Source of the DNA: Bergeyella sp.
Lineage (GTDB): Bacteria; Bacteroidota; Bacteroidia; Flavobacteriales; Weeksellaceae
Direction of reading: 5' to 3'
Assembly (NCBI GenBank): GCA_049841315.1
Contig: JASGDB010000014.1
Location: forward strand, 1,697 to 65,696
DNA length: 64,000 nt
A program made the translations under genes and the position numbers. Of this stretch, positions 1 to 64,000 are shown one piece after another. The notes under the pieces are model-generated. The model was not told the origin of the DNA and searched no databases. It saw only the letters and a list, made by a program, of their open reading frames with translations. Each line of letters opens with the position of its first letter. The stretch's first letter is position 1.

Positions 1-826
1 CGCGAAGCTCATGTTCCAGAAAATATTCCCGTCCTTTTACCAATCCTGATTTCTCCAGAATACTTTCGAGAATCATTTCGCCCCAGTTTCCCTGAGTTTT
101 GGCTTCGCCTTTCAGTGCTTTCGTTAATTTTTTGGCGTCTTCGGAAATTTGCTGGTTCAGTTCGGCAAGTTCCTTTACTTTTTCGGCAAGGGAAAAACGT
201 TCCTTGTTTTCCTTTTCGTAGGCTTCATTTACACGGTTTTTAAGCTCGGCGATTTTTTCCTGAAAAGGATCAAGAATGGTTTTAAGATTGGTCTGGCTCT
301 GTTCTGCAAATTTTTTGGAATTGTCCTGAAGAATTTTATTGGCGAGATTTTCAAACTGAAGTTTTGCTTCTTCCTGAATTTTAGCGATTTCCTGCTTCTG
401 GGTTTCCAGCGATTTCTGAAGATTTTCATTGATGGCAGACAGCTCGGAATTTTTGGCAAAAACATTCTGTTTTTCAGAAACAAGCTGTTCTATCTGAAAG
501 GTTTGCTTGGAATTGATTTCCTTCTGCTCACCGAATTGCGAGAACAGTGAAGCATGTTCCGCTGAAATTTTAGCAAGGTCGCTTTTCAGTTCATTTAAAA
601 CATTGGTTTGTTGAAGATTGAGCTGTTTTTCATGCTCAACCGATTGATTCAGTTCCACAATTTTTTCGTTTGAATTCTGAAAATCCGACTGCGTACGAAT
701 GAACCGGCTGTTCAGTTCTTCATACAAACGCCTTGAAACCATGGATGATTTCAGAATAAAATACAATATAACAGCACCAAGAATACCGCCCGATAAAAAA
801 CCGGCAATTAAATAGGTCATCTCCAT
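1..826 (-). CDS. rmuC: DNA recombination protein RmuC, N-terminal ~275 aa (gene continues beyond the left edge of the window)
   Basis: It is absent from the ORF track because it is open at position 1. My reverse translation from the ATG at 826 gives MEMTYLIAGFLSGGILGAVILYF (a TM helix). A long Q/E/K/L-rich coiled coil follows, then ...KALKGEAKTQGNWGEMILESILEKSGLVKGREYFLEHELR, the conserved RmuC core motif. Track ORFs 149..550(+) and 229..483(-) lie inside it and look like low-complexity shadows. Confidence 0.8.
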   Translation of the reverse strand, partial: MEMTYLIAGFLSGGILGAVILYFILKSSMVSRRLYEELNSRFIRTQSDFQNSNEKIVELNQSVEHEKQLNLQQTNVLNELKSDLAKISAEHASLFSQFGEQKEINSKQTFQIEQLVSEKQNVFAKNSELSAINENLQKSLETQKQEIAKIQEEAKLQFENLANKILQDNSKKFAEQSQTNLKTILDPFQEKIAELKNRVNEAYEKENKERFSLAEKVKELAELNQQISEDAKKLTKALKGEAKTQGNWGEMILESILEKSGLVKGREYFLEHELR

Positions 827-1138
827 TTTTCAAAATTACGAAAAGAAATTTTCAGTTCATTGAAAAGTGGAAAAATGTTTACGGGGAAAAACCTTATTCT
901 TTATGCTAAATGCGGTATTTAAACTTAAAAAAACACGGAAAACTTTATTTTTCCTCCCTTCACCTATCCGTCCATTACTTTTTTTTATAAATACAAAATA
1001 CCACAAAATAACGATTGAGTATTTTGTAAAAGCCACTATTGTTTGCCAATTTCTTAATCAAATTACGGAAAACGGCTTATATCTTTTAACTGCTGATGAT
1101 TTTTTCTCTTAAATTAGCCCTTTCTTAAACTTAAAAAT

Positions 1139-3361
1139 ATGATGAGTAAAATTAATCGACTTTTAAAATTTGTGTATTTATTGGTAGGGGTCTCCATTCT
1201 CTTTTCATGTCAGGAAGAACGTTTTGCTGACGAAATGGCTGTACCTACTGATATTTCTACTGTTACGACAGGCAAAACCATGTCCTTTTACTGGTCGCCA
1301 GTAGAGGGTGCTACCAGCTATCTGTATGAATTTCGCGAACAAGGAGGAGAAATTATTTCCGGAGAAGTTTCCGAACCAATATGGAGCATTGACGGGATAA
1401 ATCCTCAGGGGAAATACGAATTCAGAGTAAAAGCAGTAAACAAAACTACAAACCGCCAGTCATTATGGTCTGAATGGGGTGTTTTCGACATAACTCAGGC
1501 TGAAGTCGCCTTCCAGTTTAATTCCGGAAGCGGAACAGAAGACGATCCATATATTATCAAAACCGCCGGAGAGCTCGCATTGTTAGCTTCCGTAGTTAAC
1601 CATGAAGTACGTGGTTACAGTGAGTACGGCGTGTATTATAAACTGGAAGCCAATATTGATTTGAAAAATTATTCTAAATGGGAGCCTATTGGTATTGGTG
1701 TGGGTTCAACAATTATCGGGACTGCACAGCCAACGTTAAAAAGTGCTTTCCGAGGGAATTTTAATGGTAACGGATTCACGGTATCCAACCTGCAGGTGGA
1801 TATGACGGCGGATGAAGCGGAAGCCTATGCGGGTCTGTTTGGGCTGAATGTAGGCTGGATTAAAAATGTGAATGTTTCAGGCACTATCAATGCAACGAGC
1901 AACTATACAGGAGGTGGTAATTTAGCAGCAGGAGGTGTTGTTGGTCTTTCATCAATCGGATATGACAGTAATAATCAAATACTTGCGTACACCGGAGGTC
2001 TTGTTGGTAATTCGTTCACAGGAAGCGTGATTGCAAATTCGGGAGCAGATACAAACGGAACTGCAGTAGCCGGCGGCATCTGCGGATATGCGCTTTCCGG
2101 GAATATTGACAACAGTACGGTTGTAATAGAATCCGCTAAATCAATTCATGCCATTTCCGGCATAAGTCCGGCAGCAGGAGGCGTTGTTGCGGTTCAGCAA
2201 GCGGGACGTTTGTCCGTTGCTGATGTAACTGTAGCCGGTAATATTTTAGCAGAATTTACACATACCGATAACGAAAGTACGCCTGCAATAGCAGGAGGTG
2301 TTCTTGGTTATTGCGGAAGACTTCAGGGGCTTGACAACAATCCTGGAGTACAATATTGCAACATCAATGTTTCCGGAACAATCAAAGCGGTTGCTTCCGG
2401 TGATTATTGCCCTTCAACAGCTGGAGCATTAGCGGGATATTCTAATTTCGACATGGCTTTGGCGTGCAACGCTGAAATTTCAGGCTCGATACTGGCAGAA
2501 GGTGAAGACGCCATCTTTGCAGGTGGTTTGATTGGAGGAATGCTTTACGGAAACGGAGGTGCCAACTCTCTAAATAACAGCAATGTAGTAATTAAAAGCA
2601 GTGGTTTGGTTTCAGGGAAACAGACCGCTTCAAGTGTAGTATCTCTGTCATCCGGTACATACGTTGGCGGCATGGTAGGAGGATTAGGCAACAATGCGCC
2701 CGGTGTTCTCGTAACTTGTTCGGTAGTTAGCGATGGCAAAATATATGCTTCCAATGCTTCTACAGGAAGCCATGCTACTGCATGCGGAGGTGTAATTGGA
2801 ATGTCCAGCACATCTGTTGGAAGTTCTTGCGTAATGGGTTCAAACGCTGTGTTGGAAGCTTCGGGCAAAGTACTCTACGTGGGTGGTGTTTCCGGTGGAT
2901 TCAGAGGTACCTATTCCAAGCAATTCATTGGTAATTATGCTGTTATTGACGGAAAAATCAAAACAAGCTATGCTTCGGGTGCTTATACAGCCAATATCGG
3001 CGGGCTTTCCGGATTTATTAACGGACTTCGTGTAGGTACGGTTTGGCAAACTGCTCCGGTAAAAGGATGTTATTCTGTTTTCAGAGGTACAATAGAAAAT
3101 GAATCAAGTGGTACTGTTACCATAGGAGCAATCTCCGGACTGGTAACCAGAGGGGTATTTACAAATAATTACTGGTGGTCCACCACAGCAGGAATGCCGG
3201 CTGTAGCAGGTGATTCTCCGAGCGGAGTAACCCAGTTTTCAAGTATCACCGAATCAGGATTTAATGAAGCTAAAGAAGTTATGAATCCTACGCTTACAGA
3301 AAATAATTACTTGAGACAATATGTTTACGACTCTTCCAAAGGATATTTGATTTTACTGTAA
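1139..3361 (+). CDS. Surface lipoprotein with an FN3-like N-terminal module and a long array of GLUG-type glycine-rich repeats
   Basis: 740-aa track ORF. It has a lipoprotein-type signal (LLVGVSILFSC/QEE) and an FN3-like segment (SFYWSPVEGATSYLYEF...YEFRVKAVN). More than 10 repeats of the A-G-G-[VIL]-x-G pattern follow (AAGGVVGL, AGGICGY, AAGGVVAV, AGGVLGY, AGGLIGG, GGMVGG, GGVIGM, GGVSGG). No T9SS C-terminal domain was recognised. Confidence 0.7.
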   Translation: MMSKINRLLKFVYLLVGVSILFSCQEERFADEMAVPTDISTVTTGKTMSFYWSPVEGATSYLYEFREQGGEIISGEVSEPIWSIDGINPQGKYEFRVKAVNKTTNRQSLWSEWGVFDITQAEVAFQFNSGSGTEDDPYIIKTAGELALLASVVNHEVRGYSEYGVYYKLEANIDLKNYSKWEPIGIGVGSTIIGTAQPTLKSAFRGNFNGNGFTVSNLQVDMTADEAEAYAGLFGLNVGWIKNVNVSGTINATSNYTGGGNLAAGGVVGLSSIGYDSNNQILAYTGGLVGNSFTGSVIANSGADTNGTAVAGGICGYALSGNIDNSTVVIESAKSIHAISGISPAAGGVVAVQQAGRLSVADVTVAGNILAEFTHTDNESTPAIAGGVLGYCGRLQGLDNNPGVQYCNINVSGTIKAVASGDYCPSTAGALAGYSNFDMALACNAEISGSILAEGEDAIFAGGLIGGMLYGNGGANSLNNSNVVIKSSGLVSGKQTASSVVSLSSGTYVGGMVGGLGNNAPGVLVTCSVVSDGKIYASNASTGSHATACGGVIGMSSTSVGSSCVMGSNAVLEASGKVLYVGGVSGGFRGTYSKQFIGNYAVIDGKIKTSYASGAYTANIGGLSGFINGLRVGTVWQTAPVKGCYSVFRGTIENESSGTVTIGAISGLVTRGVFTNNYWWSTTAGMPAVAGDSPSGVTQFSSITESGFNEAKEVMNPTLTENNYLRQYVYDSSKGYLILL

Positions 3362-3385
3362 AATCAAATTCTGAATAAAAAAAGG

Positions 3386-3417
3386 CAGCCGGATTTTTTA
3401 GTCCGGCTGTTTTTTTT
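3386..3417. terminator. Bidirectional rho-independent terminator between convergent genes
   Basis: The stem is cagccgga (3386-3393) paired with tccggctg (3402-3409). An A-run lies upstream and a T-run (3410-3417) downstream. It sits between the stop at 3361(+) and the stop at 3454(-). Confidence 0.75.
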
Positions 3418-3453
3418 ATGGTTACTTTCTCAGCAAAACCTTACTGCAAAGTA

Positions 3454-3966
3454 TTATGGATTTTCTTCGGCAATTTTTGTATGAAAAGGCAGATACATCG
3501 GAAGCGCAGCAGAACCATACCACGGAAGAATTTCATAATCGAAAATTCCTTCTCTCACGGTCGGGTCGTCTTTGAGAAAATTTTCGGTTTCTTCTTTGGT
3601 TTTTGTATTAAAGATAAAAATTCCCCGATACTGCAAATTGTTATCTCCGAAAGGTCCAGCTATAGTAAGTTTCCCTTCATCGGATAATTTTTTCATGTTG
3701 GAAAAATGCCCTTTGAAAAGCTCACTCCTCTTATTTTTATCTGTAATTTTAGAGTCGTTTTCTCCTGTTTTTAAAATCACGAGGAAATAATTTTTCATTC
3801 CGTATTTATCCGCACCGAGAGAATCCGCCAGCTTTTTATTGAAGCCTTTGATTTCCTGAGCGGAAGATGCCAAACTCTTTCCGTTTTTTCCGTCATTTCC
3901 TCTTGTAATAATACAAGATGTAAGGATAAGAGAGCCAGAAATGAGATAAAACAAATTTTTATACAT
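3454..3966 (-). CDS. YciI-family (dimeric alpha/beta barrel) lipoprotein
   Basis: 170 aa. Signal plus lipobox (LILTSC). The remainder (NYFLVILKTGEND...LFKGHFSNMKKLSDEGKLTIAGPFGD...GIFIFNTKTKEE...DPTVREGIFDYEILPWYGS) fits the YciI-like pattern. Confidence 0.6.
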   Translation of the reverse strand: MYKNLFYLISGSLILTSCIITRGNDGKNGKSLASSAQEIKGFNKKLADSLGADKYGMKNYFLVILKTGENDSKITDKNKRSELFKGHFSNMKKLSDEGKLTIAGPFGDNNLQYRGIFIFNTKTKEETENFLKDDPTVREGIFDYEILPWYGSAALPMYLPFHTKIAEENP

Positions 3967-3971
3967 GATGA

Positions 3972-5147
3972 TTAGTCTTTTATTCTTAAAAATTCTTTTG
4001 CCAGTTCAATCAGTTTCGGGTCTCCGGTGTGTTTTCCGGGTTCATCGGAAAGTTTTATGGTCGGAATCCATTCTTTATTCAAAGCCTGAACGCCCATCAG
4101 TTTCATCACGATATTCATCGGCTTCAGTCCGACATCGTTCGTTAAATTCGTTCCGATTCCGAAAGAAATTCCGATTTTTCCTTTACAGTAATTCGTAATT
4201 TCCTCTACTTTTTCCAGATTCAGACCGTCTGAAAAAATGATGTATTTGTAAAGCGGATTAATTCCGTTGTCCTGATAATGCTTAATGGTTTTATCGGCAA
4301 AAACGAGCGGGTCTCCGCTGTCGTGGCGCACGCCGTCAAACAATTTCGAGAATTTTTTATCAAACTGCTGAAAGAAAACATCCGTGGTAAACGTATCGGA
4401 AAGTGCCACTCCCAAATCGCCTCTGTACACATCTACCCAGTGTTCCAGCGCAATCTGGTTTGCCATTTTGAATCCGAATTCCGCAGCGTGAAACATAAAC
4501 CATTCGTGTGCATGTGTTCCGATTGGTTTTACCCCATATTTCATGGCAAAATGAATATTGGAAGTCCCGATAAACATCGAGCCTTTTTTCTTCAGGGCAT
4601 CGACCACCATGTCATGAACTTTATAGGAATGTCTTCTTCTCGTCCCGAACTCTGCAAAGGTTACGCCCAAGTTATTCAACTGATTGGCTTTGTCTAAAGT
4701 CCTTCCAATAACAGTTTCATTGGAATCCCGTTCCAGATGGTTCATTTCGTAATGCAGCTCCGAAATCAGCGACAGAAGCGGAACTTCCCACAAAATCGTT
4801 CTGTACCATAATCCTTCTACCGTAACTTTCAGGTCATTTCCCGTCTGTTCGATTTGCACTTCCGAAGGGTCATAACGATAGCCTTCCAGAAAATCGAGAT
4901 AAGGCAAATCAATGTAAGGGCAGGTTTTCGCCATGAATTTCTTTTCCTCTTTGGTAAGCCTCAATTCCGCCATGGCATTTACGGCTTCACGCAGAGCCTT
5001 ATCAAAACCATCGGGGAAATAATGCTTTCCTCGGTTGATAAATTCGTATTTTACGATTTGGCTCGGGAACAGCTTTACCACTGCGTTCTGCATGGTGATT
5101 TTATAAAAATCGTTGTCCAGAATGGAATTTAAAATAGATGTTGACAT
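3972..5147 (-). CDS. pncB: Nicotinate phosphoribosyltransferase
   Basis: 391 aa. The N-terminus ILDNDFYKITMQ..., FGTRRRHS and the HAHEWFM motif are characteristic of PncB. Confidence 0.9.
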   Translation of the reverse strand: MSTSILNSILDNDFYKITMQNAVVKLFPSQIVKYEFINRGKHYFPDGFDKALREAVNAMAELRLTKEEKKFMAKTCPYIDLPYLDFLEGYRYDPSEVQIEQTGNDLKVTVEGLWYRTILWEVPLLSLISELHYEMNHLERDSNETVIGRTLDKANQLNNLGVTFAEFGTRRRHSYKVHDMVVDALKKKGSMFIGTSNIHFAMKYGVKPIGTHAHEWFMFHAAEFGFKMANQIALEHWVDVYRGDLGVALSDTFTTDVFFQQFDKKFSKLFDGVRHDSGDPLVFADKTIKHYQDNGINPLYKYIIFSDGLNLEKVEEITNYCKGKIGISFGIGTNLTNDVGLKPMNIVMKLMGVQALNKEWIPTIKLSDEPGKHTGDPKLIELAKEFLRIKD

Positions 5148-5231
5148 AGCGGATGTTATCTGTCAAAAATAAAAAAATCGCTTCAAATGAAACGATTTTA
5201 AAATGATAAAGTGTAATTTATTTTACAGAGA

Positions 5232-5708
5232 TTATTTTCCAAGATAAGAATTGTACATCCATACTTCTTTTTCCTGTTCGGTGATATAGTCGCTCATTTG
5301 GGAATTCGTTCCCTCGTCTCCCGCCTCATCCGTGATGTCCAGAAGTTCACGCTGAAGGTCGATTACGGTTTTGAAAGAAGCCAGAATATTTTCCACACAT
5401 TTGTTGGCATCGCTTACCTCTTTACTTTCTTTAATGGCGGATGTTGCCAGATAATCCGAATAATTATGGTTCGGCGTGGCTCCCAATGTAAGGATTCTTT
5501 CTGCGATTTCGTCGATTTTCAGGACAAGGCTGTCGTACAGCTCCTCAAATTTCGGATGCAGGGTAAAGAACTGCTCTCCTTTGATGTTCCAGTGCGCTCC
5601 TCTCGTATTCTGATAAAATACGGAATAATTGGCGAGAAGGATATTCAGTTTTTCTGCGATTTTTTTACAGTCGGCTTCTTTAAGCCCTATAATGCTTGAA
5701 TTTTTCAT
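5232..5708 (-). CDS. dps: Dps-family DNA-protection/ferritin-like protein
   Basis: 158 aa. NYSVFYQNTRGAHWNIKGEQFFTLHPKFEELYD...IDEIAERI is the typical Dps ferroxidase-site region. Confidence 0.9.
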   Translation of the reverse strand: MKNSSIIGLKEADCKKIAEKLNILLANYSVFYQNTRGAHWNIKGEQFFTLHPKFEELYDSLVLKIDEIAERILTLGATPNHNYSDYLATSAIKESKEVSDANKCVENILASFKTVIDLQRELLDITDEAGDEGTNSQMSDYITEQEKEVWMYNSYLGK

Positions 5709-5813
5709 TTTTTCTAAATTTTAGTATCTACAAAGTTAGAGCAAAATGAATGAAAACAGAAAATTTCCGCATTGAACCTTTCGATAATGAAGGTAATTTT
5801 TTTTAATTATAAA

Positions 5814-7439
5814 TTAATGCTTAATCCACTTGAATGTTTTGAATCCTTGCTCTGTTTTAAGGGAAATCATATAAACTCCCGAAGGCAGATGCTTTACGTC
5901 AATTTTACTTTCTTTAGAAGTGAAAAGCAGTTTTCCGCTTAAATCATATATTGCGGATGATTCCACTTTCATATTGTCTGAACGGATATTGAGAAAATCT
6001 GTTGTCGGATTAGGATAAATGCCAATTCCTCTGTTGATTTCTTCTGTTCCGAGACCATCTTCTAATGTAATCGGCTCACGGAAAAAGGAAACTTCCAAAA
6101 GATATTCCGGAAAATTTTTCAGATAATAGGCTTCCATGGTGTACTGTGCATAATCTTCCTGCTCAACGCTGTTGATAGAATACACAGGAACATGAACTCC
6201 GATGTTTTCACCCAGATTTCTGAACCAGCTGTACTGATATTCATCTCCCGAAAGCGACTGCGTGAGCGAAATGCTTCCTCCGACTGGAGCATAAACCGTT
6301 TCAGGCTCGTCGTATCTTTGCGGAGAATAGGTGAAATCCGCCATTTCATTTCCAAGCTGAAGAAAATTACCGAGCTGTGCCAGCGTGTACTTGTTGTTTT
6401 CCAGAAAAGTAAGCGCCGGAACTCCCGAAGGAATATTCCCCGAAAGATTATTGCTTACAAGAGAAAGCATTTGAAGATGTTCCAGCTGTAATATTTCTGC
6501 CGGAAATTCATTTTCAAAAAGATTGTTATTCAGATACAACTGCTGAAGTTTCTGATTCGCCTGCAAAGCTGAAAGCCCGCCTGAAATTAAATTTCTCCCA
6601 AGATTAAGATGAATAAGTTCCGCCATTCCCGCCAGTTCGGTCGGAACGCCGGAAAGCTGATTTTTTTCAAGGGAAAGCCATTCAAGTTTCGTAAGATTCG
6701 CCAATCCTGACAGATTATTATTGGTGAAAGCATTATTACTCAGATTCAAAGTCGTCAAATTCGGTAAAGTACTGACAGCAGACGGAATTGCAGAAAGCTG
6801 ATTTCCGGAAATATTGAGTTCTTTCAGCGTAGTTTTTCCCGAAAGAGCAGAAAAATCGGTAATGGAATTATTTTGCAGATTAAGAGATTCAATCAGATTA
6901 TACGCAGACAAACGCTGTGGAACGGCTGTCAATCCGAAATTCGCCAAATCCAGAACTTTAGTATTAATAAAATTCTGCAAAAATCCGTTGATATCCGAAA
7001 CCGAAAACTGATTGTTCCCCAAAGAAAGCTCCTCCAGATTGGAAAGCGAAGAAAGCATCAATGATGGGTCTCCCGAAAGCCTGTTGTGGCTGATGTCGAG
7101 CCTGGTAAGCGCTGTTAAACCTGAAATTCCGCCCGAAATTTCTCCTGTAAGATTATTGGAACTCAAATCTAATTTTTCCAATTTGCTGAACACAGAAAGA
7201 TTAGCCGGAAAATTTCCCGATAAAACATTTCCCCTGAGATTGATTTCCGTAACAAAGCCGTTTTTCGTTTTGATGCCGTACCAGTTTTTCGGGTCTTTTT
7301 CAAAATCCCAAGCCTGGCTCCAGCCAGCTCCGTTGGTCGTGTTATACAGCGAAATAAGCGCACTTCTTTCCGCCTCGGAAATACTCCACTGGGCAAATGC
7401 AAAATTGGAAATCAGCAAAAAGAATAAAATTTTCTTCAC
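5814..7439 (-). CDS. Leucine-rich-repeat protein with T9SS C-terminal sorting domain
   Basis: 541 aa. Signal peptide, then about 12 LRRs (LxxLxLxxNxLSGxIP pattern). The C-terminus GIYPNPTTDFLNIRSD...GVYMISLKTEQGFKTFKWIKH is the Por/T9SS secretion tail. Confidence 0.85.
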   Translation of the reverse strand: MKKILFFLLISNFAFAQWSISEAERSALISLYNTTNGAGWSQAWDFEKDPKNWYGIKTKNGFVTEINLRGNVLSGNFPANLSVFSKLEKLDLSSNNLTGEISGGISGLTALTRLDISHNRLSGDPSLMLSSLSNLEELSLGNNQFSVSDINGFLQNFINTKVLDLANFGLTAVPQRLSAYNLIESLNLQNNSITDFSALSGKTTLKELNISGNQLSAIPSAVSTLPNLTTLNLSNNAFTNNNLSGLANLTKLEWLSLEKNQLSGVPTELAGMAELIHLNLGRNLISGGLSALQANQKLQQLYLNNNLFENEFPAEILQLEHLQMLSLVSNNLSGNIPSGVPALTFLENNKYTLAQLGNFLQLGNEMADFTYSPQRYDEPETVYAPVGGSISLTQSLSGDEYQYSWFRNLGENIGVHVPVYSINSVEQEDYAQYTMEAYYLKNFPEYLLEVSFFREPITLEDGLGTEEINRGIGIYPNPTTDFLNIRSDNMKVESSAIYDLSGKLLFTSKESKIDVKHLPSGVYMISLKTEQGFKTFKWIKH

Positions 7440-7627
7440 CTGTTTGTGTTTTTGAAATGCAAATATAATTTTTTTACCACAGATGCACAGCTATTTATAA
7501 ATATTATTTCCGGAACACCTGTTTTTGGTTTTTATACGTGCTGTTTAAAATCATCATACCAGGTCATACGCATTAAAAACATACATATGCTTAGTGTAAA
7601 TGGCTAAAAATCAATTGTTTTATTTTA

Positions 7628-7855
7628 AACGCAATGGTCGCAAAGTTTTTTTACATTATTGAAAATATTTTTCGTCCGCAAAGACTGAACTACGTTCGTA
7701 AACTTTCAGTTTATGTTCAGCGAAGGTTGACTGTTTTTTTTTTGCTGAGTGAAACGCCTTTGCGAACCTTATCACAGTTTGTCTGTTTATAAATTCTTTG
7801 CGAACTTTGCGTTTGGAATTTAAATGCGTTTAGCCTGATTATATGCCTAATTCAA
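7628..7855. repeat. Degenerate intergenic repeat cluster built on CGCAAAG/CTTTGCG motifs, ending in an 18-mer shared with 58256-58273
   Basis: Copies seen are ggtcgcaaagttttt, gtccgcaaagact, cctttgcgaacctt and tctttgcgaactttgcg, in both orientations. The terminal attatatgcctaattcaa (7838-7855) is identical to 58256-58273. Confidence 0.6.
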
Positions 7856-7856
7856 C

Positions 7857-8369
7857 TCAATTCTTAAAAATCGGAACATTGGAACACGCTTCGCCGAACA
7901 TCAGTGATTTTACCAATGGTTTGAGTTTTTCCACGAGTTCTATGTAAGCGTTTTCGGGAATTTCCTTGTCGGAACAGCCTTTTACCAGAACTCTTTTGCC
8001 TTTCAGTTCCGTGAAATCATAATTTTCAATGATGTCGTGCATCAGAATCATTTCCAAATCTTCACGGTTTCCGAAAACGATTTTTTTTGCCGAATCCGTC
8101 AGTTTTGCCGTAATCAGAAAATAAGACCAAAGCGGAACAATCGCATCAGCCGAATTGTAGATGTACACGAAAGAATTTTGATAATCTTCCGCATTCATTT
8201 TCTCCACATTTTCACGGAAATCTTTTTCTTTTAAAATCAAACCTTCCCAAAGAAACTCTTTTAAATCGATTCCCTTTCTTTCGCCTTTCGGAACAAGTTC
8301 GGAAAGGTCGAAATTGACGAGGCTTGTATTTTCGGCGACTTTATTTCTTATTTCAAAATTCTCTGACAT
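7857..8369 (-). CDS. DUF2480-like conserved flavobacterial protein
   Basis: The track ORF runs 7857..8396. I prefer the ATG at 8369 (MSENFEIRNKVAENTSLVNFDLSELVPKGERKGIDLKEFL...), which is the usual N-terminus of this family. The function is unknown. Confidence 0.7.
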   Translation of the reverse strand: MSENFEIRNKVAENTSLVNFDLSELVPKGERKGIDLKEFLWEGLILKEKDFRENVEKMNAEDYQNSFVYIYNSADAIVPLWSYFLITAKLTDSAKKIVFGNREDLEMILMHDIIENYDFTELKGKRVLVKGCSDKEIPENAYIELVEKLKPLVKSLMFGEACSNVPIFKN

Positions 8370-8454
8370 TTTATATTCTTGTCTTTGATTCAGCAAATTT
8401 AGTTTAAAATCCTTTGACCTCGTTGTTTAAAAATTCTTATCCGATTTTTTTTTA

Positions 8455-8462
8455 TAAATTTG
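8455..8462 (+). promoter_or_regulatory. Putative -7 promoter box (TAAATTTG) for the antitoxin/YoeB operon
   Basis: It is a perfect match to the Bacteroidota sigma-A -7 consensus TAnnTTTG, about 48 nt upstream of the ATG at 8511. Confidence 0.4.
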
Positions 8463-8510
8463 TTTCGTAAAGAACAATAACCTCATTATAACAAAGCAAA
8501 AAACAACATT

Positions 8511-8735
8511 ATGGAAACTATGGTCGTATATCCGAAAAGCGAAAAACAAAAATCACTACTCGCTTCCTTGCTTGATGAGATGAAGATACGTTTTGAAATT
8601 GCGAAAACGGAAGACGATACAAAAATGACCAAAGAAGAATTTTATGCTATGGTTGATGCCGCAAAACAAGAAGCAAGAGAGGGAAAAGTGCATATTCTAA
8701 CTCCTGAAAAGCAAAAAGAACTTTTAGGACTATGA
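8511..8735 (+). CDS. Putative antitoxin (possibly DUF2683-type) partnered with YoeB-like toxin
   Basis: 74 aa. It overlaps the toxin gene by 4 bp (ATGA). The N-terminal motif LLASLLDEMKIRFEI recurs in the second antitoxin of this window (LLERILEKMKIRFEF, 39601..39828). Confidence 0.65.
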   Translation: METMVVYPKSEKQKSLLASLLDEMKIRFEIAKTEDDTKMTKEEFYAMVDAAKQEAREGKVHILTPEKQKELLGL

Positions 8736-9001
8736 GTTATGAAATTCAATATACCAATAAAGCCAAAAATGGTTTTGAGCGACATAAAAAATCAGGTAAC
8801 AAAAAATTATTGCTTAAAATCAACGAATTATTGAATGAACTAAAAGAACACCCAACATTCGGAACCGGCAAACCGGAGCAACTGAAACATTACGAAATCC
8901 CTACTTATTCCCGCAGAATTTCGGGAGAACACAGGTTGGTTTATGAAATCCACGATGAGGTAGTAACCGTTTTGGTGCTTTCTGCTTACGGACATTATTA
9001 G
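8732..9001 (+). CDS. yoeB: Type II toxin, Txe/YoeB family
   Basis: 89 aa. The pattern ...HKKSGNKKLLLKINELLNELKEHPTFGTGKPEQLK...YSRRISGEHRLVYEI.DEVVTVLVLSAYGHY is the YoeB pattern, including the C-terminal GHY. Confidence 0.85.
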   Translation: MSYEIQYTNKAKNGFERHKKSGNKKLLLKINELLNELKEHPTFGTGKPEQLKHYEIPTYSRRISGEHRLVYEIHDEVVTVLVLSAYGHY

Positions 9002-9063
9002 TTAGCCTGTTCTTTTACCAATCCGCTTTCGGCATTATTTTTTATTTCAAAATTTTCCTGCAT
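9001..9063 (-). pseudogene. Displaced, diverged copy of the 5' end of the DUF2480 gene (21-codon remnant)
   Basis: My translation from the ATG at 9063 is MQENFEIKNNAESGLVKEQAN-stop. The functional gene begins MSENFEIRNKVAENTSLV. In the first 12 aligned codons, 30 of 36 nt are identical, with a one-codon indel. The leader TTTAT..TC after the start codon is also shared. Confidence 0.7.
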
Positions 9064-9064
9064 T

Positions 9065-9823
9065 TTATTCAAAATATTTTTTATTATTTCTAAAAAGTTC
9101 GTACAACAATTTCATATTTTCGAGTTCCTGCCAGTTACATTCTTTGGCGGGATTGCTGTCCAAATTATAAATTTTCGCATTTTCAATCGCTAAAACAAAA
9201 GGCGAATGTGAAGCGATAATGAACTGACAATTATATAAATGCGAATATTTTTCGATTAATTTTTTCACAACTAATTGCAATTTGGGCGAAAAAGAATTTT
9301 CAGGTTCATCAAGCAGATAAAGCGTATCGGGTTCAAAAATGTTTTCAAAATATGAAATAGCCGTTTCTCCGTTTGAAAATTGTTCGGACAATTCGTTGTG
9401 ATTTTGCCAGGCAAACATTCTTGCTCTATCGTCTTTTTCATTGGCTTCCAAAATCCTTTTTTCTGCTTTTTCAGTTTTGCTTCGCAGGTTTACAATGGCT
9501 TCGGCAATATCTTCACTTCGGATAAACCGGCTTTCTTTCGGGATTTTTATTTCTTTTCCGTTTCGTTCAGCCGTTTGAAAACTACATTTTTCTACAAATT
9601 CATTAAAATAGAATGAAGAATTTCCCAATGTTTTATGCTTAATTTTAATTTTTTCGGCAATCACATTCAATAAAGTTGATTTTCCTGAACCATTATTTCC
9701 ATAAAAAACAGTAACCGGAGAAAAATGAATCATATCCAACATTTTTGGACATAAAATCCTATATGGATAAACCCTTCTTTCTTCAAACGGCAACAGAAAT
9801 TTTTCAAGAAAAATCATCGGCAA
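9065..9823 (-). CDS. Small stand-alone ABC/SMC-type AAA ATPase
   Basis: 252 aa. Walker A is GNNGSGKST, the signature-like motif is SNGET, Walker B is LYLLDEPENSF and the H-loop is ASHSP. There is no membrane or nuclease domain. It sits next to the TA cassette. Confidence 0.7.
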   Translation of the reverse strand: MPMIFLEKFLLPFEERRVYPYRILCPKMLDMIHFSPVTVFYGNNGSGKSTLLNVIAEKIKIKHKTLGNSSFYFNEFVEKCSFQTAERNGKEIKIPKESRFIRSEDIAEAIVNLRSKTEKAEKRILEANEKDDRARMFAWQNHNELSEQFSNGETAISYFENIFEPDTLYLLDEPENSFSPKLQLVVKKLIEKYSHLYNCQFIIASHSPFVLAIENAKIYNLDSNPAKECNWQELENMKLLYELFRNNKKYFE

Positions 9824-9900
9824 TAAATTTCTTAACTTTGAACAAATTTAAGTCAAATAATTGATTTAGGTAGTAATGAATTTGTTTAGACTTTTTGATG

Positions 9901-10064
9901 ATGCTTCGTAGAAGCATTCTGTTAATAGAAAATAGATTTTTGTTGTGTGCGAAGCTCCGTAGGAGCGTTCTGTTAATAACGTTCTGTTTTTACAGGTCGC
10001 TCCTACGGAGCTTTTTTACAACATCTTTATTTTTTTCTATTAACAGTTTGTTCCTACGGAACAC
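9901..10064. repeat. Cluster of four copies (2 forward, 2 inverted) of a ~28-bp palindromic repeat (GCTCC-GTA-GGAGC ... CTGTTAATAG)
   Basis: The forward copies are atgcttcgtagaagcattctgttaatag (9901-9928) and gcgaagctccgtaggagcgttctgttaata (9949-9978). The inverted copies are a degenerate copy whose clearest part is gtcgctcctacggagc (~9984-10012) and ctattaacagtttgttcctacggaacac (10037-10064). Confidence 0.8.
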
Positions 10065-10161
10065 ATAAAATGTAAATAATTTCATTAAAATCTAAAATGT
10101 ATAACAATCACGAACTCCAATTAAAAAAATAAAAAATTCGTGAATAAATCTCAAATCTAAA

Positions 10162-11268
10162 TTGAAATACTACATTATCGCAGGAGAAGCATCAGGCGAT
10201 TTACACGCTTCCAACCTGATGAAAGCCATTCAGCAAAAAGATTCCGACACCGATTTCCGTTTTTGGGGCGGAGATTTGATGCAGAAAGTTTCGGGCGAAA
10301 AACCGGTGAAACATTACAAAAATTTGGCATTTATGGGTTTTGTGGAGGTCTTGATGAATTTAAAAACCATTTTAAACAATATTAAATTCGCCAAAAAAGA
10401 CATTCAGCAGTATCAGCCCGATGTTCTGATTCTGGTGGATTATCCCGGATTTAATTTAAGAATTGCAGAATTTGCAAAAAAACTCGGAATAAAAGTCGTC
10501 TATTACATTTCTCCGCAACTTTGGGCGTGGAAAGAAAACCGTGTGAAAACCATCAAAAAATATGTGGACGAAATGCTCGTGATTCTTCCGTTTGAAAAAG
10601 ATTTTTACAAAAAACATACTATTGATGCTCATTTTGTGGGACACCCGCTTTTAGATGCGATTTCGGATTTAAAGGAAATTAACGTTGTTGATTTTAAAAA
10701 AGAATTTCATCTGAACGATAAAGAAATCATCGCATTACTTCCCGGTTCACGAAAGCAGGAAGTGGAAAAAATGCTGGAAATGATGCTTTCCGTTCGTCCT
10801 TATTTTAAGGAATATCAGTTTGTCATTGCCGGAGCGCCGAGTCTTCCGAAAGGTTTTTACGAAAAATATGTGGACGAAAATGTGCATTTCGTTTCCAACA
10901 GAACGTACGATTTGCTGAGATGTTCCAAAGCCGCTTTGGTTACTTCCGGAACGGCAACATTGGAAACCGCACTTTTGAATATTCCCGAAGTGGTGTGTTA
11001 TAAAGGAAGCAAAATTTCCTACGAAATCGGAAAAAGATTAATCGGAAAAAACATCAAATACATTTCTCTGGTCAATCTGATTATGGATAAAGAGGTTGTA
11101 AAAGAATTGATTCAGAAGGAATTAAATACAAAAAATATCGTTCACGAACTGAATTTGGTTTTAAACGAAAACCGAAACCGCATTTTAAACGATTATGCAG
11201 AACTCCGTAAAAAACTCGGTGGAAAGGGAGCGAGTGAGAAGGCGGCGGAGATTATTGTTGAAATTTGA
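10162..11268 (+). CDS. lpxB: Lipid-A-disaccharide synthase
   Basis: 368 aa with a TTG start in the track. The N-terminus YYIIAGEASGDLHASNLMKAI and the overall pattern are LpxB-like. Confidence 0.9.
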   Translation: MKYYIIAGEASGDLHASNLMKAIQQKDSDTDFRFWGGDLMQKVSGEKPVKHYKNLAFMGFVEVLMNLKTILNNIKFAKKDIQQYQPDVLILVDYPGFNLRIAEFAKKLGIKVVYYISPQLWAWKENRVKTIKKYVDEMLVILPFEKDFYKKHTIDAHFVGHPLLDAISDLKEINVVDFKKEFHLNDKEIIALLPGSRKQEVEKMLEMMLSVRPYFKEYQFVIAGAPSLPKGFYEKYVDENVHFVSNRTYDLLRCSKAALVTSGTATLETALLNIPEVVCYKGSKISYEIGKRLIGKNIKYISLVNLIMDKEVVKELIQKELNTKNIVHELNLVLNENRNRILNDYAELRKKLGGKGASEKAAEIIVEI

Positions 11269-11327
11269 AAAAGCTCTCAGGCTGTGTTCAGAAATCTTTA
11301 TGTCAAAATATTAGGATTACTATACAT

Positions 11328-11357
11328 AAAAACGGGCTGAATATTCAGCCCGTTTTT
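11328..11357. terminator. Bidirectional rho-independent terminator
   Basis: aaaaacgggctgaa / ttcagcccgttttt forms a perfect hairpin with flanking A and T runs. It lies between the convergent lpxB gene and the 1004-aa gene. Confidence 0.8.
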
Positions 11358-11372
11358 ACTTATATCAAAAAC

Positions 11373-14300
11373 TTATTTCTTGATTACTTTATAAGAACTT
11401 GTTCCTTTTGATGTAATAACCTTTGCAATATATACTCCTTTCACAAGTTTCGATACATCTAAGTTTTCGGATTTTGCTGTTAGTGCAAGATTTCCATTCA
11501 TTCCGTATAGTTCTACAGATTTCAGGGTTTCATTTTTTGATAAACGAATATTCAGAATGTCTTTCACGGGATTCGGGAAGATGGTTGCTTTTTCCGTCTG
11601 ATAATCGGTAACAGCAAGCGTTTCTTCCGGTGTGAAACCTGAAAAATCTATCGTATTGGTGCTTTGAGCTCTGTTTTCATAAGCATTTGAAGATTGTTTG
11701 TCGAGAGGAGCATACAGTTCCATGCTTGACTGAAGCATTTTTTCTTCATAAAGAGCCGTCATTTCTTCCTGATTCATTCCCGAACGGTAGAAAAACCAGT
11801 TGCGGTAACTGATGTCGGAAGGTCCTTCATTACTGTGAAGTGCAAAAATTTTCGCTTCCATTTTTTCATCTACGCTTCCCTGTAAAGCTCCGTCGATATA
11901 AAGAAAAGATTTTCCTCTTGCGTAATAATGTGTGAGGGCAACTCTGTGCCAACCGTTATCATTCACCACTGCCGAACTTGTTACCGTAGTTCCCGTCGGA
12001 GAAGTATAAACGATGTTGCCATTAGCATTAATGACTAAATTTCCGTCTGATGCAGTCGTCGTGAAATTCATAATTTTTCCCGATCCTGTCGTTTTGAAAT
12101 CAAATACCGTTGTGAACGGATGAACGCCGTTATCCGGTGTGAATTTCAGTTCTCCTGCATTGGATACTGCGGGTTTTACATAAGTCGAATTGGTATAAAC
12201 GGGTCTTGTTTTTCCGGCTTGAAGCGCATCGAAAACTGACGGCACGAATGTATAGAATATTTCGGTGTGCCCTGCGGAATTCGGGTGGAGAACATCTGTG
12301 CCGTTCTGATAGCCTGACGGCCATTTCCCGAAACCATCATCCACCGCTCCTAAAGAATTAATACTCGGAACTTCCCATTCGTGCATCAGCAGATTCATTT
12401 GCTTAACAAAATTGTAATCTGTTTCATTAAAATCTCCTCTTCCGTAATTATTCACCACAACCGGAATTTTCCCCGCCGTTTTTGCTTTGTCGATTAAAAG
12501 TAAAAGACCGTTTTTATAAGAATCAAAAGCAGTCTGTCCGGATTCGTGAACGCCCTCATTTCCCAAAGCCAGCCCGAAAACTACATACGAACTGCAATCT
12601 CCGATTAAATCGCTTTCAAACCGGTTCATCACTTTCGTAGTGTTATCACCGGGAACGGCAACATTAGACCTGAAAAATGCAGGGCTTCCGTTGGCTGCTC
12701 TCTGTTGTAAAAGTTCATTAAACTGATAAGCATATCCCTGAAGATTGTCCGCTCCCGTTCCATACATTACAGACGAACCCATAAATGAAATTTTCAGCGG
12801 AGATACATCCTGACAACTCACGCTGTAAGTATAATTTTGCAGGTCAAGCCGCACGATGAATTTCCCGTAAGTCTGTCGGATGTCTTCATAAGCTACTCCG
12901 TAAGCATTTCCTTCAGATTCGGAGATGATGGAATTATTAGTTGTTCCCGTTACTTTTTTGTAAACAAAGCTCCAGCCTCCGTTTGCTCTGAAAATAAATC
13001 GCGGCGTTGTATCGGTGTTGACTACATCCATATCAAGAGCGGCTTCCCAAACTCCGTTTCCTTTATAATCCAGCGGAAGTTCTCCGCTCCACGCACCTTG
13101 AATCGTGCTTCCTACCAAGCCCCAACTAAAGCTGGTAACCGTATAAGTGTTATTGTTAAGGTTAACGAAAATCCTCACCGGTCCTGTAACCGAAGACGTA
13201 ATTTCCGAACCATTCAATTCCAAAGTTCCGGCACTTCCGCCATACGTTTCCGCAGATGCATCTTGGGAAGTATAGAATTTAAAAGTTCCGTTTTCTGACA
13301 GAGAAGTATAAATTTCAAACTGATTCGTTACCAGTCCGGAATTTCCGTTGATATGGTGCAAAGGAATTGCAGCTGCAGGATTATCGCCGTTTTCCGTTCC
13401 GCTTCCGCTGAGATACAGAGCTGTAATCTGATTGGAAATCGCAATCACTTTGCTTCCGCTGATTTCAGGTTTCTGAACGCTTGTCGCCGTAACTGTAATC
13501 GTCCCATTTTTCTTCGGAACTAAAAGTCCTGTTGCGCTGATACTTGCCACAGTTTCATCACTGATGCTCCAAGTAACGCTTTTGTTTGTTGCGTTTGCAG
13601 GAAGCACTTCGGCGGTCATTTGGGAAGATGCTCCCGAAACCGAAATATCATTCCCCGAAACGGAAACAGATGCTACATCAACAACTGATGAAGCTGCATA
13701 TTCCTCAATTTTGATAATATTAATGTAGCCGTATTTTTGGGTATCAGTCTGCGTAAAAGCAAGATTAAAAATAATTTTGCCATTTGCGTCAGGAGACATC
13801 GGTTCAGAAACGAACACATTATTATCCGATATAGCCGGGGAAGATGCAATCGTGGCATTTACTGTAGCTGCTCCAACCAATGAAAACACGGAAGTTCTCG
13901 AATCACTGGCAGGGCGGGATGCCAGAAGATAAAATTTATATTGCTTCCCCGCATCAAATCCGCTGAATTCTATCTGCCCTGTCGGATTATTGTCTGAATT
14001 TGACACATAAAAATAATCTGAAAACGCTCTGAGAACCGCCAAATCAGGATAGGTAACTGTTGTCCATGATGATGGCCCGTATTGGCTTCCCGTATTCAGC
14101 ACCATATTGTCCGTAACTCTGTAGCTTAATCCTGATGAGCCTCCGTTGCTGTTGATAAGCGGAGAAGCAGTTGCAGAAACAGTAGCGGAAGTGATATTGT
14201 TCCAGTTGTTTCCGTTGGCATCAGGATTCGCAGTTGCACCACCGACACCATTGCTTGTTCCCGGGTTTGCAGGCCCGAAATCCATGTATATTTTCTGTGA

Positions 14301-14387
14301 AAGCGTCTGCGAAAAACAGAACATCACACAGAAAAACATTGTAAAAATTGATAGATATTTTTTCATTACAGAATTTTTTGAAAACAT
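11373..14387 (-). CDS. Large secreted multidomain protein: Big_2 Ig-like domain, SGNH/GDSL-type hydrolase region, LamG/concanavalin-like domain, T9SS C-terminal domain
   Basis: 1004 aa. The start could instead be the MKKYLSIF methionine at 14366. The Big_2-like segment is VTWSISDETVASISATGLLVPKKNGTITVTATS. The GDSL-like block is ISFMGSSVMYGTGAD... with a later LHPNSAGH. The LamG-like segment is GWHRVALTHYYARGKSFLYIDG. The T9SS tail is IFPNPVKDILNIRLS...GVYIAKVITSKGTSSYKVIKK. Confidence 0.7.
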   Translation of the reverse strand: MFSKNSVMKKYLSIFTMFFCVMFCFSQTLSQKIYMDFGPANPGTSNGVGGATANPDANGNNWNNITSATVSATASPLINSNGGSSGLSYRVTDNMVLNTGSQYGPSSWTTVTYPDLAVLRAFSDYFYVSNSDNNPTGQIEFSGFDAGKQYKFYLLASRPASDSRTSVFSLVGAATVNATIASSPAISDNNVFVSEPMSPDANGKIIFNLAFTQTDTQKYGYINIIKIEEYAASSVVDVASVSVSGNDISVSGASSQMTAEVLPANATNKSVTWSISDETVASISATGLLVPKKNGTITVTATSVQKPEISGSKVIAISNQITALYLSGSGTENGDNPAAAIPLHHINGNSGLVTNQFEIYTSLSENGTFKFYTSQDASAETYGGSAGTLELNGSEITSSVTGPVRIFVNLNNNTYTVTSFSWGLVGSTIQGAWSGELPLDYKGNGVWEAALDMDVVNTDTTPRFIFRANGGWSFVYKKVTGTTNNSIISESEGNAYGVAYEDIRQTYGKFIVRLDLQNYTYSVSCQDVSPLKISFMGSSVMYGTGADNLQGYAYQFNELLQQRAANGSPAFFRSNVAVPGDNTTKVMNRFESDLIGDCSSYVVFGLALGNEGVHESGQTAFDSYKNGLLLLIDKAKTAGKIPVVVNNYGRGDFNETDYNFVKQMNLLMHEWEVPSINSLGAVDDGFGKWPSGYQNGTDVLHPNSAGHTEIFYTFVPSVFDALQAGKTRPVYTNSTYVKPAVSNAGELKFTPDNGVHPFTTVFDFKTTGSGKIMNFTTTASDGNLVINANGNIVYTSPTGTTVTSSAVVNDNGWHRVALTHYYARGKSFLYIDGALQGSVDEKMEAKIFALHSNEGPSDISYRNWFFYRSGMNQEEMTALYEEKMLQSSMELYAPLDKQSSNAYENRAQSTNTIDFSGFTPEETLAVTDYQTEKATIFPNPVKDILNIRLSKNETLKSVELYGMNGNLALTAKSENLDVSKLVKGVYIAKVITSKGTSSYKVIKK

Positions 14388-14511
14388 CCAAAGTTAAAAT
14401 AAATTTATTGTCTCACAATGGGATAATAAAATTTATTTTTAAAACTTTTTCCTTTTTAGTATAAAAGCAGATAACAACTCCGATATTAATAAATAATTCG
14501 TAATTTCGCCA

Positions 14512-14590
14512 TCAGAAATTAAAGGGGTGCCGTAAAAAGCTGAGATTATACCCAATGAACCTTGGAACAGGTAATGCTGTTTAGGGAAAT
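14512..14590 (+). promoter_or_regulatory. TPP (THI-box) riboswitch aptamer
   Basis: Conserved elements occur in the correct order: GGGGUGC (14524-30), GCUGAGA (14539-45), UACCC (14549-53), UGAACCU (14556-62), GGUAAUGC (14569-14576) and AGGGAA (14583-88). A near-consensus -7 box, TAATTTCG (14501-08), lies just upstream. A TonB-dependent receptor gene lies downstream. Confidence 0.85.
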
Positions 14591-14609
14591 TAAAAATGTA
14601 AACATTTTT

Positions 14610-14714
14610 AATGTATCAATTTGAAAATGTAACAATGTAACAATCTTTGTTCGTTGGAGAAGTTTTTAGATTTTCAATATTCCAAATTGATACATTGTTA
14701 AATTGTTACATTAA
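14610..14714. repeat. Array of five TGTAWCAAT motifs in both orientations (intergenic repeat element) between riboswitch and receptor gene
   Basis: The motif copies are aatgtatcaatttg (14610), aatgtaacaat (14626), gtaacaat (14636), caaattgatacatt (14683) and attgttacatt (14703). The paired halves occur in A-B ... A'-B' order, so this is not a simple hairpin. Confidence 0.65.
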
Positions 14715-14765
14715 CCATAATCACCCCTTTTATTCAATTAATTTTTTAACTAAAAATTTAAAAGA

Positions 14766-16883
14766 ATGAAAGGATTTGTTTTTTTAGGACTTTGCGTAAG
14801 TCCGCTCTATTGGTCGCAGAATATTCTGCAGGATTCCGTGAAAACTCAGGAAATTGAAGCCATAACTTTTACCCGAAGGCTTCCGGTTGCCAAAGAAATC
14901 ATTAATGTTGAGAAAGATTTAGACCACAAAAATCTCGGTCAGGAGTTGCCTATTCTGCTGAAAAATCAGACTTCGGTGGTTTCCACTTCCGATGCGGGAA
15001 ACGGTGTCGGATATTCGTCATTCAGGATTCGCGGTGTCGGCGGAAATTCCATTAATGTAATGCTGAACGGTGTTCCGTACAACGATTCCGAAAGTCAGGG
15101 AACATTTTTCGTAAATGTAACCGATATCGCAAGCTCGGCTTCGCAGATTGTGATTCAGCGAGGAGTCGGGACTTCTTCCAACGGAGTTTCCGCATTCGGA
15201 GCGAGTGTAAATATTCTCTCGAAAGACCCCGATAAGGAATTTTATGTAAAAACCGACGACAGCTACGGCTCATTTAATACTTACAAATATTCAGCAGAAA
15301 TCGGAAGCGGAAAATTCTGGAAAGACCGGCTTTCATTGATGGGACGCTACACGAAAATCCATTCCGACGGCTATATCGACCGTGCTTTTTCAGATTTGGA
15401 TTCGTATAATTTTTCGGCACTTTTTGAAGAAAATAAAACAAAAATCCGTCTCCTTGCTTTCGGTGGAAAAGAAAAAACCTACCAAGCATGGAACGGGATT
15501 GACAAGGAAACATGGAAAACCGACCCGAAATTCAATTATTCGGGAGCGATTTACGATGAAAATTGGGAAAATATCGTGGATTTTTATAAAAACGAAACCG
15601 ATAATTACCGTCAGAACCATTTTCAGGTTTTATGGAATCAGAATTTTAATGAAAAATGGAATCTCGAAACCACGCTTCATTACACCATAGGAAAAGGTTT
15701 TTACGAAAATTACAAACAGGACGCAAAATATTCAAAATACAACTTACCGAATCTTTTAGTTGAAGGAAACGAAATCACAAGAACCGATTTCATCAGAAAA
15801 AAATGGCTGGATAACGATTTTTACGGAGTTGTTTCCAATCTTTACGGGAAATTTGAAAATTGGGATTTGAACTTCGGAGCAGTTGCCAATCAGTATTACG
15901 GAAGGCATTACGGAAACGTATCGGACGTTTTTCGCCCTGAAATTTACGAACACGAATATTACAGAAACAATTCATTGAAAAATGAAATTTCCGGTTTTGC
16001 AAAAGCGGTTTACAGACTTCATCATTTTGAATTTTTCGGAGATTTACAATTAAGAAACATTGATTATACGGCAAAAATTGTTCAGCAAGGCGATGATGAA
16101 AGCGTGAATATGGAAAAAAACTGGCTGTTTTTCAATCCGAAAGCAGGAATCAGCTATAAAATTCCTGCCGGAAAAATTTTCCTTTCCTACGCAAACGCCC
16201 ACCGTGAACCGAACCGCGATGACCTTTTTGCCAATCCCGAAGCGAAAGCAGAAATGCTTCACGATTTTGAAGCCGGAATCGAAAAATCTTTCGGGAACAT
16301 TCAGTTTTCTGCCAATGCGTATTATATGAATTATAAAAACCAGCTCGTTCTGACGGGAGAAATCAATAATGTTGGGGCTTTTGTCCGTGCCAATTCTGGA
16401 AAAAGCTATCGTCTTGGGGTGGAGCTTTCGGCTCTTGCTCCTGTTTCAAAAAAAATTCAGCTTAGCGGAAATATGACTTTAAGCCAAAACAGAAATATCA
16501 ATTATAAAACAGAATCACAAAATTCCGTTCAAAATCTCGGAAACACACCAACTTCGTTTTCCCCTGATTTTATAGGGAATCTGATGATTTTATTCAAACC
16601 AACCGAAAATTTTAGTTTAGGTTTACAGAATCAATATGCAGGAGAACAGTATTTGGACAACACGAATAACGATGCTCTGAAACTTCCGGCATATTACCTT
16701 GCGGATTTCAACGCACAATATTCTTTACAATTCAAAAAAACAGATGTAGATTTTAAATTTCTGCTGAATAATATTTTCGATAAAAAATATGTGAACAACG
16801 GCTTTGTATATGATGAAAGTCCTTACTATTACGCTCAGGCAGGGATTAATTTCCTGTTCGGAGTTACGCTGAAGTTCAGATAG
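14766..16883 (+). CDS. TonB-dependent outer-membrane receptor (TPP-riboswitch controlled, presumably thiamine/precursor uptake)
   Basis: 705 aa. Signal peptide, plug domain (SSFRIRGVGGNSINVMLNGVPYNDSESQG) and a beta-barrel with an aromatic-rich C-terminus. It lies directly downstream of the THI-box. Confidence 0.85.
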   Translation: MKGFVFLGLCVSPLYWSQNILQDSVKTQEIEAITFTRRLPVAKEIINVEKDLDHKNLGQELPILLKNQTSVVSTSDAGNGVGYSSFRIRGVGGNSINVMLNGVPYNDSESQGTFFVNVTDIASSASQIVIQRGVGTSSNGVSAFGASVNILSKDPDKEFYVKTDDSYGSFNTYKYSAEIGSGKFWKDRLSLMGRYTKIHSDGYIDRAFSDLDSYNFSALFEENKTKIRLLAFGGKEKTYQAWNGIDKETWKTDPKFNYSGAIYDENWENIVDFYKNETDNYRQNHFQVLWNQNFNEKWNLETTLHYTIGKGFYENYKQDAKYSKYNLPNLLVEGNEITRTDFIRKKWLDNDFYGVVSNLYGKFENWDLNFGAVANQYYGRHYGNVSDVFRPEIYEHEYYRNNSLKNEISGFAKAVYRLHHFEFFGDLQLRNIDYTAKIVQQGDDESVNMEKNWLFFNPKAGISYKIPAGKIFLSYANAHREPNRDDLFANPEAKAEMLHDFEAGIEKSFGNIQFSANAYYMNYKNQLVLTGEINNVGAFVRANSGKSYRLGVELSALAPVSKKIQLSGNMTLSQNRNINYKTESQNSVQNLGNTPTSFSPDFIGNLMILFKPTENFSLGLQNQYAGEQYLDNTNNDALKLPAYYLADFNAQYSLQFKKTDVDFKFLLNNIFDKKYVNNGFVYDESPYYYAQAGINFLFGVTLKFR

Positions 16884-16980
16884 CGATTCCAAAAAACACC
16901 AAATGAGGAAAGGAGTTGTCGAAAGACGCTCCTTTTTCTGTTTTCTATCACGCAGAAAAACAGTAAATTTGCCGGTGATT

Positions 16981-17658
16981 ATGAATATTCCCGTTCACAT
17001 TCTGAACTTTCTGCAAAACCGTCAAGAGCCGGTGGTTTCCGGATTCGGCGAATTCCGGCTGAAAACCTCCGGCGCAACTCTGAATGAGGAAGGAACGCTC
17101 CTGCCACCTGCAAAAGAAGTTGAATTCATTCCTGATTTCGGAGTGAAAGATTCGGCGTTTATTTCCTATCTCGCCGATACAGAAAAAATTTCAGTGTTTG
17201 AAGCCGAACTCGAGCTGAAAAAGCTCACCAATCAGTGGAAAAACCAGCTCGAAAATCAGTATGAAACAGAGATTCCCGGAATCGGAATCGTAAAAAACCT
17301 CGACGGAACACTGAATTTCAAAGGAATAAGGATAGAAGATTACGGTTTGGAAGAAATTTCACTTTCCGAAATCAAGCGGAGTTATTCCGGAAATATTCAC
17401 GAAGAAGAACCGGATGAAAAGGAAACTTACCGTTTCAACAATTCCATTCTCTGGATTTTCCTGATTGCCGTTCCGGTCGCAGGTTTGGCGTATTTAGGGA
17501 TTACACGGCAGGAAAAAATTTTCGGTAAAAAATCTTTTGAGAACATTTCCGTGAAGACGTCTACCAAACGGATTACCGAAACCCCGAAACAGGATTCCGC
17601 AAAAGCTCCTGTGGAATCACTGAAAACCGATTCTCTTCACACGAAAATTACCCGGTAG
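16981..17658 (+). CDS. Hypothetical membrane-anchored protein, N-terminus resembling bacterial HU-CCDC81-type domains
   Basis: The track ORF starts at 16903. I prefer the ATG at 16981 (MNIPVHILNFLQNRQEPVVSGFGEFRL...LLPPAKEVEFIPDF...IPGIGIVKNLDGTLNFKG). There is one TM helix (ILWIFLIAVPVAGLAYLGI). The family assignment is tentative. Confidence 0.45.
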   Translation: MNIPVHILNFLQNRQEPVVSGFGEFRLKTSGATLNEEGTLLPPAKEVEFIPDFGVKDSAFISYLADTEKISVFEAELELKKLTNQWKNQLENQYETEIPGIGIVKNLDGTLNFKGIRIEDYGLEEISLSEIKRSYSGNIHEEEPDEKETYRFNNSILWIFLIAVPVAGLAYLGITRQEKIFGKKSFENISVKTSTKRITETPKQDSAKAPVESLKTDSLHTKITR

Positions 17659-17686
17659 TAGTTTTAAACAAAAATTTAAAGTAAAA

Positions 17687-18199
17687 ATGCAAACCAAAAA
17701 AGCCTCCGAATCATTAACCATAATGACCAATATCGTTCTGCCGAACGAAACCAACTCACTCCGCAATCTTTTCGGCGGCGAACTGCTGTCGAGAATGGAT
17801 AGAGCAGCTTCCATTTCTGCAACAAGACATTGCGAACGGCGTGTGGTAACGGCTTCTGTGAACCACGTATCCTTTAATCACCCCATTCCCGAAGGTGGGA
17901 TTGTGGTTTTGGAATCCAAAGTTTCGCGTGCTTTCAATTCATCAATGGAAATCTATGTCGATGTCTGGCTTGACGACCCGATTAACCAGACGAAAATCCA
18001 TACCAACGAAGGAATTTACACGTTTGTTGCCGTTGATGAGTTTAATAAACCCGTTCCGATTCCGCCGATGCTACCCGAAACAGACGAAGAAAAAGAGCGT
18101 TTTGAAGCCGCCCTCAGAAGAAAAGAATTGTCATTGATTCTCTCCGGAAGAATGAAACCTTCGGAATCTGTGGAACTGAAAAAATTATTCAGTGAATAG
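17687..18199 (+). CDS. Acyl-CoA thioesterase (hotdog fold, YciA-like)
   Basis: 170 aa. LPNETNSLRNLFGGELLSRMDRAASISATRH...VVTASVNHVSFNHPIPEGGIVVLESKVSRAFNSSMEI is the typical pattern. Confidence 0.85.
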   Translation: MQTKKASESLTIMTNIVLPNETNSLRNLFGGELLSRMDRAASISATRHCERRVVTASVNHVSFNHPIPEGGIVVLESKVSRAFNSSMEIYVDVWLDDPINQTKIHTNEGIYTFVAVDEFNKPVPIPPMLPETDEEKERFEAALRRKELSLILSGRMKPSESVELKKLFSE

Positions 18200-18200
18200 A

Positions 18201-18320
18201 TACGAGTTGCGGGATTCGAGATGCGAGTTTATATTTGTTTATAAAATGACCATTCCACCCCGAATCTCGTATCTCGTACCCCGAATCTCGTAACCCGCAC
18301 CCCGTATCTCGTATCTCGAA
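18201..18320. repeat. Three tandem 21-bp units (CCCCGWATCTCGTA-core) plus an upstream inverted partial copy
   Basis: The units are 18258-18278 ccccgaatctcgtatctcgta, 18279-18299 ccccgaatctcgtaacccgca and 18300-18320 ccccgtatctcgtatctcgaa. An inverted relative, tacgagttgcgggattcgagatgcgag, lies at 18201-18227. The array ends 5 nt before the ATG at 18326. Confidence 0.8.
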
Positions 18321-18325
18321 TAAAA

Positions 18326-19282
18326 ATGAAAATCCTACAGCTCGATAAAAATCATCCGTTAATTTCAGAACAGCTTACTGCCAACGGCTTTACTGTGGAT
18401 GAAGACCACACTTCCACTTACGACGAAGTTTTGCGGAAAATCGGTGATTATGACGGCATTGTCATCCGAAGCAGAATTCCTTTGGATAAAAATTTTCTGG
18501 AACAATCAGCTCATTTGAAATTCATTGCAAGAGTGGGCGCAGGAATGGAAAATATCGATTGTGAAACCTCAAAAAAACTCAACATCGAACTCATCAATTC
18601 TCCGGAAGGCAACCGTGATTCCGTGGCGGAACACGTTGTCGGAATGCTACTGATTCTGATGAACCGCCTGTTTATCGCCTCTCAGGAAGTGAAAAATGGT
18701 ATTTGGAAGCGAGAAGAAAATCGAGGCGACGAATTACTTGGGAAAACTTTCGGAATTATCGGTTACGGTAATATGGGAAAAGCTGTTGCCAAAAGACTTT
18801 CCGGTTTTGGATGCGAAGTGATTTTCCATGATATACTCCCTCATCTTTCGGATGAATATGCAAAACAGGTTTCTTTAGAAGAACTGAAAGAACATGCCGA
18901 CATCCTCAGCCTGCACATTCCGATTACACCTGAAACACATTATCTGATTGATGAAAAATTCATTTCAGAAATGAAGAAAGACTTTTATTTCATCAATACC
19001 GCAAGGGGGAAAAATGTAAAAACTAAAGATTTAGTCGATGCTTTGAAGTCCGGAAAAGTAAAAGGAGCCGGATTAGATGTTCTGGAATATGAGAAATCTT
19101 CTTTTGAAAATCTGGATGCTTCGACTTCGCTCAGCATGACAGAACGGGAAGATTTGGAATTCCTCCTCAGTTCCGAAAAAGTAATTGTTACTCCGCACAT
19201 CGGAGGCTGGACGATTCAGAGCAAGGAAAAGCTGGCGCAGTTTGTTGTGGATAAAATTTTACAGAAGTACATTGGTCAATAA
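18326..19282 (+). CDS. D-isomer-specific 2-hydroxyacid dehydrogenase (phosphoglycerate dehydrogenase-like)
   Basis: 318 aa. NAD-binding GIIGYGNMGKAVAKRL, and a catalytic region with ...NTARG... and TPHIGGWT. Confidence 0.8.
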   Translation: MKILQLDKNHPLISEQLTANGFTVDEDHTSTYDEVLRKIGDYDGIVIRSRIPLDKNFLEQSAHLKFIARVGAGMENIDCETSKKLNIELINSPEGNRDSVAEHVVGMLLILMNRLFIASQEVKNGIWKREENRGDELLGKTFGIIGYGNMGKAVAKRLSGFGCEVIFHDILPHLSDEYAKQVSLEELKEHADILSLHIPITPETHYLIDEKFISEMKKDFYFINTARGKNVKTKDLVDALKSGKVKGAGLDVLEYEKSSFENLDASTSLSMTEREDLEFLLSSEKVIVTPHIGGWTIQSKEKLAQFVVDKILQKYIGQ

Positions 19283-19437
19283 AAATTTCAGCAAAACAAT
19301 CGTCTTTCTGTTGATTGCAGAGGTCTTCGTATAATTCAAAAGCAATCATTCTTTTCCGATAATCGGCTTTGGAAAAATTAGAAGCCTGAGCTGTTTATCA
19401 ACAAAGAACGCAAACAGATTTGTGGATGAAAAAATTC

Positions 19438-19489
19438 CAAAATTTCCTTACCTTTATTCCGCCAAACGAATAGCAAAAATGCGTCAAAA
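19438..19489 (+). repeat. Direct repeat copy 1: displaced copy of the leader plus start codon of the methylmalonyl-CoA mutase gene
   Basis: caaaatttccttacctttattccgccaaacgaatagcaaaaatgcgtcaaaa matches 20179-20230 at 47 of 52 positions (my count). It includes an ATG (19479) that opens only a 19-codon dead ORF (MRQNFEAFF...). Confidence 0.85.
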
Positions 19490-19522
19490 TTTTGAAGCGT
19501 TTTTTTTGTTGCAAACTTTTTA

Positions 19523-19530
19523 TATATTTG
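19523..19530 (+). promoter_or_regulatory. Putative -7 promoter box (TATATTTG) for the PIN toxin-antitoxin operon
   Basis: It is a perfect TAnnTTTG, 20 nt upstream of the ATG at 19551. A TTG lies further upstream (19506-19511). Confidence 0.4.
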
Positions 19531-19550
19531 TGTTATAAAATTTCGGAAAA

Positions 19551-19766
19551 ATGCCAACTACATTAAACGATTCCCAATTAGAAGTCCTGAAAGTGCTGAC
19601 ACACTTGAAAGACGAGAGCGATGTGGCAGAAATAAAATCCCTGCTTTTGGCATATCTTTCGGAGAAAGTGGTAAAGATTGCCGATTCGGTTTCCGACGAA
19701 AAACAATACACGCAAGCCGTTTTTGAAAAATGGAAACAAGGGCATTTCCGCAAAACCGCAAAATAA
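19551..19766 (+). CDS. Putative antitoxin of PIN-family toxin
   Basis: 71 aa, immediately abutting the PIN gene (stop TAA 19764-66, next ATG 19767). It is a small, acidic, helical protein. Confidence 0.6.
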   Translation: MPTTLNDSQLEVLKVLTHLKDESDVAEIKSLLLAYLSEKVVKIADSVSDEKQYTQAVFEKWKQGHFRKTAK

Positions 19767-20177
19767 ATGACGGCGGTTTTAGATTGTAATATCTTGGTAA
19801 CTTGTCTTACCTCTCGTTCCCAGTTTCACATTATTTTTCAATCGCTGGTTTCGGAAAGATTTAATCTTGCCGTAACTTCCGAAATTCTTTTGGAATACGA
19901 AGAAATCATTACCGAAAAATACGGAAAATCTACCGCAAATGCTTTTATGGCACTACTTTCCGAACTTCCAAATGTTCAGTTTATCAATACTTATTATCAG
20001 TGGAATTTGATTTTCGCAGATGCAGACGACAACAAATATTGCGATTGCGCAATTGCATCTAATGCAGATTTCTTGGTAACGGAAGACAAACATTTCAAAA
20101 TTCTGAAAAATATTCCTTTTCCCTATCTCAGAATTTATACGACTGAAGAATTTGTAAAAATTTTGGAAAACAGATAA
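19767..20177 (+). CDS. PIN-domain toxin (putative toxin-antitoxin system toxin component, PIN family)
   Basis: 136 aa. It has an N-terminal acidic residue in AVLDCNILV, then SEILLEYEE, and the C-terminal motif DADDNKYCDCAIASNADFLVTEDKHF typical of this PIN subfamily. Confidence 0.8.
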   Translation: MTAVLDCNILVTCLTSRSQFHIIFQSLVSERFNLAVTSEILLEYEEIITEKYGKSTANAFMALLSELPNVQFINTYYQWNLIFADADDNKYCDCAIASNADFLVTEDKHFKILKNIPFPYLRIYTTEEFVKILENR

Positions 20178-20178
20178 T

Positions 20179-20230
20179 CAAAATTTCCTTACATTTATCC
20201 CGCCAAACAAAAAGCAAAAATGCGCCAAAA
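20179..20230 (+). repeat. Direct repeat copy 2: functional leader plus start codon of the methylmalonyl-CoA mutase gene
   Basis: It starts 2 nt after the PIN stop codon and contains the real ATG (20220). It is 47/52 identical to 19438-19489. Confidence 0.85.
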
Positions 20231-22337
20231 AATTACAACCCAAAACCCTGATTTTCAAAATTTTAAATTTGATACTCATTCGGAAAATTATTTTTTTGAA
20301 AAAGACGGTTTGCAACTGAAAACCAATTATTCCGAAACAGATGTTTCCGAAATTGCGAAAAATTCAGCGGCAGGAATTGCGCCGTTTTTGCGAGGACCTT
20401 ATTCCACAATGTATGTTCAGAAACCTTGGACAATCCGCCAATACGCAGGATTTTCCACAGCCGAAGAATCCAATGCGTTTTACCGCAGAAATCTTGCAGC
20501 CGGACAGAAAGGACTTTCCGTAGCGTTTGATTTGGCAACGCATCGCGGATATGATTCCAACCACCCTCGTGTTGTCGGCGATGTCGGAAAAGCGGGTGTA
20601 GCGATTGATTCTGTGGAAGATATGAAGATTTTGTTTGACCAAATTCCGCTTGATGAAATCTCGGTTTCTATGACGATGAACGGAGCGGTTTTGCCGATTT
20701 TGGCGTTTTATATCGTTGCTGCGGAAGAACAGGGCGTTTCGCAAAATCAACTTTCGGGAACGATTCAGAACGATATTCTGAAAGAATTTATGGTTCGGAA
20801 CACTTACATTTATCCGCCGAAACCGTCAATGAAAATCATCGCCGATATTTTTGAATACACTTCTAAAAATATCCCGAAATTCAATTCCATTTCCATTTCG
20901 GGTTATCATATGCAGGAAGCGGGAGCAACGCCCGTTTTGGAGATGGCTTACACCCTTGCAGACGGCTTGGAATATGTGCGGACAGGCATAAAAGCAGGAA
21001 TGAATATTGACGATTTCGCTCCGAGATTATCCTTTTTCTGGGCAATCGGAATGAATCATTTTATGGAAATTGCCAAAATGCGCGCGGCACGTTATATCTG
21101 GGCGAATCTTTTAACCCAATTCAATCCGCAGAATCCGAAATCATTGGCACTCAGAACACATTCGCAAACTTCGGGTTGGAGTTTGACCGAGCAGGAACCA
21201 TTTAACAATATCACAAGAACGGCGATTGAAGCCTTGTCTTCCGCTTTGGGTGGAACGCAGTCTTTGCACACGAACGCTTTGGACGAAGCAATTGCGCTTC
21301 CTACCGATTATTCGGCAAAAATTGCGAGAAATACGCAGATTATTTTGCAGCAGGAATCGGGAATTTGCGATGTGGTTGACCCGATGGGCGGAAGTTTTTT
21401 GGTGGAATCTCTCACGCAGCAAATGATTGACAAAGCAATGGAATACATTGACGAAGTAGAAAAAGAAGGCGGAATGACCAAAGCCATTGAAGCCGGAATC
21501 CCGAAAATGAGAATTGAAGAAGCGGCAGCGATTAAACAGGCGAAAATTGACAGCGGAGAAGAATTTATCATCGGTGTCAATTCCTTCAAATCAGAATTAA
21601 AACAGCCGGAAATCGAAATCCTCGCCATCGACAATACCGAAGTGAGAAGAAAACAAATCGAAAGGCTGGAAAAAATAAAATCCGAACGAAAGACCGAGGC
21701 GGTCAGCCAAATTTTAGATAAAATTAGAGAATGTGCTAAATCTGGAAACGGAAATCTTTTGGCATTGTGCATCGAAGCTGCTAGAAGACGTGTAACTCTG
21801 GGCGAAATGAGCGATGCGATGGAGGAAAGTTTCGGGCGGTACAGAGCCAATATTAAAACCATTTCAGGAGTTTACGCTATGAATGCAACGAAAAACGAAT
21901 ATTTTGAAAAAGCCGTGAATCTCGCCCAAAAATTTGAAGACGAAGAAGGAAGAAGACCGCGAATTATGGTCGCCAAAATGGGACAGGACGGTCACGACAG
22001 AGGTGCAAAAGTCGTGGCAACCGCTTTTGCCGATATGGGATTTGATGTGGACGTTGCGCCGCTGTTCCAAACGCCGGAAGAAGTCGCAAAACAAGCGGTG
22101 GAAAACGACATTCACGTTTTGGGTGTTTCTTCGCTTGCGGCGGGACACAACACGCTCGTTCCGCAAGTGGTGGAAGAACTGAAAAAACTCGGTGCAGACG
22201 ATATTGTTATTGTTGTCGGCGGCGTGATTCCTCAGCAGGATTATGATTTTCTTTTCCAAAACGGTGCGGATTTCATCTTCGGTCCCGGAACGAATCTGCC
22301 AAAATGTGCGGTGGAGGTTTTGGAGAAGCTACTGTAA
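20220..22337 (+). CDS. scpA: Methylmalonyl-CoA mutase (catalytic barrel fused to B12-binding domain)
   Basis: 705 aa. [56 protein letters not shown], and a C-terminal [23 protein letters not shown] (DxHxxG cobalamin-binding motif). Confidence 0.92.
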
Positions 22338-22397
22338 TAAAAAGAGAGAACTTTATGTTTGTGATTCACCTGCTTAAATCCTTAAAATTTTTCTAAA

Positions 22398-22458
22398 TAC
22401 ACGACAAAAATTTATTAACCCCAAAAGGAATCTCCTGATTTTCAATTTTTGTCGTGTA
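22398..22458. repeat. Perfect 15-bp inverted repeat with a 31-nt spacer
   Basis: tacacgacaaaaatt (22398-22412) pairs with aatttttgtcgtgta (22444-22458). It lies downstream of the mutase gene and upstream of the lipoprotein gene. Confidence 0.6.
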
Positions 22459-22601
22459 CTAATTCAATAAAATTTTTTACAAGATAAATATTGCCGGTAT
22501 TAAAGACAAATATGTACGGATTATTGATAATATCAATATTCGGCACCCTTGTTTTAGTGCCAAATCTTAGTTTTGTTGGACTAATTTAAAAAAATAAAAA
22601 T

Positions 22602-23369
22602 ATGAAACCAATGAAACATTTATGGATAGCGGCAATTGTATTGCTGCTGACCTTTGCTTTTTCCTGCAACTCTTCTTCTGATGATGATTCTGAAACTCAG
22701 CTGCCCGCTTTGAGGGAATCAAGCAGTGGAGACCTTATTGAAATTACCAATACCACAGCCGTTTTCAAAAGCACTATCAGCAGTGATGGAGGCAGCCCGA
22801 TAACACAAAGAGGAGTGGTTTGGAACACTGCTGAAAACCCGACTACGGCAAACAATAAAACCACAGACGGAAGCGGAACAGGCAATTTTACCAGCAATAT
22901 TACCGGGCTGATTCCAAATACAAAGTATTATTTGCGTGCTTATGCTATCAACTCAAACGGAATTACATACGGAAACCAGTTGAACTTTAACACGACAAGC
23001 GTGCCAAAAAAATTTGATATAACGCTGGAAGCAGTGCATACAGACACCATTGATACGCCTGGCTATCAAACTTGTGTGATATTTGGTGTTGCAAAAATCC
23101 CGACAGAATCTAATGCTAAATCATACTCTGTTAAAGCTATGAACACCGGCATCAGCTTTATAGACGGCAAGATTTGGAATTTTGATGCAGATGACCCGAA
23201 TCCCCCGGGAAAATTTATCGGTTATGGGCTTCCGCGCGGGAAATTAAGCAACAGTATATATCCTATGGCAATTACTACATTGAGAAGCGGCTCAGGACCT
23301 ATATCTTCTGAACCACACGACCCAACTATCCCATTAGCAGGGAAGGTGGAAGTTACGATAAATTATTAA
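22602..23369 (+). CDS. Hypothetical lipoprotein with FN3/Ig-like N-terminal module
   Basis: 255 aa. The signal plus lipobox is LLLTFAFSC/NSSSDDD. The segment ITQRGVVWNTAENPTTANNKTTDGSGTGNFTSNITGLIPNTKYYLRAYAINSNGITYG looks like a surface-repeat module. Confidence 0.55.
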   Translation: MKPMKHLWIAAIVLLLTFAFSCNSSSDDDSETQLPALRESSSGDLIEITNTTAVFKSTISSDGGSPITQRGVVWNTAENPTTANNKTTDGSGTGNFTSNITGLIPNTKYYLRAYAINSNGITYGNQLNFNTTSVPKKFDITLEAVHTDTIDTPGYQTCVIFGVAKIPTESNAKSYSVKAMNTGISFIDGKIWNFDADDPNPPGKFIGYGLPRGKLSNSIYPMAITTLRSGSGPISSEPHDPTIPLAGKVEVTINY

Positions 23370-23421
23370 AAAGTTTTAGAGCCTGTGATAAGTTTGCAAA
23401 TAAATACCCGATAGCTTTAAA

Positions 23422-24552
23422 CTATCGGGTGTTTTGTGTAAAATTCCTTTTGTATTCTAAGGGTGTTATTCCTGTAAATTTCTTAAAGGCGTTGTTAAAA
23501 GTCGTTTTGGAGTTGAAGCCTGCCTCCAAACCAATAGCAACCAATGTATAATTTTGAAAATCAGGATTTTCAAGATAACTTTTAGCTTCTTCTACCCGAA
23601 GTTCATTTACATAATCTGAAAAATTTTTCCCCAATTCGGCATTGATAATCCTGGACAAATGGCTTTTGCTGATGTTTATTTTTTCCGCAACTAATTCCAA
23701 AGACAAATTGCTGTCAAGATAATTTTTGTCCTGTTTGATGAATTTTTCAAACACTGCGATATTTTTATTTTGAGTATAATCAATTTCAATTTCGGGATTA
23801 CTTTTCGAAAATTCCCGTATTTTTTTCTGCTCCTCAAAAACCCCGAAATGATAAAGTCCAACGTGTCCCAAAATATAAATGGTAAGCGACAAACCTACCC
23901 ATAAAGCATAGAAAAGCACAAGAGAAGTATCTAACTTATATTGAAATTCGTAATAAAGAGGAACAACCCAGTAAACACAAAGACAGAAAAGTATGATAGT
24001 GATGATTTTCAGCCATTTCAACTGCGGTTTGGGAAATCCGGTTTTGCCCGTAAAAGGCTTTCCGTCTGCTTTTAAAATCAGCCGGTAAGAGGCAAAAATT
24101 AAAATAAATGAATAGAAAACATTGAATGTTTCCATACCAATGCGGAAATTATTAAAATAAACTACGTGAGAATTATTAAACCAACCAACAGCAAAACCTA
24201 TTTTCTCAAAAACAGACTCAGTAAAAGCATTAAAAAAGGGTATAAACAAAAGATAATCGGATTTTGACACTTTTCTGTTCTGATTGAGAAATGATTTGAC
24301 ATAAAGGTAAAACAAAACCAAAAACACCGATGAAAACGGAATGTAAAAAATCTGAAAATAACTATAATTCGTCAATATGCCGGAAGCAAACAGATAATTC
24401 TGAATAATATTGTAGGAGAATGTAAGTATGAGCATTCCCAAAAAGAAGTTGCTTGAACTCTTATACTTTTTGGAAAAGAAAGCAAAACCAGAGAAAAAAA
24501 CTCCCTGAACCGCTCCGAGAAGCATAATGATTTGTATTACGGATATTGCCAT
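23422..24552 (-). CDS. Membrane-anchored AraC-family transcriptional regulator
   Basis: 376 aa. About 7 N-terminal TM helices, then a C-terminal AraC HTH (SKSHLSRIINAELGKNFSDYVNELRVEEAKSYL...GFNSKTTFNNAFKKFTGITPLEYKR). Confidence 0.8.
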   Translation of the reverse strand: MAISVIQIIMLLGAVQGVFFSGFAFFSKKYKSSSNFFLGMLILTFSYNIIQNYLFASGILTNYSYFQIFYIPFSSVFLVLFYLYVKSFLNQNRKVSKSDYLLFIPFFNAFTESVFEKIGFAVGWFNNSHVVYFNNFRIGMETFNVFYSFILIFASYRLILKADGKPFTGKTGFPKPQLKWLKIITIILFCLCVYWVVPLYYEFQYKLDTSLVLFYALWVGLSLTIYILGHVGLYHFGVFEEQKKIREFSKSNPEIEIDYTQNKNIAVFEKFIKQDKNYLDSNLSLELVAEKINISKSHLSRIINAELGKNFSDYVNELRVEEAKSYLENPDFQNYTLVAIGLEAGFNSKTTFNNAFKKFTGITPLEYKRNFTQNTR

Positions 24553-24646
24553 AAAAGCAAATTTTATAAACTCATAAATTCAATCGGTAAAAATAATAAG
24601 TTTCCGCATAAAAACAATCAAATAGAGTGAAACTCACAAAACCACA

Positions 24647-24671
24647 AAAAGGTTTCTTTTTTTCGTATATT
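24647..24671 (+). repeat. Direct repeat copy 1: displaced copy of the leader of the dipeptide-epimerase gene
   Basis: aaaaggtttctttttttcgtatatt is identical to 26023-26046 except for one extra T in the homopolymer run. An ATGAA follows 4 nt later (24676), as in the functional copy, but it opens only MNIRN-stop. Confidence 0.7.
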
Positions 24672-24703
24672 AGAAATGAATATTCGCAATTAGGAAGCGG
24701 TTT

Positions 24704-24770
24704 GTTTGTCATTCCGCAGGAATCTAAATTGCCGAAAATAAAATTGTTAAGATTCCTACGGAAAGACAAA
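24704..24770. repeat. Inverted pair of TGTCATTCCG...AGGAATCT-type palindromic repeats
   Basis: tttgtcattccgcaggaatct (24704-24724) pairs with agattcctacggaaagacaaa (24750-24770). They belong to the same family as the copy inside the ABC exporter gene at 62863-62890. This explains the spurious track ORF 24572..24769. Confidence 0.75.
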
Positions 24771-24816
24771 GTGACTGTTGAATTTTAACGCTATGATTAA
24801 AAACAAGCATTCAAAA

Positions 24817-24875
24817 AATATAATATTTTAGGGTTGTAATCACAAAATATTATAATATTTTGGGGCTGTAATCTC
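24817..24875 (+). repeat. Tandem ~28-bp duplication (TAATATTTT-GGGNTGTAATC) just upstream of the DUF4143-type ATPase gene
   Basis: Unit 1 is 24817-24843 aatataatattttagggttgtaatcac. Unit 2 is 24845-24875 aaatattataatattttggggctgtaatctc. It could be an operator or promoter-associated duplication. Confidence 0.6.
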
Positions 24876-24882
24876 AATTTAT

Positions 24883-24890
24883 TATATTTG
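24883..24890 (+). promoter_or_regulatory. Putative -7 promoter box (TATATTTG) 4 nt before the ATPase start codon
   Basis: It is a perfect TAnnTTTG ending at 24890, and the GTG start is at 24895. This implies a leaderless or near-leaderless transcript. Confidence 0.4.
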
Positions 24891-24894
24891 CAAT

Positions 24895-26007
24895 GTGATA
24901 AAGCGGGAACTCAATAGCAATATTCAGCAGGATTGGGACAATCGGAAAGCGATTGTAATTATCGGAGCAAGACAGGTGGGAAAAACTACGCTGATTTCCA
25001 ATCTCGTGGAAAACAAAAACACATTGTTTCTGAGCGGAGACAATCCGCAAACCCGATTGAATTTCGCCAATGCCGATTTTAATTTTCTTAAAAACACCGT
25101 AGAAAATCACGATGTCATCGTGATTGACGAAGCACAGCGTATTGAAAATATCGGGATAAGCGTAAAAATGCTTATTGATGCCAAATTAGATAAACAATTT
25201 ATCCTTACAGGTTCGAGTTCATTGGAATTGGGCGACACGCTGAACGAACCATTGACAGGCAGAAAATGGGTACATCTTATGTTTCCTTTGAGTTGGAAAG
25301 AAGTTCGGGAGCATTACGGATTTGCAGAAGCGACCAGTCGGCTGGAAGAGTTTCTACTGTACGGAATGTATCCCGAAGTGGTTACAGAAAGCCGAAAACA
25401 GAAAATTTTACTGCAACTTTCGGGGAGTTATCTTTATAAAGATATTCTGGAACTCGTCAATATCAAAAAGCCCGATTTGCTTCTGAAATTGCTGAATGCT
25501 TTGGCATTGCAAGTAGGGAACGAGGTTTCGTATAACGAACTTTCAAAGATTCTGGCGGTGGACAGAATGACGGTTGTCAATTATATCGACCTGCTGGAAA
25601 AAGCGTTTGTCATCTTCCGGCTCTATCCGTTTTCGACCAATCAGCGAAACGAAATCACTTCAAAACCAAAGATTTATTTTTATGACAACGGAATCCGAAA
25701 CGCCGTTATCGGACAGTTTAATCCACTGAAAAACCGACAGGATACAGGTGCTTTGTTTGAAAATTTCATCATCAGCGAAAAGATAAAACGCCTTTCCTAC
25801 GACGGTTTTTACGGAAAAACTCATTTTTGGAGAAATACGCAGAAAGCGGAAATCGACTTTTTGGAAATCATCGAAGACGAAATTTCGGTCTATGAAATAA
25901 AATACAGCCCGAAAAAGAAAGTGATTTTTACCAAATCCTTTACCGAAAAATACAATCCCGTGAAGCAGACGGTTATCAATAAAGATAATTTCTGGGAGTA
26001 TTTGTAA
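24895..26007 (+). CDS. AAA+ ATPase with C-terminal DUF4143-type domain
   Basis: 370 aa, GTG start. Walker A is IIGARQVGKTTL and Walker B is VIVIDEAQ. The C-terminal half (YFYDNGIRNAVIG...FENFIISE...WRNTQKAEIDFL) has the pattern seen in AAA_14/DUF4143 proteins. Confidence 0.8.
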   Translation: MIKRELNSNIQQDWDNRKAIVIIGARQVGKTTLISNLVENKNTLFLSGDNPQTRLNFANADFNFLKNTVENHDVIVIDEAQRIENIGISVKMLIDAKLDKQFILTGSSSLELGDTLNEPLTGRKWVHLMFPLSWKEVREHYGFAEATSRLEEFLLYGMYPEVVTESRKQKILLQLSGSYLYKDILELVNIKKPDLLLKLLNALALQVGNEVSYNELSKILAVDRMTVVNYIDLLEKAFVIFRLYPFSTNQRNEITSKPKIYFYDNGIRNAVIGQFNPLKNRQDTGALFENFIISEKIKRLSYDGFYGKTHFWRNTQKAEIDFLEIIEDEISVYEIKYSPKKKVIFTKSFTEKYNPVKQTVINKDNFWEYL

Positions 26008-26022
26008 GTGAACATTACCCCG

Positions 26023-26046
26023 AAAAGGTTTCTTTTTTCGTATATT
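26023..26046 (+). repeat. Direct repeat copy 2: functional leader of the dipeptide-epimerase gene
   Basis: aaaaggtttcttttttcgtatatt begins 16 nt after the ATPase stop codon and ends 6 nt before the epimerase ATG (26053). Confidence 0.7.
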
Positions 26047-26052
26047 TATTTT

Positions 26053-27045
26053 ATGAAACTAAATTTTACATTAAAAGAACTCCGCCTCAGAGAAACTTTT
26101 TCCATTGCCTACGGAAATTACGACCAGCGAAATTCTCTTTTGGTTTCGCTTTCGTATCTTGATAAAACGGGATTCGGGGAATGTGTGGAAATCAATTATT
26201 ATGGAATCAATTTGCAGGATTTTGTTTTAAAATTAAAAGAAATTCAGTCTGAAATTGAAAATCATTCCATTGTTTCTCCGCAGGATTTTTTTTCTTTTTT
26301 AAATACTAAAAATCTCCACCCGTTTTTGCTTTCGGCGTTGGATTGTGCCTATTGGGATTTGTTCGGAAAACTGGAAAATAAAAATTTTGCAGAACTCAAT
26401 CATTTGCAAACGAAAAATTTAGTTGAAAGTTCGTTCACGATTTCTATCGCTGATGTTGATGAACAAATCCGAAAAATGGAACAAAGCAGTTGGAACAAAT
26501 TCAAAGTAAAATGCAACGGTTTTAATAAAGAAAATTTCCGGAAATTAATCCAAACCGAAATTCCGGTTTCTTTGGATGCTAATGCGAGTTTTACAGAAGA
26601 AGACTGCGTTTGGATTCAGGAAAATGTGCAGTCGAAAAATATTCTCTACTTTGAACAGCCTTTGGAAATCGGGAATTATCAGGTTTTAAATAAAAATGGT
26701 TTTGCCAATTTTATGGCAGATGAAGATTTGCAGGATATTTCGTATTTGGAAAAATTACAACCTCATTATCAAAGCATTAACATCAAATTAATGAAATGCG
26801 GAGGACTCACTCCTGCGCTGGAACTCATTGCAAAAGCAAAGCAGATGAACTACAAAATTATGCTCGGCTGTATGACGGAATCTTCCGTAGGAATTTCCGC
26901 AGGCTGCGCATTGGCAGGTTTGCTGGATTTTGCAGATTTGGACGGAGCCAACCTCATTTCCAACGACTTTGCAAAAGGAAGTTTCGTAGAAAACGGAAAA
27001 ATCATCCTCTCCGAAAAAGCAGGTTTGGGGATTTCTTTGGTTTAA
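26053..27045 (+). CDS. Dipeptide epimerase (enolase superfamily, L-Ala-D/L-Glu epimerase-like)
   Basis: The track ORF starts at GTG 26008. I prefer the ATG at 26053 (MKLNFTLKELRLRETFSIAYGNYD...). The fold is enolase-superfamily, with metal ligands in LDANASF / FEQP / ADEDL and KLMKCGG. Confidence 0.8.
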   Translation: MKLNFTLKELRLRETFSIAYGNYDQRNSLLVSLSYLDKTGFGECVEINYYGINLQDFVLKLKEIQSEIENHSIVSPQDFFSFLNTKNLHPFLLSALDCAYWDLFGKLENKNFAELNHLQTKNLVESSFTISIADVDEQIRKMEQSSWNKFKVKCNGFNKENFRKLIQTEIPVSLDANASFTEEDCVWIQENVQSKNILYFEQPLEIGNYQVLNKNGFANFMADEDLQDISYLEKLQPHYQSINIKLMKCGGLTPALELIAKAKQMNYKIMLGCMTESSVGISAGCALAGLLDFADLDGANLISNDFAKGSFVENGKIILSEKAGLGISLV

Positions 27046-27046
27046 A

Positions 27047-27331
27047 TTATTTCTTCACAGAAACCACATAATCATACACCAGCTGATGCTGTTCGTCAGT
27101 CAATTTTGCTTTCGGAGCCATGGCATTCATGATTCCGACCCATTCCACAGAAGTAAATTTTGTCGGGTCATACAAATCATGACATTTTCCGCAGGAATTT
27201 TCGTAAATCGTTTTTCCCTGAGCCAGCATTTCTTCTGTAATTACACTTGTTTCCGCAACAGGAACAGCTTTTGGACTGCATGATGTGAAAAGTACAACAG
27301 CAAAAGCAGACAGAACAATAACTCTTTTCAT
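27047..27331 (-). CDS. Small c-type cytochrome lipoprotein
   Basis: 94 aa. Signal plus lipobox (LFTSC) and a single haem-binding CGKCH motif. Confidence 0.65.
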   Translation of the reverse strand: MKRVIVLSAFAVVLFTSCSPKAVPVAETSVITEEMLAQGKTIYENSCGKCHDLYDPTKFTSVEWVGIMNAMAPKAKLTDEQHQLVYDYVVSVKK

Positions 27332-27424
27332 TTTTATCAGATTAGGTTCTGAACAAAAATAAAGAATTTATTTAACTCCAAACTTAGAACCTTAAACTTT
27401 AAACAAAAAATCAGTATTTTTGAA

Positions 27425-28402
27425 ATGATGAAATTTTCAACCGAAGAACTGCTGAACGGAATCCGCTCCGGAGACAAAAGACTGCTGTCCAAAGCCATCA
27501 CACTGATTGAAAGCAAAAAGCCTGAACACCGCGAACAGGCGGAAGAACTGCTGAAACTCGTGATGCCTTACAGCGGTAATTCTGTGCGAGTCGGGATTAC
27601 GGGAGTTCCGGGAGCAGGAAAATCAACGTTCATCGAAAGTTTCGGACGAATCGCCATTCAGAAAGGGAAAAAAGTGGCTGTTCTGGCTATTGACCCAAGC
27701 TCATCACTGAATAAAGGCTCTATTTTAGGCGACAAAACCAGAATGGAAGAACTGGCGAAAGAAGAAAACGCTTTTATCCGCCCTTCCCCGAGTTCGGGAT
27801 TTCTCGGCGGAGTTGCCAATACGACTTTTGAAACCATGCTTTTGTGCGAAGCAGCCGGCTATGATTATATCCTTATCGAAACCGTCGGAGTAGGGCAGAG
27901 CGAGGTTTTGGTTGCCGATATTTCGGATGTTTTTCTGTTTATAAAAATCATCGGCGGAGGAGATGAGCTTCAGGGAATCAAACGCGGAATTATGGAAATG
28001 GTCGATATTATTTTCATTAATAAAGTGGAGGAAGACAATCTCCAGAAAGCCAAAAATACCAAACTCGAACTGAAACGGGCATTGCATTTTATTCCGCCAA
28101 AGGAAAAAGACTGGACGATTCCCGTTCTGCTCGGCTCAGCTTTGAAAAATACGGGATTGGATGAAGTTTACGATACTATTTCGGATTTCATCAATTTGAA
28201 AAAGAAGTCGGGGAGATTTAGAGAAGTGAGAAAACAGCAGGCGGAAAAACGCTTTGATTACTGGGTTCAGGAATATATTTTACAGAAAACCCGAAGCAGT
28301 TCCGCAGATATTTCTTATGATGAATTCAAAAAAAATGCTTCCGAACAGAAATCCAATCCGAGTTCGGAAGCAAAGAAATTTGTAGACCGTTTATTTTCCT
28401 GA
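27425..28402 (+). CDS. meaB: Methylmalonyl-CoA mutase-associated GTPase MeaB (ArgK)
   Basis: 325 aa. GITGVPGAGKSTFIE, VAVLAIDPSS, and ETVGVGQSE followed by NKVEEDN fit the G3E GTPase MeaB. Confidence 0.9.
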   Translation: MMKFSTEELLNGIRSGDKRLLSKAITLIESKKPEHREQAEELLKLVMPYSGNSVRVGITGVPGAGKSTFIESFGRIAIQKGKKVAVLAIDPSSSLNKGSILGDKTRMEELAKEENAFIRPSPSSGFLGGVANTTFETMLLCEAAGYDYILIETVGVGQSEVLVADISDVFLFIKIIGGGDELQGIKRGIMEMVDIIFINKVEEDNLQKAKNTKLELKRALHFIPPKEKDWTIPVLLGSALKNTGLDEVYDTISDFINLKKKSGRFREVRKQQAEKRFDYWVQEYILQKTRSSSADISYDEFKKNASEQKSNPSSEAKKFVDRLFS

Positions 28403-28939
28403 TGTAGGATTTTTGGTTTCCGTAACATAGCCGTCGTACGAAATCGCCTGCCTGTCGTTGCTGTTGATGGAAACAAAGGCTTTTCCTCCCGGGAAAACCT
28501 CCAGAAACAGTTGCTGTACGCGGCTCACATCACCAAAAGTAAAAATCCACACACTTTTTTTGTTATTACTTTTAGAGGTATCTATTCGGAATTTTTCTGA
28601 AGTAAAATCATAAGAACTGCCTTTCGGGTCCATGCTTGCGGTATACATTCTTCCGAAATACGGCAGGCGTACACTTACTTTTTCGGGACTTACCTCCATC
28701 GTGTAGCCGGAATCGAGATTCAAAACCCGTGAAGCACCGCCTCCGGAAGGGAAAGTGGTGTTGAGGACATTAATAACATCCATATTAGAAGGATTGGCGC
28801 GCTCTGCAACGAAAGTAAAAGTTCCGCTTTCCAGAAGTGCTTTGGTCTGGGTTGGTTCCTGATATATTTTATTGCTGCTGCAGGAAGAAAAAACGAACAG
28901 CAGGACAGTGAAAATGCTTAATGAAATTATCTTTTTCAT
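28391..28939 (-). CDS. DUF4251-like lipoprotein
   Basis: 182 aa. The lipobox is VFSSC. The pattern GTFTFVAERANP...LNLDSGYTMEVSPEKVSVRLPYFGR is typical of that family. It has a 12-bp convergent overlap with meaB. Confidence 0.6.
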   Translation of the reverse strand: MKKIISLSIFTVLLFVFSSCSSNKIYQEPTQTKALLESGTFTFVAERANPSNMDVINVLNTTFPSGGGASRVLNLDSGYTMEVSPEKVSVRLPYFGRMYTASMDPKGSSYDFTSEKFRIDTSKSNNKKSVWIFTFGDVSRVQQLFLEVFPGGKAFVSINSNDRQAISYDGYVTETKNPTSGK

Positions 28940-29066
28940 GATGGTTCTTTTTTATAGTTTGAAAGTTATCAAAATTTATGCAAATGTGTGTCTAAAGTTT
29001 TGTTAAATTTGAGCCAACATTGGAATAATAATTGTTAACTCATTTTCACAAATAAATATCTGAACT

Positions 29067-29873
29067 ATGAAATTATACAAAATTTTGGGAGTTGGAGCGG
29101 TATCGGCACTATTGTTTGCATGTACCACCAATCCTATCACAGGAAGGAAATCTATACAGATTGCCAACAATCAGGAACTTTCAACGATGGCTGTACAGCA
29201 GTATAAGCAGACCCTTACCCAATCAAAAGTGGTTACCGGAACTTCGCAGGCAACATCCGTAAAAAATGTGGGATTAAGAATTAAAAATGCCGCAGAAAAT
29301 TATTACAAAAATATCGGAAGAACCTCGGATTTAGCAAACTATCAGTGGGAATTCAATCTTATTGATGATGCGCAGGTGAACGCATGGTGTATGCCGGGCG
29401 GGAAAGTTGCGGTTTACACAGGAATTCTACCCGTTACGAAAGACGATACGGGTTTGGCGGTTGTAATGGGACATGAAGTTTCCCACGCATTGGCAGGACA
29501 CGGAAACGAAAGAATTTCCCAGCAGATGATGGCACAGTACGGAGGAGCAATTCTGGGAAGTACGATTTCCAGTGCACAGTGGCAGCAGATTTTCCAGCAG
29601 GCGTATCCTATTGGGGCGCAGGTAGCGCTCTTGAAATATGGAAGAAATCAGGAGCTGGAAGCTGATGAAATGGGACTTTATCTGATGGCAATGGCAGGAT
29701 ACGACCCAAGACAGGCACAGCCGTTCTGGCAGAGAATGGAAGCGACATCTTCAGGAAGCGGAACTCCGGAATTCCTTTCCACTCACCCGAGCCCTGAAAA
29801 CAGATGTGCGGATATTGAAAAACATCTTCCGAAAGCATTGGAATATTACAAAGCCGCCGGAGGAAAACTCTAA
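29067..29873 (+). CDS. M48-family zinc metallopeptidase (lipoprotein)
   Basis: 268 aa. The lipobox is LLFAC. The zinc site is HEVSHALAGH with a downstream E (ELEADEMG). Confidence 0.85.
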   Translation: MKLYKILGVGAVSALLFACTTNPITGRKSIQIANNQELSTMAVQQYKQTLTQSKVVTGTSQATSVKNVGLRIKNAAENYYKNIGRTSDLANYQWEFNLIDDAQVNAWCMPGGKVAVYTGILPVTKDDTGLAVVMGHEVSHALAGHGNERISQQMMAQYGGAILGSTISSAQWQQIFQQAYPIGAQVALLKYGRNQELEADEMGLYLMAMAGYDPRQAQPFWQRMEATSSGSGTPEFLSTHPSPENRCADIEKHLPKALEYYKAAGGKL

Positions 29874-29942
29874 TTTAAAACTAAATCATACAGCTTCCCG
29901 AATTTTTCATACATTTGGGAAGTTTTTAATATCCATATTCTT

Positions 29943-30263
29943 ATGAGAAGTTTGACATTAATAGGATTTATCTGCATCGGTATTGCCGCTGTTTTGTTTT
30001 ATTTCAATCCGAATTTTAAGTTTATTAACCTTTTTGAACCGACTACTTTGATGGGAATTCTTGCGGGAATTGGTCTTGGGCTGCTTCTCGGAAGCATCGT
30101 AGGATATATCAGTAAAGGTTCGGCAATCAGGGAAGAACAAAAAAGAAAAGAAATGAAGCAGCTGCAAAAGGAAAAACAGGAATTAGAAAAGCAGGCGGCA
30201 GAGCTGGCAAAACTGAAAAGTGAAGCCGAACAGCATATAACAACAGAAAATCCTCAGAATTAA
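29943..30263 (+). CDS. Hypothetical small membrane protein with C-terminal coiled coil
   Basis: 106 aa. Two TM helices followed by a K/E/Q-rich helix. No family was recognised. Confidence 0.5.
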   Translation: MRSLTLIGFICIGIAAVLFYFNPNFKFINLFEPTTLMGILAGIGLGLLLGSIVGYISKGSAIREEQKRKEMKQLQKEKQELEKQAAELAKLKSEAEQHITTENPQN

Positions 30264-30301
30264 TTCTAAGGATTTTTTATTTCGGTTTAATGCGATGATT
30301 T

Positions 30302-30925
30302 CTAAAACTCATAGCCGAGACCAAGGATGAAGAAACTCGGTCTGTTGTCGTATCTAATTGTATTATCTTCTCCGACAGTTGTATCAATGTATTCGCGTTC
30401 GTCTTCGTTGAAAGCACCTTCATAGCGGGCAGTAATAATCAGTTTGCTGATTTTAGCCTGAGCCCCGAACTGATAGCCGACTGTAAATTCCTTACCGGCT
30501 TTTTCCTGAAATTCACCGAAAGTAGTTTCGGAATTCACATTGAAGCTGGCAACCGGCCCGGCGTAAATTCCTAAATTTTTCCCGGCTACATTAAGTCCTA
30601 ACAGTACAGGAACGTCAATCCTGCTTGTTTTGGCTTCCAGTTCCGTTTTTGATTCTGCTTCAACAACGGTATTTTTAAAATTGGTGTAATAGATTTCCGG
30701 CATTATAAAAAAAGAGGTCGGAGTATCAAATTTAAAGGAAAATCCGGCGTTGAAGCCCGTGCTGTTTTCTCCTTTCGTTTCGTAAGCTGTCGTAGCCGCA
30801 TCTTTCAGGTTTTTCCATGAAGCGGAACTTGTAGGAATCAGTAAATTCGCTTTTCCGGCAAACGAAACCTGTGAAAAACCTAATGCTGATATGCCAATAA
30901 ACAGTGTGCTAAGAATTCTTTTCAT
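30302..30925 (-). CDS. Outer-membrane beta-barrel (porin/OmpW-like) protein
   Basis: The track ORF extends to 30976. I prefer the ATG at 30925 (MKRILSTLFIGISALGFSQ signal). It has alternating beta-strand patterning and a terminal ...GLGYEF. Confidence 0.7.
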   Translation of the reverse strand: MKRILSTLFIGISALGFSQVSFAGKANLLIPTSSASWKNLKDAATTAYETKGENSTGFNAGFSFKFDTPTSFFIMPEIYYTNFKNTVVEAESKTELEAKTSRIDVPVLLGLNVAGKNLGIYAGPVASFNVNSETTFGEFQEKAGKEFTVGYQFGAQAKISKLIITARYEGAFNEDEREYIDTTVGEDNTIRYDNRPSFFILGLGYEF

Positions 30926-31727
30926 TTTCTGAAGGTTTAGTGATGATGTTTTCGATTGAGGTCTTGTTGTTGTCAAGGAGATATTCTCTCAGTTCCTTGA
31001 ACAACTCTGAAGAATAAACGAAATCAATAAGGTTTTTATTGCCTGCTGTGATGAGGATGTCCTTGTTTCCTTCCCACTCTTTCACGCCTTTGCGCAGGTA
31101 AACGATTTTCTCGCCGATGGTCATTACCGAGTTCATATCGTGCGTGTTGATAATCGTCGTCGTATTATATTCTTTCGTGATTTCCACGAGAAGGTCGTCA
31201 ATCACATTGGAAGTATAAGGGTCGAGCCCGGAGTTCGGTTCATCGCAGAACAGGTATTTCGGGTTGTTGACAATCGCTCTTGCAATCGCCACCCTTTTCT
31301 GCATTCCTCCTGAAATTTCGGAGGGAAATTTTTTATTGGCCTTGTCTAAATGAACACGCCCGATGACTTCAAAAACTCTTCTTTTCTTTTCACGGAAGGT
31401 AAGATTGGAAAACATATCCAAAGGAAAAGAAATGTTTTCTTCCACCGTAAGGGAATCAAAAAGCGCACTTCCCTGAAAAACCGTTCCGATTTCCGAGCGC
31501 AGCTGTTGCTTGTCATTCGGAGTCATGAGAGTGATATCCCTTCCGTCAAAAAGGATTGTTCCCGATGTAGGTTCATATACATTCAGCAGGGATTTCAGGA
31601 ATACGGTTTTCCCCGAACCGCTCTGCCCGATGATGAGGTTCACTTTTCCGGTATCAAAAGTGGTGGAAATGCCTTTCAGGATTTCGTTTCCGTCAAAGCT
31701 CTTTTTAAGTTCTTTTACTTCAATCAT
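30909..31727 (-). CDS. ABC transporter ATP-binding protein (MlaF-like)
   Basis: 272 aa. Walker A is GQSGSGKTV, the signature is ISGGMQKRVAIARA and Walker B is LFCDEPNSGLDP. It is adjacent to a MlaE-like permease. Confidence 0.85.
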   Translation of the reverse strand: MIEVKELKKSFDGNEILKGISTTFDTGKVNLIIGQSGSGKTVFLKSLLNVYEPTSGTILFDGRDITLMTPNDKQQLRSEIGTVFQGSALFDSLTVEENISFPLDMFSNLTFREKKRRVFEVIGRVHLDKANKKFPSEISGGMQKRVAIARAIVNNPKYLFCDEPNSGLDPYTSNVIDDLLVEITKEYNTTTIINTHDMNSVMTIGEKIVYLRKGVKEWEGNKDILITAGNKNLIDFVYSSELFKELREYLLDNNKTSIENIITKPSENEKNS

Positions 31728-32479
31728 CAGCTGAGGAGCATTTGGGTTAAAAATAATTCAGAAATAATGATGAACACCATTGTCCACACCACCGCCTGCG
31801 TGCTTGCCCGTCCTACTTCCAGCGAACCTCCTTTCACATAATATCCGAAATAGGAAGGCACGGTAGCAATGATAAAGGCAAAAACCAAAGTCTTGATAAA
31901 AGCATAATAAATAAAGAGATTCGGCATATACATCTGGATTCCGGTGGTGAACTCTGCGGAAGTCCAGTTTCCGGTAAATTCTCCGGCAAGATACGCCCCG
32001 AAAATCCCCACGCAGATACTGATGGCAATCAATAAAGGATTGAAAAATACACAGGCAATGATTTTCGGAAAAATAAGAAAATTGGCGGAGTTCACTCCCA
32101 TGATGTCGAGTGCGTCAATCTGTTCGGAAACCCTCATTGTTCCGATGCTTGAGGCGATATAAGAGCCTACTTTTCCGGCAAGGACAAGGCTGATAATCGT
32201 TGGCGAAAATTCCAGAATCAATACCACTTTTGTAGCGTATCCCACAAACGCATTCGGAATCGGGAAGCTCGAAGCATCGAAGTTATTGTACATCTGTATC
32301 GCAACCACTGCTCCTACAAAAATGGAAGTAAAAGTAACCAGCCCGAATGAGTTCACGCCCAAGTCATAGATTTCTCGCATTAAATCCTTCATGAACACTC
32401 TCATTTTCTGAGGAGATTTCAAAGAATCGCCTACCAGAAGAATATAAGAGCCGATATGTTCAAAAAATTTTTTTAGCAT
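31727..32479 (-). CDS. MlaE-family ABC transporter permease
   Basis: 250 aa, polytopic. The motif GTMRVSEQIDALDIMGVN is typical of MlaE/Ttg2B permeases. Confidence 0.85.
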   Translation of the reverse strand: MLKKFFEHIGSYILLVGDSLKSPQKMRVFMKDLMREIYDLGVNSFGLVTFTSIFVGAVVAIQMYNNFDASSFPIPNAFVGYATKVVLILEFSPTIISLVLAGKVGSYIASSIGTMRVSEQIDALDIMGVNSANFLIFPKIIACVFFNPLLIAISICVGIFGAYLAGEFTGNWTSAEFTTGIQMYMPNLFIYYAFIKTLVFAFIIATVPSYFGYYVKGGSLEVGRASTQAVVWTMVFIIISELFLTQMLLS

Positions 32480-32559
32480 GATGCGAAATTACAGTTTTAA
32501 TTTTTGACAGTGAAATTTAACGGAATAAATGTATTTCGTAACCGTTCCGCACCTCGTCT

Positions 32560-33936
32560 TCAATTTGCATTTTTATCTCCTTTGAATACGAGAAACAGTG
32601 TTTTCAGGATAATCACCATATCCAGCACGAAGCTCCAGTTTTTCACGTAGAAAGTGTCGGCAAGAACCCTTTTCTGCATTTCAATCTGCATATCATCACC
32701 GCTGTCTCCGCGTAATCCGTTTACTTGCGCCAGCCCTGTAATTCCGGGTTTTACGTGGCTTCTTACGGAATATCTTCCGATTTTTAATTTATAATAATCG
32801 TCTACCAGAAGCATGTGCGGTCTCGGTCCTACGGCGGACATATCTCCCAAAAGTACATTAATGAACTGGGGCATTTCATCGAGACTTGTTTTGCGAAGAA
32901 ATTTTCCGATTCGGGTGATGCGGGAATCGTTCTTTTCCGTAGTTTTGGAGGAAGAATTTCCGTTGGCGTACATGGTTCTGAATTTCAAACAATTAAAAAT
33001 TTCGTCATGAAAGCCGTATCGTTTTTGAACAAAAAATACCGAACCTTTACTGTCTAATTTAATCAATAAAGCAATCAGCGGAAACAGCCATGAACAGATG
33101 AAAACCAACACAATTACGGAAAAAAGAATATCAAATGTTCTTTTAATGATAAAATTGGTGAGATAATCCAGCGGAAATTTTGTTTGCGAAAGCACCGGCT
33201 GTGTTTCAATATAGGTAAGGTCGTAGCGGAAAAAATTATTCTGTACGATGTTGGGAATCAGGGAAATCCTTATTTTATGATTTTCTGCTTCACGGAAAAG
33301 CTGTTTTTCAAAATCGTGTTCCATTTCGGAATATTCTGAAGGAAGGTACACGGTGTGAATCCCGTAGGTTTCCCAGAACTCTACTAATTCCCCGATTTTA
33401 TAGCCCCTGTTTTCAGGATAATCGAAAATTTTAAAACCATAATCTTTTCTTTGGGCAAGGATGTTTTTCAGTACTTCTGATGAAGAATTTTCCGAGAGAA
33501 ACATCACATTTCTGTGGTTGTATCCTCTTGCCCTTATGTATTTCAGAAAATAAAAGACAAATGATTTTACGATGAAAAGTGCGATGAATAAAGCTCCGGC
33601 AATAAAAAAACGGTCTTGTTTCAGCAATTCGTGGTCGCTTACTTTTGCAATCAGAATCACGCCCAAAATAAAGATGATAATGTGCGTAATCAGCCTTTCG
33701 AGATACAAAGTATAGGTGAGATTTCGGGGAATGCTGTACAGTTTCGTGCGCCCGCTGAGCAAAACCCAGAACAGAATGAAAATAATAATGAGAACCCAAT
33801 TCTGCTCCCGAATCATTTCTTCCAACCGGAAATCTCTGTTTCTCAGGAAAAAATAAATAAAAACCGCTGTAATGATTACAACGTCTGCAAAAATGAAAAA
33901 ACTCTTTAAATATCTTGAATACCGTATTCTCTGCAT
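32560..33936 (-). CDS. Polyprenyl-phosphate glycosyl-1-phosphate transferase (exopolysaccharide initiating sugar transferase, WcaJ/WbaP-like)
   Basis: 458 aa. N-terminal TM helices, then a C-terminal bacterial sugar-transferase domain (KRTFDILFS..., LDEMPQFINVLLGDMSAVGPRPH, GITGLAQVNGLRG). Confidence 0.85.
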   Translation of the reverse strand: MQRIRYSRYLKSFFIFADVVIITAVFIYFFLRNRDFRLEEMIREQNWVLIIIFILFWVLLSGRTKLYSIPRNLTYTLYLERLITHIIIFILGVILIAKVSDHELLKQDRFFIAGALFIALFIVKSFVFYFLKYIRARGYNHRNVMFLSENSSSEVLKNILAQRKDYGFKIFDYPENRGYKIGELVEFWETYGIHTVYLPSEYSEMEHDFEKQLFREAENHKIRISLIPNIVQNNFFRYDLTYIETQPVLSQTKFPLDYLTNFIIKRTFDILFSVIVLVFICSWLFPLIALLIKLDSKGSVFFVQKRYGFHDEIFNCLKFRTMYANGNSSSKTTEKNDSRITRIGKFLRKTSLDEMPQFINVLLGDMSAVGPRPHMLLVDDYYKLKIGRYSVRSHVKPGITGLAQVNGLRGDSGDDMQIEMQKRVLADTFYVKNWSFVLDMVIILKTLFLVFKGDKNAN

Positions 33937-33970
33937 GTTTCCTTTTCAGTGAGGTAAATGTACTACAAAT

Positions 33971-34603
33971 TTACGGAATATTCAGATATTTATGCGTTTG
34001 TATTGAAGAACGCCATCTCGGGTTTTCCAAAATAAAATCCGTGATTTTCGGATAATTTTCCTCGCGCTTGCTCCATTCCGATTGCAAATAAAGTTCGCAG
34101 TTTTCGCCTACTTTTTCCGCTTGTTGTTGCGCAAATGTAAAATCGTGATTGTTGAAAATAATGACTTTCAGTTCGTTGGCTTTTGCATAAATTTCCTCTT
34201 TCGGAAGTCCGGTTTTTTTCGGCGAAAGCGTAATCCAGTCCAGAATCCCGCTCATCGGATATGCTCCCGAAGTTTCAATATGAATGGTGCAGCCGAGTTC
34301 TTTTAATTTTTTGGTCAAAATTTCAAGATTCCACATCAATGGTTCGCCGCCTGTCAGAACAATGGTTTTGCAGTATTTTGCGGCGGTTTCGGCAATTTCT
34401 TCAGCATTCATCAACGGATGAATTTCGGGATTCCAACTTTCCTTCACATCGCACCAATGACAGCCGACATCGCAACCGCCCAATCTGATGAAATACGCCG
34501 CTTTTCCGGCGTGAAATCCTTCACCCTGAATTGTGTAAAAATGCTCCATCACGGGAAGCATTTTCCCTTCATTTAATAAAATATTTTCTTCTTCTTTGGT
34601 CAT
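33971..34603 (-). CDS. queE: 7-carboxy-7-deazaguanine synthase (radical SAM)
   Basis: 210 aa. TIQGEG..., and IRLGGCDVGCHWCD (CxxxCxxC cluster). Confidence 0.85.
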   Translation of the reverse strand: MTKEEENILLNEGKMLPVMEHFYTIQGEGFHAGKAAYFIRLGGCDVGCHWCDVKESWNPEIHPLMNAEEIAETAAKYCKTIVLTGGEPLMWNLEILTKKLKELGCTIHIETSGAYPMSGILDWITLSPKKTGLPKEEIYAKANELKVIIFNNHDFTFAQQQAEKVGENCELYLQSEWSKREENYPKITDFILENPRWRSSIQTHKYLNIP

Positions 34604-34681
34604 TTTATAGTGCTTATCGCTATTGGCTTTCGGTCTTTATCTTTAATTGAATTTTTTTCAGAACAATTACTTATTTTGTTT

Positions 34682-36526
34682 TTATTTTGGGGCTTTAGGC
34701 GGTTCGGGAATATTCCATTCTGTGTTTTCTTTAAATTCCTTTTGCGAAATTTCTTTTATCTTCTCTCCGTTTTCTTTTATCTGATAATATTTTTTGCCTT
34801 CTTTTGCGAAAATGAATCCGCTCTCTTCATCTGCTCCGAATCCAAAAGACCGATGCGGAAGAATTTTGTCATATTTAAAAGGACAAAGCGTTTGGTTATC
34901 AATAGTAAGAATGCCGTATTTATTGTTTCTTCTTGCGAAAATCAAATTCATTCTTTGCCGGAAATCTTCATAAACTGGAGGAATTATGGTTTTAAAAGTT
35001 TCATATTCTATCAATCCGGTTTTTCCGTTTTTAACGATGAAATGCCGGTTTTTCGGACCGTATTCTACCCAATTTGAAATTTCGTCGTATTCTATCGGCA
35101 AAAGGATTTTTTTGTTGATATCAATAATTCCGAATTTTTTGTTTTTGGCAACAATCAGTTTGCTGTGATTGTAAAAAATCGGTGTAATGGAATTGTATCC
35201 GTCAATAATCACGTTGTTATTGATGTCTATTAATTTTCCGTCGGCAATAAAAAGAAATTGATTTCTGAGTTTTTCATCATCAAATTTGTCGTAAACGGAA
35301 TCAAGAAACTTATATTTTATCGGAATTTTTATTTTTCCGTCTTTTGAAATCACACCATAATTTTCTCCTTTTTTTGCCATTAAGAAAGATGAGGGTTCAA
35401 TCTTGTTTATTTCGTCGTATTCAAAAGGAATAATAGTATTTCCCTGCCAATCGGCAATTCCGTATTTTCCTTTCAGATTTTTATAGGTAATGGTGGGATT
35501 TTCGATAGTAAAGTCATTATAAATAGGCTCATAAGATTCTCCTATTTTTTTTAGATTTTTGTTATAAATGGAAAAAATTTTCCCTTTTCTTGCGTTGTAA
35601 TACTCGGAATTCAAATGATTGGTGTCATAATATTCAATAAAATCATATTCCAAAGGAACTTTGAATTCTCCGTCGGGTTTTATCATTCCATATTTTCCGT
35701 TTCTTTTTACAATAGCGTTTTGATAGGTATCAAAAACCGTTGCGGAATCGAATTTGTTGTTTTTAAAAGCGGGTTCTGCTTTTTCATTAATGAATTCATA
35801 CTTTCCGTTTTTCAGAACAAGTGCCGCTCCGTTTTTAAAGAAAGTGCTTTTATCACGAGTAAAAATATCTTTGGTAAAATCAAATTTATATGCCCTGAAA
35901 AGTTCATCATAAATAAATTCCGAAATCTGCTTGCTTTTATTATCAAAAAATGCCCATTTTTTATTTTTCTTTACAGCTACAATTTCATCTAATTGCTCGT
36001 ATTTGGCATCATCATAAATAATCGGAATAATTTCTTTCCCGTTTTTGTCAATAAAACCGTGTTTCCCATTTTTGGAAACAGGCGCAAGTCCGCTTTTTTC
36101 AAAATATAGAACTTCGTCATAAATCAAGGGAATTACAGGTTTTCCGCTTTCGTCAATAAATCCCCATTTTTTATTTTTACGAATTGCCGCTCTTCCTTCT
36201 GTAAAAATTCTTGCTTCATCATAATCACCTTCTATTTTCAAGTTTTTTTTCGTGATGAAAAATTCTTTATTGTTGTTTTTTGCATAAGCCAGTCCATTTT
36301 CAAACGGATTCAGAAAATCATATTCAAATGGAATAACAACGGAGCTATCTTTATCAATAAATCCCCATTTATCAGGGTTATTAAGTTTTACTCTGTACCA
36401 GCCTGTTTCAGAATCTATTTCGGAATAATAAATATTTTTTCGGGAAAGGTCAAATTTCCCGGACTCCTGAGATTTGGAATCACAAGAAAATAGAATCAGA
36501 ATAAATAGAAAAACAAAATTTTTCAT
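34682..36526 (-). CDS. WG-repeat (KWG) containing lipoprotein
   Basis: 614 aa. The lipobox is ILFSC. There are more than 12 repeats of the ..GKWGFID..GK.VIPF.YD.. type. By eye it is visibly more AT-rich than its neighbours. Confidence 0.75.
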   Translation of the reverse strand: MKNFVFLFILILFSCDSKSQESGKFDLSRKNIYYSEIDSETGWYRVKLNNPDKWGFIDKDSSVVIPFEYDFLNPFENGLAYAKNNNKEFFITKKNLKIEGDYDEARIFTEGRAAIRKNKKWGFIDESGKPVIPLIYDEVLYFEKSGLAPVSKNGKHGFIDKNGKEIIPIIYDDAKYEQLDEIVAVKKNKKWAFFDNKSKQISEFIYDELFRAYKFDFTKDIFTRDKSTFFKNGAALVLKNGKYEFINEKAEPAFKNNKFDSATVFDTYQNAIVKRNGKYGMIKPDGEFKVPLEYDFIEYYDTNHLNSEYYNARKGKIFSIYNKNLKKIGESYEPIYNDFTIENPTITYKNLKGKYGIADWQGNTIIPFEYDEINKIEPSSFLMAKKGENYGVISKDGKIKIPIKYKFLDSVYDKFDDEKLRNQFLFIADGKLIDINNNVIIDGYNSITPIFYNHSKLIVAKNKKFGIIDINKKILLPIEYDEISNWVEYGPKNRHFIVKNGKTGLIEYETFKTIIPPVYEDFRQRMNLIFARRNNKYGILTIDNQTLCPFKYDKILPHRSFGFGADEESGFIFAKEGKKYYQIKENGEKIKEISQKEFKENTEWNIPEPPKAPK

Positions 36527-36581
36527 AAGATTATATTCTTCAAATTAATGCTAATTGTCAACACTATAAATCAATCATCGA

Positions 36582-37466
36582 TTAATCATTATACACCGAA
36601 GTTTTATAAGCAATCAGCGTGTTTTTCATCAGCATTGCTCTGGTCATTGGTCCCACTCCGCCCGGAACAGGCGTAATCCAGCCGGCTTTTTTCTCGCAAC
36701 TTTCAAAATCCACGTCGCCTGCCAGGTGATATCCTTTCTCGGAATCGTCATCAACACGCGTAATTCCGACATCAATAATGACAGCACCGTTTTTTATCAT
36801 TTCGCCTTTCAGGAAATTCGGGTCGCCGAGTGCGGTTATCACAATATCGGCGTTTTTCGTATATTCTTCAATATGTTCCGTGTAAGAATGTGTGAGCGTA
36901 ACGGTGGAATTTCCGGGGAAATCTTTCCGCCCCATCAAGATGCTCATCGGTTTTCCCACAATCCGGCTTCGTCCGATGATGACGCAGTTTTTTCCTTTCG
37001 TTTCAATGTTGTAGCGTTCCAATATTGTCAAAATTCCGTAAGGCGTTGCCGGAAGAAAAGTGTCCATTTCCAACGCCATTTTCCCGAAATTTTCGGGATG
37101 AAATCCGTCCACGTCTTTTCTCGGGTCTATTGCCATAATGATTTTTTCCTGGTCAATTTGTTTCGGCAACGGCAACTGAACGATGAATCCGTCCACCGCT
37201 TTTGATTTGTTGAGTTCCTCAATTTTTTCCAACAATTCGGCTTCGGAAACCGTGCTCGGGAATTTCAGAAGCGAAGAACGGAAACCGACTTCTTCGCAAT
37301 CTTTCACTTTGGAATTGACATACGCTTTGCTCGCACCGTTGTTTCCCACGAGAATTGCCACCAAATGCGGAGCGCGTCTTTTGTTTTCGAGGATTTTTTC
37401 GACTTCCGATTTTATTTCCCGTTTTATGGTTTTGGATAGTGATAATCCGTCAAGAATCTGAGCCAT
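36582..37466 (-). CDS. folD: Bifunctional methylenetetrahydrofolate dehydrogenase/methenyl-THF cyclohydrolase
   Basis: 294 aa. MAQILDGLSLSKTIK..., VGNNGASKAYVNSK, GFIVQLPLP, and GRSRIVGKPM. Confidence 0.92.
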   Translation of the reverse strand: MAQILDGLSLSKTIKREIKSEVEKILENKRRAPHLVAILVGNNGASKAYVNSKVKDCEEVGFRSSLLKFPSTVSEAELLEKIEELNKSKAVDGFIVQLPLPKQIDQEKIIMAIDPRKDVDGFHPENFGKMALEMDTFLPATPYGILTILERYNIETKGKNCVIIGRSRIVGKPMSILMGRKDFPGNSTVTLTHSYTEHIEEYTKNADIVITALGDPNFLKGEMIKNGAVIIDVGITRVDDDSEKGYHLAGDVDFESCEKKAGWITPVPGGVGPMTRAMLMKNTLIAYKTSVYND

Positions 37467-37476
37467 TTTTTGCTTT
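37444..37476. repeat. Direct repeat copy 1: functional start region of folD (first 8 codons plus 10 nt of leader)
   Basis: aatccgtcaagaatctgagccattttttgcttt is identical over 33/33 nt to 39275-39307. Weaker similarity continues for about 12 more nt after a 7-nt indel. Confidence 0.9.
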
Positions 37477-37583
37477 ATTTCACTTTATTTAGACTAAAAT
37501 CAATACGAAAATTAATATAAAGTATTGATTATCATGTGTTTTTTATGTTGTTATATTAAGTTTTATTATTTTTTTATTAATTA

Positions 37584-46734: not shown

Positions 46735-47700
46735 GTGAAATTTTCAAAAGAAATAAAGGCAGGTTTGATTGCCATAATCGCCATTGCAGGATTTATATAT
46801 CTGTTTCAGTTCATGAAAGGCAAAAGCCTTTTCAGTACCGATAATGTGTATTATGCGGAATTTGACAACGTGGAAGGTCTCGAACCCTCGAGCCCTGTAT
46901 CCATCAACGGACTGAAAGTAGGACAGGTAGAAGCCATTACACCGATAAAAGACAAAACCGGGCGCATCCATTTTTTAGTAAAAGTATTGGTGAACGACGA
47001 GTATGAATTTTCTAAAAAATCAACGCTGGAAGTATTCGAGCCGGGACTCATGTCCGGAAAGCAAATGAGAATTAATCTTTCTTACGGCGAACCTTTTGTA
47101 AAAGACGGCGACACACTGAAGGGAAGTTTTAAACTTTCCATGATGAACAGCCTTTCCTCTCAGGTCGGCCCTGTGAAAGACCAGTTGCAAGCGGTACTTA
47201 AAAGAGTGGACTCCCTGATGAATAACGCCAATAAAGTTTTCGACGACAGAAACAGAGCAGAACTCACCTCATTGCTTCGCAATCTTAACTCAACCGTTGC
47301 TTCGTTTGAAAGCACCTCAAAACAAACCAACAGCCTTCTCGCCAACAACGACCCGAAAGTGCAGAAAATGCTGGACAACGCAAACCTCGCCACCGTAAGC
47401 GCAAAAGAAGCTATGGACAAATACGGAAAGGTAGCAGAAAACATCGATACGGAAAAGCTCAACAACACGATTGACAAATTGGGCACGGCAACCGATAATC
47501 TCAATAAAATTATTTCAGGCATACAAAATGGTGAAGGAAGTCTTGGTAAATTGACCAAAGATGATGAACTTTATAAAAATCTTAATAAAACCGCCGAAAG
47601 TATGAATTCTTTGGTTCAGGATTTAAAAGATAACCCCAAAAGATACGTGAATATTTCCGTATTCGGGAAAAACAATAAAGACTCGCAAAACAAGCCCTGA
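46735..47700 (+). CDS. MlaD/MCE-domain protein
   Basis: 321 aa, GTG start. TM anchor, MCE domain (YYAEFDNVEGLEPSSPVSINGLKVGQVEAI) and a long helical C-terminus. Confidence 0.8.
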   Translation: MKFSKEIKAGLIAIIAIAGFIYLFQFMKGKSLFSTDNVYYAEFDNVEGLEPSSPVSINGLKVGQVEAITPIKDKTGRIHFLVKVLVNDEYEFSKKSTLEVFEPGLMSGKQMRINLSYGEPFVKDGDTLKGSFKLSMMNSLSSQVGPVKDQLQAVLKRVDSLMNNANKVFDDRNRAELTSLLRNLNSTVASFESTSKQTNSLLANNDPKVQKMLDNANLATVSAKEAMDKYGKVAENIDTEKLNNTIDKLGTATDNLNKIISGIQNGEGSLGKLTKDDELYKNLNKTAESMNSLVQDLKDNPKRYVNISVFGKNNKDSQNKP

Positions 47701-47760
47701 AAGGGCGACATCAATAGGGAATCGCCCTGTGAAATTAAAGCGGAATAATAAAAAAACACG

Positions 47761-49080
47761 ATGCAGTACATTGATAACATTCTCTTTTTCCTCTGCCTTA
47801 TCGCAGGCTTCGGGCTTTTTGCCAAAAGCATGATGGAAATCTACCGCAACATTATGCTCGGTAAAGCGGTTGACCGTTCGGACAACAAAAACGAACGCTG
47901 GAAAACCATGGCAATGGTCGCCCTCGGGCAGAGCAAAATGGTAAAAAGACCGATTGCAGGCGTTTTGCACATTTTCGTTTATGTCGGTTTCGTGATTATC
48001 AATCTGGAACTTTTGGAAATTATCGTGGACGGAATTTTTGGAACGAATCGTTTTCTCTTGCAGATTTTCGGGCAAAATTTATATGCGGTTTTTACTTCAA
48101 CTTTAGAAATTTTGGCGTTATTGGTCGTGGTTGCGGTGGTAGTTTTCTTTATCAGAAGGAATTTTTACGGCGTGAAACGACTGACGATGAAAGAACTTTT
48201 CGGCTGGCCTAAACACGATGCCAACTGGATTTTGTTGATTGAATTTGCTTTGATGGTCGCTTTCTTTACAATGAATGCGGCGGATTTTTACAGCGACTCC
48301 GAAAAACTTGCCTATAACTTTCCAATCTCAAAAACGATTTTTCCTTTTTTTGAAAATTTTAGTTTGACTTCGCTTCATATCATAGAAAAATCCGCTTGGT
48401 GGTTTCATTTTGTCGGGATTTTGTTTTTCATGAATTACCTGTATTATTCCAAACATCTTCATATTCTTCTCGCTTTTCCGAATACATGGTATTCCAATCT
48501 GAATCCGAAAGGTCAGTTCAGTAATCTTGATTCCGTTACAAAAGAAATCAGAATGATGATGGACCCGAATGCCGACCCTTACGCCACACCCGCAGAAACC
48601 GATCCGAACGCTGTTCCCGAAAAATTCGGAGCAAGCGATATTTTTGATTTGGACAGAGTACAACTGATGAATGCCTACACTTGCACGGAATGTGGAAGAT
48701 GCACTTCGGTTTGCCCGGCAAATCTTACCGGCAAAAAACTCTCTCCGCGAAAAATCATGATGGATACCCGAGACAGAATTGAAGAAGTAGCAAAAAACAT
48801 CAATAAAAACGGAAAATTTGAAGACGACGGCAAAAAACTTCTGGACGACCATATTCAAAGAGAAGAATTAAGAGCCTGCACTACCTGTAATGCCTGTGTG
48901 GAAGCCTGCCCTGTCCTTATTTCACCGCTTTCCATTATTATGGATTTGAGGAGATATATGATTATGGAAGAATCTTCCGCTCCACACGAATGGCAGCTGA
49001 TGATGACCAATGTAGAAAACAACGCAGCACCTTGGCAGTACAATCAGGCAGACAGATTGAATTGGGCGACAGAGAGTTAG
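47761..49080 (+). CDS. Membrane-bound (Fe-S)-binding oxidoreductase subunit (two 4Fe-4S ferredoxin motifs)
   Basis: 439 aa. About 6 N-terminal TM helices. The cluster motifs are CTECGRCTSVCP and CTTCNACVEACP. The last codons and the stop abut the G-rich repeat at 49081. Confidence 0.8.
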   Translation: MQYIDNILFFLCLIAGFGLFAKSMMEIYRNIMLGKAVDRSDNKNERWKTMAMVALGQSKMVKRPIAGVLHIFVYVGFVIINLELLEIIVDGIFGTNRFLLQIFGQNLYAVFTSTLEILALLVVVAVVVFFIRRNFYGVKRLTMKELFGWPKHDANWILLIEFALMVAFFTMNAADFYSDSEKLAYNFPISKTIFPFFENFSLTSLHIIEKSAWWFHFVGILFFMNYLYYSKHLHILLAFPNTWYSNLNPKGQFSNLDSVTKEIRMMMDPNADPYATPAETDPNAVPEKFGASDIFDLDRVQLMNAYTCTECGRCTSVCPANLTGKKLSPRKIMMDTRDRIEEVAKNINKNGKFEDDGKKLLDDHIQREELRACTTCNACVEACPVLISPLSIIMDLRRYMIMEESSAPHEWQLMMTNVENNAAPWQYNQADRLNWATES

Positions 49081-49158
49081 GGCGTTGGGGAGAGGGAGAG
49101 TTGGGGAAATTTCCCTCTTTCAGAGGGGTGGATTCGACCGAAGGGAGAAGACGGGGTG
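49081..49158. repeat. G-rich palindromic repeat element (GGGGAGAGGGAG ... CCCTCT-TTC-AGAGGG ...)
   Basis: The core hairpin is ccctct-ttc-agaggg at 49113-49127, flanked by purine-rich arms. It is related in style to the CCTCTCCAAAGGAGAGG elements at 61348-61492 and 62668-62700. Confidence 0.65.
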
Positions 49159-49232
49159 TTAAAAATCTAACAAAAAACATTGAACAGTTTATAAAAAATC
49201 AATTATAATTAGTTAATCAATTTGAAAATGCA

Positions 49233-49664
49233 ATGATTGGCAGATTTGAAAATTTTATCAGAAATAGCGGATTGGAAGCAACTTGGAGTGTTTACAATTT
49301 TGTATTTTCATTAATTAACGGATTGCTTTTAGGGTTTTTGATAAATCTTTTTGAAGACAGTAATTTTATTGATATAAGAAAATTTACAGATTCCTATCTG
49401 AATTTTTCAATCGGAATTTTCTTTCTCGTTTTTATAATTGTTTCAATTAAAAAGCTGGGATTTTCAAAAATTTTCAAATCGGTTTTTCGCTTGCTTTTTT
49501 TTATGATTTTTGTAAATGGTTTGGCTCAATGGTCTGGTGGAACGGTAATTCCTAATAAATACAACAATTGGGACGATTTTATTTTGATAGAAAATCTTTC
49601 GGAAGAAAAAGAAAGAAAAATTACATTTATTGAGAAACTTTTGAAAAAAATATGGAGAAGTTAA
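49233..49664 (+). CDS. Hypothetical small membrane protein (AT-rich insert between the two Fe-S subunit genes)
   Basis: 143 aa with 3-4 predicted TM helices. No family was recognised. The coding status rests only on ORF length and hydrophobic periodicity. Confidence 0.4.
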   Translation: MIGRFENFIRNSGLEATWSVYNFVFSLINGLLLGFLINLFEDSNFIDIRKFTDSYLNFSIGIFFLVFIIVSIKKLGFSKIFKSVFRLLFFMIFVNGLAQWSGGTVIPNKYNNWDDFILIENLSEEKERKITFIEKLLKKIWRS

Positions 49665-49725
49665 TTTGATAATTATTAGATTTCATTTTCAAATTATCAC
49701 ATTTTCAAAATAAGAAATTAAATTT

Positions 49726-50511
49726 ATGGATTTCACAATAAAAACAATGGCAGAATACGCTGCGGAAGGCAAATCCCCCGAAGTTTTGTTTTGGGTGGGT
49801 TGCGCCGGAAGTTTCGACGACAGAGCCAAAAAAATTACCCGCGCATTCTGCAAAATTCTGAATAAAATCGGGGTGGAATTTGCTGTTCTCGGTCAGGAAG
49901 AATCTTGCACTGGCGACCCTGCAAAGCGTGCCGGAAACGAGTTTGTCTTCCAAATGATGGCACTCACGAATATTGAAATTTTGAACGCTTACGACATCAA
50001 AAAAATAGTAACCGCATGTCCGCATTGTTTCAATACTTTGAAAAATGAATATCCGGGATTAGGAGGAAACTACGAAGTGCTGCATCACACTCAATTCCTG
50101 AAAAACCTGATGAACGAAGGACGACTAAAAATAGAAGGCGGAAGTTTCAAAGGAAAAAAAATCACGTTTCACGACCCGTGTTATCTCGGAAGAGCGAACG
50201 ACGAATACGAAGCGCCGAGAATTCTTTTGGAAAAACTCGATGCCGAACTCGTGGAAATGAAACGCTGCAAATCGAGCGGACTTTGTTGCGGAGCAGGCGG
50301 CGCACAAATGTTCAAAGAACCGGAAAAAGGCGACAAAGACATCAACATAGAAAGAACCGAAGAAGCGCTTTCTTTTCAGCCAAAAGTGATTGCAACAGGC
50401 TGCCCGTTTTGCAACACGATGATGACGGACGGCGTGAAGCACTTCAATAAAAACAACGAAGTAGAAGTAAAAGATATTGTAGAACTTCTGGCGGAAGCCG
50501 AAGATTTATAG
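49726..50511 (+). CDS. (Fe-S)-binding protein with cysteine-rich CCG domains (HdrB/GlpC-like subunit)
   Basis: 261 aa. It has two CCG-type motifs (WVGCAGSFDD...ESCTGDPA and CPHC...; DPCYLGR...GLCCGAGG...GCPFC). Confidence 0.8.
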   Translation: MDFTIKTMAEYAAEGKSPEVLFWVGCAGSFDDRAKKITRAFCKILNKIGVEFAVLGQEESCTGDPAKRAGNEFVFQMMALTNIEILNAYDIKKIVTACPHCFNTLKNEYPGLGGNYEVLHHTQFLKNLMNEGRLKIEGGSFKGKKITFHDPCYLGRANDEYEAPRILLEKLDAELVEMKRCKSSGLCCGAGGAQMFKEPEKGDKDINIERTEEALSFQPKVIATGCPFCNTMMTDGVKHFNKNNEVEVKDIVELLAEAEDL

Positions 50512-50514
50512 AAC

Positions 50515-50682
50515 ATGAAAAGAAAACCTGCTTATGTTCTTATTTGGGGAAGTATCATTTTGCTCGGAATCGACTTTTGGAATTACGGTCTGGAATTTTC
50601 CTCCGGAAGAATAATGAGAAATGCCTCTAATGTTTTATTAATAATTGTAGGTATAATTGCAATTAAAAATTCTAAAGAATGA
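50515..50682 (+). CDS. Possible 55-aa membrane peptide (below the ORF-track length cutoff)
   Basis: My translation is MKRKPAYVLIWGSIILLGIDFWNYGLEFSSGRIMRNASNVLLIIVGIIAIKNSKE-stop. It has two hydrophobic helices. The stop overlaps the next ATG (ATGA at 50679-50682). Confidence 0.4.
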   Translation: MKRKPAYVLIWGSIILLGIDFWNYGLEFSSGRIMRNASNVLLIIVGIIAIKNSKE

Positions 50683-51170
50683 AAATACAGGAATCCGAAA
50701 TTATAGAAACCAACGATTACAGGGTGATTATTTATCCTGCTTCAAGACCTTTTACAGCAAAAGAATCCAAAACCATCTCAGAAAAACTGTTTGATTTTCT
50801 GGCAACTTGGGCGGCGCACGGAAAACCGCTTTCCTCTTCTTTTAAAATAGAAAAAAATCAGTTTATCATCATTTGTATAGACGAAGAAAAAGAAGCTGCT
50901 TCGGGATGTTCCATTGACTCTTTGAGTGGATTGATGAGAGAACTCGACAGAGAATTCAATCTTGGGCTTTTTGACAGGATGAAAGCCAGCTTCATAGAAA
51001 ACGGCGAAGTGAAAACACTTCGGTTACAAGATTTCAAATCTCAACTGAAAAACGGCGAAATATCAAAAAATATAGAGGTTTTTGATTTTTCAAAATCTAC
51101 TTATGTGAATTTCCTGTCCGATTTTCTGCTTCCGCTGAACAGAAGTTGGGCGGGAATGTATGTGGAATAA
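50679..51170 (+). CDS. Conserved hypothetical protein
   Basis: 163 aa and soluble. No motif was recognised with confidence. Confidence 0.5.
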   Translation: MKIQESEIIETNDYRVIIYPASRPFTAKESKTISEKLFDFLATWAAHGKPLSSSFKIEKNQFIIICIDEEKEAASGCSIDSLSGLMRELDREFNLGLFDRMKASFIENGEVKTLRLQDFKSQLKNGEISKNIEVFDFSKSTYVNFLSDFLLPLNRSWAGMYVE

Positions 51171-51227
51171 AATCGGATAAAAACAATCAAAAATCTTTCA
51201 ATTTAAAACTGAAAGATTTTTGATTTG

Positions 51228-52031
51228 TCAGAATTTTTGATTTTTTAATCCTATTTGAAAAATAGTGTCCGGATTTTCCATAACATCAAAAACTGTTGCC
51301 GGCAGTTTTTCTTTTATGAAAACAGCGCACATTGTATTTTTAGGGTGATATAAAAACCGATGATTTTCTTTATTAGTTCCGTCCAGAATTGCCTGAAAAA
51401 CTTCGTAGCGGATTTTTTGCGGATTATAAGCGTAATCGTGCCACACCACAATAGAATTTTCGTGAAGGAGATGAGCAAAAACTTTTTTGGTATCATTCAG
51501 AACCATTTCGTAAGTATGGTCTCCGTCAATGAAGATTAAATCGTATTTTTTCTGAAGTCCGGCGAAGTCAAAATTTTTAGTATTGCCGTGAAGATGAAGA
51601 ATTTTGGGGTTTCTTTTGGAGAGAATTCCGTGCAGTTCCACATATTTGGGATTCCAGCCCATTGCTTTCATTTCTTCTTCGGAAAGGTTGAGGGTATTGC
51701 AGTCATCGATTTCCTTTGCTACATTGAAGACGCTTTCGCCACGCCATGTCCCGATTTCAAAATATGAATTAACCTCCTTTCTTTTAGCAAGTGTTACGAG
51801 AAGCTGTAAATCGGTAATCATGGAACTGCCATCCAGAAGAAAAGTTTCTACAATCTCCGCAGGCTGATGCAAATCTTTTATTTCAATTTGAGGTAAAGCA
51901 AATAAATTAGGGTATTTTTGTAAAAACTTTCTTTTTCTGATATCATTGTCATTCAGAATGATATTGATTAAACTCGGCTGTTGGAGCAGGATTCGGAAAA
52001 AAGAAAGAAATTTTTTAATTTTAACAGACAT
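51228..52031 (-). CDS. Class I SAM-dependent methyltransferase (Methyltransf_24-like)
   Basis: 267 aa. FEIGTWRGES (a motif I-like loop) and YDLIFIDGDHTYE are typical of this O-methyltransferase-like family. Confidence 0.6.
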   Translation of the reverse strand: MSVKIKKFLSFFRILLQQPSLINIILNDNDIRKRKFLQKYPNLFALPQIEIKDLHQPAEIVETFLLDGSSMITDLQLLVTLAKRKEVNSYFEIGTWRGESVFNVAKEIDDCNTLNLSEEEMKAMGWNPKYVELHGILSKRNPKILHLHGNTKNFDFAGLQKKYDLIFIDGDHTYEMVLNDTKKVFAHLLHENSIVVWHDYAYNPQKIRYEVFQAILDGTNKENHRFLYHPKNTMCAVFIKEKLPATVFDVMENPDTIFQIGLKNQKF

Positions 52032-52071
52032 TTTGTGACTTCTTTAAAGAGATTCACAAATATACTTATAA

Positions 52072-53205
52072 ATGGAAACTTTGAAAAAGAAAAACATCCT
52101 CTTTATTTCGTCCTGGTATCCGAATAAGCTGGAACTTACGAACGGAAATTTCGTGCAGCGTCATGCTGAGGCGGTTTCTATGCTTCATCATGTGGAAGTT
52201 CTTCACAGTATCGGGGATTTTAATCAGAGAGAAAAATTTATTTTTGATGATAAAATCATCAACGGAATACGGACTTTGATTGTTTATTATAAAAACACTA
52301 AAAATCCGGTTCTGAATTTTATCAGGAGGATGAAAGCCTATTCTTTAGGTTTTAAAAAAATGAATAAGCCGGATTTAGTCCATGCCAATGTTCATCATAA
52401 CAGTATGATGTTTGCGGTTTACCTGAAAAAAAGATTTAAAATTCCTTTTGTCATAACGGAACATTGGACAGCTTTGCGGAAAATTAATGAAAATAAAACT
52501 TCCAAAGGCATCAAAATGACAGCACGGACTATAGGAAATCACGCTTCCAAAATTCTTCCGGTAAGTAAGGATTTGGCATCAGGACTTCGGAATTTAGGGA
52601 TGCGTACGTCTATGAAAGTTATCCCGAATGTAGTGGACACTTCTTTGTTTTCTCCAAAAAAAACAGAAAATAAAGAATTTACATTTATACATGTTTCCAA
52701 TTTAATTCCCCGGAAAAACCCTGAAAAAATTCTGAATGTTGCACTAAAACTTTTAGAAAAAGGCTATGTTTTCAGATTGCAGATAGGCGGGGACGGAGAT
52801 ATTTCAAAGATAAAAGATATTGCGAAAAAATCTGATTATCAGGACAAAATAGAAATTTTTGGAATTCAGACACTGCCCGAAATAGCAGACAGAATGAGGC
52901 GGTCGGATTGCTTTATATTATTCAGCGATGATGAAAATCAGCCGTGCGTAATCGCAGAAGCATTCGCGAGCGGAATAAAAGTGATTTCGACGAATGTGGG
53001 TGGTATTTCAGAGTTTTTTCCTGAAAATGCCGGAATATTATTGGATAGTGTTGATGAAAATTTGCTGGAAGCAGCAATGATTCATTTACTGGAAAACAAG
53101 GATTCGGATTCTGAATTTTTGGTGAATTATGCCAATTCCGTTTTTTCGGAAAAAACAATAGCAGAGGAATATTCTAAAATTTATTCAGAAGTATTAGAAA
53201 AATGA
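52072..53205 (+). CDS. Glycosyltransferase family 4
   Basis: 377 aa with GT-B architecture. The C-terminal half contains ...FIHVSNLIPRKN... and the E-x7-E-like region NQPCVIAEAFASGIKVIST. Confidence 0.7.
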   Translation: METLKKKNILFISSWYPNKLELTNGNFVQRHAEAVSMLHHVEVLHSIGDFNQREKFIFDDKIINGIRTLIVYYKNTKNPVLNFIRRMKAYSLGFKKMNKPDLVHANVHHNSMMFAVYLKKRFKIPFVITEHWTALRKINENKTSKGIKMTARTIGNHASKILPVSKDLASGLRNLGMRTSMKVIPNVVDTSLFSPKKTENKEFTFIHVSNLIPRKNPEKILNVALKLLEKGYVFRLQIGGDGDISKIKDIAKKSDYQDKIEIFGIQTLPEIADRMRRSDCFILFSDDENQPCVIAEAFASGIKVISTNVGGISEFFPENAGILLDSVDENLLEAAMIHLLENKDSDSEFLVNYANSVFSEKTIAEEYSKIYSEVLEK

Positions 53206-54848
53206 AAAAAGGCTTCTCCATTACAATTTCAGAGCAAAATACAGATATACAATCTTTTATTTCAAAAGATTACGATAATTTTTATTTTCAATCTGAGCCG
53301 TTTGATTTTCTTATTGAGGGCGTTCTTCTCAACAAAAAAAAACTGCTTCATGAGTTTGCCCTGAAAGACTTTGAAACCTTAATCCGTGAGTTGTACTTCA
53401 GGAAAAAGGAACAAATAATCAAAGAATTTGAAGGAGAATTCCGGGGATTTATCTATGATAAAACCAGTCATAAAATTTTTGTTTTCACCAATGCAACTTC
53501 CACTCAGAGAGTTTTTTACGGAAAATCTGGCAATCAGATTTTTATTGACACAAGCCTCATAAGGCTGAATGAAAATCTGAAAAATTCTGGAACAAAATCC
53601 GAACCGGATATAGGTGCGGTGTATCAGATTTTGGGCATCGGAAATATGCTGGAGAACAAAACCATTTTAAAAAACGTATATAAGATTCTTGACGGGCACT
53701 ATCTTGAGATAGATTGTAACATGTTGATTTATAGCGAAAAAGAGCATTTTAATTTTTTTAATAAAGAATACTTCAGCAAGTCAAAAGAAACAGCCAGAAA
53801 AAAAATCCACGAGATATTTTCCGAAGCCGTTTTGATGGAATATGAAAAAGATGAAGAGTTCGAAACCAATCATCTTTCCCTTTTAAGCGGAGGTCTGGAC
53901 AGTCGTGTTGCGATGCTGTATGCTCTTAAAAACAAAAAAATCCCCGATAATGTTTTGTGTTTTTCACAATCGGGATATTTTGACGAAAGGATTTCCCGAA
54001 AAATTTCAGAGGATTTTTCACTCCATTATGAGTTTGTTCCTTTGGACGGAGGAACTTTTCTGAAAAAAATAGACCATTTGACGGAACTCTCCGAAGGCCT
54101 GGTTTTTTACACCGGCGGAATCCACGTGCACTACGCAGTGGAAAAAATGCAGTATGATAATTTTTCGCTTTTTCACAGCGGACAAATCGGCGACGGTGTT
54201 TTGGGAGGATTCAATTCTGTTCCCGAACGCAAAAAACCTTCTTATTTCAAAATCGTATCCAACAAAGAATTTCTCCCGAAAATAGAACACACTCTGAACG
54301 AAAGCATAAAAAACTATGAAACGGAGGAAGTATTTCTCATGAGAAATGTGGCATTCAACCGAACATTGTTCGGCGCACACGTTCTTCAGCAGAAACGGTA
54401 TCAGACTTCGCCGTTCATGTATAAGGATTTTCTGAAATTTGCTGTTTCGCTTCCCGAAAAATGGAAATTCAATCACCGTTTTTATCTGGAATGGATAAGG
54501 GAATATTGTGAAGAAGCTACACAATACCGATGGGAACGCACTTTGATGAATCCGGATGCAAAATGGAAAACAAATTTCGGGGACAAAGTAATGAAAAGAG
54601 GTTTCAAAATTCTGAACGAAAAAATACTGAACACTCCGCAGAAAACAAGTATGTATCCGTATCAGTTTTATTTTGACAATGAGCCGGAAATCAGGAAATA
54701 TTATCAACAGTATTTTGATGAAAATATCCATAGAATAGAATCGTATCCTGAGCTTTACGAAGATGTTTTTCATCTTTTTTCTTCCGGAAGGTTTCATCAT
54801 AAATCACAAGCTGTTAATATTTTGTCCATTTTTAAACTGTATTTTTAG
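53202..54848 (+). CDS. Asparagine synthetase B-like adenylating enzyme lacking the N-terminal catalytic cysteine
   Basis: 548 aa. The PP-loop is SLLSGGLDSR. The N-terminus is MKKGFSITIS rather than MCG, so no Ntn glutaminase nucleophile is present. It overlaps the GT4 gene by 4 bp and abuts the flippase gene. Confidence 0.7.
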   Translation: MKKGFSITISEQNTDIQSFISKDYDNFYFQSEPFDFLIEGVLLNKKKLLHEFALKDFETLIRELYFRKKEQIIKEFEGEFRGFIYDKTSHKIFVFTNATSTQRVFYGKSGNQIFIDTSLIRLNENLKNSGTKSEPDIGAVYQILGIGNMLENKTILKNVYKILDGHYLEIDCNMLIYSEKEHFNFFNKEYFSKSKETARKKIHEIFSEAVLMEYEKDEEFETNHLSLLSGGLDSRVAMLYALKNKKIPDNVLCFSQSGYFDERISRKISEDFSLHYEFVPLDGGTFLKKIDHLTELSEGLVFYTGGIHVHYAVEKMQYDNFSLFHSGQIGDGVLGGFNSVPERKKPSYFKIVSNKEFLPKIEHTLNESIKNYETEEVFLMRNVAFNRTLFGAHVLQQKRYQTSPFMYKDFLKFAVSLPEKWKFNHRFYLEWIREYCEEATQYRWERTLMNPDAKWKTNFGDKVMKRGFKILNEKILNTPQKTSMYPYQFYFDNEPEIRKYYQQYFDENIHRIESYPELYEDVFHLFSSGRFHHKSQAVNILSIFKLYF

Positions 54849-56096
54849 ATGGGAAGCCTTGCTGATTTTTTGAAAAAATTCTTTCTCAACAAAGGACATC
54901 ACGTTTTTGTTTCACTGCTGATTGCGAAAATCTGTGCATTCCTTGGAGCTCTTTTTATCATCCGGATTCTGCCCGAATCGGAATTTGGCACGACGAGCAT
55001 TGCAGCGTCTGTCTTTGCGGTTTTCGCTCCGTTCAGTGGTTTCGGCTCACAGCAGAGTTTGCTGCGCTTCGGTTCTGTAATCAATGATATTTCGGAGAAA
55101 AAATCGCTCTCCCGGTATCTTTTTTTGAAAGGATTCGGTTATCAGGTTTTGCTGGCATTTATCTTTTTGGGCATCAGTTTTTTCTATATCAGAAAATATG
55201 AAGACATTTTACTTATGTTTCTGTTTTTTGCAGTCAGATTGATAGGTTTTTATTTTTTTAATCACATCCAGTCCGAACTAAGAATCCTCGGAAACAACCG
55301 TGAATTTGCGAGAGTAAACAACGTTGTGAATATTTCCGGAGTTGTGCTGCTTCTGGTGCTTTCCTTTTTTTTCGGGCTTAAGGGTTATCTTTTTGCCATT
55401 GCCATTACGCCGTTTTTATCATTATTTTGGTATAAAAAAGAAAACAGGTCTTCCGATGCCGAAAATTTCAGTTTTGCCCAAAAAGAAATATGGAATTACG
55501 GGCTTCATGCTGCTGGTACGGCTCTGCTCTCTGATATGCTTTTTTCTGCTGATGTTCTGCTGCTCAGTTTTCTGATGGATGAAACAGCAGTTGCCAATTA
55601 CAAAACAGCGCTTCTTATCCCTTCCAATATTACATTTCTGGCACTTACTTTTTTGCAGACGGATTTTCCTGTAATTGCCGGAAATTATCAGAATAAAGAG
55701 TATCTTAAAAATTATATTTTTAATTATTATAAAATTTTTATTCCGATAACAGTAATTATTTTTGGTACAAGCTGTATTTTCAGCAGAGAAATTCTCACCT
55801 TGTTTTTCGGAAGCAGATATCAGGACAATACTTACATTTTTGTTATTCTTTCGGGTGCATTCTGTCTCAATATGCTGTTCAGGAATCTTTACGGGAATAT
55901 GCTTTCCGCAGTCGGAGTCATGAAAGCAAATACGACTGTTTCTACACTTGCAATTCTACTCTTGGTTATTCTTTCATTGATAATCGTTCCGGAATACGGC
56001 ATTAACGGAATGGCGTTTTCAATGGCTTTATCTTTAATTTTCACGGGTTTTGCCACAATGTTTTATTTTATACGATACATCCGAAAACTGAAATAA
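54849..56096 (+). CDS. Oligosaccharide/polysaccharide flippase (Wzx-like, MOP superfamily)
   Basis: 415 aa with about 12 TM helices. Its position in the glycan cluster supports the call. Confidence 0.65.
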   Translation: MGSLADFLKKFFLNKGHHVFVSLLIAKICAFLGALFIIRILPESEFGTTSIAASVFAVFAPFSGFGSQQSLLRFGSVINDISEKKSLSRYLFLKGFGYQVLLAFIFLGISFFYIRKYEDILLMFLFFAVRLIGFYFFNHIQSELRILGNNREFARVNNVVNISGVVLLLVLSFFFGLKGYLFAIAITPFLSLFWYKKENRSSDAENFSFAQKEIWNYGLHAAGTALLSDMLFSADVLLLSFLMDETAVANYKTALLIPSNITFLALTFLQTDFPVIAGNYQNKEYLKNYIFNYYKIFIPITVIIFGTSCIFSREILTLFFGSRYQDNTYIFVILSGAFCLNMLFRNLYGNMLSAVGVMKANTTVSTLAILLLVILSLIIVPEYGINGMAFSMALSLIFTGFATMFYFIRYIRKLK

Positions 56097-56109
56097 CTAT
56101 CTTTACACC

Positions 56110-56610
56110 ATGAAAAATATATTTTTCGGTTCGCTGATTGTATTTTTTGCATTTCTGAGCTGCGGAAGTGAAGAGCCGGACGGTCAGTACATCGACCAGA
56201 TTGTTCATCTCTATATCGATTCTGCCGGACAGGATATGCTGAATTCCAATATTTCCGGTTCTTATACTGCGGTTACCATGAACGATGAATACGGAACTAC
56301 GGATAGTGCTCCGGTGTCGGTTTCCATAAAATCGGATGCAGATACGGTCCGCTATATCGAATATGTTGCAGGAGCAAAAAGAATTCTTGTAGATTCTTCG
56401 GATGTGAACAACAAAATTTATCAGTCAAAAATTTCCCTTACACTGACCAGAAAGGTGAATGACACACTAAATTCCACTTTCAGCGACATCCTGATACTGA
56501 ATTACCGCTACACTCCGGATGTTTTTCAACTCCAAGAAGCCTATTACAATAATCAACTGGTTTTTACCAAAACCGCAGGGCAGCCGAATATCGTTAAAGT
56601 CATAAAATAA
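56110..56610 (+). CDS. Hypothetical lipoprotein
   Basis: 166 aa. The signal plus lipobox is FFAFLSC/GSEE. No family was recognised. Confidence 0.55.
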   Translation: MKNIFFGSLIVFFAFLSCGSEEPDGQYIDQIVHLYIDSAGQDMLNSNISGSYTAVTMNDEYGTTDSAPVSVSIKSDADTVRYIEYVAGAKRILVDSSDVNNKIYQSKISLTLTRKVNDTLNSTFSDILILNYRYTPDVFQLQEAYYNNQLVFTKTAGQPNIVKVIK

Positions 56611-56714
56611 TCCTTAAATTTGCAAAATCAGTCAGCGGTTAAGAATCATTGGTTTTAAAAGATAAATCTGATTTCCGAAACTCTGAATTTTTGAATTTTG
56701 AACATTGAATCAAT

Positions 56715-57986
56715 ATGTTACAAGTTAATTTTTTACGCGAAAACAAAGAGCGCGTTCTTGAAGGTTTAAAGAAAAGAAATTTCGGCAGTCCGGAGCTTGT
56801 GGAACAAGCGATTGCTTTGGATGAACAGAGAAAAAAAATCCAGTTCGATTTGGATGAAAATCTGGCGCAGATGAACAAAATCTCGAAAGAAATCGGGATG
56901 CTGATGAAAGAAGGCAAAAAAGACGAAGCCGAAACCGCAAAAACCAGAACGGCAGAATATAAAGAAAATTCCCAAACGCTTCAGCAGAATCTGAAAGAAG
57001 TGGAAGACCGGCTTTTGCAGGTTTTGTATCTCATTCCTAACATTCCTTATGAAAAGGTAAAAGCAGGCGTTTCTGCAGAGGATAATGAAATTGTATTCCA
57101 GTCTCATGATGTTCAGGGATTGGGCGAAGGCAATATTCCGCACTGGGAACTTGCGAAAAAATACAATCTCATCGATTTTGAACTCGGCGTGAAAATCGCA
57201 GGTGCAGGCTTCCCCGTTTATCTTGGAAAAGGTGCGAGATTGCAAAGAGCTTTAGTGCAATATTTTTTAGATAAAAACACGGATGCCGGCTATCTGGAAG
57301 TGAATCCGCCGCACGTGGTGAACGAAGCATCGGGATACGGAACAGGACAGCTTCCCGATAAAGAAGGACAGATGTATTACATCGGAGAAGACGATTTGTA
57401 CCTGATTCCTACGGCAGAAGTTCCGGTAACGAATATTTACCGTGATGTGATTCTGGATGAAAGAGAACTTCCGGTAATGAACACGGCGTTTTCACAATGC
57501 TACAGGAGAGAAGCGGGAAGCTACGGCGCACACGTTCGCGGTCTGAACCGACTTCACCAGTTTGAAAAAGTGGAAATCGTAAGGATAGAAAAACCGGAAA
57601 ATTCATACACTGCTTTAGAAGAAATGGTGGAACACGTGAAAAGTATTCTTGTCGACCTTGAACTTCCGTTCAGAATCCTCAGATTATGCGGTGGCGATAT
57701 GGGCTTTACTTCTGCGATGACCTACGATTTTGAAGTATGGAGTGCGGCGCAGGAAAAATGGCTGGAAGTATCTTCCGTTTCCAATTTTGAAACCTTTCAG
57801 GCAAACCGTTTGAAATGCCGTTTCAAAGGCGGAGAAGGCAAAGCACAGCTGGTTCACACCCTGAACGGTTCCGCAATGGCACTGCCCCGAATTATGGCTG
57901 CCTTATTAGAAAACAACCAAACTCCGGAGGGGATTAAACTTCCTAAGAAAATTGCGGAATATGCGAGGTTTGAGGTGATTTGCTGA
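56715..57986 (+). CDS. serS: Serine--tRNA ligase
   Basis: 423 aa. N-terminal coiled-coil arm, then a class II core (YRREAGSYG..., GLNRLHQFEKVE, TLNGSAMALPR). Confidence 0.93.
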   Translation: MLQVNFLRENKERVLEGLKKRNFGSPELVEQAIALDEQRKKIQFDLDENLAQMNKISKEIGMLMKEGKKDEAETAKTRTAEYKENSQTLQQNLKEVEDRLLQVLYLIPNIPYEKVKAGVSAEDNEIVFQSHDVQGLGEGNIPHWELAKKYNLIDFELGVKIAGAGFPVYLGKGARLQRALVQYFLDKNTDAGYLEVNPPHVVNEASGYGTGQLPDKEGQMYYIGEDDLYLIPTAEVPVTNIYRDVILDERELPVMNTAFSQCYRREAGSYGAHVRGLNRLHQFEKVEIVRIEKPENSYTALEEMVEHVKSILVDLELPFRILRLCGGDMGFTSAMTYDFEVWSAAQEKWLEVSSVSNFETFQANRLKCRFKGGEGKAQLVHTLNGSAMALPRIMAALLENNQTPEGIKLPKKIAEYARFEVIC

Positions 57987-58007
57987 TTTGAGAAACATGA
58001 CAAAAAA

Positions 58008-58036
58008 CCGCAAAAATATTGCGGAAATTTTTTATT
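58008..58036 (+). terminator. Probable rho-independent terminator of serS
   Basis: The hairpin is ccgca-aaaatat-tgcgg (58008-58024), followed by aaatttttta. It is nearly identical to the lon terminator hairpin at 41750-41766. Confidence 0.5.
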
Positions 58037-58190
58037 CTATAAACCAAATCGTTCGTTGTTTTTCAATGATGTTTTTATCTATGGAAATTTCAAATTCCTT
58101 AGAAAAAGCGTCGTAAAATTTAACTTTTGCTTTTCTTTTTTCTCCTTTTTTGAAGTATGGATAAGCGGAAATTAAATTTTGGCTAAAGCC
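58032..58190 (-). pseudogene. Possible C-terminal gene remnant truncated by the GGCTAAAGCC repeat
   Basis: My minus-strand translation is (stop)QKGFSQNLISAYPYFKKGEKRKAKVKFYDAFSKEFEISIDKNIIEKQRTIWFIE-stop. It is protein-like, has no start codon, and its upstream end runs into the repeat unit at 58181-58202. The family was not recognised. Confidence 0.3.
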
Positions 58191-58273
58191 TTTTTGCTAT
58201 TGCCTCTTTTATAAATGGGCTAAAGCCCATTCCTATTGATGTTTTACCAATATCAATTATATGCCTAATTCAA
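58181..58273. repeat. Two direct ~22-bp units (GGCTAAAGCC...CTATTG) plus an 18-mer shared with 7838-7855
   Basis: The units are ggctaaagcctttttgctattg (58181-58202) and gggctaaagcccattcctattg (58217-58238). attatatgcctaattcaa (58256-58273) is identical to 7838-7855. Confidence 0.7.
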
Positions 58274-58307
58274 TTATCTTTTTTCAAAGGTATAACATTT
58301 CCACCTG

Positions 58308-58357
58308 AAAAATAAAACAACAATCTCCGAAAGAAAAATCTTCGGAGATTGTTGTTT
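58308..58357 (-). terminator. Strong rho-independent terminator of gdhA
   Basis: It has a 17-bp perfect stem, aaacaacaatctccgaa (58315-58331) paired with ttcggagattgttgttt (58341-58357). On the minus strand a T-rich tract follows. It lies 26 nt past the gdhA stop. Confidence 0.85.
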
Positions 58358-58382
58358 AGAATTTATATTATTTCAATTCAGC

Positions 58383-59741
58383 TTACACCACGCCCTGTGC
58401 GAGCATTGCTTCGGCAACTTTCACGAAACCTGCGATATTCGCTCCTTTTACATAATTCACATAGCCGTCTTCTTCCTTTCCGTAATCACGGCAGGCTTTG
58501 TGAATACCAATCATGATTTCTTTCAGCCTGGCATCTACTTCTTCGGAAGTCCAGTTCAGGCGGATGGAGTTCTGCGTCATTTCCAAACCGGAAGTGGCAA
58601 CACCACCTGCGTTGGATGCTTTCCCCGGAGAGAACAGCACCTTATTGTCAAGGAAATAATTAATCGCATCAAGCGTAGAAGGCATATTCGCCGCTTCTGT
58701 AACGCAGATAACGCCGTTTTCCACCAATTTCTGGGCATCTTCAAGGAGAAGTTCGTTCTGAGTTGCACATGGGAATGCCACGTCGCACTTCACTTCCCAT
58801 GGGCGTTTTCCTGCGTGGAATTCTGCGGAAGGGAATTTCTTCACGTAGTCTTCAGCTCTGTTGTTTCCGGAAGCACGAAGCTCAAGCATATAATCGATTT
58901 TTTCTCCCGTGATTCCGTCTTTGTCATATACATAGCCGTCCGGCCCGGAGATGGTTACTACTTTTCCTCCCAACTGGTCGAATTTCTGAACCACGCCCCA
59001 TGCCACATTTCCGAAACCGGAAACAGTTGCGGTTTTTCCTTTAATGTCCTGACCGATGGTTTTCAGCATCTGCTCAGCGAAATATACCACTCCGTATCCC
59101 GTAGCTTCAGGACGGATAAGCGAACCTCCGTAAGCAAGACCTTTTCCGGTCAAAACTCCGGTAAATTCATTTCTGATTTTTTTATACTGTCCGAACAAAT
59201 ATCCGATTTCTCTTGCTCCTACGCCGATATCTCCGGCAGGAACGTCGGTTTCAGGGCCGATATGTTTGCAGAGTTCCGTCATAAATGCCTGGCAGAAACG
59301 CATGACTTCCATATCCGATTTTCCCTGCGGGTCGAAGTCTGAACCTCCTTTTCCGCCGCCCATTGGAAGCGTGGTAAGAGAGTTTTTGAATACCTGCTCG
59401 AAAGCGAGGAACTTCAGTACGGAAAGATTCACGGTCGGATGAAAACGGATACCGCCTTTGTAAGGGCCGATTGCGGAGTTCATCTGGATACGGAAACCTC
59501 TGTTTACCTGAATTTCACCTTTGTCGTCCACCCACGGCACTCTGAAGATGATGATTCTTTCTGCTTCTGCCATTCTTTCCAGAAGTTTCATTCCGTTGTA
59601 TTCTTTTCTGGTTGCGATGAAAGGGATTACCGTTGTGGCCACCTCCTTTACAGCCTGCAAAAACTCAGGCTCATTAGGGTTTTTTGCTTCAATATTAGCA
59701 ATGAATTCCTGGATTTTTTGTTCTACATTGTAGTGTTCCAT
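58383..59741 (-). CDS. gdhA: NADP-specific glutamate dehydrogenase
   Basis: 452 aa. LPMGGGKGGSDFDP, and the GFGNVAWG Rossmann motif. Confidence 0.93.
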   Translation of the reverse strand: MEHYNVEQKIQEFIANIEAKNPNEPEFLQAVKEVATTVIPFIATRKEYNGMKLLERMAEAERIIIFRVPWVDDKGEIQVNRGFRIQMNSAIGPYKGGIRFHPTVNLSVLKFLAFEQVFKNSLTTLPMGGGKGGSDFDPQGKSDMEVMRFCQAFMTELCKHIGPETDVPAGDIGVGAREIGYLFGQYKKIRNEFTGVLTGKGLAYGGSLIRPEATGYGVVYFAEQMLKTIGQDIKGKTATVSGFGNVAWGVVQKFDQLGGKVVTISGPDGYVYDKDGITGEKIDYMLELRASGNNRAEDYVKKFPSAEFHAGKRPWEVKCDVAFPCATQNELLLEDAQKLVENGVICVTEAANMPSTLDAINYFLDNKVLFSPGKASNAGGVATSGLEMTQNSIRLNWTSEEVDARLKEIMIGIHKACRDYGKEEDGYVNYVKGANIAGFVKVAEAMLAQGVV

Positions 59742-60016
59742 ATTGATTAAGTGAGAAATGTTGTCAACAAATTTAATTTTTTTTTCAAAATTTGCAAATA
59801 ATTATTTGTGTTTTATTGAAAATTTAGCAAAATGCATTGGAATTTTTAATTAATCAAATAAAATTCAAAAATAATTGTTAAAAATAAAATGTTTTCAAAA
59901 AAACAATACCGTTAATGAAAATGTTAAAAACTCATAAAACCGAGAAACGCTGTCCGGAAAGTGTTTTAATCCGCACCGAAAGCTCCGGTTCGAGGATTTT
60001 CGGAAGGATTTTGTTT

Positions 60017-60766
60017 TCAATTTTGATGTCCCAACAATTCTCTGATTTGATAAAAAAACCGCTCCATCAATCTCAAATCTTCGGTTACGATTTCGGCATT
60101 TCCTTTGAGTTCTTTATCGAAAGGAAGCTGTTTGTTGTATGAAGTTTTCAAATTTTTCGGAAGAATGACTTCAATGTAATAATTTCCCTTTTCATCGGTT
60201 GTTAAAGAAATGTTTTTTACTTTTCCTTTGATGATTCCGAATTCCTGATAGCGGTAATTATCTAATTTTATCAATACTTTCTGACCTTGCTTGATTTTTC
60301 CGGAATTGGCTGCGGGAATCAGCATTATTCCTATCAAATTACCTTTACTTTTCGGGAAAACCGACATTATTACAGTTCCTGATTTTACCATTTGGTTTTC
60401 TGCTAAAAATTGCTGAAAACTGACAATGCCATCCATTGAAGATATAATTTTCTCTGATTGTTCATTCTGTAAGGATTTCAATGTCATCAAAATATCATTT
60501 TTCTTTACTTCCTGATGATTTTTCACAAATATTTTCTCAATTTTAGAATCATCTCCTAATAAAAATTTTTCCGGAGGATTTTGGGAAGTTACGATGATTG
60601 GAGCGGGGACAAATTCAGGGTATTTAATGAAATAGCTCATCAATAAAATCATCAAAAGTATAATAAAAATCACGGAATTTCCCCAACGAATCATCCAATG
60701 AGGAGGCGCTGTAAGAATATCCTGAACGCTTTCGCTTCGTAATTCTATTTCGTCTAATTTATCCAT
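60017..60766 (-). CDS. HlyD-family periplasmic adaptor, short form lacking the long coiled-coil hairpin
   Basis: 249 aa. N-terminal TM anchor (WGNSVIFIILLMILLMSYFI), then lipoyl/barrel-type segments (ILMTL..., GKIKQGQKVLIKLDNY, GKVKNISL). It lies downstream of the C39-ABC exporter gene. Confidence 0.7.
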   Translation of the reverse strand: MDKLDEIELRSESVQDILTAPPHWMIRWGNSVIFIILLMILLMSYFIKYPEFVPAPIIVTSQNPPEKFLLGDDSKIEKIFVKNHQEVKKNDILMTLKSLQNEQSEKIISSMDGIVSFQQFLAENQMVKSGTVIMSVFPKSKGNLIGIMLIPAANSGKIKQGQKVLIKLDNYRYQEFGIIKGKVKNISLTTDEKGNYYIEVILPKNLKTSYNKQLPFDKELKGNAEIVTEDLRLMERFFYQIRELLGHQN

Positions 60767-60814
60767 TTTTTTAATTTTGGTTTCTACCTTGTAAGGTTTG
60801 AACCTTGAGGTTTC

Positions 60815-63178
60815 TCAATTTCCCAATTCCAACTGGTTTTTCACCAATCGGTAATATTCTCCTTTTAATGCTGTCAGTTCCTGATGACTGCCTTCTTCCA
60901 CTACTTTTCCTTTGTCGAGAACGATAATTTTATCGGCGTTTTTCACCGTTGATAAGCGGTGTGCAATGACGATTGCGGTTTTGCCTTCAAAAAAATGTTC
61001 CAGATTTTCCATTATGATTTTTTCGTTGTTGGCATCGAGAGCAGAAGTGGCTTCATCAAAAAAAATGAATTCCGGAGATTTGTAAACGGCTCTTGCAATG
61101 AATAATCTTTGTTTTTGTCCGCCCGAAATTCCAACGCCTTCATTTCCGATTTTGGTGTTGTAACTCAACGGAAGACTTTCAATAAACTCTTTGATATTGG
61201 CGATTTCTACGGCATTTCTCAGTTTTGTTTTGTCCACATAATCCTCACCGACTGCAACATTATTGGCAATAGTATCATTAAAAATATAGCCTTCCTGCAT
61301 TACAACGCCGCAATGTTTTCTCCAAAAACTTGGGGAAATATTCTTTAGCCTCACCCCTAAATCTCCTCTCCAAAGGAGAGGGGACTTCGTGCGTTCCTGT
61401 AATTCCGCTGATTTTTTTTCTGTTTTCTTATTTTCAAAGTTTGTAACGTGCGAAGCCCTTTCTCCTTTGGAGAGAGGGTTTGGGAGAGAGGCTCCAAAAC
61501 CGATTTCTCCGGAATTTGGTTCATAAAATTTCATTAATAATTTCAAAAGCGTGGTTTTTCCGCTTCCGCTTGCTCCGACAATCGCAGTTGTTTTCCGGTA
61601 AGGAATTGTAAGATTCAGGTTTTCAAAAACATACTGGTCCGAACCAATGTAGCGGAATGAAACGTCTTTTACCAGAATATCCTGCTGCGGAATTTCATTG
61701 ATATATTGCTCGTTTTTATCTTCCTCGTCTTCTTTATCGTGAATTTCGCCTAATCTTTCGAGTGATATTTTCGCGTCCTGTGTTTGTTTTATAAAATCAA
61801 TGAGTTGCAAAAGCGGACTGTTTAATTGTCCGATAATGTATTGAATGGAAAGCATCATTCCAAGAGTGAGACTTCCGCTTAACACCAATTTAGCGGAAAG
61901 AAAACTCACGAAAATATCTTTCATCTGGTTGATGAAATTTCCGCCGACTGACTGCCATTGTTCCAAAGACAGCGATTTTATTCTTATTTTGAATAATCTG
62001 ACCTGCAAAAATTCCCAGTCCCAGCGTTTTTTCTTTTCGGCGTTGTGCATTTTTATTTCCTGCATTCCGTTCACCATTTCGATCACTTTGCTCTGTTCCT
62101 GCGAAACCTGTGAGAACCTTTTGTAGTCTAATTCTTTTCGCTTTTTCAGGAAAAAAGAAATCCAGCCGATGTACAAAACCGCTCCGAAAATATACACCCA
62201 AAACAGACGGTAATCATAAAAAAGCAGGACGATACTGAAAATAATGAGATTGATGAGGGAAAACAACGTGTTGAGCGAAGAAGTGGTTAAAAGCTGTTCA
62301 ATTCTGTGATGGTCATTGATTCTCTCCATAATATCTCCCGTCATTCTTGTATCGAAAAAGGAAATCGGCAGTTTCATCAATTTGATGAAGAAATCGGAAA
62401 TCAGGGAAATATTAATCCTTGCGGAAAGATGCAACAGAATCCAACTTCGTATGACTTCAATGCCCATTCTTCCGAGGAAAAGCATTACCTGCGCAATGAG
62501 AACCAAATAAATGAAATTCAAATCCTGATTCCGGATTCCGATATCTACAATGCTTTGAGTAAGGAACGGAAAAATAAGCGACAATAAACTCCCTGCCAAC
62601 AATCCGATGGCAAGTTGAAAAAACAGAGATTTATATTGAAATAAATATTTTGATAAAAATGAAAATTCCTCACCCCAGCCCTCTCCAAAGGAGAGGGAGC
62701 TAAATTCGTCTTCAAAAAACTTCGGGGTGGTTTCTAAAATCAGAGCGATTCCTTCTTCTGTGTTTTCATCGGCATTTTCTCCAATCCAGCTTTTAATGAA
62801 TTCTTCTTTGGAATATTCGATTAAGCCGTAACTTGGGTCGGAAACATAAATTTTATATCCTTTGTCATTCCGAGCTTGTCGAGGAATCTCAATTTTGTAA
62901 ACTACTACAAAATGCTGCTTGTTCCAATGTACAATGCACGGAAACGGAACTTCCTCACACAACGTTTTGAAATCAATCTGAACACCCAATGAACGAAACC
63001 CTAAATTTTCTGCGGCATCGCTTAATCCCAACAAACTGCTTCCTTCTCTTGTGGTTTCTGAAAGATTGCGGATTTTTTGTAATGGTATGGTTTTGCCGTA
63101 GAATTTGGAAATAATTCTAAGGCAGGTTGGGTCGCAGTCTTTGAAGTCGGGTTGTATGTAGAAAGGGAAGTTTTTCAT
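60815..63178 (-). CDS. Peptidase C39 domain-containing ABC exporter (bacteriocin/peptide processing and export type) carrying three in-frame repeat-element insertions
   Basis: 787 aa. The C39 domain has KDCDPTCLRII.. (Cys) and HFVVVYK (His). It has six TM helices. In the NBD, Walker A is GASGSGKTT, the signature is ISGGQKQRLFIARA and Walker B is IFFDEATSALD. The reading frame is intact across all three repeat copies. Confidence 0.85.
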   Translation of the reverse strand: MKNFPFYIQPDFKDCDPTCLRIISKFYGKTIPLQKIRNLSETTREGSSLLGLSDAAENLGFRSLGVQIDFKTLCEEVPFPCIVHWNKQHFVVVYKIEIPRQARNDKGYKIYVSDPSYGLIEYSKEEFIKSWIGENADENTEEGIALILETTPKFFEDEFSSLSFGEGWGEEFSFLSKYLFQYKSLFFQLAIGLLAGSLLSLIFPFLTQSIVDIGIRNQDLNFIYLVLIAQVMLFLGRMGIEVIRSWILLHLSARINISLISDFFIKLMKLPISFFDTRMTGDIMERINDHHRIEQLLTTSSLNTLFSLINLIIFSIVLLFYDYRLFWVYIFGAVLYIGWISFFLKKRKELDYKRFSQVSQEQSKVIEMVNGMQEIKMHNAEKKKRWDWEFLQVRLFKIRIKSLSLEQWQSVGGNFINQMKDIFVSFLSAKLVLSGSLTLGMMLSIQYIIGQLNSPLLQLIDFIKQTQDAKISLERLGEIHDKEDEEDKNEQYINEIPQQDILVKDVSFRYIGSDQYVFENLNLTIPYRKTTAIVGASGSGKTTLLKLLMKFYEPNSGEIGFGASLPNPLSKGERASHVTNFENKKTEKKSAELQERTKSPLLWRGDLGVRLKNISPSFWRKHCGVVMQEGYIFNDTIANNVAVGEDYVDKTKLRNAVEIANIKEFIESLPLSYNTKIGNEGVGISGGQKQRLFIARAVYKSPEFIFFDEATSALDANNEKIIMENLEHFFEGKTAIVIAHRLSTVKNADKIIVLDKGKVVEEGSHQELTALKGEYYRLVKNQLELGN
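61348..61492. repeat. ~145-bp MITE-like element with ~38-bp terminal inverted repeats, inserted in-frame in the ABC nucleotide-binding domain
   Basis: The left end is gcctcacccctaaatctcctctccaaaggagaggggac. The reverse complement of the right end is gcctctctcccaaaccctctctccaaaggagaaagggc. Each arm contains the CTCTCCAAAGGAGAG palindrome. It is translated as GASLPNPLSKGERASHVTNFENKKTEKKSAELQERTKSPLLWRGDLGVR, between SGEI.. and ..LKNISP. Confidence 0.8.
62668..62700. repeat. Solo terminus of the same CCTCACCCC...CTCTCCAAAGGAGAGGG family, in-frame in the linker after the C39 domain
   Basis: The sequence is cctcaccccagccctctccaaaggagagggagc. It is translated as SSLSFGEGWGEE, a different frame from the copies in the NBD. 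Confidence 0.75.
62863..62890. repeat. TGTCATTCCG...AGGAATCT-family repeat, in-frame inside the C39 peptidase domain
   Basis: The sequence is tgtcattccgagcttgtcgaggaatctc. It is translated as EIPRQARNDK, between the catalytic-His strand HFVVVYKI and YKIYVSDP. Its termini match the intergenic copies at 24704-24770. Confidence 0.75.
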
Positions 63179-63206
63179 TTATTTTTTACGCAATGTAAAT
63201 GTGCTG

Positions 63207-63319
63207 TTTGTCATTGCGAGCGAAACGAAGTGAAGTGAAGCAATCTGTTGAACGAATCCCGAATTGCTTTTTAACACGGGATTGCTTCCTGCTTCGTTCC
63301 TCGCAGTCGCAATGACAAA
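63207..63319. repeat. ~113-bp composite palindromic element (TGTCATTGCGAGCGAA...GAAGCAATC arms with an inner hairpin)
   Basis: The left arm is tttgtcattgcgagcgaaacgaagtgaagtgaagcaatc (63207-63245). The right arm is gattgcttcctgcttcgttcctcgcagtcgcaatgacaaa (63280-63319). The inner hairpin is aatcccg/cgggatt. It fills the gap between the thioredoxin-fold gene and the ABC exporter gene. Confidence 0.8.
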
Positions 63320-63328
63320 AATCCTGCT

Positions 63329-64000
63329 TTATTTTTTCACGAAATCATCATCTTCCAGCAAATCATCAATGAAATAGAAAATATCTTCACGGTCGTACTT
63401 ATCGGGAAACGGATAGCCATTGATTAAAAACATCGGCGTAAATGTGAATCCTGATTCTTTGTTTTCTTCTGCTGTTTTGATGATTTCGGATAAATCGGGT
63501 TCTTCAAAATCGGGATTGTATTTCCCTCTTAATTTTTTTTCATCTCTGTTTTCAAACCAAAAATCAATGGCTTCGAGGAATTTATCGGGATTTTCCTGCG
63601 TGTAAATATTGAAAAAATCCGAGATTAGATTTTTTTGTGTTTTATCAGTATTTTTCTCAAAATAATTAAACCGGATTTGTGCAGAAATACCTTCGGGATA
63701 TTTTTTAAGCAATTTTTCTAAAATTTTGTGAGCATCTTTGCAATAACCACAATACGGATTGGAAACCAATGATATATGCAATTTTGCATCAGAATTTCCC
63801 AATCGGAAAATTTCGCTTTGTTGGAAATTCATTTTTGGTTGTTCCAATAATTCTCGTTTAAACAAATCGTAATTCCTTTTGAATTTCAGATTTTTGATGT
63901 CAGATTTTCGGTATTTTTCTTTTTGCTCGATTTCGTTATTGATGAAAACCAATCCGAAAAAGCACATAAGAAATGTGAAAAATGATAAAATTGTTGCTTT
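63329..64000 (-). CDS. Thioredoxin-fold (DsbA-like, CxxC) protein, C-terminal part; the ORF continues past the right edge (possibly a VKOR-thioredoxin fusion)
   Basis: The track ORF starts at an internal Met (63967), but the frame stays open to position 64000 (..KATILSFFTFLMCFFGLVFI, a TM helix). The redox motif is NPYCGYCKDAH. Its location next to a C39-ABC exporter supports the call. Confidence 0.55.
   Translation of the reverse strand, partial: KATILSFFTFLMCFFGLVFINNEIEQKEKYRKSDIKNLKFKRNYDLFKRELLEQPKMNFQQSEIFRLGNSDAKLHISLVSNPYCGYCKDAHKILEKLLKKYPEGISAQIRFNYFEKNTDKTQKNLISDFFNIYTQENPDKFLEAIDFWFENRDEKKLRGKYNPDFEEPDLSEIIKTAEENKESGFTFTPMFLINGYPFPDKYDREDIFYFIDDLLEDDDFVKK

Follow-up and report, generated by a model that had tools for sequence, protein, structure and literature searches.

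Insertion with long target duplication was first found for RM genes in Helicobacter pylori (Nobusato et al. 2000, Gene 259:99), and it was later reported in several phyla (Furuta et al. 2010, PMC2853133). In the published RM cases, the repeat is a unique target sequence that often overlaps the end of a gene, no mobility gene is present, and the hosts are mostly naturally competent species. The authors of these reports proposed a property common to RM systems, for example double-strand breakage, and sketched a virus-like cycle; a review that compares RM and toxin-antitoxin (TA) systems credits the insertion mode to RM systems alone. The mode has been described since 2000 and has no accepted mechanism, and the recombinase-free spread of small addiction and defence genes between chromosomes is poorly understood.

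Homology-facilitated illegitimate recombination has been described in transformation (de Vries & Wackernagel 2002; Prudhomme et al. 2002; both as summarised in PMC2884548). Riemerella, which belongs to the same family as the relatives of the DNA studied here, is naturally competent. A ParE/ParD module of Microcystis aeruginosa provides a TA example of repeat-flanked genes, with 152-bp direct repeats on either side (PMC7935541).

Here, we analysed a stretch of DNA of 64,000 nucleotides, referred to as the window, in which a TA pair with a PIN-domain toxin lies directly upstream of the methylmalonyl-CoA mutase gene (mcm). The locus is very probably a horizontally acquired, recombinase-free type II TA cassette placed between the native mcm promoter and leader and mcm itself (Table 1). 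The cassette is bracketed by an ungapped 52-nt direct repeat with a start-to-start spacing of 741, and a re-count of the identity gave 47/52, the value claimed in the original prediction. The best-diagonal score of this repeat was 37, compared to a maximum of 13 in 20 shuffles of the downstream region. Each arm consists of 41 nt of mcm leader followed by ATG CGY CAA AA (mcm −41 to +11, into codon 4), and ATGCG is present in both arms, as had been stated, with the upstream ATG at 19479 and the downstream one at 20220. With the same high degree of confidence, we regard the arms as two versions of mcm −41 to +11, the upstream one a dead stub and the downstream one serving mcm. The only coding mismatch between them is synonymous (CGT/CGC).

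The reading frame opened by the upstream ATG, MRQNFEAFFLLQTFYIFVL, enters the insert and was located to its stop at 19536-19538, which gives the 19 codons predicted for it. The downstream arm had been placed just behind the PIN stop codon, and a single base separates it from this codon (TAA, 20175-20177) before it opens the 705-aa mutase. Between the arms are 689 bp whose sole genes are an antitoxin-like ORF and a PIN_3 toxin ORF, in keeping with the claim of exactly one TA operon. The insert's GC content is 0.35, compared to 0.40 to 0.44 for its neighbours. No terminator was predicted on the + strand between the PIN stop codon and mcm. The 155 nt upstream of the dead arm did not align to anything, and flanking repeats were looked for, and not found, around an extra 3.7-kb segment downstream of mcm.

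Table 1. Positions of the PIN cassette with its repeat arms and of the other repeat-bracketed inserts in the window
Feature	Position	Strand	Remark
Second event: DUF2683-like antitoxin (8511-8735) and YoeB toxin (8732-9001)	8336..9068	+	Arms 8336-8374 / 9030-9068, 39 nt, 82% identical; they match a minus-strand DUF2480 gene from its leader to codon 11
Upstream arm of the repeat (dead): leader of mcm, −41..−1, and ATG CGT CAA AA	19438..19489	+	L178 and L180 each have one mcm leader, to which it aligns
Dead 19-codon ORF from the copied mcm start codon	19479..19538	+	
27-nt filler, dead arm to conserved cassette	19490..19516	+	
−7 promoter box of the cassette, Bacteroidota type, TATATTTG	19523..19530	+	Same position in cassette homologues
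Putative antitoxin, 71 aa	19551..19766	+	Upstream partner of the PIN gene in 11/11 loci
PIN_3 (TIGR00305) toxin, 136 aa, full length	19767..20177	+	Every family-invariant residue present
Downstream arm of the repeat (functional): mcm leader plus 11 bases from the start of the coding sequence	20179..20230	+	
Methylmalonyl-CoA mutase (mcm), 705 aa, PF01642 and PF02310	20220..22337	+	Directly behind the cassette
Third event: 547-aa SLFN_AlbA_2 and HATPase_c_4 gene (37584-39227)	37444..39310	−	Arms 37444-37479 / 39275-39310, 36 nt, 97% identical; they match folD from its leader to codon 7

The PIN ORF matched PF13470 with an E value of 1e-17 and scored above the cut-off of TIGR00305. Residues D6, E46, D88, D93, and D107 are invariant across 36 PIN homologues, the window protein included. 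The antitoxin stop codon (TAA) abuts the PIN ATG, and a homologous partner of 70 to 96 aa was found directly upstream of the PIN gene at every one of the loci inspected for it. Judged by the PIN domain and this conserved upstream partner, the window pair is a putative type II TA module, and its toxin activity is predicted. The 71-aa partner matched no family in Pfam or NCBIfam, and no solved structure for the PIN family was found when sought by sequence. The promoter box that had been assigned to the cassette itself is present, and a TAnnTTTG box occurs at the equivalent place in homologous cassettes. A search of phages, plasmids, and viral contigs for the cassette gave a single match, 33% identical, on a Spirosoma plasmid. 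The pair resembles VapBC-type PIN modules in having a small upstream antitoxin gene that abuts a toxin gene of ~135 aa, in its conserved acidic residues, and in being kept together across loci. It is unlike classical VapC (PF01850) in that the toxin belongs to PIN_3/TIGR00305 and the partner to no recognised antitoxin family.

The repeat is specific to the locus. Two copies of the 52-mer are present in the window, where the third-best match reaches 28-30/52, and none was seen among 183 fetched loci, which speaks against a dispersed repeat; its 25-nt core (TTTCCTTACNTTTATYCCGCCAAAC) had no exact match in these loci or in a viral contig collection. The closest mutase relatives (L178, L180, and L001, at 93%, 92%, and 87% identity) have one mcm leader each and no TA genes, the second-best in-locus match to the 52-mer being at most 29/52, and a TA-free relative with both copies was thus not seen among them. 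The leaders of these relatives are homologous to the arms exactly from where the arms begin, although only 33/52 positions are identical and the upstream genes differ. The relatives were also used to polarise the five differences between the arms, but both arms are equally distant from them (33/52). The proposal that a TA cassette had been placed upstream of mcm is supported by the single, TA-free leader of the relatives, by the lack of dispersed copies, by the low GC content of the insert, and by the location of the closest cassette elsewhere.

The dehydrogenase-mcm intergenic region that the original prediction expected in related genomes was not encountered. In Kaistella/Epilithonimonas-like relatives, the dehydrogenase gene is followed by a beta-lactamase-family gene and not by mcm, and the gene upstream of mcm varies among relatives (a HAD hydrolase gene, an aconitase gene, or an unknown gene). 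Because the adjacency is absent in relatives, a clean empty site is unobtainable. The window organism falls within the Chryseobacterium-Kaistella-Epilithonimonas group of Weeksellaceae. The best homologues of the window proteins were 83 to 84% identical for the dehydrogenase and 91 to 93% for the mutase, and exact look-ups of the window dehydrogenase and PIN proteins returned no match.

The annotated genes of at least 150 aa from ~9 to 30 kb showed no recombinase domain, and terminal inverted repeats are absent from the cassette. Furuta et al. (2010) considered repeats longer than 30 bp around an insert shorter than 20 kb without a mobility gene, the repeat being a unique target sequence; the values here are 52 nt (47/52) and 689 bp without a mobility gene, and the target sequence is unique within the window and the 183 loci. 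We conclude with high confidence that the window cassette was inserted by insertion with long target duplication.

Two similar inserts are present in the same window, one carrying a YoeB pair and the other a single large gene, each between copies of the leader and first codons of a flanking gene (Table 1). A decayed repeat around the neighbouring ParE pair was considered as a further event and was not above background. Bracketed single accessory genes also occurred in unrelated Bacteroidota loci that had been fetched for the mutase: at L059, 166-nt copies of the mcm 3' end enclose an AAA_14/DUF4143 ATPase island; at L069, 47-nt repeats enclose an ATPase_2/DUF234 gene; and at L077, 58-nt repeats enclose a UDG-family gene.

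The PIN_3 TA family itself has been inserted independently at least 12 times, between unrelated, target-derived repeats that range from 28 to ~270 nt. The closest PIN homologue (P0002, 86% identity, locus L081) comes from another organism, where its cassette lies between a SpoU methylase gene and a convergent rsmE. The arms at L081 are 53 nt long with 50/53 identical positions; they are unrelated to the window arms and copy the last 50 nt of rsmE, and the same structure was seen in 10 contigs that differ in sample and assembler. Further cases were drawn from a metagenome scan with a PIN alignment and from look-ups. Their arms measured 28 nt (L153), 39 nt (L149), 57 nt (L176), 68 nt (L184), 111 and 43 nt (L189), 128 nt (L159), 194 nt (L163), 221 nt (L099), and about 270 nt with indels (L106). 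A fixed stagger of 52 to 53 bp, or about five helical turns, which the window and L081 would fit, was ruled out by repeats of 28 to 270 nt. Loci L111, L116, and L174 were excluded from the argument, as their repeats resemble a hairpin-type dispersed element with nested copies. The many paralogues of T9SS tail domains make L099 an ambiguous case.

Flanking repeats were also counted for cassettes with at least 900 nt on either side. Repeats that scored 30 or more flanked 7/36 cassettes, compared to 1/58 control windows shifted by 2 kb (Fisher, p=0.005) and 2/404 tiles placed at random in other Bacteroidota loci (p=4e-7). The gap from arm to antitoxin ATG was 8 to 384 nt and that from PIN stop codon to arm 1 to 758 nt; the cassette ends are thus variable. 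The L149 cassette is without a promoter of its own and is placed behind a −7 box within the arm. In three bracketed cassettes the toxin is inactivated, by in-frame stops at L099 and L106 and by a frameshift at L176.

Several repeats overlap coding sequence, and the codon positions of the mismatches between live and dead copies were therefore compared with a model in which one of two initially identical arms decays. Such decay should spread mismatches evenly over codon positions, with third positions taking at most ~45% when synonymous changes of the live copy are allowed for. Pooled over the coding repeats, mismatches at positions 1/2/3 numbered 14/17/54, i.e., 54/85 at third positions (p=1.2e-8 versus one third; p=4.5e-4 versus 45%); with L106 left out, the values were p=2.7e-4 and p=0.045, respectively. 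The contributing counts were 0/0/7, 2/3/15, and 1/3/2 in blocks 1 to 3 of the secA 3' end at L106; 1/0/7 and 2/1/2 in blocks 1 and 2 of the transporter 3' end at L189; 0/1/2, all synonymous, in rsmE at L081; 1/3/7 in the mcm 3' end at L059; 0/0/2 at L176; 6/3/6 at L099; 1/3/3 in the YoeB event of the window; and 0/0/1, synonymous, in its PIN event. A synonymous bias is absent in two of these coding repeats, at L099 and in the YoeB event.

In blocks 1 and 2 of L106, 23 codon changes are synonymous and 2 non-synonymous, and the dead secA fragment still encodes an unchanged SEC-C zinc finger, save for one frameshifting insertion. L189 has 7 synonymous changes and 1 non-synonymous change, and its dead transporter fragment retains a 47-aa ORF. 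Since the mismatches fall mostly on synonymous third positions, the arms in several events look like orthologous sequences that were under purifying selection in two lineages, rather than a fresh duplication that has decayed. The original prediction had the mcm leader and start codon copied as a duplication; the two copies stand, but they need not have been made at insertion, given the two-lineage appearance of the arms in the sister events.

The joint between the dead arm and the insert has a structure of its own. The junction between 19489 and 19490 is the exact centre of a palindrome (AAAAATGCGTCAAAA to its left and TTTTGAAGCGTTTTT to its right, 13/15), a score reached at just 3 of 63,960 window positions. 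Put differently, the filler opens with 15 nt (19490-19504) that repeat the arm's final 15 nt in inverted orientation, matching at 13/15. Together with the T8 that follows, the palindrome forms a terminator-like hairpin (−11.6 kcal/mol, z −2.0). No palindromes were found at 21 other junctions. We read the junction palindrome as the mark of an illegitimate fold-back or hairpin-type joint.

Considered as a whole, a horizontally acquired TA cassette together with homology-assisted capture is the best explanation of the locus, and we give this combination about an even chance. For the route taken by itself, i.e., homology-assisted capture of foreign DNA, probably after natural transformation, our preference is tentative and falls slightly short of even. 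Under this scheme, DNA from a related lineage would arrive with the cassette already beside the donor's own mcm leader. One homologous crossover would take place somewhere within mcm, and the other end of the incoming DNA would be attached to the resident chromosome by an illegitimate joint at resident mcm +11. The resident leader and start codon would be left behind as the dead arm, and those of the donor would become the functional arm. Everything between the joint and the point where homology ends would consequently be present twice, once as the resident (dead) and once as the donor (live) version. The apparent duplication would then be a juxtaposition of resident and donor copies that had diverged before they were joined.

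Several observations count against homology-assisted capture. The window repeat is mostly non-coding, and the codon-position argument comes from sister events. Of the coding repeats, those at L099 and in the YoeB event lack the synonymous bias, the comparison with 45% falls to p=0.045 when L106 is omitted, and the other junctions have no palindrome. In the window itself, the donor and resident arms are indistinguishable, as the nearest relatives are only 84% (dehydrogenase) to 93% (mutase) identical and none is of the same species. A sliding analysis of divergence along mcm revealed no recombination tract, with third positions near saturation versus the available relatives. A true duplication followed by allelic replacement of the live gene gives the same codon bias, and the scheme shifts the first insertion of a cassette beside mcm into an unseen donor.

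A genuine duplication of a long target site, as the published RM cases have classically been interpreted, is in our judgement rather unlikely. It would begin with two nicks 52 bp apart on opposite strands, or with replication template switching; the cassette would be joined in, the overhangs filled, and the initially identical arms would diverge later, partly by allelic replacement. This origin would account for the exact coincidence of the arm boundaries, for the near-identical arms of some sister events (28/28, 38/39, 35/36, and 55/57), and for the YoeB and L099 arms, which lack the synonymous bias. The third-position excess and the intact frames of dead copies are, however, unexpected from neutral decay. 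Arm lengths also vary widely, and no enzyme with a variable stagger of 28 to 270 bp is encoded in or near the cassettes.

Arms of two ancestries would likewise result from a Campbell-type cycle, in which the arms recombine and the cassette plus one arm is cut out as a circle or amplified in tandem. The arm carried along would then offer homology that travels with the cassette, through which RecA could re-insert it by a single crossover into the same gene of related cells. Arms of at least 28 nt are within the range usable by RecA, and amplification and a virus-like life cycle have been proposed for repeat-bracketed RM units. We nevertheless consider such a cycle improbable: new loci with unrelated arms are left unexplained, arms of 52 bp with 90% identity, or of 270 bp with ~83%, would cross over very inefficiently, and circular or tandem forms were absent from all contigs seen.

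A defined mobile element with the repeats as its attachment or terminal sites (attC, attL/attR, or the ends of a non-autonomous transposon) and with its enzyme encoded elsewhere is highly improbable. Integron cassettes are commonly TA pairs, and many islands are flanked by direct repeats, which would speak for such an origin. The arms are target sequence, however (the mcm leader and start codon here; rsmE, secA, and transporter 3' ends elsewhere), and they are unrelated between loci that carry near-identical cassettes. The ends of the cassette are not conserved, and neither terminal inverted repeats nor a nearby integrase or transposase gene was found. A transposon or MITE identity was accordingly rejected on the missing terminal inverted repeats, the variable ends, and the repeat lengths of 28 to 270 nt. 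An integron gene cassette, which calls for an attC site at its end and an intI/attI platform, was rejected in the same way: no integrase was found nearby, and the repeats are mcm leader sequence and differ between loci.

Chance similarity, a dispersed repeat, or an assembly artefact is extremely unlikely, for although short matches are common in an AT-rich region, the alignment score far exceeds the shuffled maximum, the two copies are the only ones in the sequences searched, arms that differ at 5 positions would not be produced by an assembly loop, and the recurrence of the L081 structure across samples and assemblers argues against an artefact.

The insertion would have consequences for mcm. 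The insert appears to part a core metabolic gene from its promoter and probably couples its transcription to the TA operon. Transcripts from the old mcm promoter would now meet the hairpin and T8 and then the cassette promoter. With no terminator and one base between the PIN stop codon and the arm, the TA operon and mcm probably share a transcript. A deletion between the repeats would take the antitoxin gene with it, so that post-segregational killing should select against loss of the insert. Such selection would explain why persisting repeat-bracketed inserts are so often addiction modules.

By itself, the locus is an example of an insertion mode that had already been described. What is new is that the mode is common for an ordinary TA family of Bacteroidota, with about one in five of the cassettes counted here and with three events in one 64-kb window, that it needs no DNA-cutting cargo, and that the arms often carry a two-lineage signature. 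This recurrence, the three events of the window, and the two-lineage arms lead to a testable model, one-sided homologous capture during transformation. More speculatively, and as a possibility that we would not yet call probable, the repeat-bracketed TA and defence cassettes of these Bacteroidota may constitute a class of recombinase-free mobile DNA. The arm would be a portable "address" taken from a core gene of the previous host, a homologous crossover in that gene plus an illegitimate joint would install the cassette after natural transformation, with donor and resident arms remaining as what looks like a long target duplication, and post-segregational killing would block its loss through the repeats. 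If true, this would provide a mechanism for insertion with long target duplication that is independent of DNA breaks made by the cargo.

Compared with known systems, the scheme preferred here, homology-assisted capture, is closest in mechanism to homology-facilitated illegitimate recombination, with which it shares one homologous anchor plus one illegitimate joint, independence from a recombinase, and an occurrence in naturally competent bacteria. Described events of that type usually delete resident DNA. Unlike in those events, the joint proposed here would lie within the resident copy of the anchor region, so that the repeat remains; we know of no demonstration of such repeat-leaving events in Bacteroidota. 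The Microcystis ParE/ParD module is similar in being a TA pair fenced by long direct repeats, but its repeats are identical, contain inverted repeats, and have not been shown to be target-derived.

The RM insertions resemble the present inserts in being small selfish units of low GC content with target-derived repeats of event-specific length that often overlap a gene end. The cargo differs, as it consists here of a type II TA pair, and in the other two events of the window of a YoeB pair and of an AlbA_2/HATPase gene, none of which is predicted to encode an enzyme that cleaves DNA. The suggestion that insertion is driven by double-strand breaks made by the cargo therefore does not fit these inserts. 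In a further difference from the RM insertions, the arms described here show signs of two ancestries.

The PIN cassette, a PIN_3 toxin and a putative 71-aa antitoxin between 52-nt direct repeats (arms) upstream of the methylmalonyl-CoA mutase gene mcm, carries a 13/15 palindrome (19475-19504) whose exact centre is the junction between the dead arm, the stub copy of the target, and the insert. A T8 run follows, and together the two are predicted to fold as a terminator-like hairpin. Palindromes of this grade occur at only three positions in the whole window.

A second and a third insert in the window are likewise bracketed by repeats copied from the start region of a gene (table). The arms of the YoeB cassette (39 nt, 82% identical) reproduce the leader of the minus-strand DUF2480 gene together with its first 11 codons; an AAA_21/AAA_15 ATPase gene (9065-9823) has its stop codon right against the dead arm. 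At folD, the arms (36 nt, 97% identical) comprise the leader and first seven codons, and the gene between them has a GC content of 0.31. A ParE pair occupies the interval that separates the dead folD arm from the pgi end; no repeats above background were found to flank it.

Features within the window and at other loci (L numbers).
Feature	Locus	Coordinates	Setting
DUF2683-like antitoxin and YoeB toxin	window	8336-9068	between arms
SLFN_AlbA_2 + HATPase_c_4 gene (547 aa)	window	37444-39310	between arms
ParE-family toxin (96 aa), DUF2683-like partner (75 aa)	window	39321-39828	minus strand
Broken PIN toxin gene	L099	3001-3405	stop
Broken PIN toxin gene	L106	1852-2256	stop
Broken PIN toxin gene	L176	3001-3400	frameshift
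AAA_14/DUF4143 ATPase island	L059	4775-8014	166-nt copies of mcm 3' end
ATPase_2/DUF234 gene	L069	289-1887	long direct target repeats
UDG-family gene	L077	6216-7057	long direct target repeats
364-aa protein, unknown family	L049	6234-7791	long direct target repeats

Downstream of mcm, the interval up to the MR_MLE_C gene (22338-26007) holds 3.7 kb that are extra relative to L178, a cassette-free relative with a 93% identical mutase. This segment, which no repeats flank, encodes an AAA_14/DUF4143 ATPase as well as a 255-aa unknown protein and an AraC-type regulator; a 32-nt tandem pair (24813-24876) lies a short way upstream of the ATPase gene. Elsewhere, a short CCCGAATCTCGTA-like unit occurs in overlapping copies directly upstream of the 2-hydroxyacid dehydrogenase gene (18259-18321), with a weaker copy at 13633-13660.

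Among repeat-bracketed cassettes of the same PIN family at other loci, three carry a toxin gene broken by an in-frame stop or a frameshift next to an intact antitoxin gene. At three GC-rich loci (L111, L116, and L174), the PIN pair lies amid nested repeats; one of these, the hairpin-type element GCAGGGTCTCCGGAACGGGACCCTGC, also makes up a 290-nt tandem in L174 and probably represents a dispersed repeat, not a duplicated target. At four other Bacteroidota loci, single accessory genes or small islands are also enclosed by long direct repeats of their targets, among them the ATPase island between copies of the mcm 3' end in L059.

Follow-up and report, generated by a model that had tools for sequence, protein, structure and literature searches.

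Palindromic repeats that lie in frame within Rickettsia genes (RPEs) are said to have been described by Ogata et al., and BoxC and PIT motifs reportedly were the subject of work by Bachellier in the 1990s and by Hoyne and Maher in 2000. We know of no explanation, since the 1990s, for the origin and spread of the BoxC/PIT/TM repeats. In the survey of Holder et al. (2015), BoxC, PIT, and TMECO were treated as one motif family that includes inverted "palindromic" pairs, and the published TMECO pattern is CCCTCNCCC-N3-6-GGGNGAGGG-N3-GGGNGAGGG (PMC4666352). The survey reported that the TM motifs of Escherichia coli lie without exception between genes and found no function in mobility for them; TMECO matches were obtained in proteobacterial genomes, and related G/C-rich motifs of cyanobacteria were discussed (PMC4666352). 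Intragenic REPs, in turn, have been documented in several phyla (Di Nocera et al. 2013; PMC3733652), which makes the statement of a sequence-only reading of the DNA analyzed here, namely, that in-frame palindromes are otherwise rare, outdated.

That reading had compared a palindrome in a stretch of Bergeyella sp. DNA (64 kb; the window) to the RPEs, and the likeness holds; the palindrome is built from a dispersed repeat and is read in frame. Most likely, it is an outward-facing, inverted pair of BoxC/PIT/TM motifs without cargo, which entered an exporter gene by replacement and is translated as a tolerated loop. The features of the gene are listed in Table 1.

Table 1. Position and strand of the exporter gene, its insertion, and its repeats in the window
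Feature	Position	Strand	Description
C39-peptidase-domain ABC exporter (bacteriocin/PCAT type)	60815-63178	minus	787 aa, ORF uninterrupted
Inserted segment	61348-61502	minus	155 nt without counterpart in empty alleles, in place of 20 nt
Right arm (gene sense)	61347-61395	minus	Inverted-repeat arm; motif finder 61351-61384, minus
Spacer between arms	61396-61444	minus	49 nt, A-rich, codes for a K/E-rich stretch
Left arm (gene sense)	61445-61493	plus	Inverted-repeat arm; motif finder 61456-61489, plus
Solo triplex motif, C39-TMD linker	62668-62698	minus	Frame 3, SLSFGEGWGEE
Second repeat family fragment (GCTCGGAATGACAAA)	62861-62875	minus	Variable C39 loop, read as QARNDK

In-frame insertion in the ATPase domain of the exporter

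The exporter contains the Pfam domains Peptidase_C39, ABC_membrane, and ABC_tran, and its orthologues have 730 to 731 aa, compared with 787 aa in the window. The palindrome was expected to lie in frame inside the ATPase domain (NBD), and the minus-strand ORF does read through it. Its boundaries were set by DNA and protein alignments of empty sites (L003 and L005) against filled sites (L001 and L039, from two other lineages). The insert encodes GFGASLPNPLSKGERASHVTNFENKKTEKKSAELQERTKSPLLWRGDLGVR; 51 insert residues take the place of the six orthologue residues K-x-G-N-T-N, a net gain of 135 nt (45 aa). The open in-frame gain claimed by the sequence-only reading was thus upheld, although its size was not the ~49 residues given there. 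The insertion is missing from 118 of 120 orthologue clusters, all 118 of which have GEIKxGNTNLKNISP instead; this confirms a true insertion and contradicts the opposite case, in which all orthologues have a segment of equal length.

Compared with more than 100 orthologues, the insertion site is the "GEIKxGNTNL" beta-hairpin of the NBD, and alignment with PDB relatives places it in the turn of the G-x-I-x-x-D-G-x-D-I beta-hairpin. Of the tolerant surface hairpin proposed earlier, the beta-hairpin turn is supported by this alignment, and we infer that the loop is surface exposed and tolerated. ABC_tran covers exporter residues 519 to 712 (194 aa) with a profile of 137 positions, and the PDB relatives cover NBD query residues 24 to 83 and 132 to 308 in blocks that are just 3 residues apart in the relatives. 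A full-length AlphaFold2 model, built on a 14-sequence alignment of homologues at least 78% identical, had a mean pLDDT of 34.5 and was unusable.

The same insert is present in three independent assemblies, and an assembly artefact was therefore rejected. L001 and L039 have the insertion with identical junctions, each with in-frame indels of its own, and L001 has 48 nt added within the hairpin; at least four separate indels inside the insert are seen in the three lineages, with the frame kept each time. Compared with the empty alleles, no target-site duplication was found at the junctions (GGAGAAAT/CGG... and ...GAGGC/TAAAGAAT), where 20 nt are replaced, and none was found at the linker and C39 sites either. 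An intein was rejected because the insert begins with GFGAS, ends with GVR-L, and lacks the Cys/Ser...His-Asn boundaries. An intron or catalytic RNA was also rejected, as Rfam gave chance-level matches only (MIR2606, E = 4.7).

The palindrome arms as BoxC/PIT/TM triplex motifs

The inverted repeat (61347-61493; 147 bp) has two arms of 49 nt each that are 78% complementary; the earlier reading had recognized it correctly as an inverted repeat but had taken the repeats to be ~38 bp. The sense RNA (161 nt) has a folding energy of -62 kcal/mol (z = -6.0), and none of 200 shuffles folds as well. Three matches to CTCTCCAAAGGAGAG were found, all in the exporter gene, against 0.12 expected: exact ones at 61366-61380 and 62681-62695 and, at 61460-61474, one with a single mismatch.

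The triplex-motif finder that we used looks for a pyrimidine stem, a complementary purine stem, and a mirror third strand, with at most one triplet mismatch. It detected both arms and the linker copy and, when the window was shuffled 30 times, gave no motifs. All three copies have a C-rich stem and a complementary G-rich stem across a TTT loop, as well as a third G-rich block that is mirror symmetric to the purine stem, which is the pattern of a purine-motif class II triplex. By this organization, the arms are members of the known BoxC/PIT/TM intrastrand triplex motif family, here as a sequence variant. Their match to the TMECO pattern is inexact, with the blocks CCCCTCTCC/GGAGAGGGG/GGGGTGAGG one position out of register and a loop 2 of 3 to 7 nt.

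The right arm consists of the triplex motif CCCCTCTCC-TTT-GGAGAGG-..-GGGGTGAGG and the inner extension GAACGCACGAAGT and gives KSPLLWRGDLGVR in frame 2. The left arm, which is the triplex motif CCCTTTCTCC-TTT-GGAGAGAGGG-TTT-GGGAGAGAGG on the plus strand of the window, is translated in antisense, giving SLPNPLSKGERA; the third strand of this arm mirrors the arm's own G-stem exactly and differs from that of the right arm. The left arm is absent from L001 and L039, and the spacer shows partial homology to the L001 and L039 spacer. The pair is inverted with the third strands outward, and the hairpin cores of the two arms are 79 nt apart (the 49-nt spacer plus the inner extensions).

Further copies within the exporter gene

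The stems of the linker motif are CCCTCTCC-TTT-GGAGAGGG, and the motif is common to L001 and L039 and absent from L003 and L005. The C39 loop, in which the fragment of the second repeat family is located, varies among orthologues, and in L039 it contains an additional 48-nt right-arm unit. The window NBD arm is identical to this unit at 47 of 48 positions and to the NBD arm of L039 at 46 of 48, while the genes are 76% identical overall and 56% identical at third codon positions. The alignments show a recent copying of the 48-nt unit to a second site of the exporter gene in L039. With the NBD arms, the linker arm, and the L039 C39-loop arm taken together, each of the three sense frames is represented.

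In the window and four orthologous loci, all of the triplex motifs are within the exporter gene. Outside this gene, no copy of the palindrome or of an arm was found in the window. Random insertion alone does not explain why every motif seen lies in the exporter gene. A finder match at 43562-43604, obtained with relaxed settings, was rejected as an A/T-rich false positive within lon.

Distribution of the arms in other genomes

The arm pattern was identified at 32 viral-contig loci and, in metagenomes, at at least 120 loci; the arms are usually single, not paired. When its specific inner extension was included, the arm had one match in 185,579 species genomes, which lies in a relative's copy of the exporter gene, and the specific pattern GAACRYRCGAAGTCCCCTCTCCTT was found at no metagenome locus. 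Short arm pairs without cargo (n = 17) have spacers of 26 to 107 nt and are nearly all outward facing, as in the exporter, and the arm pairs of 297 to 311 nt in L013 and L017 have no recognizable cargo. Some arms are preceded by a box (GAGTGTAGC or GCGTAGC; CGAAGT or CGAAGC before the exporter arms), and many have no box.

Arms inside long ORFs accounted for 6 of 41 in one set and, among the matches listed, for 25 of 135 (~18%) in the metagenome set, and all six reading frames occur among the intragenic arms. When arm-bearing ORFs were checked by Pfam, 19 of 20 had solid domains. Host proteins of the arms include MetH, LeuRS, Val/IleRS, AspRS, GcpE, TsaD, trigger factor, and HemC.

DUF559 endonuclease domains between arm pairs

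We consider it possible, although we would stop short of calling it probable, that triplex-motif pairs (BoxC/PIT/TM) are the putative ends of homing-like DUF559 (Vsr-like) cassettes that are translated unspliced and that the exporter palindrome is a cargo-less derivative. The palindrome would then have been mobilized or converted in trans, or its nuclease would have been lost. In this case, cassettes, empty arm pairs, and lone arms alike would enter conserved sites of protein-coding genes and would persist owing to in-frame translation in place of splicing, the arms acting in cis. Such an origin is an extension of the explanation preferred here and does not contradict it. All five in-frame DUF559 domains in the triplex-motif loci (in MetH of L040 and in LeuRS of L113, L135 [two copies], and L137) lie within an outward arm pair, and the embedded domains retain the invariant E/D/H residues. 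Two LeuRS sites are occupied alike in different organisms, which vertical inheritance could also explain. A second set of DUF559 loci was picked by protein similarity to DUF559 and is hence unbiased as to arms; here, arm pairs or arm-like motifs were found within ~200 nt in L161, L164, L246, L247, L248, L166, L167, and L168, and a partial arm arrangement was found in L160, against a background of 1 motif per 213 kb. The stems of the elements vary in sequence, and the hairpin-plus-mirror architecture is constant. In E. coli, TMECO #9 is located downstream of the DUF559 gene ycjD on the same strand. The ycjD-TM region is missing from 38% of E. coli genomes, and the one such genome that was inspected, O157:H7 strain MB9-1, has a different island in its place, not a clean empty site. 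A survey of the PD-(D/E)XK enzymes already includes a homing endonuclease in the Vsr/DUF559 clade (PMC3424549).

However, the exporter has the outward inverted pair of triplex motifs and lacks a DUF559 ORF between the arms; its spacer has no DUF559 remnant, and DUF559 is absent from the whole window. DUF559 is present in just 4 of 152 arm-bearing loci, most arms being solitary with no nuclease nearby, and the 77 DUF559 genes of phages, which are more distantly related, are without arms. TM-derived peptides occur in 4 of 120 called DUF559 proteins; as the gene calls end short of the arms, this count bears on neither side. Our literature search found no paper tying DUF559 to BoxC/TM repeats, and the connection is drawn from the present counts.

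Origin and fate of the insert

A unit of spacer and right arm was probably inserted into the beta-hairpin turn of the NBD (G-E-I-K-x-G-N-T-N-L) by a recombination- or repair-type event that replaced ~20 nt of the target without a target-site duplication. The purine/pyrimidine-tract repeats are nearly free of stop codons, so that insertions often stay open, and the insert in the exporter is read through as ~50 aa of charged loop, presumably surface exposed. Copying could proceed through the repair of double-strand breaks or through gene conversion, and a DUF559 (Vsr-like) endonuclease such as those found between arm pairs elsewhere may set it off. Genic copies would probably outlive intergenic ones because genes permit only in-frame deletions.

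It is very unlikely that the exporter is a decaying gene, open by chance, in which the insert is neutral junk. The window exporter has slight signs of what could be relaxed constraint, namely, a G16D substitution adjacent to the catalytic Cys of C39, eight changes private to it in columns that are otherwise invariant (the top count of the set), and a neighboring membrane-fusion protein gene that has been shortened in frame by ~181 aa and has lost its coiled-coil. However, dN/dS is 0.04 to 0.09 in all pairs, including the insert-bearing pairs, and is alike across the C39, TMD, and NBD regions, the window-L003 pair being at a dS of 0.83. In the orthologue alignment, the Walker A, Q-loop, signature, Walker B, and H-loop regions of the exporter are unaltered, and the protein, which is identical to P0001, is intact in the NCBI annotation. 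Because of the low dN/dS and the several independent frame-preserving indels in the insert, the gene is unlikely to be the cryptic pseudogene that had been offered as an option; it has remained under purifying selection. A co-opted repeat, with a selected role of the mRNA or DNA structure or of the loop (translational pausing, regulation, or an interaction surface), is unlikely as well. It would fit the near-identity of the arms (46 to 47 of 48 positions, versus 56% at host third positions), their location at domain boundaries or loops in three places of the gene, and the sense RNA fold (z = -6), but recent copying or conversion explains the conservation of the arms equally well. In addition, the left arm is dispensable, given that L001 and L039 are without it, the hairpin of L001 is interrupted by 48 nt, and most orthologues function without insert or arms.

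Nor is the element likely to be a classic MITE or REPIN moved by a DDE transposase or a RAYT tyrosine transposase, with the arms as TIRs or REP hairpins. Such elements resemble it in having long inverted arms, a length below 300 bp, and an A-rich center, and the GTAG/GAAG-type box before many arms elsewhere and the inverted dimers, as in REPINs, point the same way. Against this, a target-site duplication is absent and 20 nt of the target are lost, no transposase or RAYT was seen beside the arm pairs, in which DUF559 was the sole cargo found, and the third block keeps its mirror symmetry to the stem, a feature not called for by the TIR/REP model. The inner-extension arm had its single species-genome match, and the related pattern had none in the metagenome contigs. 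The label MITE given by the sequence-only reading fails on the replaced target, on the lack of a duplication, and on the lack of a high-copy full-length family.

Comparison with known systems

The exporter element is similar to bacterial MITEs (Correia/NEMIS, RUP, and Nezha) in its size, long inverted arms, A/T-rich center, and absence of coding capacity. In contrast to them, it lacks a target-site duplication, a matching IS or transposase, and a multicopy full-length family, and its arms are also found singly, as separate units. With the RPEs and intragenic REPs, it shares the location of short palindromes in frame within functional genes, to which tens of residues are added, sometimes twice per gene; tRNA synthetase genes and other housekeeping genes are often the hosts. 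However, the RPE/REP families are not known to resemble the arms in sequence, and they lack the third-strand block; the hairpin-plus-third-strand architecture also differs from that described for RPEs. RPEs occur in many genes per genome, whereas the arms were seen in a single gene within 64 kb and in many genes across metagenomes.

Similarly to homing endonuclease genes and inteins, the DUF559-plus-arms cassettes occupy conserved positions in essential genes (LeuRS and MetH), and the same site is filled in different organisms. Unlike inteins and introns, they have no splicing motifs or intron and are translated as an extra domain, and unlike both these cassettes and homing endonuclease genes, the exporter element has no nuclease. 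Arm pairs surround DUF559 in frame in LeuRS and MetH and as free-standing units in Bacteroidota and Cyanobacteria. The DUF559 nuclease is thus a testable candidate for the enzyme that spreads BoxC/TM repeats, and its association with the arms points to homing-like elements that would need neither an intron nor an intein.

For ABC transporters, the G-x-I-x-x-D-G-x-D-I hairpin of the NBD appears to be a site that tolerates ~45 to 50 added residues. More generally, the BoxC/PIT/TM repeats, hitherto described as strictly intergenic and without a known mobility function, are now seen in coding sequence also: here and in metagenomes, arms lie in translated frames (all six) inside essential enzymes. 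They thus repeatedly give rise to insertions in the loops and linkers of proteins, as well as to spurious "GEGWGE/SPLERG" peptides. The exporter copies differ from the E. coli BoxC/TM motifs in being within coding sequence, all three in a translated frame, and their host, a low-GC flavobacterium (38.5% GC), differs from the BoxC/TM hosts surveyed. With the BoxC/PIT/TM family they share the three blocks (a C-rich stem, its G-rich complement across a loop, and, after a short loop, a mirrored G-rich block), a nearly equal core (CCCTCTCCC/GGGAGAGGG/GGGGTGAGGG there versus CCCCTCTCC/GGAGAGGGG/GGGGTGAGG here), the occurrence as single copies and as inverted "palindromic" pairs, and the association with local indels.

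Insertion in the nucleotide-binding domain of the exporter

The sequence-only reading described a palindromic element translated in frame in the ATPase domain of an ABC exporter, and the region was confirmed to read as described. The sense RNA of the palindrome region (161 nt) folds at -62 kcal/mol (z = -6.0; 200 dinucleotide shuffles), and the three occurrences of CTCTCCAAAGGAGAG in the 64-kb window, versus 0.12 expected with up to two mismatches, all fall within the exporter ORF. The product is identical to a protein annotated under "MAG: Bergeyella sp."

The segment is an insertion and not a family-wide loop. In the best 120 orthologue clusters, from Chryseobacterium, Epilithonimonas, and Kaistella among others, most proteins are 730 to 731 aa long, and this site reads ...GEIK-x-GNT-N-LKNISP...; among these clusters, only the window protein and the orthologue P0006 have extra residues. 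Codon-level comparison with the empty alleles of two relatives (L003 and L005) defined the boundaries: 20 nt are replaced by 155 nt, a net gain of 135 nt (45 aa), and no flanking direct repeat was found. PDB relatives match the nucleotide-binding domain (NBD) as two blocks separated by 3 residues, versus 48 in the query. By sequence, the site is the G-x-I-x-x-D-G-x-D-I hairpin after the Walker A helix, the turn of which is predicted from general NBD topology to be solvent exposed.

Coordinates of the repeat elements and neighboring features
Feature	Sequence	Position	Strand	Details
Palindrome arms	Window	61347-61395 and 61445-61493		49 nt each, 78% complementary, 49-nt spacer; repeat search
NBD insertion	Window	61348-61502		
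ABC exporter ORF	Window	60815-63178	minus	787 aa; Peptidase_C39, ABC_membrane, and ABC_tran domains
Solo arm, C39-TMD linker	Window	62668-62698		Translated SLSFGEGWGEE
Repeat terminus fragment, C39 loop	Window	62861-62875		Translated QARNDK
Codon 16 (G16D)	Window	63131-63133		
HlyD-type membrane-fusion gene	Window	60017-60766	minus	249 aa
Second palindromic element	Window	63207-63319		113 bp; spacer directly upstream of exporter gene
Fic-domain gene	L001	2486-3253		
Fic-domain gene	L039	1372-2151		
Tandem arm array	L028	10425-11881		Viral contig
Arm pair around second repeat type	L017	920-1177		
DUF559 insert, MetH	L040	3949-4389		
DUF559 insert, LeuRS	L137	400-880		
DUF559 inserts, LeuRS	L135	9050-9600, 10300-10830		
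DUF559 insert, LeuRS	L113	1640-2140		
ycjD region, E. coli K-12	L165 (NC_000913.3)	1350800-1352000		

Identity of the arms and further repeat copies

All three window arms satisfy, as scored by a finder, the mirror rule of the G/C-rich "intrastrand triplex motif" (TM, TMECO), formerly BoxC and PIT, in which a C-stem, a loop, a G-stem, and a loop are followed by a G-rich third strand mirroring the G-stem (Holder et al. 2015; PMC4666352). Within the palindrome, the sequences of the two arms are not the same, yet each third strand is the mirror of its own stem. TMECO is present in 3610 copies across 262 proteobacterial genomes; in E. coli K-12, it occurs at times as inverted pairs and is associated with local indels, with no mobility gene nearby (PMC4666352).

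The MITE-like label was not borne out, there being neither a target-site duplication nor a high-copy family. The arm-with-extension pattern had one match in 185,579 species genomes, in the relative L039, and the motifs in the window are confined to the exporter gene; the element does not belong to a high-copy MITE family. Further arms were found in the exporter gene and none elsewhere in the 64-kb window; the finder also detected no G/C-rich triplex motif outside the exporter in the 5- to 8-kb flanks of four orthologous loci. The solo linker arm is common to L001 and L039 and missing in L003 and L005. L039 has a third arm copy, in the C39 loop (EVPSPLERGFRGE), with the inner extension of 13 nt (GAACGCACGAAGT) included; this copy is missing from L001, the closest relative of L039. 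The NBD, linker, and C39-loop sites are each read in a different one of the three sense frames.

The second palindromic element has the termini TTTGTCATTGCGA...TCGCAATGACAAA and the interior GAGGAACGAAGC...GCTTC. Part of its terminus (GCTCGGAATGACAAA) forms coding sequence in the C39 loop, and all three matches in 64 kb are at the exporter gene (0.21 expected). Close orthologues show at least four states of this loop, a hot spot located after HFVVVY (columns 97 to 120 of the orthologue alignment): none; EIPRQARNDKG / ETLRQAQGDS; KKYNVKS...TSDN; and KKYN...EVPSPLERGFRGE. Because these states do not track overall gene similarity, the variation suggests patchwise recombination.

Distribution in relatives and maintenance of the gene

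The NBD insertion is shared with two other assemblies, L001 (JGI and Logan; 796 aa) and L039 (MAG JAITMJ01; 801 aa), which have the left junction of the window (GGAGAAATCGG-T/A-TTTG), its right junction, a homologous spacer, and the same right arm (in gene sense). The left arm is missing from both, and each has its own in-frame change: 48 nt within the hairpin in L001 and a duplicated DLGVRK in L039. The window gene is nearest to L003 in all three domains, yet the L003 sites are empty; the distribution of the insertion is mosaic. Across lineages, the arms are identical at 46 to 47 of 48 positions, and the genes at 76% overall and 56% at third positions; either the arms were copied or converted later than the gene divergence or they are under nucleotide-level constraint.

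A Fic-domain gene follows the exporter in both relatives with the insert and is absent in the window, L003, and L005. In L001, it sits between the exporter and membrane-fusion genes; in L039, only its adjacency to the exporter was checked.

The sequence-only interpretation was supported in part: the insertion and its in-frame translation stood, the MITE label did not, and the alternative of a cryptic pseudogene that happens to remain open is unlikely. Since whole-gene dN/dS is 0.04 to 0.09 in every pair, and alike in the C39, TMD, and NBD parts, the exporter gene is maintained, despite mild contrary hints (G16D, private changes, and membrane-fusion loss). The window exporter has eight private changes at columns that do not vary across the remaining 119 orthologue clusters; one of them, G16D, alters KDCGPTCL, a motif that is otherwise invariant, next to the presumed C39 catalytic Cys. 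The adjoining membrane-fusion protein, 430 to 434 aa in relatives, has an in-frame deletion of ~181 aa that takes out the whole coiled-coil hairpin, and the export system of this Bergeyella MAG could be decaying.

Wider census of arms

The arm pattern was found at 32 loci (41 arms) in viral contigs and at least 120 loci in metagenome contigs, with 135 arms among the matches listed. Frames without a stop for 60 or more codons on each side contained 6 of the 41 viral-contig arms and 25 of the 135 metagenome arms listed; strong Pfam domains were present in 19 of 20 arm-bearing metagenome ORFs. Hosts include MetH, three LeuRS, a Val/IleRS-type synthetase, methylmalonyl-CoA mutase, GcpE, AspRS, TsaD, trigger factor, HemC, RsmE, an MFS transporter, and a T9SS cargo, and three viral-contig ORFs look, from their sequences, like phage portal/MuF-type fusion proteins. 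All six reading frames are used. Adjacent inverted pairs, 17 of them with spacers of 26 to 107 nt, almost without exception have their third strands outward, as in the window. A viral contig (L028) carries a tandem array of five outward pairs with 55- to 56-nt spacers, ~216 nt apart with a period of ~335 nt. In L017, an arm pair surrounds sequence of the other common Bacteroidota repeat type, translated VIARNEAIS...SLAMTA; it resembles the 113-bp intergenic element of the window, and the two repeat families therefore nest.

Proposed DUF559 cassettes bracketed by arms

DUF559 (PF04480; Vsr-like) lies in frame inside MetH and LeuRS of four metagenome loci, and an outward arm pair brackets it in all five cases. 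Two LeuRS sites, one preceding TTRPDT and the other preceding ETSTMPGYAGSSWY, are each filled in two different organisms. Close homologues are mostly free-standing genes of 100 to 166 aa. At 10 DUF559 loci picked by protein similarity only, arm-like pairs lay within ~200 nt at 8 (L161, L164, L246, L247, L248, L166, L167, and L168), against a motif background rate of 1 per 213 kb, and the other two were partial (L160) or ambiguous (L249). Stems vary among these elements, and the hairpin architecture is constant. More distant phage DUF559 genes had no arms. E. coli K-12 ycjD, a DUF559 gene, has a same-strand degenerate hairpin at its 3' end, followed by a second, partial copy of the final ~45 nt of the gene; TMECO #9, in the same orientation, lies ~168 nt downstream. 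This region is kept in 3346 of 5426 E. coli genomes; otherwise, homology ends ~40 nt before the motif. Vsr, DUF559, and a group I intron homing endonuclease were placed together in a PD-(D/E)XK survey (PMC3424549), and the literature searched contained no link between DUF559 and BoxC/PIT/TM repeats. This lead is more novel and testable than the in-frame palindrome itself.

Proposed mechanism and comparison with known repeats

Most likely, a triplex-motif unit was copied into the NBD hairpin turn by a break-repair or gene conversion event, as target DNA was replaced without a target-site duplication. Tentatively, a DUF559 nuclease might start such arm copying. The insert would have remained open because triplex tracts are free of stop codons in most frames, and the protein may tolerate it as a charged loop, with K, R, E, or D at 16 of 51 residues. 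Intergenic triplex-motif copies are unstable, and genic copies may be "trapped," since a viable deletion inside a gene would have to keep the frame.

Rickettsia palindromic elements, like the window palindrome, are in-frame repeats inside genes but belong to another family, and intragenic REPs of other families have been documented before (PMC3733652), so in-frame palindromic repeats are already known as a kind. BoxC/PIT/TM copies in E. coli K-12 are always intergenic (PMC4666352), whereas the window arms are translated inside the exporter gene; what is new is that members of this family occur as in-frame palindromic repeats.
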